Source of the DNA: Folioceros fuciformis | Taxonomy: Eukaryota | Reading direction: 5' to 3' | Length of the DNA stretch: 20,000 nt | NCBI GenBank assembly: GCA_049999805.1 | Contig: JBNGIO010006406.1 | Location: 206,045-226,044, forward strand | In this document: positions 1-20,000 of the stretch, in pieces | How positions within the stretch are numbered: position 1 is the first letter of the stretch | Layout of the letters: every line of letters begins with the position of its first letter | Notes under the pieces: generated by a model | What the model was told of the DNA's origin: nothing | Databases searched by the model: none | The model's input: the letters and a program-made list of their open reading frames with translations, nothing else | Translations under genes and position numbers: made by a program

Positions 1-323
1 CCCTGCAGCAACTGGTGGATCCGCGGCTCAGCCTCCACTCCCCTGAAGAGAAGGAAGTACTCGACATGGCCATCATTGCAAACTGGTGTACCCAACGTGC
101 ATCCAGCGTGCGGCCCAAGATGCGGACTGTATGGCTCATGCTCAACGGCACCATTGACATCCCAGAGCTCCCCAAGAACACTCAATCTAAAGGCTCATTC
201 GGCTATCCCATATTGTCGGACAGGTCCAACACCAACAGCTCATCTCCCAGCTCCGGATCAGTCTCCCAGTTTGCAGAACATCAGGAGTCGCAAATGGCCA
301 ACCTCATCCCCAGAGGTACCTAG
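1..323 (+). CDS. 3' end of a receptor-like Ser/Thr kinase gene (kinase subdomain XI and C-tail; SD-2/LRK10L-like); the gene starts upstream of the window
   Basis: Translation LQQLVDPRL...EVLDMAIIANWCTQRASSVRPKMRTVWLMLNGTIDIPELP matches the plant RLK C-terminal pattern (lvDp.l...v.....a.wC.q.....RP.M..V..mL.g...ip..P). It is followed by a Ser-rich tail and a TAG at 321-323. Confidence 0.8.
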   Translation, partial: LQQLVDPRLSLHSPEEKEVLDMAIIANWCTQRASSVRPKMRTVWLMLNGTIDIPELPKNTQSKGSFGYPILSDRSNTNSSSPSSGSVSQFAEHQESQMANLIPRGT

Positions 324-845
324 GCGCAGCTATCTCGCCGGTCACCTTCTCCGTCTTACATCCTACATTTCCCTACAGGCACATCAGCACAACATTTTTT
401 GCGAGGCCAATGTTGCACAAGGGAGGAGGTCAAATTCGCTTTCAGGGCCTGCTTAAGGTAGTGTTGGGAGTACGAATTCTGCTTCGCTTTCGGGGCCTTG
501 GTACGGTGGTGTACAAGACTTGCGATTCCCATTGGCGTCGTAACTGACGAATCAAAGTTTGACCAGCCGAACTTGGATCAGTCAAGCCTTCAAGCTCTCC
601 CCAATGAGCTCTAATCCTTGGGCCTGAACAAGAAGGGTCAACAGCGCAAAGTTTACACATGTGTTGTCGCAGTCGCAAGAAATGGCTATGGAGACTTAAT
701 CTTGACTACTTTCTCCTTTTTTTCCGCATATGATAATACCCATCTCCGTTTCTGTCGGTAGCTGTTTCTTCAGCGCCTCACGCGCCTCAAAAAATGGCCA
801 TGGCACCGAGTTTGGTGTCTTTAACTGAGACGGTCTCGAGGGTGC

Positions 846-2312
846 TCAAAAAACCGGAGAATTAACAACCGTTTCCAGTTCTCTCGTTTCCGTGTCTGCG
901 GCAGGAGCAGTGGGAACCTTGGGCTGTAAGTCGATGAATTCGTTGGACTTGCGTGCAAGATGGGCTATGCTCACTCTTCCCGTTCTCTTGATGTAGTCAG
1001 CAACAGCTTGCATCTCCTCTGGAGAAATGTAAATGAATTTTCCTCTATCATCCATCACTCCTGATAGTCTCCCTGTGAAGTGAAATAGCAGCCGTCAGTG
1101 CTCATATCTGTGTATGGCAATGTCATTTCTTTTTCTTTGAAACTCCGGGCAACAAAAGACATGACTCACCTATTTGCTCCAGTTCTTGGATCCGGTTGAT
1201 GCAATCCTGAGACTTCATCTTAAACTCCCCAGCTAAGTCTTCTATGCCGACACATTTCTGCTCCTGTACATATACAAAAACAAGTCAACTTGCATGGCAA
1301 CTTGTCCTGCCATACTTTAAGAATCATCAGGGCATGACAGCATTCCCATACCTTGATAAACTCCACGAAATCGTTTAAAAGACTTTGTGTCTCAGCTTCT
1401 TCCGCCGCTAGGGTACCTTCATTTTCTACAGAGAACGCCCCCTTCCACTTCTCAAACTCCTCATTGGCTGCTGCTTCCTCTTTTTCTTTCTGCAGTCGAG
1501 CCGCTTCTTCCTGTTCCACACAACTGGTAAGCAACAAACGCAGAACTGCTTTCGCAAGCACCATCTTGCACAAGGAAATGTATCCATACCTTACGCTGCT
1601 CTTCGGCTTCCCTCTCCAAATCTTTTTTTCGTCGCATCTCTGCATAGTGGTCTGCTTTCTCCTGCCTGCTCTCTCTAGCCAAAGCTTCTGCCTGCATCAG
1701 GAAAGAGAGCTCAGGATCCGGACTGCAGCCGAATTCTGGACCCCATGCCCAGATGCAAAGCTCTCGTACACCGAAATCCTCACCTGCCTCCTGGCCGCGT
1801 TTTCTTGCTTCTTGGCATCCTTCTTCCTAGCGTTTTTCGCCACGTAATATCCACCATCCCCTTGCCCCTGCTCTTCTTCTTCCTCAGCCTCTCCACTTCC
1901 TTCACCTGCAAGTAGACCAACGGGCTTAGGGTAGACTACACACAAACAGCTCCACAACAACCTCTCGGCAAGAGAACAGCATCTACACCAGAAGTAGAAG
2001 CCGCGGCTGCTGCTGCTGCCGTCGCTCCTGGTCTCCTTCGCATCCGCTGCGTGCCCCTGGTTGCTGGCCCCCGTGCAACAGCAGGACCGGGAGCGCCATC
2101 CACCCTCTCCGCATCCTGTGCAGTGCATCCCGCAAACAGTCACCACCTTGCTCCACGAAAATGCTTCCTCATACTTCTCTCACATCTCCATCCACAAATA
2201 CCTCGTCAGAACCAGGGACGTCAACGGTACTAGGATGAGATTGGCCGCGCCATCTCCTCACGCCAAGCACCAGCAGCACCACGAACAACACCAACCCAAC
2301 TAAAGGAAGCAT
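846..2312 (-). CDS. DDRGK1: DDRGK domain-containing protein 1 (UFBP1; ER-anchored UFMylation adaptor), 7 exons: complement(join(846..1072,1170..1263,1352..1510,1590..1691,1784..1905,1989..2115,2202..2312)), 313 aa
   Basis: All six introns are GT..AG and the phases join into one open frame (942 nt). N-terminal signal anchor [24 protein letters not shown] motif, Glu/Lys-rich coiled coil, [12 protein letters not shown], and the PCI-like end with [40 protein letters not shown]. Confidence 0.95.
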
Positions 2313-2629
2313 GGTTTTCCAGCAATGGAAAGGAGGAGCGCAATGCCAATTCCTGATCCCGATGGTGAGTTTTCCTGTAGCCACTCGGTTTCGAGGCACG
2401 GTCGATCAAGTTACGGATATACCATGTTCATAGAAGCTTTCCTTGCAACTCCGATGGTAATGTCACAGCTAGTCTTCTGCCAACACCACTGCCAGCCGGC
2501 GCGGAACGCGAATTTAAACTTGTGGTCTGTGCAGTCCGAGTGTTGTTTAGATTCGCAAAACAGAAGAAATTCCGAGAAATTACACGAGGCATCGTCTGCT
2601 TGCATCTCGGGGTCGCCCGGCGGGACCCG

Positions 2630-3950
2630 CGTTCTTGACCTTCCACGCAACATTGGCCTCGCAAAATCAGTTGTCCTGATGTGTGCGTGTAGGGAATTGT
2701 AGGATGTAGGATGGGCAGGTGGCGGGCGACACCAGAATGCCAGGTATTAGGCAGTGGTATGGGTTGTGGAGGTGAAAAGGGGAGGCAGTGGTGTTGGAGC
2801 TGATCTGAGGCAGGTCGGTTCTCCTGCCCATTGAGAAATCCGGTATGGGCTGGACAGAGCTGTCCGATAGTATGGGCTTCACGACGACCCCATTATATCG
2901 TGCCGGAGCTCTGGGATATCGATGTGGTGGACATGTTCAGTACTTCCTTCTCTTCAGGGAACTGGAGGCTGAGCCTCGGATCTAACAATAGAAGGGAGGA
3001 ATCCTTTTGGCTTAGTTTCTGAGCCCACTCCACCAGGTCGACTTTCTTCGAGGGAAAGTCCTGGTTCACTACGCCTCTTCCACTCACAAGCTCCAGGAGG
3101 ACGATGCCGAAGGAGCGTACTCTGCTTTGGTCATGTCGGAAAGTTTCAAGGATGTCAACTGGACAGTCAGTGTGTTTACATAGTATGCAGCAGCGAGCCT
3201 GTGAAGGGTTTAGGGTGGAGCAAGATACCCCTTATGGCCCCGTGGTGATATGGGTGTTGGCCAACATCATCGTACAGGCTTGCAACTCCAAAATCTGCTA
3301 CCCGGGCATGGAAGTCCCTGATGTTGATAGGTTTCACGTCACAGTGAATCATACGTTTGAAGTACCGTATACGGTACTTGGATTCATCATGGAGGTAGAC
3401 TAGTCCACTGGCACTCCACGGAAACCTGTAGAGTACCTGTCTAGGGGATTTTCCGGCAAGAAATCCAGGCCTGCATTGTGCTTGCATTCTGTGCAGATTC
3501 AGGAGTCTGTCTCACCCAGACAATGCAGGAGAATTCAGACACGCTAGCTTTTACAGCATGAGTTTGTATGTGGAAGCGACCCAGATTTTAAGTGGTAAGA
3601 GATCACCCCTTTCCCAGGAAGGCCGCTGACGACCATTTTCACTTGTCAGCCACAATACAAGTCTTGCCCGAAGAATCGTTTTCACATTTGGTTGGAGGCA
3701 CAATCTGGAGCTTCAAGTCGGGTGGTTGAGCCAAGTAGATCTGCCAGTTCGGATGAACAAATTCCCAGTTCTGCATATGTAACACAACACGGAAATATTG
3801 TAAGAGGATCTGTGTGGCTGAATGTCGAGCGGGGAATTCGACAGGCCACGCTTCCACCTCTACGGAACGAAAGCTGTAGCGACAACGGGAAGCCTCAGTC
3901 CAAGAAAGAGTGATGATAAACAGGCCCAACAAATTAGGGCAGCAGATTTT
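2630..3950 (-). pseudogene. Degenerate receptor-like kinase (non-RD, HCD-type), inverted paralog of the kinase at 1-440, including its 3' UTR
   Basis: Motif remnants across frameshifts: TM-like LLGLFIITLSW, juxtamembrane TYAEL...LG, GLVYLHDE, IHCDVKP.NI...ARVADFG, KA..SFGIVLLELVSGR, LVEWAQ, LLDPRLSLQFPEEKEVLNM. About 76 nt of subdomain XI is deleted relative to 76-151. The reverse complement of 2630-2735 aligns with 331-440 (shared ttgcgaggccaatgttgc and tacatcctaca.ttccctaca). Confidence 0.85.
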
Positions 3951-4331
3951 GACTAGCATTCATGGTAAGGAGGTGTATTACGGGAGCACAGACCGTGTTC
4001 ACATTGTGCATCATTTTATTGTCATGGTCCACTTGTTTTTGTAGTTTTGTTTTCCCTTCGAGAGGTAAAGAGGGGCAAGTAGATTGCTGGCCATAGAGAA
4101 GCTCCTTCTGGGGTGCATCTGATCCTTGTGGGAGAGGCTTTCTTGTGGCTCGCTCTCGGATCATTTCCAGTCTCATCTCAATCCTCATCAATTTGAGACT
4201 ACGACTCTAAGAAGGCTGTGCAATCAAGTCGCATTGGGGCTTTTGGGCTTAAGTCTTACCCAGACTAGGTCACTATGTAGGTGGACATAGAAAACGCCTT
4301 CAACACAATATCTAGGGCAGCTATTTGGGAT

Positions 4332-4366
4332 GGGCCCCCGTCAATTCCTTTGAGTTTCATTCTTGC
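4332..4366 (-). pseudogene. rrn16: Plastid 16S rRNA fragment (35 nt)
   Basis: Reverse complement GCAAGAATGAAACTCAAAGGAATTGACGGGGGCCC is the conserved 16S ~900 region with the plastid-type AAGAATGAAAC. Confidence 0.9.
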
Positions 4367-4528
4367 TTTGCTATTTGAAGATATCTCTTCTAATCACTCT
4401 TCTTTGTAATTTTCCTCTAAGAGGGGGAATAGATGAATTATTAAACTTTTTCCGCATCAGTTATCCTAGCACAGATATTTCTCCACCTCGTGGGAACTAC
4501 GAGATCGCTCCAAGGATGCCGAAAGCAT

Positions 4529-4561
4529 GTGAAGGCCCCCAGCCGCATAGATAGTTCAATG
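4529..4561 (+). pseudogene. trnI: Fragment of the plastid trnI-GAU group II intron
   Basis: tgtgaaggcccccagccgcatagatagttcaatg resembles the recalled trnI intron 5' region TGTGAGGGCTCTCAGCCACATGGATAGTTCAATG. Confidence 0.7.
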
Positions 4562-4747
4562 ATTCAATATTCCAAAATGGTATTTTTTTGATGAGAATAA
4601 AAAGATTCTAATCTTTTACGAGATTAATCCTTCTACATCCTTAAAAAACTCCTCATACATTATCTGAATGTAGGTAAGTGTATGTGACAAAGTGTAAGAA
4701 AATATAGTAAAATTTAGTCAATTAAACTTAAATAAGAAACTTAATCT

Positions 4748-4779
4748 TGCAGTATCAGTCAGCCATAACCCCCCGTTAC
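4748..4779 (-). pseudogene. psaA: psaA fragment (V-T-G-G-L-W-L-T-D-T-A)
   Basis: Reverse complement gtaacggggggttatggctgactgatactgca encodes the PsaA VTGGLWLTDTA motif, one base short around the G run. Confidence 0.75.
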
Positions 4780-4811
4780 ACAAAACAGAATTCATACTAG
4801 TTTTTTTATCA

Positions 4812-4842
4812 GCGGGTATAGTTTAGTGGTAAAAGTGTGATC
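4812..4842 (+). pseudogene. trnG: Plastid trnG-UCC exon 1 plus the first bases of its group II intron
   Basis: GCGGGTATAGTTTAGTGGTAAAA (23 nt exon 1) is followed directly by GTGTGAT (intron start). Exon 2 is absent. Confidence 0.9.
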
Positions 4843-4934
4843 CTTTATTGCTTCGATGGCATGGCAAGTAGATCTAGTAAGCGTAAGAAATAATAATCAC
4901 TACAATAGAAATATGGGAAAATGTAGGTAAATGT

Positions 4935-4974
4935 AGTGCGTAATAGCTCACTGATCAAGCGCTCTTGCGCCGAA
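4935..4974 (+). pseudogene. rrn23: Plastid 23S rRNA fragment (GTPase-associated region)
   Basis: agtgcgtaatagctcactgatcaagcgctcttgcgccgaa versus plastid 23S AGTGCGTAATAGCTCACTGATCGAGCGCTCTTGCGCCGAA (one G>A change). Confidence 0.88.
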
Positions 4975-5159
4975 AAGACCAAACCCTTTGCGTGGGCCCG
5001 CCGTGCTTCTCTCGCAGCCGGCACCGAAACAGTTAAATAGCTTATGCTCCTAGAACAGAAGCCTTTTGAAGTGTGGATATGAAGTGTAGAGTTAACATAA
5101 GAGCGTTTTGTAAAACATAATGCTCAATAATGCTCATTGGGCTTCTTTCACCCTGCTTC

Positions 5160-5200
5160 ATACCGTCATTGCTTCTTCTCTAAGAAAAGGAGTTTGACGA
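5160..5200 (-). pseudogene. rrn16: Plastid 16S rRNA fragment (V3 region)
   Basis: Reverse complement ...cttttcttagagaagaagcaatgacggtat matches plastid 16S CTTTTC...GAGAAGAAGCAATGACGGTAT. Confidence 0.85.
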
Positions 5201-5221
5201 AATAGGAATAGATAAAATTGA

Positions 5222-5274
5222 AACAGACTGCCGGTGATAAGCAGGAGGAAGTGAGAGCGAAATGGGAGTAGCCT
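5222..5274 (+). pseudogene. 16S rRNA fragment (5222-~5255) fused directly to a 23S rRNA fragment (~5255-5274)
   Basis: aacagactgccggtgataagcaggaggaag corresponds to 16S AACAGACTGCCGGTGATAAGCCGGAGGAAG. gagcgaaatgggagtagccta corresponds to 23S GAGCGAAATGGGAGCAGCCTA. Confidence 0.8.
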
Positions 5275-5275
5275 A

Positions 5276-5314
5276 TCCAATAGGATTCGAACCTACATCA
5301 TAGGTTTAGAAGAC
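5276..5314 (-). pseudogene. trnR: 3' half of an organellar tRNA-Arg(UCU)
   Basis: Reverse complement GTCTTCTAAACCTATGATGTAGGTTCGAATCCTATTGGA has the anticodon loop CTTCTAA and T-arm GGTTCGAATCC. The 5' half is missing. Confidence 0.82.
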
Positions 5315-5412
5315 GAATTTTTTCCTAAAATTGGGGCAAGCCATAAGCCTTTGCTATTCCTTTATTAACCAATCAATCACTTATTCTTATTCCGGTATGA
5401 TATTCACATTCG

Positions 5413-5445
5413 AGTGCAATGCTCTGACCTCTGAGCTAAACAGGC
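5413..5445 (-). pseudogene. trnT: 5' half of plastid tRNA-Thr(UGU)
   Basis: Reverse complement GCCTGTTTAGCTCAGAGGTCAGAGCATTGCACT matches the trnT-UGU 5' half and is truncated at the anticodon loop. Confidence 0.8.
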
Positions 5446-8139
5446 TTGTCTTTTTTTTCTTGCAAAAAATGAAAATATTTTTTATTGGATTTATTTTTAT
5501 CAAAAAAGAAATAGGCCCCAAGTCAAAAAAGTTATTGCATGAGGTTTTAGTAGCATTGGGAGAGAAAGAAAGTAAGAGCTGAAAAGTGCGGTTGGATCAC
5601 AATTTCTCAATTTCAACTTTTTGAAGGAAAAATGACTTTAAATCTTTGTGTAATGGCTCCTAATGCTTATGGTTCTAATTATCTTCGTCCCCAATGTGTA
5701 TATGTCAGTAATAATAGTTTTTTTCTTTGAAGAAAAATAGGAAAAAAATTCATTCTTTTTTTCTTTCTATAGTTTAATATAGAAAAGCCGAAAAAACAAA
5801 AAAAATGAGCTTTTGGGCTTTGGTGGGCAATTGATGAACCTCATTCCTTTTACCCCTTCATTCTATAGCTCACCTTCTCTCCTCTACTAGGGAATTTTGT
5901 GCGTGATTCAATGGAAGGCACAAGACAGGGTGTTCCATTGGGGCATCTTTATGATGTCTCACTTTAGAGCCCTTTCTCTTACTGCCTTATTAATTACATC
6001 CCTCTATTCTTATATCTCTATGTGGCGAACAATTCTCACATTTTGGGACCAAGTGATACACAAGTGCAGCTTTCAAGCTTTTCTCCTTAGAGCTAGCTCG
6101 TATTGGTCTTAAGGTGAAGTTATCTAAGTGTAGGGTTTGGTCCACTTCTACATGATTGCTTCCTTTGCTCTTCTCGGGAGATGAAATTACTTCCTCACAA
6201 GACCTCCAAGTTTTGGGGGTCATGGTGGGACCTCCAACCTTTGTCCCAGGCTTTGCGAATGCGGCCCTTGAGAAGGACCTAGCCCATGCAGATGACTTCG
6301 GTAATTTAAGAGACCTACATGTGGCTTTCGGAATTCTTTCCTCATGTTTTGCACATCATCCGTTGTACCTTCTTCGAACCCCCTCTTTGACATTCTTAGC
6401 AAGCTAGAGGAGCTTTAACAATATGATCATGTAGGTTTGTGGTGATATGATTGGTCGTGGTACTTTTGAGTATGACATGGGGGACCTTGCTTGGCAACAT
6501 GCATCTCTTTCTATCTTGTTTGGAGGCATTTGTTTGCTAGTAATGGAGATATTGGCACTAGTAGCATTTCTCAAGAGTAGGGTCCTTTTGCCTCCTACTT
6601 TAACTTTCCATTTTCTCATTCATGATGCGTGCATTTTGGAATCTTTCGTCCTTAGTGGTGAGAAGGGTGCCCTCCCTTTGCAGGTGTCCCTAAGATCGGC
6701 TAGGGACTCTCTTTCTTTTGCGGCTAAGACTGCTATGCCTCAATTTTCATCTCTTCTTGCGAGGGGAATTCAGGGGCTCCAAGTTTCTCTTCTTGAGAAG
6801 AATTACGAGTAGATGTAGCTCAATCTTCTTCATGATTCTTTTATCCCCAAGCCTGTTTAGGTGCAAGCTCTTGGCTTGACCAGACATTTAGGCTTTCCAA
6901 ATCGCTCCAACCACATTCTCTATTGCAATGACGTTTTGCCTTGATTTGGTCTAGCCTTTGGCCTGCTCTTTCTCCTCTTGCAGTTGCGGGGCGCATATAG
7001 ACAACTTTGGTACTCATCTTGCCCCTTGCCTGATTGGGGGTCAATGAATTACTACACAACGTTGTGTGAAGATGTCATGTTTTTGTTGGCCAAGGAGGTA
7101 GGCTTTGTGCCCCTCAGGGAGCGCCAATACACTTTACTTAATGGCATTTCTCTTCGGGTTGATCTTTTCCTCTTCAAGGAGATATATCAAGTTTTTATTG
7201 CTAATGTGGTCATAACTAACCCCACACGGGTCACAGCCTATGAGTAGGTTGTTTTCAACTCTCAACGTAGGGCGGCAAAGGGGAGTGCATTGGTCAAGGT
7301 TCATAAGTACAACCCTTTACAGGTTGGACACATCTTTATCGTGCAAGGTATTTTCCAAGTTTTTGAAGTCTTGCGCCAGGGGATTCATAAGAGGAAAAAT
7401 GAGCTTGGTCTTTTCTCTTTCATATATTGTAGCATTTTTCTTGGTAGAGGTTTCCATTGCTCTATAACAAGCATTGGCTAATGCCATATATAAGACGTTA
7501 GCAATGGCAGATTGGGCAACATCAACAACTCTAGTGCTTGGTAAAGCCTTTCTTCTCCCACCAAACCATGATGTTTTAGGTGGTCTTGGTAGTGATTAGG
7601 CTTTGAGGGGTTAACCCCTAGTTTATCTCCCTCTCTCTAGGGTTAGATGGATTTTTCCATCTTGATTTTCTAAAATAAATCATATTATTTAAAGGTAGAT
7701 AAAATTATCAAATAGGATTAAAATTTTAATAAGTTCCTCCCAAAATGCATAATTATAATTAATTACTTCCTTATTATAATTTTAATGTATATATAAAACA
7801 AAGCTATGTAGGATATTTTAGTTAATTCATGAATCCTTCATAGAAAATTTGAGCACCAATCTACAGGGAAGAGGAGACATCCCACCATAATAGTTCACGG
7901 CCATGCTGATCTTAGCTAGAGTCTAAGGAGTGCCATTGCGATGTAATTTGGGTAGAAGAATAATTTAGACAAGATTGATTGGGTTTCATCATTTGATCAT
8001 AAGTGTTCACAGATCGGTTTGTTTTCCCTTGTCTCGATTGGCTTTTGATCATCAGTAGCCAAAGATCGGCTTGTTTTCCCTTGTCTTAAACACAACAATG
8101 GTTGGCAAAGCTTGGAATCGACTTGTTTCTCCTTTGTCT

Positions 8140-8526
8140 CATGAACTAAACAATCTGGCATCGACTTCCTTCTTCGTCATCCCATGAACAAAACAATCTG
8201 GCATCGACTTCCTTCTTCGTCGTCCCATGAACAGAACAATCTGGCATCGACTTCCTTCTTCGTCGTCCCATGAACAGAACAATCTGGCATCGACTTCCTT
8301 CTTCGCCGTCCCATGAACAAAACAATCTGGCATCGACTTCCTTCTTCGCCGTCCCATGAACAAAACAATCTGGCATCGACTTCCTTCTTCGTCGTCCCAT
8401 GAACAAAACAATCTGGCATCGACTTCCTTCTTCGTCGTCCCATGAACAAAACAATCTGGCATCGACTTTCTTCTTCGTCGTCCCATGAACAAACCAATCT
8501 GGCACCGACTTCCTTCTTCGTCGTCT
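8140..8526. repeat. 43-bp minisatellite, 9 near-perfect units, with degenerate related units flanking it (~7990-8870)
   Basis: Unit catgaacaaaacaatctggcatcgacttccttcttcgtcgtcc starts at 8140, 8183, 8226, 8269, 8312, 8355, 8398, 8441 and 8484; a decaying unit starts at 8527. Confidence 0.97.
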
Positions 8527-9589
8527 CATGAACAAAACAGCCAGGCATCGACTTCTTCTTTGTCTCATGAGCGGAACGTCTTCTTTGTCTCATGAGCGAA
8601 AGTCTGGCATCAACTTGCTTCTTTGTCTCATGGACAGAACAGCCTGACATTGACTTGTTTCTTGTTTCCCCTTTGTCTGATGAATAGGACAGCTTGGCAT
8701 GATGGCATGAACTTATTTCTGCTTTGTCTCCTCTACCCTCCACAGTCTATTTGTCTCATATAGCCTACAGAACCTATTTGTCTCATCCTGCCTACACTAG
8801 GTTGTGTTCAACGTGCTTGCCAGGGCTGGTTGATCATCAGTAGCCAGACATCGACTTGTCCTTCCTTATCTAAGACCGCAGCAAGGTCTTTCTTGTATGA
8901 GACAACGTAGCCATCGTCAGCGGTATTCGACGCGGATCATTAGCCTTATGAGACGTCAGTCGCAGTTGACAGCACATCAATTGCAACAGGCTTAGGGAGA
9001 ACTTCAGGGTCTAACCGTGGTGGTGCATTGCAGTAGACTAGGCCCGAAGCTACCAGACTAGACCCGAAGCTGACAGACTGTGGTCAACTCTGGTGGAGGC
9101 CATACCCAAGATCCAACAACACCATTCTCGTCTGGCGAGATCATCCGAGATCTGCTACTACTACAGTGAACATACGGGCACAGGTTGGGAGTGAGAAGCG
9201 AGCAGGGATCGTTGACAGGAAGAACTTCTGTTGGCTTGATCACATACTGATGTCAAGACTTTGACCAGACTTCGCGTCTAGAAGACACTTTGGAACATGT
9301 GACAAGCAATTTTCCAGACCATGACCCGACCTTCCCATCTCCCCGGAACAATGGTTTGAAGATGAGCAAGCCAACCACAACGCCAATGAGACTAACCAGT
9401 TCACACCTCACTTCTCTCAGCTTCAAGAATTGGCCTTGATGACGAGAGAAAAACTCAACTGGGGATTCCCCATCCGTGGACATCACTCATGTACTTGCAA
9501 GGAAGTCCATCAGAGGGTCACAACAAGCTGGGCGGGAGGTGATACGGTTTGAAAAACTTAGCAGCCAAGCTGGGCAGCTGTGGGACTGT

Positions 9590-10190
9590 GTCCCCCATTC
9601 ACCACAACGATTGCTGGCATAATGCAGATTCAGGAGTGCAGTGATTTGCTCCCGTTCTTCGAACCGACCATGGATCTTCCTCAAAATCCGCGACACCAGA
9701 TGCTTGTGGGACAACTTTGGAAACACATCTTCTGCATCCTTCATGCACCTACACTTGGCATAAACAAGAAACAGAGAGATTATGACCAATAACTCAGACC
9801 CACAACCTAGCCGTGCCTGTTGCATGGGTGTACCTCTCTTCTGCAAGGACACCAGTTTGACAACATTATCAACAACAAGTGCTCCCTTCTCCTCTTCTAC
9901 GAGGGTGGCATGTGCTTCAGCGCACTTACCAAGGTGCTTGCTAAGGGTTGTTCCCCTTGTCTTGGGGCAGATGGGTTTTTCTCTTTTTCGTAATCAAGTT
10001 TCATGACACTTGCCAAGTTGCAGGAATTTGGCAGGGCACCTTGTTCCCACATCTGGGGATACATCTGCAAAGCTTTTTCCCTTTGCTGATAATGAACATG
10101 TGGTATGAGAATGCTGTCGAGTCCCGATGGCTCGTCCACCATGGCCAGGACAAATTGCCTGCATCCGTACAGGAGCACACATGTATGTAC
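9590..10190 (-). pseudogene. Degenerate PLS-class pentatricopeptide repeat (PPR) gene fragment
   Basis: EKALQMYPQMWEQGALPNSCNLASVMK (P/L motif: eAl.lf.qM...G..Pn..t..svl) and RLGCGSELLVIISLFLVYAKCRCMKDAEDVFPKL (S motif: g...d..v.nsLi.mYaKCg....A..vF..m), broken by frameshifts. Confidence 0.75.
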
Positions 10191-10194
10191 ATAC

Positions 10195-10605
10195 AAGATT
10201 CAGCGTGAGGGTTTCAGATGAAGAGAACGGGTGAGTGTTTCTTTTGTTTCTCGAAGTTTCCAAGCATGCGAAATTTCATCGCATCAGACATGAGTACCAA
10301 CGGCTGCTCTTTCAATCCACAGGGAGACTCTGAGAGGTGAGGGATGACAGAGGAAAATTCATTTACATTTCTCTGAAGGGGATGCTGTATTTTGCTGGCT
10401 ACGTCAAGAGGACGGCAACAGTGAACATAACCCATGTTGCACACACCAAGGAATTCATCGACTTCCAGCCACTGCTCCCACCACAGGAAAGGAAACACGT
10501 GATTTAGAAACTGTTGTGAATTTCTCCGGTTTCTTGAGCATATTCCTGATCTGTATCAGACAAAAGAATCCAAACCTTGGCGCCATGGAATGTGTGCTTT
10601 TGAGA
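10195..10605 (+). pseudogene. DDRGK1: Inverted partial duplicate of DDRGK1 (end of exon 6, intron 6, exon 7 and part of the 3' UTR)
   Basis: Intron gtgagt(10231)...acggctgctctttcaatccacag(10322) aligns with DDRGK1 intron 6 (gtgagt...acggctgctatttcacttcacag). The exon reads [48 protein letters not shown], with an in-frame TGA at 10331. ccaaaccttggcgccatgg matches the 3' UTR ccaaactcggtgccatgg. Confidence 0.9.
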
Positions 10606-11571
10606 CTGGAGACTCTGAAGGACATGCGTTTGGCAGGTGCGTGTTATCAAGAGACAGTACGTACTCTCGAATGGATGTCGCACACGAAACGTGTTTCCAC
10701 AAATAGAGATCGGGCAATCGAGACACCGAAAAGCAGCCCTTGAAGCTATCGGGGCCTGCAGGCAACAAGTATATAGAATAGAGGGCCTAATGATTTCCTA
10801 CCGTATTCAGGCATCAAGAGCTACAATTCTCTAACTAACCTAGGCTTCAAAGGAATCATCCGAGAGGAGATTCCTCGGAGACAAGAGACGAGAGATCCGT
10901 CTTCGATAGCAGCCACCAGCTGCCTACTTGGGAGGCTCTTTCGGGCTCAGCATCAATCTGCGATTCGGCACCGGCTACGGACATAGGAAGCAGGCAGGTC
11001 GTCTGGGGAAAAACCCAGGGAAGAAAAGCAAGCTCTATGCAAGTCAGACTCATTCAATGTGCTGCTGTAGCGTTTGTTTAGGGTTTGGTAGTTTTGCTCA
11101 GAACTGTCATCAGGGCAGAGAAATGCTGGTCTAGTCCGGGTGTTCAAATTCGTAGGGCCGGGAAGTGTCTTAATTTGGTGTCTGGCGAAAGCGGGATAGA
11201 TTGGCTTGGTTGGCGGTGTTGTGTCCAACATGCACTCAAGTCACTCAACAACGCCATGTACCTAGGTTCATAATAGGTAGTGTGTTGTTCCGTGGTAATG
11301 ACAGCCACTTTGCGCTTGCACGAGAGTAATTGTGGCTCAGCTGGTGGTGCTCGGGCGGCCTTGAGGGTTTGTAATCAGCTACGTTGAACTTGGGCTTAAT
11401 TGTTGCTGGCAGGTGCGGGCACAGCTGCGGGAGCACGGGAAGGGGATGGTAGAATCGGCGCAGGGCCGGTTGTGGTGAGGCGAAGGGGAATTGATCGCTC
11501 GCCCGCGAGCCAGAGCAGTCACTGCCTGCAATATTGGATTGTGGTGAAGGCTTCGGGGTCGGGAACCAAAC

Positions 11572-13011
11572 ATGGCGGATCACGAAGCGGACGCGGACAC
11601 GAAGCTCGCACACTTCCAGGATGTTACGGGCGTGGATGATGTTGCCCTTTCGCTGCAAATTCTGGAGGCACATAACTGGGACCTGCATGCGGCTGTGTCC
11701 ACCATGATGATCGACAACGTCCCCACCAGCGACGCCAACCAGCAGCGGGTGGCTTCGCCGGGGCCTGCCCTGGCCGGGGATATGGACTGGGATCACAACA
11801 ATTGGCATTCCTTGGGGGATTTGGAGAGCGGCGCGGTGTTTGCGCCATCGAATGGGAGTGGGAGCGATGATGTGGATGCTGTGGCCCCGGAGTCCCAGAC
11901 GCTGCAGCGAGTGCACTCCGGGTCTCTGCCGTTTGCTGCGGGGTTGGGGCATTCGAGATTCAGGTCCGCGCACTATGAGGGACTGCTGCCTGATGAATTG
12001 GTAAGGGTTAGCTCACCGGAACGGGTGTGTGATGGGGCGCCTTTTTGTTCGCTTTGGAAGGTGTTGTTGTGGACGGTGTATGGCCGTGGAGCATTTCTGT
12101 TGAGGCTGTTGCATGTCTGAGTGCTGGTTTGTGATTGTGATGTGGATTTACGGGTTTGGATTCAGGCATCAGGGACACCTGACGATCTAGCTGGGGTGCT
12201 GCGGGGATCTATAGATGATGAAAGTGCCCTTCTTGCAGCAAGGGTAGAGGAGGAGGAAAGGCGGGTTAATAGACGGTTGAGGGAGAAGCAGGATGCTGCT
12301 TTTCAGGCTTCTCTGCAAGAGGACCAGGTAGGTTAAGCTCTAGTTTGATGAGACGAGGGGGTCACTCGTTCTGATAAAATGAGTGTTTTTCCGCTATATC
12401 TTGTGTAGCAATGTTTTATCTGTTGTTGGGGGCACAGGAAAGGGAGCGAAGATTGCAGGAGGGAGTACACCTTGCTGCCAAAGCAGCAGCCGAGCAGGAA
12501 CGGAAGCGGAAGGAGGAAGAGGAAGCTGCTGCTCTGGCAGCAGCAGAAGCAGCTGAGAGGGAAGCCGCTCTGGAGAGGCGCAAGAAGGAAAAGGCTGCAG
12601 CCCTAGGCGCCGAGCCGGAGAAAGGTCCAGAGGTTACGCAGGTACTAAAACAATTTCACTGACTACTCTATCACGTTTAATATGTCATGGCGACTCCCCG
12701 TATGTCATGCCAGGCGTACTCTCGAGCTTGGGTTCGCATTTGTGACTTACTCTCTGTTCGACGCCTTGTTTTTGCAGGTAGTTGTCCGTCTACCTAATGG
12801 TGAGAGAAAGGAAAGAAGATTTCATAACTCCGCTACAGTTAGATCGCTGTATGATTTTGTGGATTCTGTGGCAAGCTTTCACGCCTCTAAGTATAGCTTG
12901 ATCACAAACTTCCCCAGAAAAGTGTATGGCCCAGATATGTTGCAGGTGTCTTTGAAGGATGCTGCTCTTCATCCGCATGCAAATCTGTTCGTGCTGGTGG
13001 AGGAAAGCTAG
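11572..13011 (+). CDS. Plant UBX domain-containing protein, PUX10/FAF2-like CDC48 adaptor: join(11572..12000,12166..12327,12438..12641,12778..13011), 342 aa
   Basis: UBA-like N-terminus (KLAHFQDVTGVDD...QILEAHNWDLHAAVS), coiled coil (ARVEEEERRVNRRLREKQDAAFQASLQEDQ), and UBX domain (VVVRLPNGERKERRF...LYDFVDS...LITNFPRKVY...SLKDAALHPHANLFV). Three phase-0 GT-AG introns give a continuous frame. Confidence 0.9.
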
Positions 13012-14138
13012 GGTTATGGGCTATGGGTTTCAGTTTTTGGTATATAAGCAATTGTAAGGAAAGGTTCTCAGTTTCATCACTTTGAGAGAGGCTTGTCCAA
13101 GTGAACGGGCCCTCGGCCATGAGAGCGTGCAAAAAAGCAAATTGCGGTGCAGAAATTGCGATTAAGTCTAGACTGAAGTTAGACAAGTGACAACTTAGCT
13201 TCGGGGTCAAATTTTGTAGTATCGAACTTTGGCAGGAACTTGACTAGACATCACATTCGTGCTTTGGGAAGTCACCTGATAACTCTGGACATCGTTACAG
13301 TTGCTTTTCCCACTTGGTGTCAGGTCTCAAGTTTGGGAGCATCCTCTCCCAGATCATTTTCTCACAATCGAACCGTTCTCGACGTTGTCCACTACGCCAT
13401 CCGTAGGCATGTGGTCATATGTATTCGTTTTAGGTATGTGTCTATACGAGGTATGTGTCCATACGTGGTCCAATGAACTCTTTTAATCCCCTATGACACG
13501 TGGGTCAAATATACCCTATACCCTAAGCGAGCCTGACACCTGCACGAATGAATGAATTTCTTTGCATTTAAAAAAATATTTATGAGGTCCCTAAGTAGTT
13601 ATATGTCTAATAATTTCTACTTAGTATGCTGAACTACTAACACGAATAAAAACAGAAGAAGTACTAAAAATCTCCCATTAAAATGGTACATAGTGCTTCA
13701 TAGTTTGTGATGTACTAGAAATCCTCCATTAAAATGGTAATCCTTCACTAAAATGATACATAGTGCTTCACATTGCTTGCTATTATTTGTGATGGTGTCT
13801 GAAATGTATATAACATCCTTTTAAATTGATTGAGAAAGTATCATCCTCTCCGACTTTTAATACATGTAAAAGATATAAGTAAAGAGTCTATTTTGATATT
13901 CAAAAGAAAATACAATAAAATAATGGATTATTATAGCTAATTCTAGAACTAGATCTTAGAGATTCTTGTAGAATAATTTTTCATAAAATAAAAAATATAT
14001 TATTATTCAAAAATTACACATGCCCTAATTTTAACTTGTAGATGATGATACCATGGCAGTTCTTACAACATTATAATAACCAACATGTATAAAAGTGGTG
14101 TTTTCATATTGAGATTGTAGATAAACAATTATTTCCCT

Positions 14139-14338
14139 TACAATCATTTTCATTAATCATTCATTATGTATCTACAATCATTTCCATTAATCATTCATTG
14201 TGTATCTACAATCATTTCTATTAATCATTCATTGTGTATCTACAATCATTTCCGTTAATTATTCATTGTGTATCTACAATCATTTCCATTAATCATTCAT
14301 TGTGTATCTACAATCATTTCCATTAATCATTCATTGTG
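14139..14338. repeat. 34-bp AT-rich minisatellite, about 5.9 units
   Basis: Unit tacaatcatttccattaatcattcattgtgtatc starts at 14139, 14173, 14207, 14241, 14275 and 14309. Confidence 0.96.
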
Positions 14339-15699
14339 ACTTTCCACTACCATGTTCAATGCTTGGACACATTCATCTTCTTCATCAAACGTACTTACAT
14401 TTTGTTACATTACTAACTCAGAACATATGATCGAAGGAATATTGATTAACATAAAAGTTTTGCTACTCACATTTGCAATAAGATACTCTACATTCAATTA
14501 AATTTCTTGGATAACACCTACCATAAGTAATGTTGTCATGTCTCTAGTGTGGATTGATAATTTGTGTCTAGGGACATAAAGAGGTCCGCATTCATCTTCT
14601 ATGTCGTTGTAGTCCTAGAATTCATTTCTAAGGAAATGATTTGTGTCAAGAAATTCTAAATCTATGGGTCTAGCTGTCCTACAATCTGTTCCTACCAGAG
14701 AGGGAATCAACCACTGTACTTAAGTCCACCACCACTGGACTTGGTTTCACCACCGTGGTAGATTTAGTCACCATGGTAGGACCCACACATTTGGGTCGCA
14801 GCATCTGGATGACATGGTTTTTCCTACCATGTCTATTAGGGAGCTATGGCCTATGCATGCTAATTCTCATGCACACTAGGCCACACTCATGTAATTTCAC
14901 ACCCAGAGCTCACTAGTAGTTGAGTAGTTGCACTTAAGGGTCACACTCGCCACGACCCTTCCCTCCATCACCGGTTCTCATTGATCCTACACACAATTCA
15001 TACCCAATCTTGAATAGCACTCCACGTTTTTAGGCACTCACACTCCACCATGCACAAAATAACCACACAATTCCCACCTTGGTTTACACAAACCCGTCTT
15101 TATGTCATATAAATCCCTCCTCAGGTCACACAGACCTCACCTTGGGCGACACAAACCCCTCATCAAGATTAAACACAATTTAGCTAGACAGCGAAATGGA
15201 AGAGGGAAAAATTAAACACTTGGTCGACTCCACAAGTGTGTCACAAACTTGCGTTCCCACCCCATCTTCTGCAAAAAAATTTCTCCCTTGCCAAGTGTTG
15301 AGCATTCTTCACCACTAGTTACAGCAATTGTGGAGCTTGGTCACATAGCTTTTAACCACCTAAGGATCTCCCTGATCCTCTTGTGACAAGAAGACAACAC
15401 ACCGAATCAGGCCATCATTGATCATATGACTCCAACTCACAATGCACACGAATTCGACACAAGGGAGCTCACACATGAAATTGTCTAATGAGAGAGACAC
15501 AAAAAGGTCTCTTATGCATTTGGACTCAAAGCGTCATTAATCCCATAACTTTCCAGAGTCTAAAAATACTAGCCCATCACAGACGCACCAATAAATTCGG
15601 TGTCTCTAGGTTCAAAATTTTCCAGCACCTTATCTTTTAATCCAAAAGAAAATCCTAACCTATGATGCTACTCTCCTCCTGAATTAGCATGCTCGCCCC

Positions 15700-16460
15700 C
15701 ACTATGACCACCTAGCTTTTCGGTCTCTAGGCACTCCCCTTGCCCTCCTACCTCGTCGCTAATCTGGGAGGTCTTCCCATAATACCTCCACCTCACTCCC
15801 ACTGTCCAATGTCCCTTTACTCCTCCCATGAGGTTCTCTGCGTGAGTCCCCTCGTTCTTCATCACTGAACGGCCAAACTATTTGCTCCTCCACCCATGTC
15901 CTAACCTCCTCTTCAATCATTTCCTTCAGCACCACTTGTGAAGGATATGCCCTAGCTCCCATTTGAAGGAGCCACTAATAACAACTAGTGGCTATTAGGA
16001 TGTGCAGCCAGTAATCTCTACCCCCTCCTGTGCGAACCACCACATACACATTTAGAATGAGCACCCGCTCACCATGCAAATAGAAGCTAGGGACATGAGC
16101 AGCTACATCCCCTTGCCATAGCACAATGTGCCCTTTTGCTAAAGAGGCTCTTACCCTCTCCTCCCATTGACAGTCCTGAGATGGCTACCTCCTGACTTCT
16201 AAGAGGGTTGTACCTCCTTCTGCTGCAGTACAGCCGGTGGCTAATTCCACCACTTTGGTTCCTCCTTTTGCAATGATGGCCGACTTGGCTACTATGGTGG
16301 CTGGTTCAGCCACCTTAGTAGTTGACCCCCCTGCCCCTCTTCGGCTGACCTAGAGATCGACCGCAGTCATCCCAGTAGTGAGTCGATCACTTTCCTTGTA
16401 TCAGTCACCACCTGTTCTTTCTCTCTCTCGGATAGATGGATGTCTGGAGAGCCTACCTCA
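15700..16460 (-). mobile_element. Diverged, degenerate copy of the 3' part of the transposon-associated ORF at 17126-19636
   Basis: AHVPSFYLHGERVL / GRDYWLHI / YPSQVVLKEMIEEEVRTWV / DSGSEVEVLWEDLPD* parallel SYVPGLYVEGVRVL / TRDYGLHM / YAEAVLEELTEEEAQRWV / SSSSDVEIPWEDLPD*. The sequence after the stop is also similar (gattagcgacgaggtaggagggcaag versus gattagcggaggggtaggagagcaag). Confidence 0.8.
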
Positions 16461-17125
16461 CATGGTCCATTCTCACTAAGTTGAACCTATGGTTTGGTAC
16501 CAAAGCCAAGTTTCCTTAGGCTTGGTACCAAACCTACTCCCATCCTAGTGACAACACTACCCTCCATCCCCCGGTTAGTCAGTCAACCCTTGTCCGTTGC
16601 CAGGTGTAGAGGAAAAAAACTTTCGACACTCCCATTTTGAGTGACAGAATGAGCAGGCTGCAATTTTTTGTATGAAGGAACGAGCGAATTGGCTTAGTAG
16701 GTGAATAAGATGGGGTATTCATACCCAAAAATGGCCTTGGTCTTTGGGTGTTTGGGATACGGAAGACCACGATCTGGAAGTGAGTGAGTGAGGGTGCCCT
16801 TGGGCCATGGTGGTTCGGGGGCATTTAGGAGATTATATATATCTCCCCCTTTTGGAAATAAGGAATAGAAATGAGTAGGGAAGGGGGTTAGCTAGTTGTG
16901 GATTTAGGAAAAAGGATGGGTTGAGGTGACTGAGCGACGATGGCCAGTGGGGCAACCGTCGCGAAAAGGACGACTGGTGGTAGTCTAACTGGCAGTAGTG
17001 AGAGAAGAAAATGGCCAGTATAAAAACCCTAAAGGGAAGTCTGGAAGGGAATTAAGTTAGTCTTCGAAACGTAAAGGGCAGTAACCCGGGAGCGTGAAGG
17101 CGGCTGGAAGGGAAGCAGATGCTGA

Positions 17126-19636
17126 GGCAACAGGACGGGCCGAGGCAAGCAGCGAGTGCTCAGCGAGAGAGAGAAGGGACCGCAGAAGCCGGAGCACGAG
17201 GAGGAGATTGGCAGGATGAGGTCATGTCCTGAACTGCTGCCTGGAGTACCAGAGCAGGAGGGGGAACCTCCTGTCCCCCGGATTGATCTACTCTTGTGGC
17301 CCAACATGGAGCACTGGAGGGTCAGAGCAGGAGGGTTGGTGGATGAATTGGGTCTGGGTTTCATGACCCAGAAGTGGAACCACACGGCGCCACAGTTGGT
17401 CAGGGAGTGCGCCCTAAGGTTGAGGAAACCTGTCCGTGAGAAAGGGATCAGAGGTAGACCGCAGGGGTGGAATCTGGAGCTAGTAAGGAGGGTGTATGGC
17501 CGTGACCAGCGAGAAGAGGGAGGATTGGTGCTAGAGTCCCTGAGGAAACGGGGGGGTACGTGAGATGCTAAAGGACTGCTCAAACCAGGCACAAAGAAGG
17601 AGGCTAACGGATGGTTGGTTCGCGACATGGCGAGCCCGCAGCTGATGGGTCTGGCCAGGTGGTTTCTTAGCTTTCTCCAGGTTCGTAAACAGGATTATCT
17701 GTCTGACCAGATGCTCCTGTTTGTGCATGAGGTAGTGAAGGGGACCAGGATTGATTGGGGAAAAATTCTGTATGCCAGGATGGACGAGGAGAGGCAGAAT
17801 TTGACCCTGTCCTCTCCTCAGCCCTCGATGATTTCCCCGTTTCTAGTGCATATTTATAGTTATGCTAACCTGGTGTCGGAACTGGAGGTGTTGGCTTCAC
17901 TGCACATGTGGAGGCCAATCAGGGATGTAAAATGGAAGCCTGCTGAGCCAGTGAAGGCTGACTCCAGCAGTTGGGAGTCGGGGAGTGGGGACAGCTCGGA
18001 GGGGAAGGTCCTTGTCAGGCCTAAGAAGAGGACAGCGGCTTAGGGGAAGACCCTTGCCAAGAGGAGATGGGTCAGCGGGCAGAGCACGAGAGGAGGGAGT
18101 AGGCCAGAGACATCGGAGACAGCCCTGGAGCAAACCGAAGGTCAGACAGAGGAGCAGGCTGTAGAAGAACAGGAGGTAGAATAGGAGCTCGCTAATCAGG
18201 GGGTTATGGATCAAGGACTGGAAGAGCAGGGGCAGGATGAAGTAGGGCTGGAGGGGTCTCAAGAGCAGACATTAGCCGCTGAGTTAATTCCTCCCAGGCA
18301 TGAGAGCAAATTAGGGCACGATTCGGCGCAAGGAGCTTTTTCCGGATGGGAGGAAATCTTCAGGAGCATTCCTCAAAAGGATAGGCTGCAAGTGGGAGAC
18401 CTAGAGAAGCTGAGGGAGTTTCTGGGCAAGCAGATTACGGCAAGGGGGATGACAGTTGGAAAGGCGCAGGAGGTGACTGCCGCAATGGTACAGGCCCAAG
18501 CAGATCTCCTGGACCAGGTTGCTAGGGCACTGACCTGGTTGAGTGTGCAGGCAGAACGAGAAGCCGAGGCCCGAGGGAAAGAAGCAGAGGCATACCGGAA
18601 GGAGGCTGAAGCTCGGAGGCTACTGGCAGAATCAGAGACGGTGCAGCAGCAACTGGAGGAGAGACAACGAGTCCTGGATAAAGAGAGGGCACAGGCTGAG
18701 GAAGAGGTACGCCAGGCGAAGGTCGAGGTCCAAGCGCTAAGGGAGCAACAAGGGATCCTACTAGCTCAGGTAAGGGAGGCCCATGAGATTAACTTGGAGA
18801 TACAGCAGGAGATGGCCAAGGCGCAACAGCTGGAAATAGCAGTAGTGGAACAGGCCCAGAAGCTGGCTGACAGGTATAAGCGGGAGCAAGACGAAGCCAG
18901 AGAGAGAGTGAAAGGGAAGGGTAAGGTAGGGCGCCCAAGTCAAACGGCGACCCCGGTATCTGAAGAGGCTACCGGTAGTTGAGTAGGGGAACCGGTAATC
19001 GAGTGGACTATCGGTAGCCCGGCTGAGCCCAAAGTAGCCGAGGGACCAGCCTTGGGAACCAAGGAAGAAATAGCGAAGGCGCCTGAGCTTAGGCGCTTTA
19101 GGAGATTGACCCGCACCAGAAGGACAGAGCTGGAGGAAGCAACAGCTGGACGGGTGGCGGACCTTCAGGTACCCCAGAAAGATGGGGAACAGACAGCCCA
19201 CGGTAGTCCAAGGGAGAAAGGGGTAAGCACCTCCTTTATGACAGAAGGTTGAGTTGTGCTGCAGTATGAGGAGGAGGCTTCCTATGTGCCAGGTCTTTAT
19301 GTGGAAGGGGTTAGAGTTCTTAAACTGTTTCTGTATGTATGTATGGGCACAAGAGGGACACGGGACTACGGCCTGCATATGAGGACCCGCAAAGGACTCT
19401 ACCGCTACAGCTGGTGGGTGACAAGCCTGCCCCATTGCTACGCGGAGGCAGTTCTGGAGGAGTTGACGGAAGAAGAGGCCCAACGATGGGTAAAACGAGA
19501 GCCTGTTGCCATCCTCAATAACCAGAGGAGGAGGGGGAACAGTATTTCTCAGCGGTGGGTCCCACCTGTGCCGCTGCCAGACAAGTCCAGCAGCAGTAGT
19601 GACGTAGAGATCCCGTGGGAAGATCTACCCGATTAG
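17126..19636 (+). mobile_element. Long stop-interrupted ORF, probably an accessory ORF of a Ty3/Gypsy (Athila/Tat-like) or other plant transposon: N-terminal globular domain, acidic linker, coiled coil and a small C-terminal domain
   Basis: The ORFs at 17156, 17615, 18206, 19052 and 19256 are all in the same frame, separated only by single stops (17561, 18041, 18182, 18980, 19250). No introns are apparent. The motif VVKGTRIDWGKILYARM resembles plant-transposon/PMD-type G..idW...i motifs, and a long E/Q/A/R coiled coil follows. Confidence 0.6.
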
Positions 19637-20000
19637 CGGAGGGGTAGGAGAGCAAGAGGGGGACCAGTGAGAGGGGACGCGCAGACCGGGGGGAAGGCGC
19701 CAGCGGCGTGGAGAGTGGCGATAGTAATTGCAAGCTAGGATAGCGTTTTTTCTGGAATGCTTTTACTTGGACTGGAGCTGCTTGGAATCTAAGAGCGCCG
19801 ACTGACCCCTGACAGACTTTATACCAGAAAGACCACCACCACCGTGTATAAGAGGCCAGTTCGAGGCCTGGGAAATTAGCAAAAATCAGCCCAATTACCC
19901 AACCTTGCAAGAGTCTAGCGATGGCCATTGCCGAACAGGAGGTCCAAGCAAGCGCACGCCCGTAGCAATCTGGGGGTGTGGGTGCAGGTGGTGGATGCTC

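Follow-up and report, generated by a model that had tools for sequence, protein, structure and literature searches.

A 1475-nt insert at 4332-5806 of the analysed window, a 20,000-nt stretch of DNA from Folioceros fuciformis, is an extreme and recent case of an already known type of organelle-to-nucleus transfer. It carries short plastid tracts whose order and orientation are scrambled, and is very probably a young complex NUPT formed in a single event, whatever the chemistry by which its pieces were joined. Its GC content is 35.7%, against 48.7% and 44.5% in the 1.5-kb flanks on the left and right, respectively. The insert is real, and its extent agrees with that of a plastid micro-mosaic placed at 4333-5807 by an initial annotation made from the sequence alone; two letters, "at", can be assigned either way at both borders. 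The insertion lies in the middle of a dispersed nuclear repeat and in frame with it: the ORF of the left flank (4268-4331, +) reads VDIENAFNTISRAAIWD, presumably of reverse transcriptase (RT)-like appearance, and the right flank (5807-5890, +) resumes the same frame with the ORF ELLGFGGQLMNLIPF..., the flank ORF matching no Pfam family, RT included. One contig of a paralogous repeat without the insert runs from 4322 directly on to 5805, the two being separated only by TTG. Paralogue contigs differ from 4268-4322 at 6 of 55 positions, and this paralogue is the sole insert-less copy, no orthologous empty allele having been seen. At most 2 nt of target sequence were lost or duplicated, with neither target duplication beyond 2 nt nor added poly(A) at the insert. 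The setting is nuclear and the insertion site clean.

Depth was taken from public runs under the same species label (X1, X2, X3 and X4), of which X1-X3 are one sample that may be the one behind the window's own assembly. The insert lies in DNA of nuclear depth (~8-31x), and high-copy contigs (~250-10,000x) match short tracts of it only. Within 4305-5843, 16 of 19 bins have a depth of 180-10,855 in X1, where all 11 flank bins lie at 10.7-31.4, and the same 16 of 19 bins are at 137 or more in X2. High-depth contigs match a short tract and then run into unlike sequence (36/46 in X1, 38/46 in X2 and 11/11 in X4), and loose contig ends coincide with tract ends such as 4332/4333, 4366, 4528, 4561, 4935 and 4976. 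One depth class of 479x carries tracts ending at 4396, 4841, 5276/5314 and 5802, with an order and strands that differ from those of the insert; X1 joints at depth 479.3 lead from 5314 to 4364 and link 4396 with 4841 on opposite strands. Organelle contigs from the non-bisulfite runs differ from the listed tracts at only 5 of 358 letters; the tracts are nearly identical to organelle contigs, and their source is plastid or other high-copy DNA. Contigs at nuclear depth (12.9 in X1, 8.3 in X2) cover 3900-4361 with 0 differences and cross the left junction by 30 letters, one below the aligner's 31-letter rule. The right junction is spanned by an X1 contig at 5667-6300 (depth 10.2, 0 differences), and a nuclear contig at 5315-5692 likewise shows 0 differences; among 31 of the 142 matches, those listed, no nuclear-depth contig runs across 4361-5315.

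The match content of the insert is far above chance. When blastn-short (E<=0.001) was run against 880 kb of fetched sequence, most of it from plastid contigs, nine match intervals fell in the insert, whereas 11 further tiles of 1475 nt from the window (with 2951-4331 left out) and 20 shuffles gave none. Apart from rRNA, the insert has no vector or plasmid matches. One of the nine intervals, 5479-5503, was rejected as a chance match to a GC-rich bacterial contig.

Twelve tracts were assigned, three to 16S rRNA, two to 23S rRNA and one each to the trnI intron, probably the trnA intron, trnG-UCC, psbC, trnR-UCU, atpB/atpE and a tRNA-like half. The leftmost 16S tract (4332-4366, -, 35 nt), bordered by loose contig ends, is 35/35 identical to 4588-4622 of the fetched contig G005:C43, within an Rfam SSU match at 3978-5467(-). 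Two others lie at 5160-5195 (-, 36 nt; X4 contig with 0 differences; G005:C43 5033-5067, within the 16S gene) and 5224-5255 (+, 32 nt; G005:C43 4367-4335 at 94-96%). The 23S tracts occupy 4935-4976 (+, 42 nt; X4 contig with 0 differences), with 97.6% identity to a Scytonema record within the Rfam LSU match at 1398-4218(+) of L153, and 5255-5275 (+, 21 nt), 20/21 identical to G005:C43 1313-1293 in an LSU match (E=5e-4). The trnI intron tract (4528-4561, +, 34 nt) has loose contig ends at both of its borders and matches G005:C43 3625-3592, in the interval that separates the 16S gene from the first match to a group II intron. To its left, 4480-4528 (+, 49 nt; X2 contig of depth 1042, 1 difference) is rRNA-operon spacer, probably the trnA intron, and is 33/37 identical to G005:C43 2190-2154, between two group II intron matches. 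Exon 1 of trnG-UCC with the first intron bases is found at 4810-4841 (+, 32 nt; contig joints at 4841); an exact copy of its 30-mer occurs in 12 plastid contaminant contigs and at least 110 metagenome contigs, and a group II intron follows the trnG match in L045, L024 and L014. The tRNA-Arg(UCU) 3′ half (5276-5314, -, 39 nt; Rfam tRNA E=0.0021), which has contig joints of depth 479 at both ends, agrees in 35/39 letters with positions 30-68 of a tRNA-Arg(tct) that ARAGORN predicts in L024. Also assigned are psbC (4978-5006, +, 29 nt, encoding TKPFAWARRA), 27/29 identical to 17 plastid loci with the match inside the CP43 ORF of L045, and the atpB 3′ end with the atpE start (5621-5664, +, 44 nt, encoding MTLNLCVMAPN), with 82-84% identity to G004:C13 and G003:C120, the same atpB tail and atpE start being shown by ORFs of L022.

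Eight of the 11 snippets named by the initial annotation are thereby borne out, namely the three 16S and two 23S pieces, the trnI intron, trnG and trnR. What it had read as a trnT 5′ half at 5413-5445 stands only as a tRNA-like 5′ half under a high-copy contig (5415-5444, -, ~30 nt; Rfam E=2.8). This tract belongs to a deviating depth class, ~258 in X1 (265 at 5416-5435, 7 at 5414 and 5448) and ~137 in X2, and its source may be another replicon. Two snippets were not recovered: psaA(-) at 4748-4779, with the translation NGGLWLTDTA that we take to resemble PsaA, matched nothing in Pfam, PDB or the fetched loci, and the depth of its bin is reached without it; the possible 16S 3′ end gave a 14/15-nt match at 5586-5600 (E=1.9), within a stretch at nuclear depth.

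Further tracts occupy many of the gaps between these. On the left, 4364-4396 (33 nt) is plastid and shares a depth-479 contig with the trnG and trnR tracts, and organelle tracts follow at 4451-4482 (32 nt; X4 contig, 0 differences) and 4604-4633 (30 nt; X4 loose ends before 4604 and after 4633). The longest tract, AT-rich and plastid, is 4667-4717 (51 nt; a 1135-nt X2 contig of depth 395, 0 differences). Beyond it come organelle tracts at 4717-4749 (33 nt; X4 contig, 1 difference), 4875-4912 (38 nt; X4 contig with 0 differences, X3 loose end after 4912) and 5663-5704 (42 nt; X4 contig, 1 difference). The rightmost tract, 5768-5802 (35 nt), is plastid; a joint of depth 479/492 leads from 5802 to 5276, and five loose ends in X3 precede the 5768 border, where depth is 489 at 5788 against 10 at 5767. 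Three stretches are at nuclear depth only and sum to 292 nt: 4397-4450 (54 nt, 30% GC), which has no organelle cover, the depth of bin 4386-4466 being arithmetically explained by the adjoining tracts alone; 5446-5620 (175 nt, 29% GC), with X1 depths of 29.4 and 7.08 in the bins across 5439-5600; and 5705-5767 (63 nt, 19% GC), with an X1 depth of 10.2 at 5725, 5751, 5755, 5763 and 5767. Bin 5034-5114 (81 nt) has zero contig cover. The earlier proposal that the AT-rich gaps are also pieces of ~40 nt therefore holds only in part, at the sensitivity of the aligner that was run. The 292 nt and the uncovered bin speak against ligation of fragments of at least 30 nt, unless their sources lie below that aligner's floor.

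Altogether, 20 bounded tracts of 21-51 nt (median 34.5 nt) span 706 of the 1475 nt (48%), so that the 30-40 fragments suggested by the initial annotation are plausible as a total. Its further suggestion of a size-restricted pool of plastid degradation products is not demonstrated by these lengths, which, above a detection floor of ~21-28 nt, would also fit a geometric tail. Eight junctions abut, with overlaps of 3, 3, 1, 1, -1, 1, 0 and 2 nt. Over-representation of the rRNA operon, which supplies 7 of 20 tracts where a typical plastome layout would predict ~9% (P=0.0013), speaks against the ligation version given below; the count is biased toward what distant references recognise.

As to its formation, a double-strand break may have arisen inside a decayed copy of the dispersed repeat and been sealed during repair with a 1475-nt filler of at least 20, probably 30-40, very short plastid tracts, taken from scattered loci in either orientation and joined with overlaps of 0-3 nt; we infer one event rather than several. 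Heavily degraded plastid DNA would have reached the nucleus and its pieces been strung together, most likely through non-homologous end joining, before capture of the concatemer at the break, pre-formed fragments presumably being ligated rather than copied. This ligation version is offered tentatively, at somewhat less than even odds. In its favour, the eight junction overlaps resemble those of shattered arrays formed by end joining, for which blunt joints and overlaps of 1-4 nt have been reported (10.1101/379644), and complex organelle inserts are described in the field as single events with ligation before or during capture (PMC6215612, PMC12129026). On the other side, exact junctions are known here for eight joins only, with 48% of the insert explicitly tiled, and a precedent for natural one-event concatenation of at least 30 duplexes of ~35 bp was not found in those parts of the literature that were examined. 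The filler could instead have been made by synthesis through microhomology-primed iterative template switching, whether MMBIR/FoSTeS or end joining of the Pol-theta type. In that scheme a 3′ end of the broken DNA would repeatedly anneal to plastid DNA located in the nucleus, copy a few tens of nt, dissociate and re-prime elsewhere; the Oryza study proposes such switching for complex inserts of "several to hundreds of fragments" (PMC12129026). Six of the eight resolved junctions share 1-3 nt, and the tract lengths have the look of a tail left by a process of low processivity. The 292 nt at nuclear depth could be many tracts under the aligner's floor, one of these stretches containing the 16S-like 15-mer (not significant), and the start of the 4667-4717 tract has a 15/16 near-duplicate at 4920-4935. 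Against synthesis stand the two junctions without overlap (0 and -1), overlaps that we estimate to be barely above chance for AT-rich DNA, and successive tracts whose sources do not stay local but leap from the rRNA operon to single-copy loci and back. Known Pol-theta fillers are, moreover, copied mostly from near the break. We regard template switching as nearly as probable as ligation.

Other origins are less probable still. If plastid rRNA, tRNA-half and mRNA fragments had been reverse-transcribed, perhaps with end-to-end template jumping by a retroelement RT, and then inserted, this would suit the location of all 12 assigned tracts in transcribed units (seven in the rRNA operon, three tRNA-related), their sizes, which are like those of tRNA halves, and flanks that we take to be retroelement-like. 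Such an RNA origin is nevertheless unlikely: sense and antisense tracts are mixed (8:5 with psaA counted, p=0.58), 16S occurring in both, one tract spans the boundary between exon and intron of trnG and two are intronic, the remaining AT-rich tracts look non-coding, and the insert sits mid-repeat with the intact target described above and without RT confirmation by Pfam in the flanks. The mixed strands and the intron and exon-intron tracts also disfavour single-pass copying of plastid RNA by a retroelement RT, one of the routes raised by the initial annotation. Stepwise formation, whether by deletion and rearrangement of a long NUPT or by repeated small insertions at a hotspot, has a parallel in NUPTs documented to have been fragmented and shuffled once inserted (PMC3989485, PMC12863932). 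The tracts abut directly, however, 5 differing letters in 358 leave little time for at least 20 rearrangements, and sources in the rRNA operon and several single-copy loci would require that more than 99% of a long precursor was cleanly removed; stepwise formation is thus very unlikely, in agreement with the earlier view that the block is not the decayed remnant of one long NUPT. A chimera from assembly or library preparation, or an insert left behind by laboratory transformation, might be suspected since X1-X3 come from one sample, possibly the assembly's own data, and the left half of the insert has no bridging contig among the matches listed. We consider an artefact highly unlikely, given that contigs from 7-13x reads reproduce both outer junctions and 5315-6300 exactly, that the insertion is in frame with the repeat and leaves the target sequence intact, and that plasmid or vector matches are absent apart from rRNA. 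Copying of a tract already scrambled in an organelle genome, such as plastid-derived mitochondrial DNA, would fit the different depth class of 5415-5444; among the matches listed, however, no high-depth contig passes from a tract into its neighbour or is collinear over neighbouring tracts, loose ends lie at tract borders and interior stretches are at nuclear depth only, making this origin extremely improbable.

The single-event complex NUPT favoured here shares features with several known systems. Pol-theta filler DNA at plant T-DNA and break junctions is likewise a composite of short templated stretches, copied in either orientation and joined with microhomology. Those fillers usually total tens of nt and are copied from near the junction, whereas the present insert draws 1.5 kb from at least 20 distant plastid sites. 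Biolistic shattered transgene arrays (10.1101/379644 and earlier work cited in it) also contain dozens of small pieces in random orientation with blunt or 1-4 nt microhomology junctions, but are reported as experimental products of delivered DNA, with fragments averaging 410 bp in that study; here vector sequence was not found and the pieces derive from plastid DNA of the cell itself. Numins (Portugez et al., 2018, PMC6215612), nuclear insertions that combine mitochondrial and plastid DNA in a mosaic, are also described as concatenated organelle fragments with NHEJ signatures, but their published fragments measure hundreds to thousands of bp, and a mitochondrial component is here at most hinted at by the one tract with a deviating depth class. 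Closest are the complex NUPTs/NORGs of flowering plants (Oryza, PMC12129026; clusters, PMC12863932), reported to bring together, at a single nuclear locus, several plastid fragments that are not collinear and point either way, with blunt or short-microhomology junctions and a presumed single event before or during break capture, as here. They differ from this insert, in which every bounded tract is 21-51 nt and at least 20 occur in 1.5 kb; in those parts of the literature that were examined, no description of a mosaic solely of sub-52-nt tracts was found. The Oryza pipeline, as described, required match clusters of at least 50 nt (PMC12129026), and another NUPT survey kept only hits of at least 100 bp (PMC3989485), so that a locus like this would be largely invisible to them; the usual NUPT detection cut-offs would miss inserts of such short tracts.

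The insert at window 4332-5806 (1475 nt) consists of short organelle-derived tracts lying in nuclear DNA. Contigs of four public sequencing runs, three from one sample (X1-X3) and a fourth (X4) from a separate study with its own sample, which carries the same coded species label, were aligned to window 3900-6300 at a likeness of at least 85%; the best-matching run may come from the very sample from which the window was assembled. Of the 142 contig pieces aligned, the 31 listed are used here, as are the 24 listed among 157 loose ends. Contig depth in X1 is 10.7-31.4x in the 11 flank bins and 180-10,855x in 16 of the 19 bins within 4305-5843, and these same 16 bins stand at 137x or more in X2. 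High-depth contigs cover short tracts only and then diverge (36/46 in X1, 38/46 in X2 and 11/11 in X4), and their loose ends coincide exactly with tract borders. As a chance control, blastn-short (E<=0.001) was run against 880 kb of retrieved loci, mostly plastid contigs: the insert gave nine match intervals, and none turned up in 20 shuffles or in 11 further tiles of 1475 nt taken from the window outside 2951-4331. One of the nine, 5479-5503, matches a GC-rich bacterial contig by chance. The depth jump, the diverging contigs, the border-placed loose ends and the chance control together bear out the central observation of the initial annotation, namely that this segment is a plastid micro-mosaic.

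Both the origin and the setting of the insert identify it as a NUPT. For eleven tracts the match is to a plastid gene or intron, either in a retrieved plastid contig or in the rRNA operon of a cyanobacterium, and contigs of ~350-1040x match tracts with 0-2 differences. The insert is embedded in nuclear chromosomal DNA, as the flanks and the interior unique stretches have depths of 7-31x, compared with at least 350x for organelle contigs, and flanking contigs run on exactly into the insert from the left and from the right. As in a complex NUPT, several plastid fragments lie directly side by side in it, non-collinear and in both orientations. No RNA gene was found in the window by Rfam at gathering score or by ARAGORN.

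Six tracts of the rRNA operon were placed on G005:C43, a contaminant plastid rRNA-operon contig in a bacterial assembly, after its annotation with Rfam and ARAGORN. These are 16S pieces at 4332-4366 and 5160-5195 (both antisense) and at 5224-5255 (sense), a sense piece of the trnI intron at 4528-4561, a sense piece of the next intron, probably that of trnA, at 4480-4528, and a sense 23S piece at 5255-5275. Another sense 23S tract, 4935-4976, falls within an Rfam LSU match and shares 97.6% identity with the rRNA operon of a cyanobacterium. Exon 1 of trnG-UCC with the first intron bases occupies 4810-4841; exact copies of its 30-mer, followed downstream by a group II intron, occur in 12 plastid contaminant contigs of bacterial assemblies and in at least 110 metagenome contigs, and none in viral contigs. 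The 3′ half of tRNA-Arg(UCU) lies antisense at 5276-5314. The contigs carrying the trnG 30-mer are all distant, the top identity for trnR being 35/39. Eight of the 11 snippets first named from the sequence were thus recovered (three of 16S, two of 23S, the trnI intron, trnG and trnR-UCU). What had been called the 5′ half of trnT is tRNA-like and a candidate trnT piece; none of the 333 tRNAs of the retrieved loci resembles it (top score 15). The proposed psaA snippet went unconfirmed, its psaA-like ORF giving no PDB match and no useful Pfam match, and so did the supposed 16S 3′ end, for which only 14 of 15 nt matched (E=1.9).

Two coding tracts had been overlooked, one from psbC at 4978-5006 (TKPFAWARRA) and one joining the end of atpB to the start of atpE at 5621-5664. 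Nine more are bounded by the runs alone: 4364-4396, 4451-4482, 4604-4633, 4667-4717, 4717-4749, 4875-4912, 5415-5444, 5663-5704 and 5768-5802. A further tract has an end at 5410. A 31-mer of tract 4667-4717 had no match in metagenome contigs, Pfam gave no useful match for any of ten ORF-bounded pieces, and a PDB search of the atpE-containing ORF returned chance matches only.

Nuclear-depth contigs cover 3900-4361, 5315-5692 and 5667-6300 without a single difference, so that the right junction is bridged, as are several of the inner ones. The bridge over the left junction measures 30 letters, one below the 31-letter rule, and no contig bridging 4361-5315 was found among the matches listed. Both flanks are part of a dispersed repeat, paralogues of which have nuclear depth. 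One such contig, differing from the left flank at 6 of 55 letters, connects 4322 to 5805 via TTG and represents a paralogue of the flanking repeat that lacks the insert. Since the flanks joined across the site form a single open frame (...AIWD directly followed by ELLGFGG...), the insertion was clean, with at most two ambiguous letters and no target loss. By its motifs the repeat resembles what we take to be a decayed reverse-transcriptase gene; Pfam and the ESM Atlas gave neither this name nor any other for it. The 12-mer GCTTTTGGGCTT is found twice, at window 4239-4250, some 80 nt ahead of the insert, and at 5809-5820, immediately behind it; the flanking repeat may have it as a motif, or the recurrence is due to chance, one or the other being probable. 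At 5315-5486, 5693-5838 and 5944-6214 the differences between X3 contigs and the window are nearly all G>A (42) and C>T (6), as one would see in a bisulfite-converted library. If X3 is one, the cytosines converted in the insert and right flank would count as unmethylated, an odd state for a repeat and one that contigs cannot quantify.

In length the 20 bounded tracts range from 21 to 51 nt, with a mean of 35.9 and a median of 34.5, and together they cover 706 of the 1475 nt. A size-restricted pool of fragments, as had been proposed, is not demonstrated, since a geometric tail is also compatible with the lengths above the detection floor. The rRNA operon contributes 7 of the 20 (three of 16S, two of 23S and two spacer-tRNA introns, within 4332-5275). 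Typical plastome layout leads one to expect ~9%, and the excess has P=0.0013 (0.034 if there are 35 tracts), in a test biased by recognition of tracts via distant references. In X1, the tracts with ends at 4396, 4841, 5276/5314 and 5802 occur on contigs of 479x in another order and on other strands than in the insert; a single plastid contig is thus their source, and their nuclear arrangement is scrambled. Two depth classes, ~350-490x and ~1040x, would correspond to the single-copy and the repeated parts of a plastome. Unlike these, the tRNA-like 5′ half at 5415-5444 has a depth of ~258x in X1 and ~137x in X2 and may derive from another replicon, possibly mitochondrial, in which case the insert would be a mosaic of plastid and mitochondrial DNA. 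Against organelle contigs, nine listed tracts in the non-bisulfite runs differ at only 5 of 358 letters, indicating that the insert is young.

As to the AT-rich gaps between recognized pieces, the suggestion that they too are pieces of ~40 nt is right for many of them, and bin depths imply more organelle pieces at 4562-4603, at 4634-4666 and in parts of 4780-4874 and 5315-5410. It fails for 4397-4450, 5446-5620 and 5705-5767, together 292 nt with 19-30% GC, which show nuclear depth only. These stretches may be tracts below the aligner floor, or DNA of other or no template. The bin 5034-5114, without cover in any run, is uninformative either way.

How the insert arose can be narrowed considerably. 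An artefact is hard to reconcile with exact junction-spanning contigs at 7-13x, and no vector sequence was found in the insert. Near-identity to organelle contigs and direct abutment of the tracts speak, as the initial annotation had it, against later decay of one long NUPT, and against repeated insertions at one site as well. A source already scrambled within an organelle conflicts with the loose ends and the nuclear-depth-only interior. Reverse transcription of plastid RNAs in one pass is at odds with the mixed polarity (8 sense versus 5 antisense counting psaA, p=0.58; 16S in both orientations), with the intron and exon-intron tracts and with the lack of a target duplication. Signs of a retroelement acting by TPRT or by RT template jumps are likewise missing, given the mixed polarity and at most two ambiguous nt at the site, and the terminal A-run is mostly part of the last plastid tract rather than added poly(A). 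The scenario left would be a one-step filler at a repaired break. A complex NUPT formed in a single event is the likely reading; divergence over nine tracts is low (5/358), and the empty site is represented by a paralogue only (6/55). Overall, then, the initial interpretation survives as to a mosaic that is not a decayed long NUPT, and falls short as to its gaps being ~40-nt pieces throughout and its size-restricted pool.

A filler of this kind could have been assembled by end joining of very short, pre-formed plastid DNA fragments or by iterative copying, in which microhomology primes one template switch after another. The overlaps at the eight abutting junctions are 3, 3, 1, 1, -1, 1, 0 and 2 nt. 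With two junctions without overlap and six with 1-3 nt, they are like those of end-joined shattered arrays as described in one study (10.1101/379644), and ligation is a serious possibility, if one to which we give somewhat less than even weight. Pol-theta/TMEJ would call for microhomology at every template switch and for identifiable templates; overlap of 1-3 nt is seen at six of eight junctions, and none at the other two. Towards copying lean the 292 nt of nuclear depth only and the start of tract 4667-4717, which is re-used at 15 of 16 letters; internal repeat searches found no local templates in or near the insert. Template switching is put forward tentatively, as a sizeable minority possibility.

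Complex NUPTs and NORGs composed of several to hundreds of fragments and formed in one event are established, according to three reports (PMC12129026, PMC6215612, PMC12863932). From these the present insert differs in scale, with at least 20 tracts of at most 51 nt each. A survey in Oryza kept match clusters of >=50 nt (PMC12129026) and another kept matches of >=100 bp (PMC3989485); just one of the 20 bounded tracts reaches 50 nt. No description of a mosaic made solely of sub-52-nt plastid tracts was found in the main literature text, and supplements may list such cases. The locus is an extreme, recent variant of the known complex NUPT type. It may be the footprint of a distinct organelle-to-nucleus transfer route, invisible to current pipelines, though this appears less likely than not. 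Such a route has two versions: a break-repair polymerase would have hopped at least 30 times over plastid DNA in trans, leaving the longest natural templated filler known, or nuclease-limit pieces of plastid DNA of ~35 nt, enriched in the rRNA-operon/origin region, may have been concatenated.

If such micro-mosaics are common, NUPT content is systematically underestimated, and with it the part that organelle DNA plays as a filler in repair. Such loci keep dozens of fresh repair junctions together, and the host plastome together with this single locus could tell ligated debris from the template of a switching polymerase. This being one locus in one genome, its weight depends on finding more, and would be greater if a genome-wide class emerged.

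Several further observations concern the contaminant contigs and the rest of the window. The 12 short contigs L001-L012, from species-representative bacterial assemblies of several genera, carry the land-plant trnG-UCC exon-intron 30-mer exactly, which points to plant plastid contamination of those assemblies. In the rRNA-operon contig (L152, that is, G005:C43), an Rfam LSU match at 1-1548 (model positions 1-1618) overlaps 5S rRNA and tRNA-Arg(ACG), and its 23S gene may have undergone truncation or rearrangement, misassembly of the contig being another possibility. AT-rich window segments at 7600-7850 and 13540-14500, considered as further organelle mosaics, are ordinary repeats. Tandem arrays lie at 8113-8564 (43-nt unit, 10.5 copies, 93% match, with long minus-strand open frames) and at 14139-14338 (34-nt AT-rich unit, 5.9 copies, 95% match). 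Inverted repeat pairs were found at 950-1110 and 10285-10445 (81%) and at 13-75 and 2925-2987 (86%). The latter pair lies within kinase-like ORF fragments at 3-323(+) and 2893-3231(-), whose presence on both strands suggests an inverted duplication of the end of a receptor-kinase gene.
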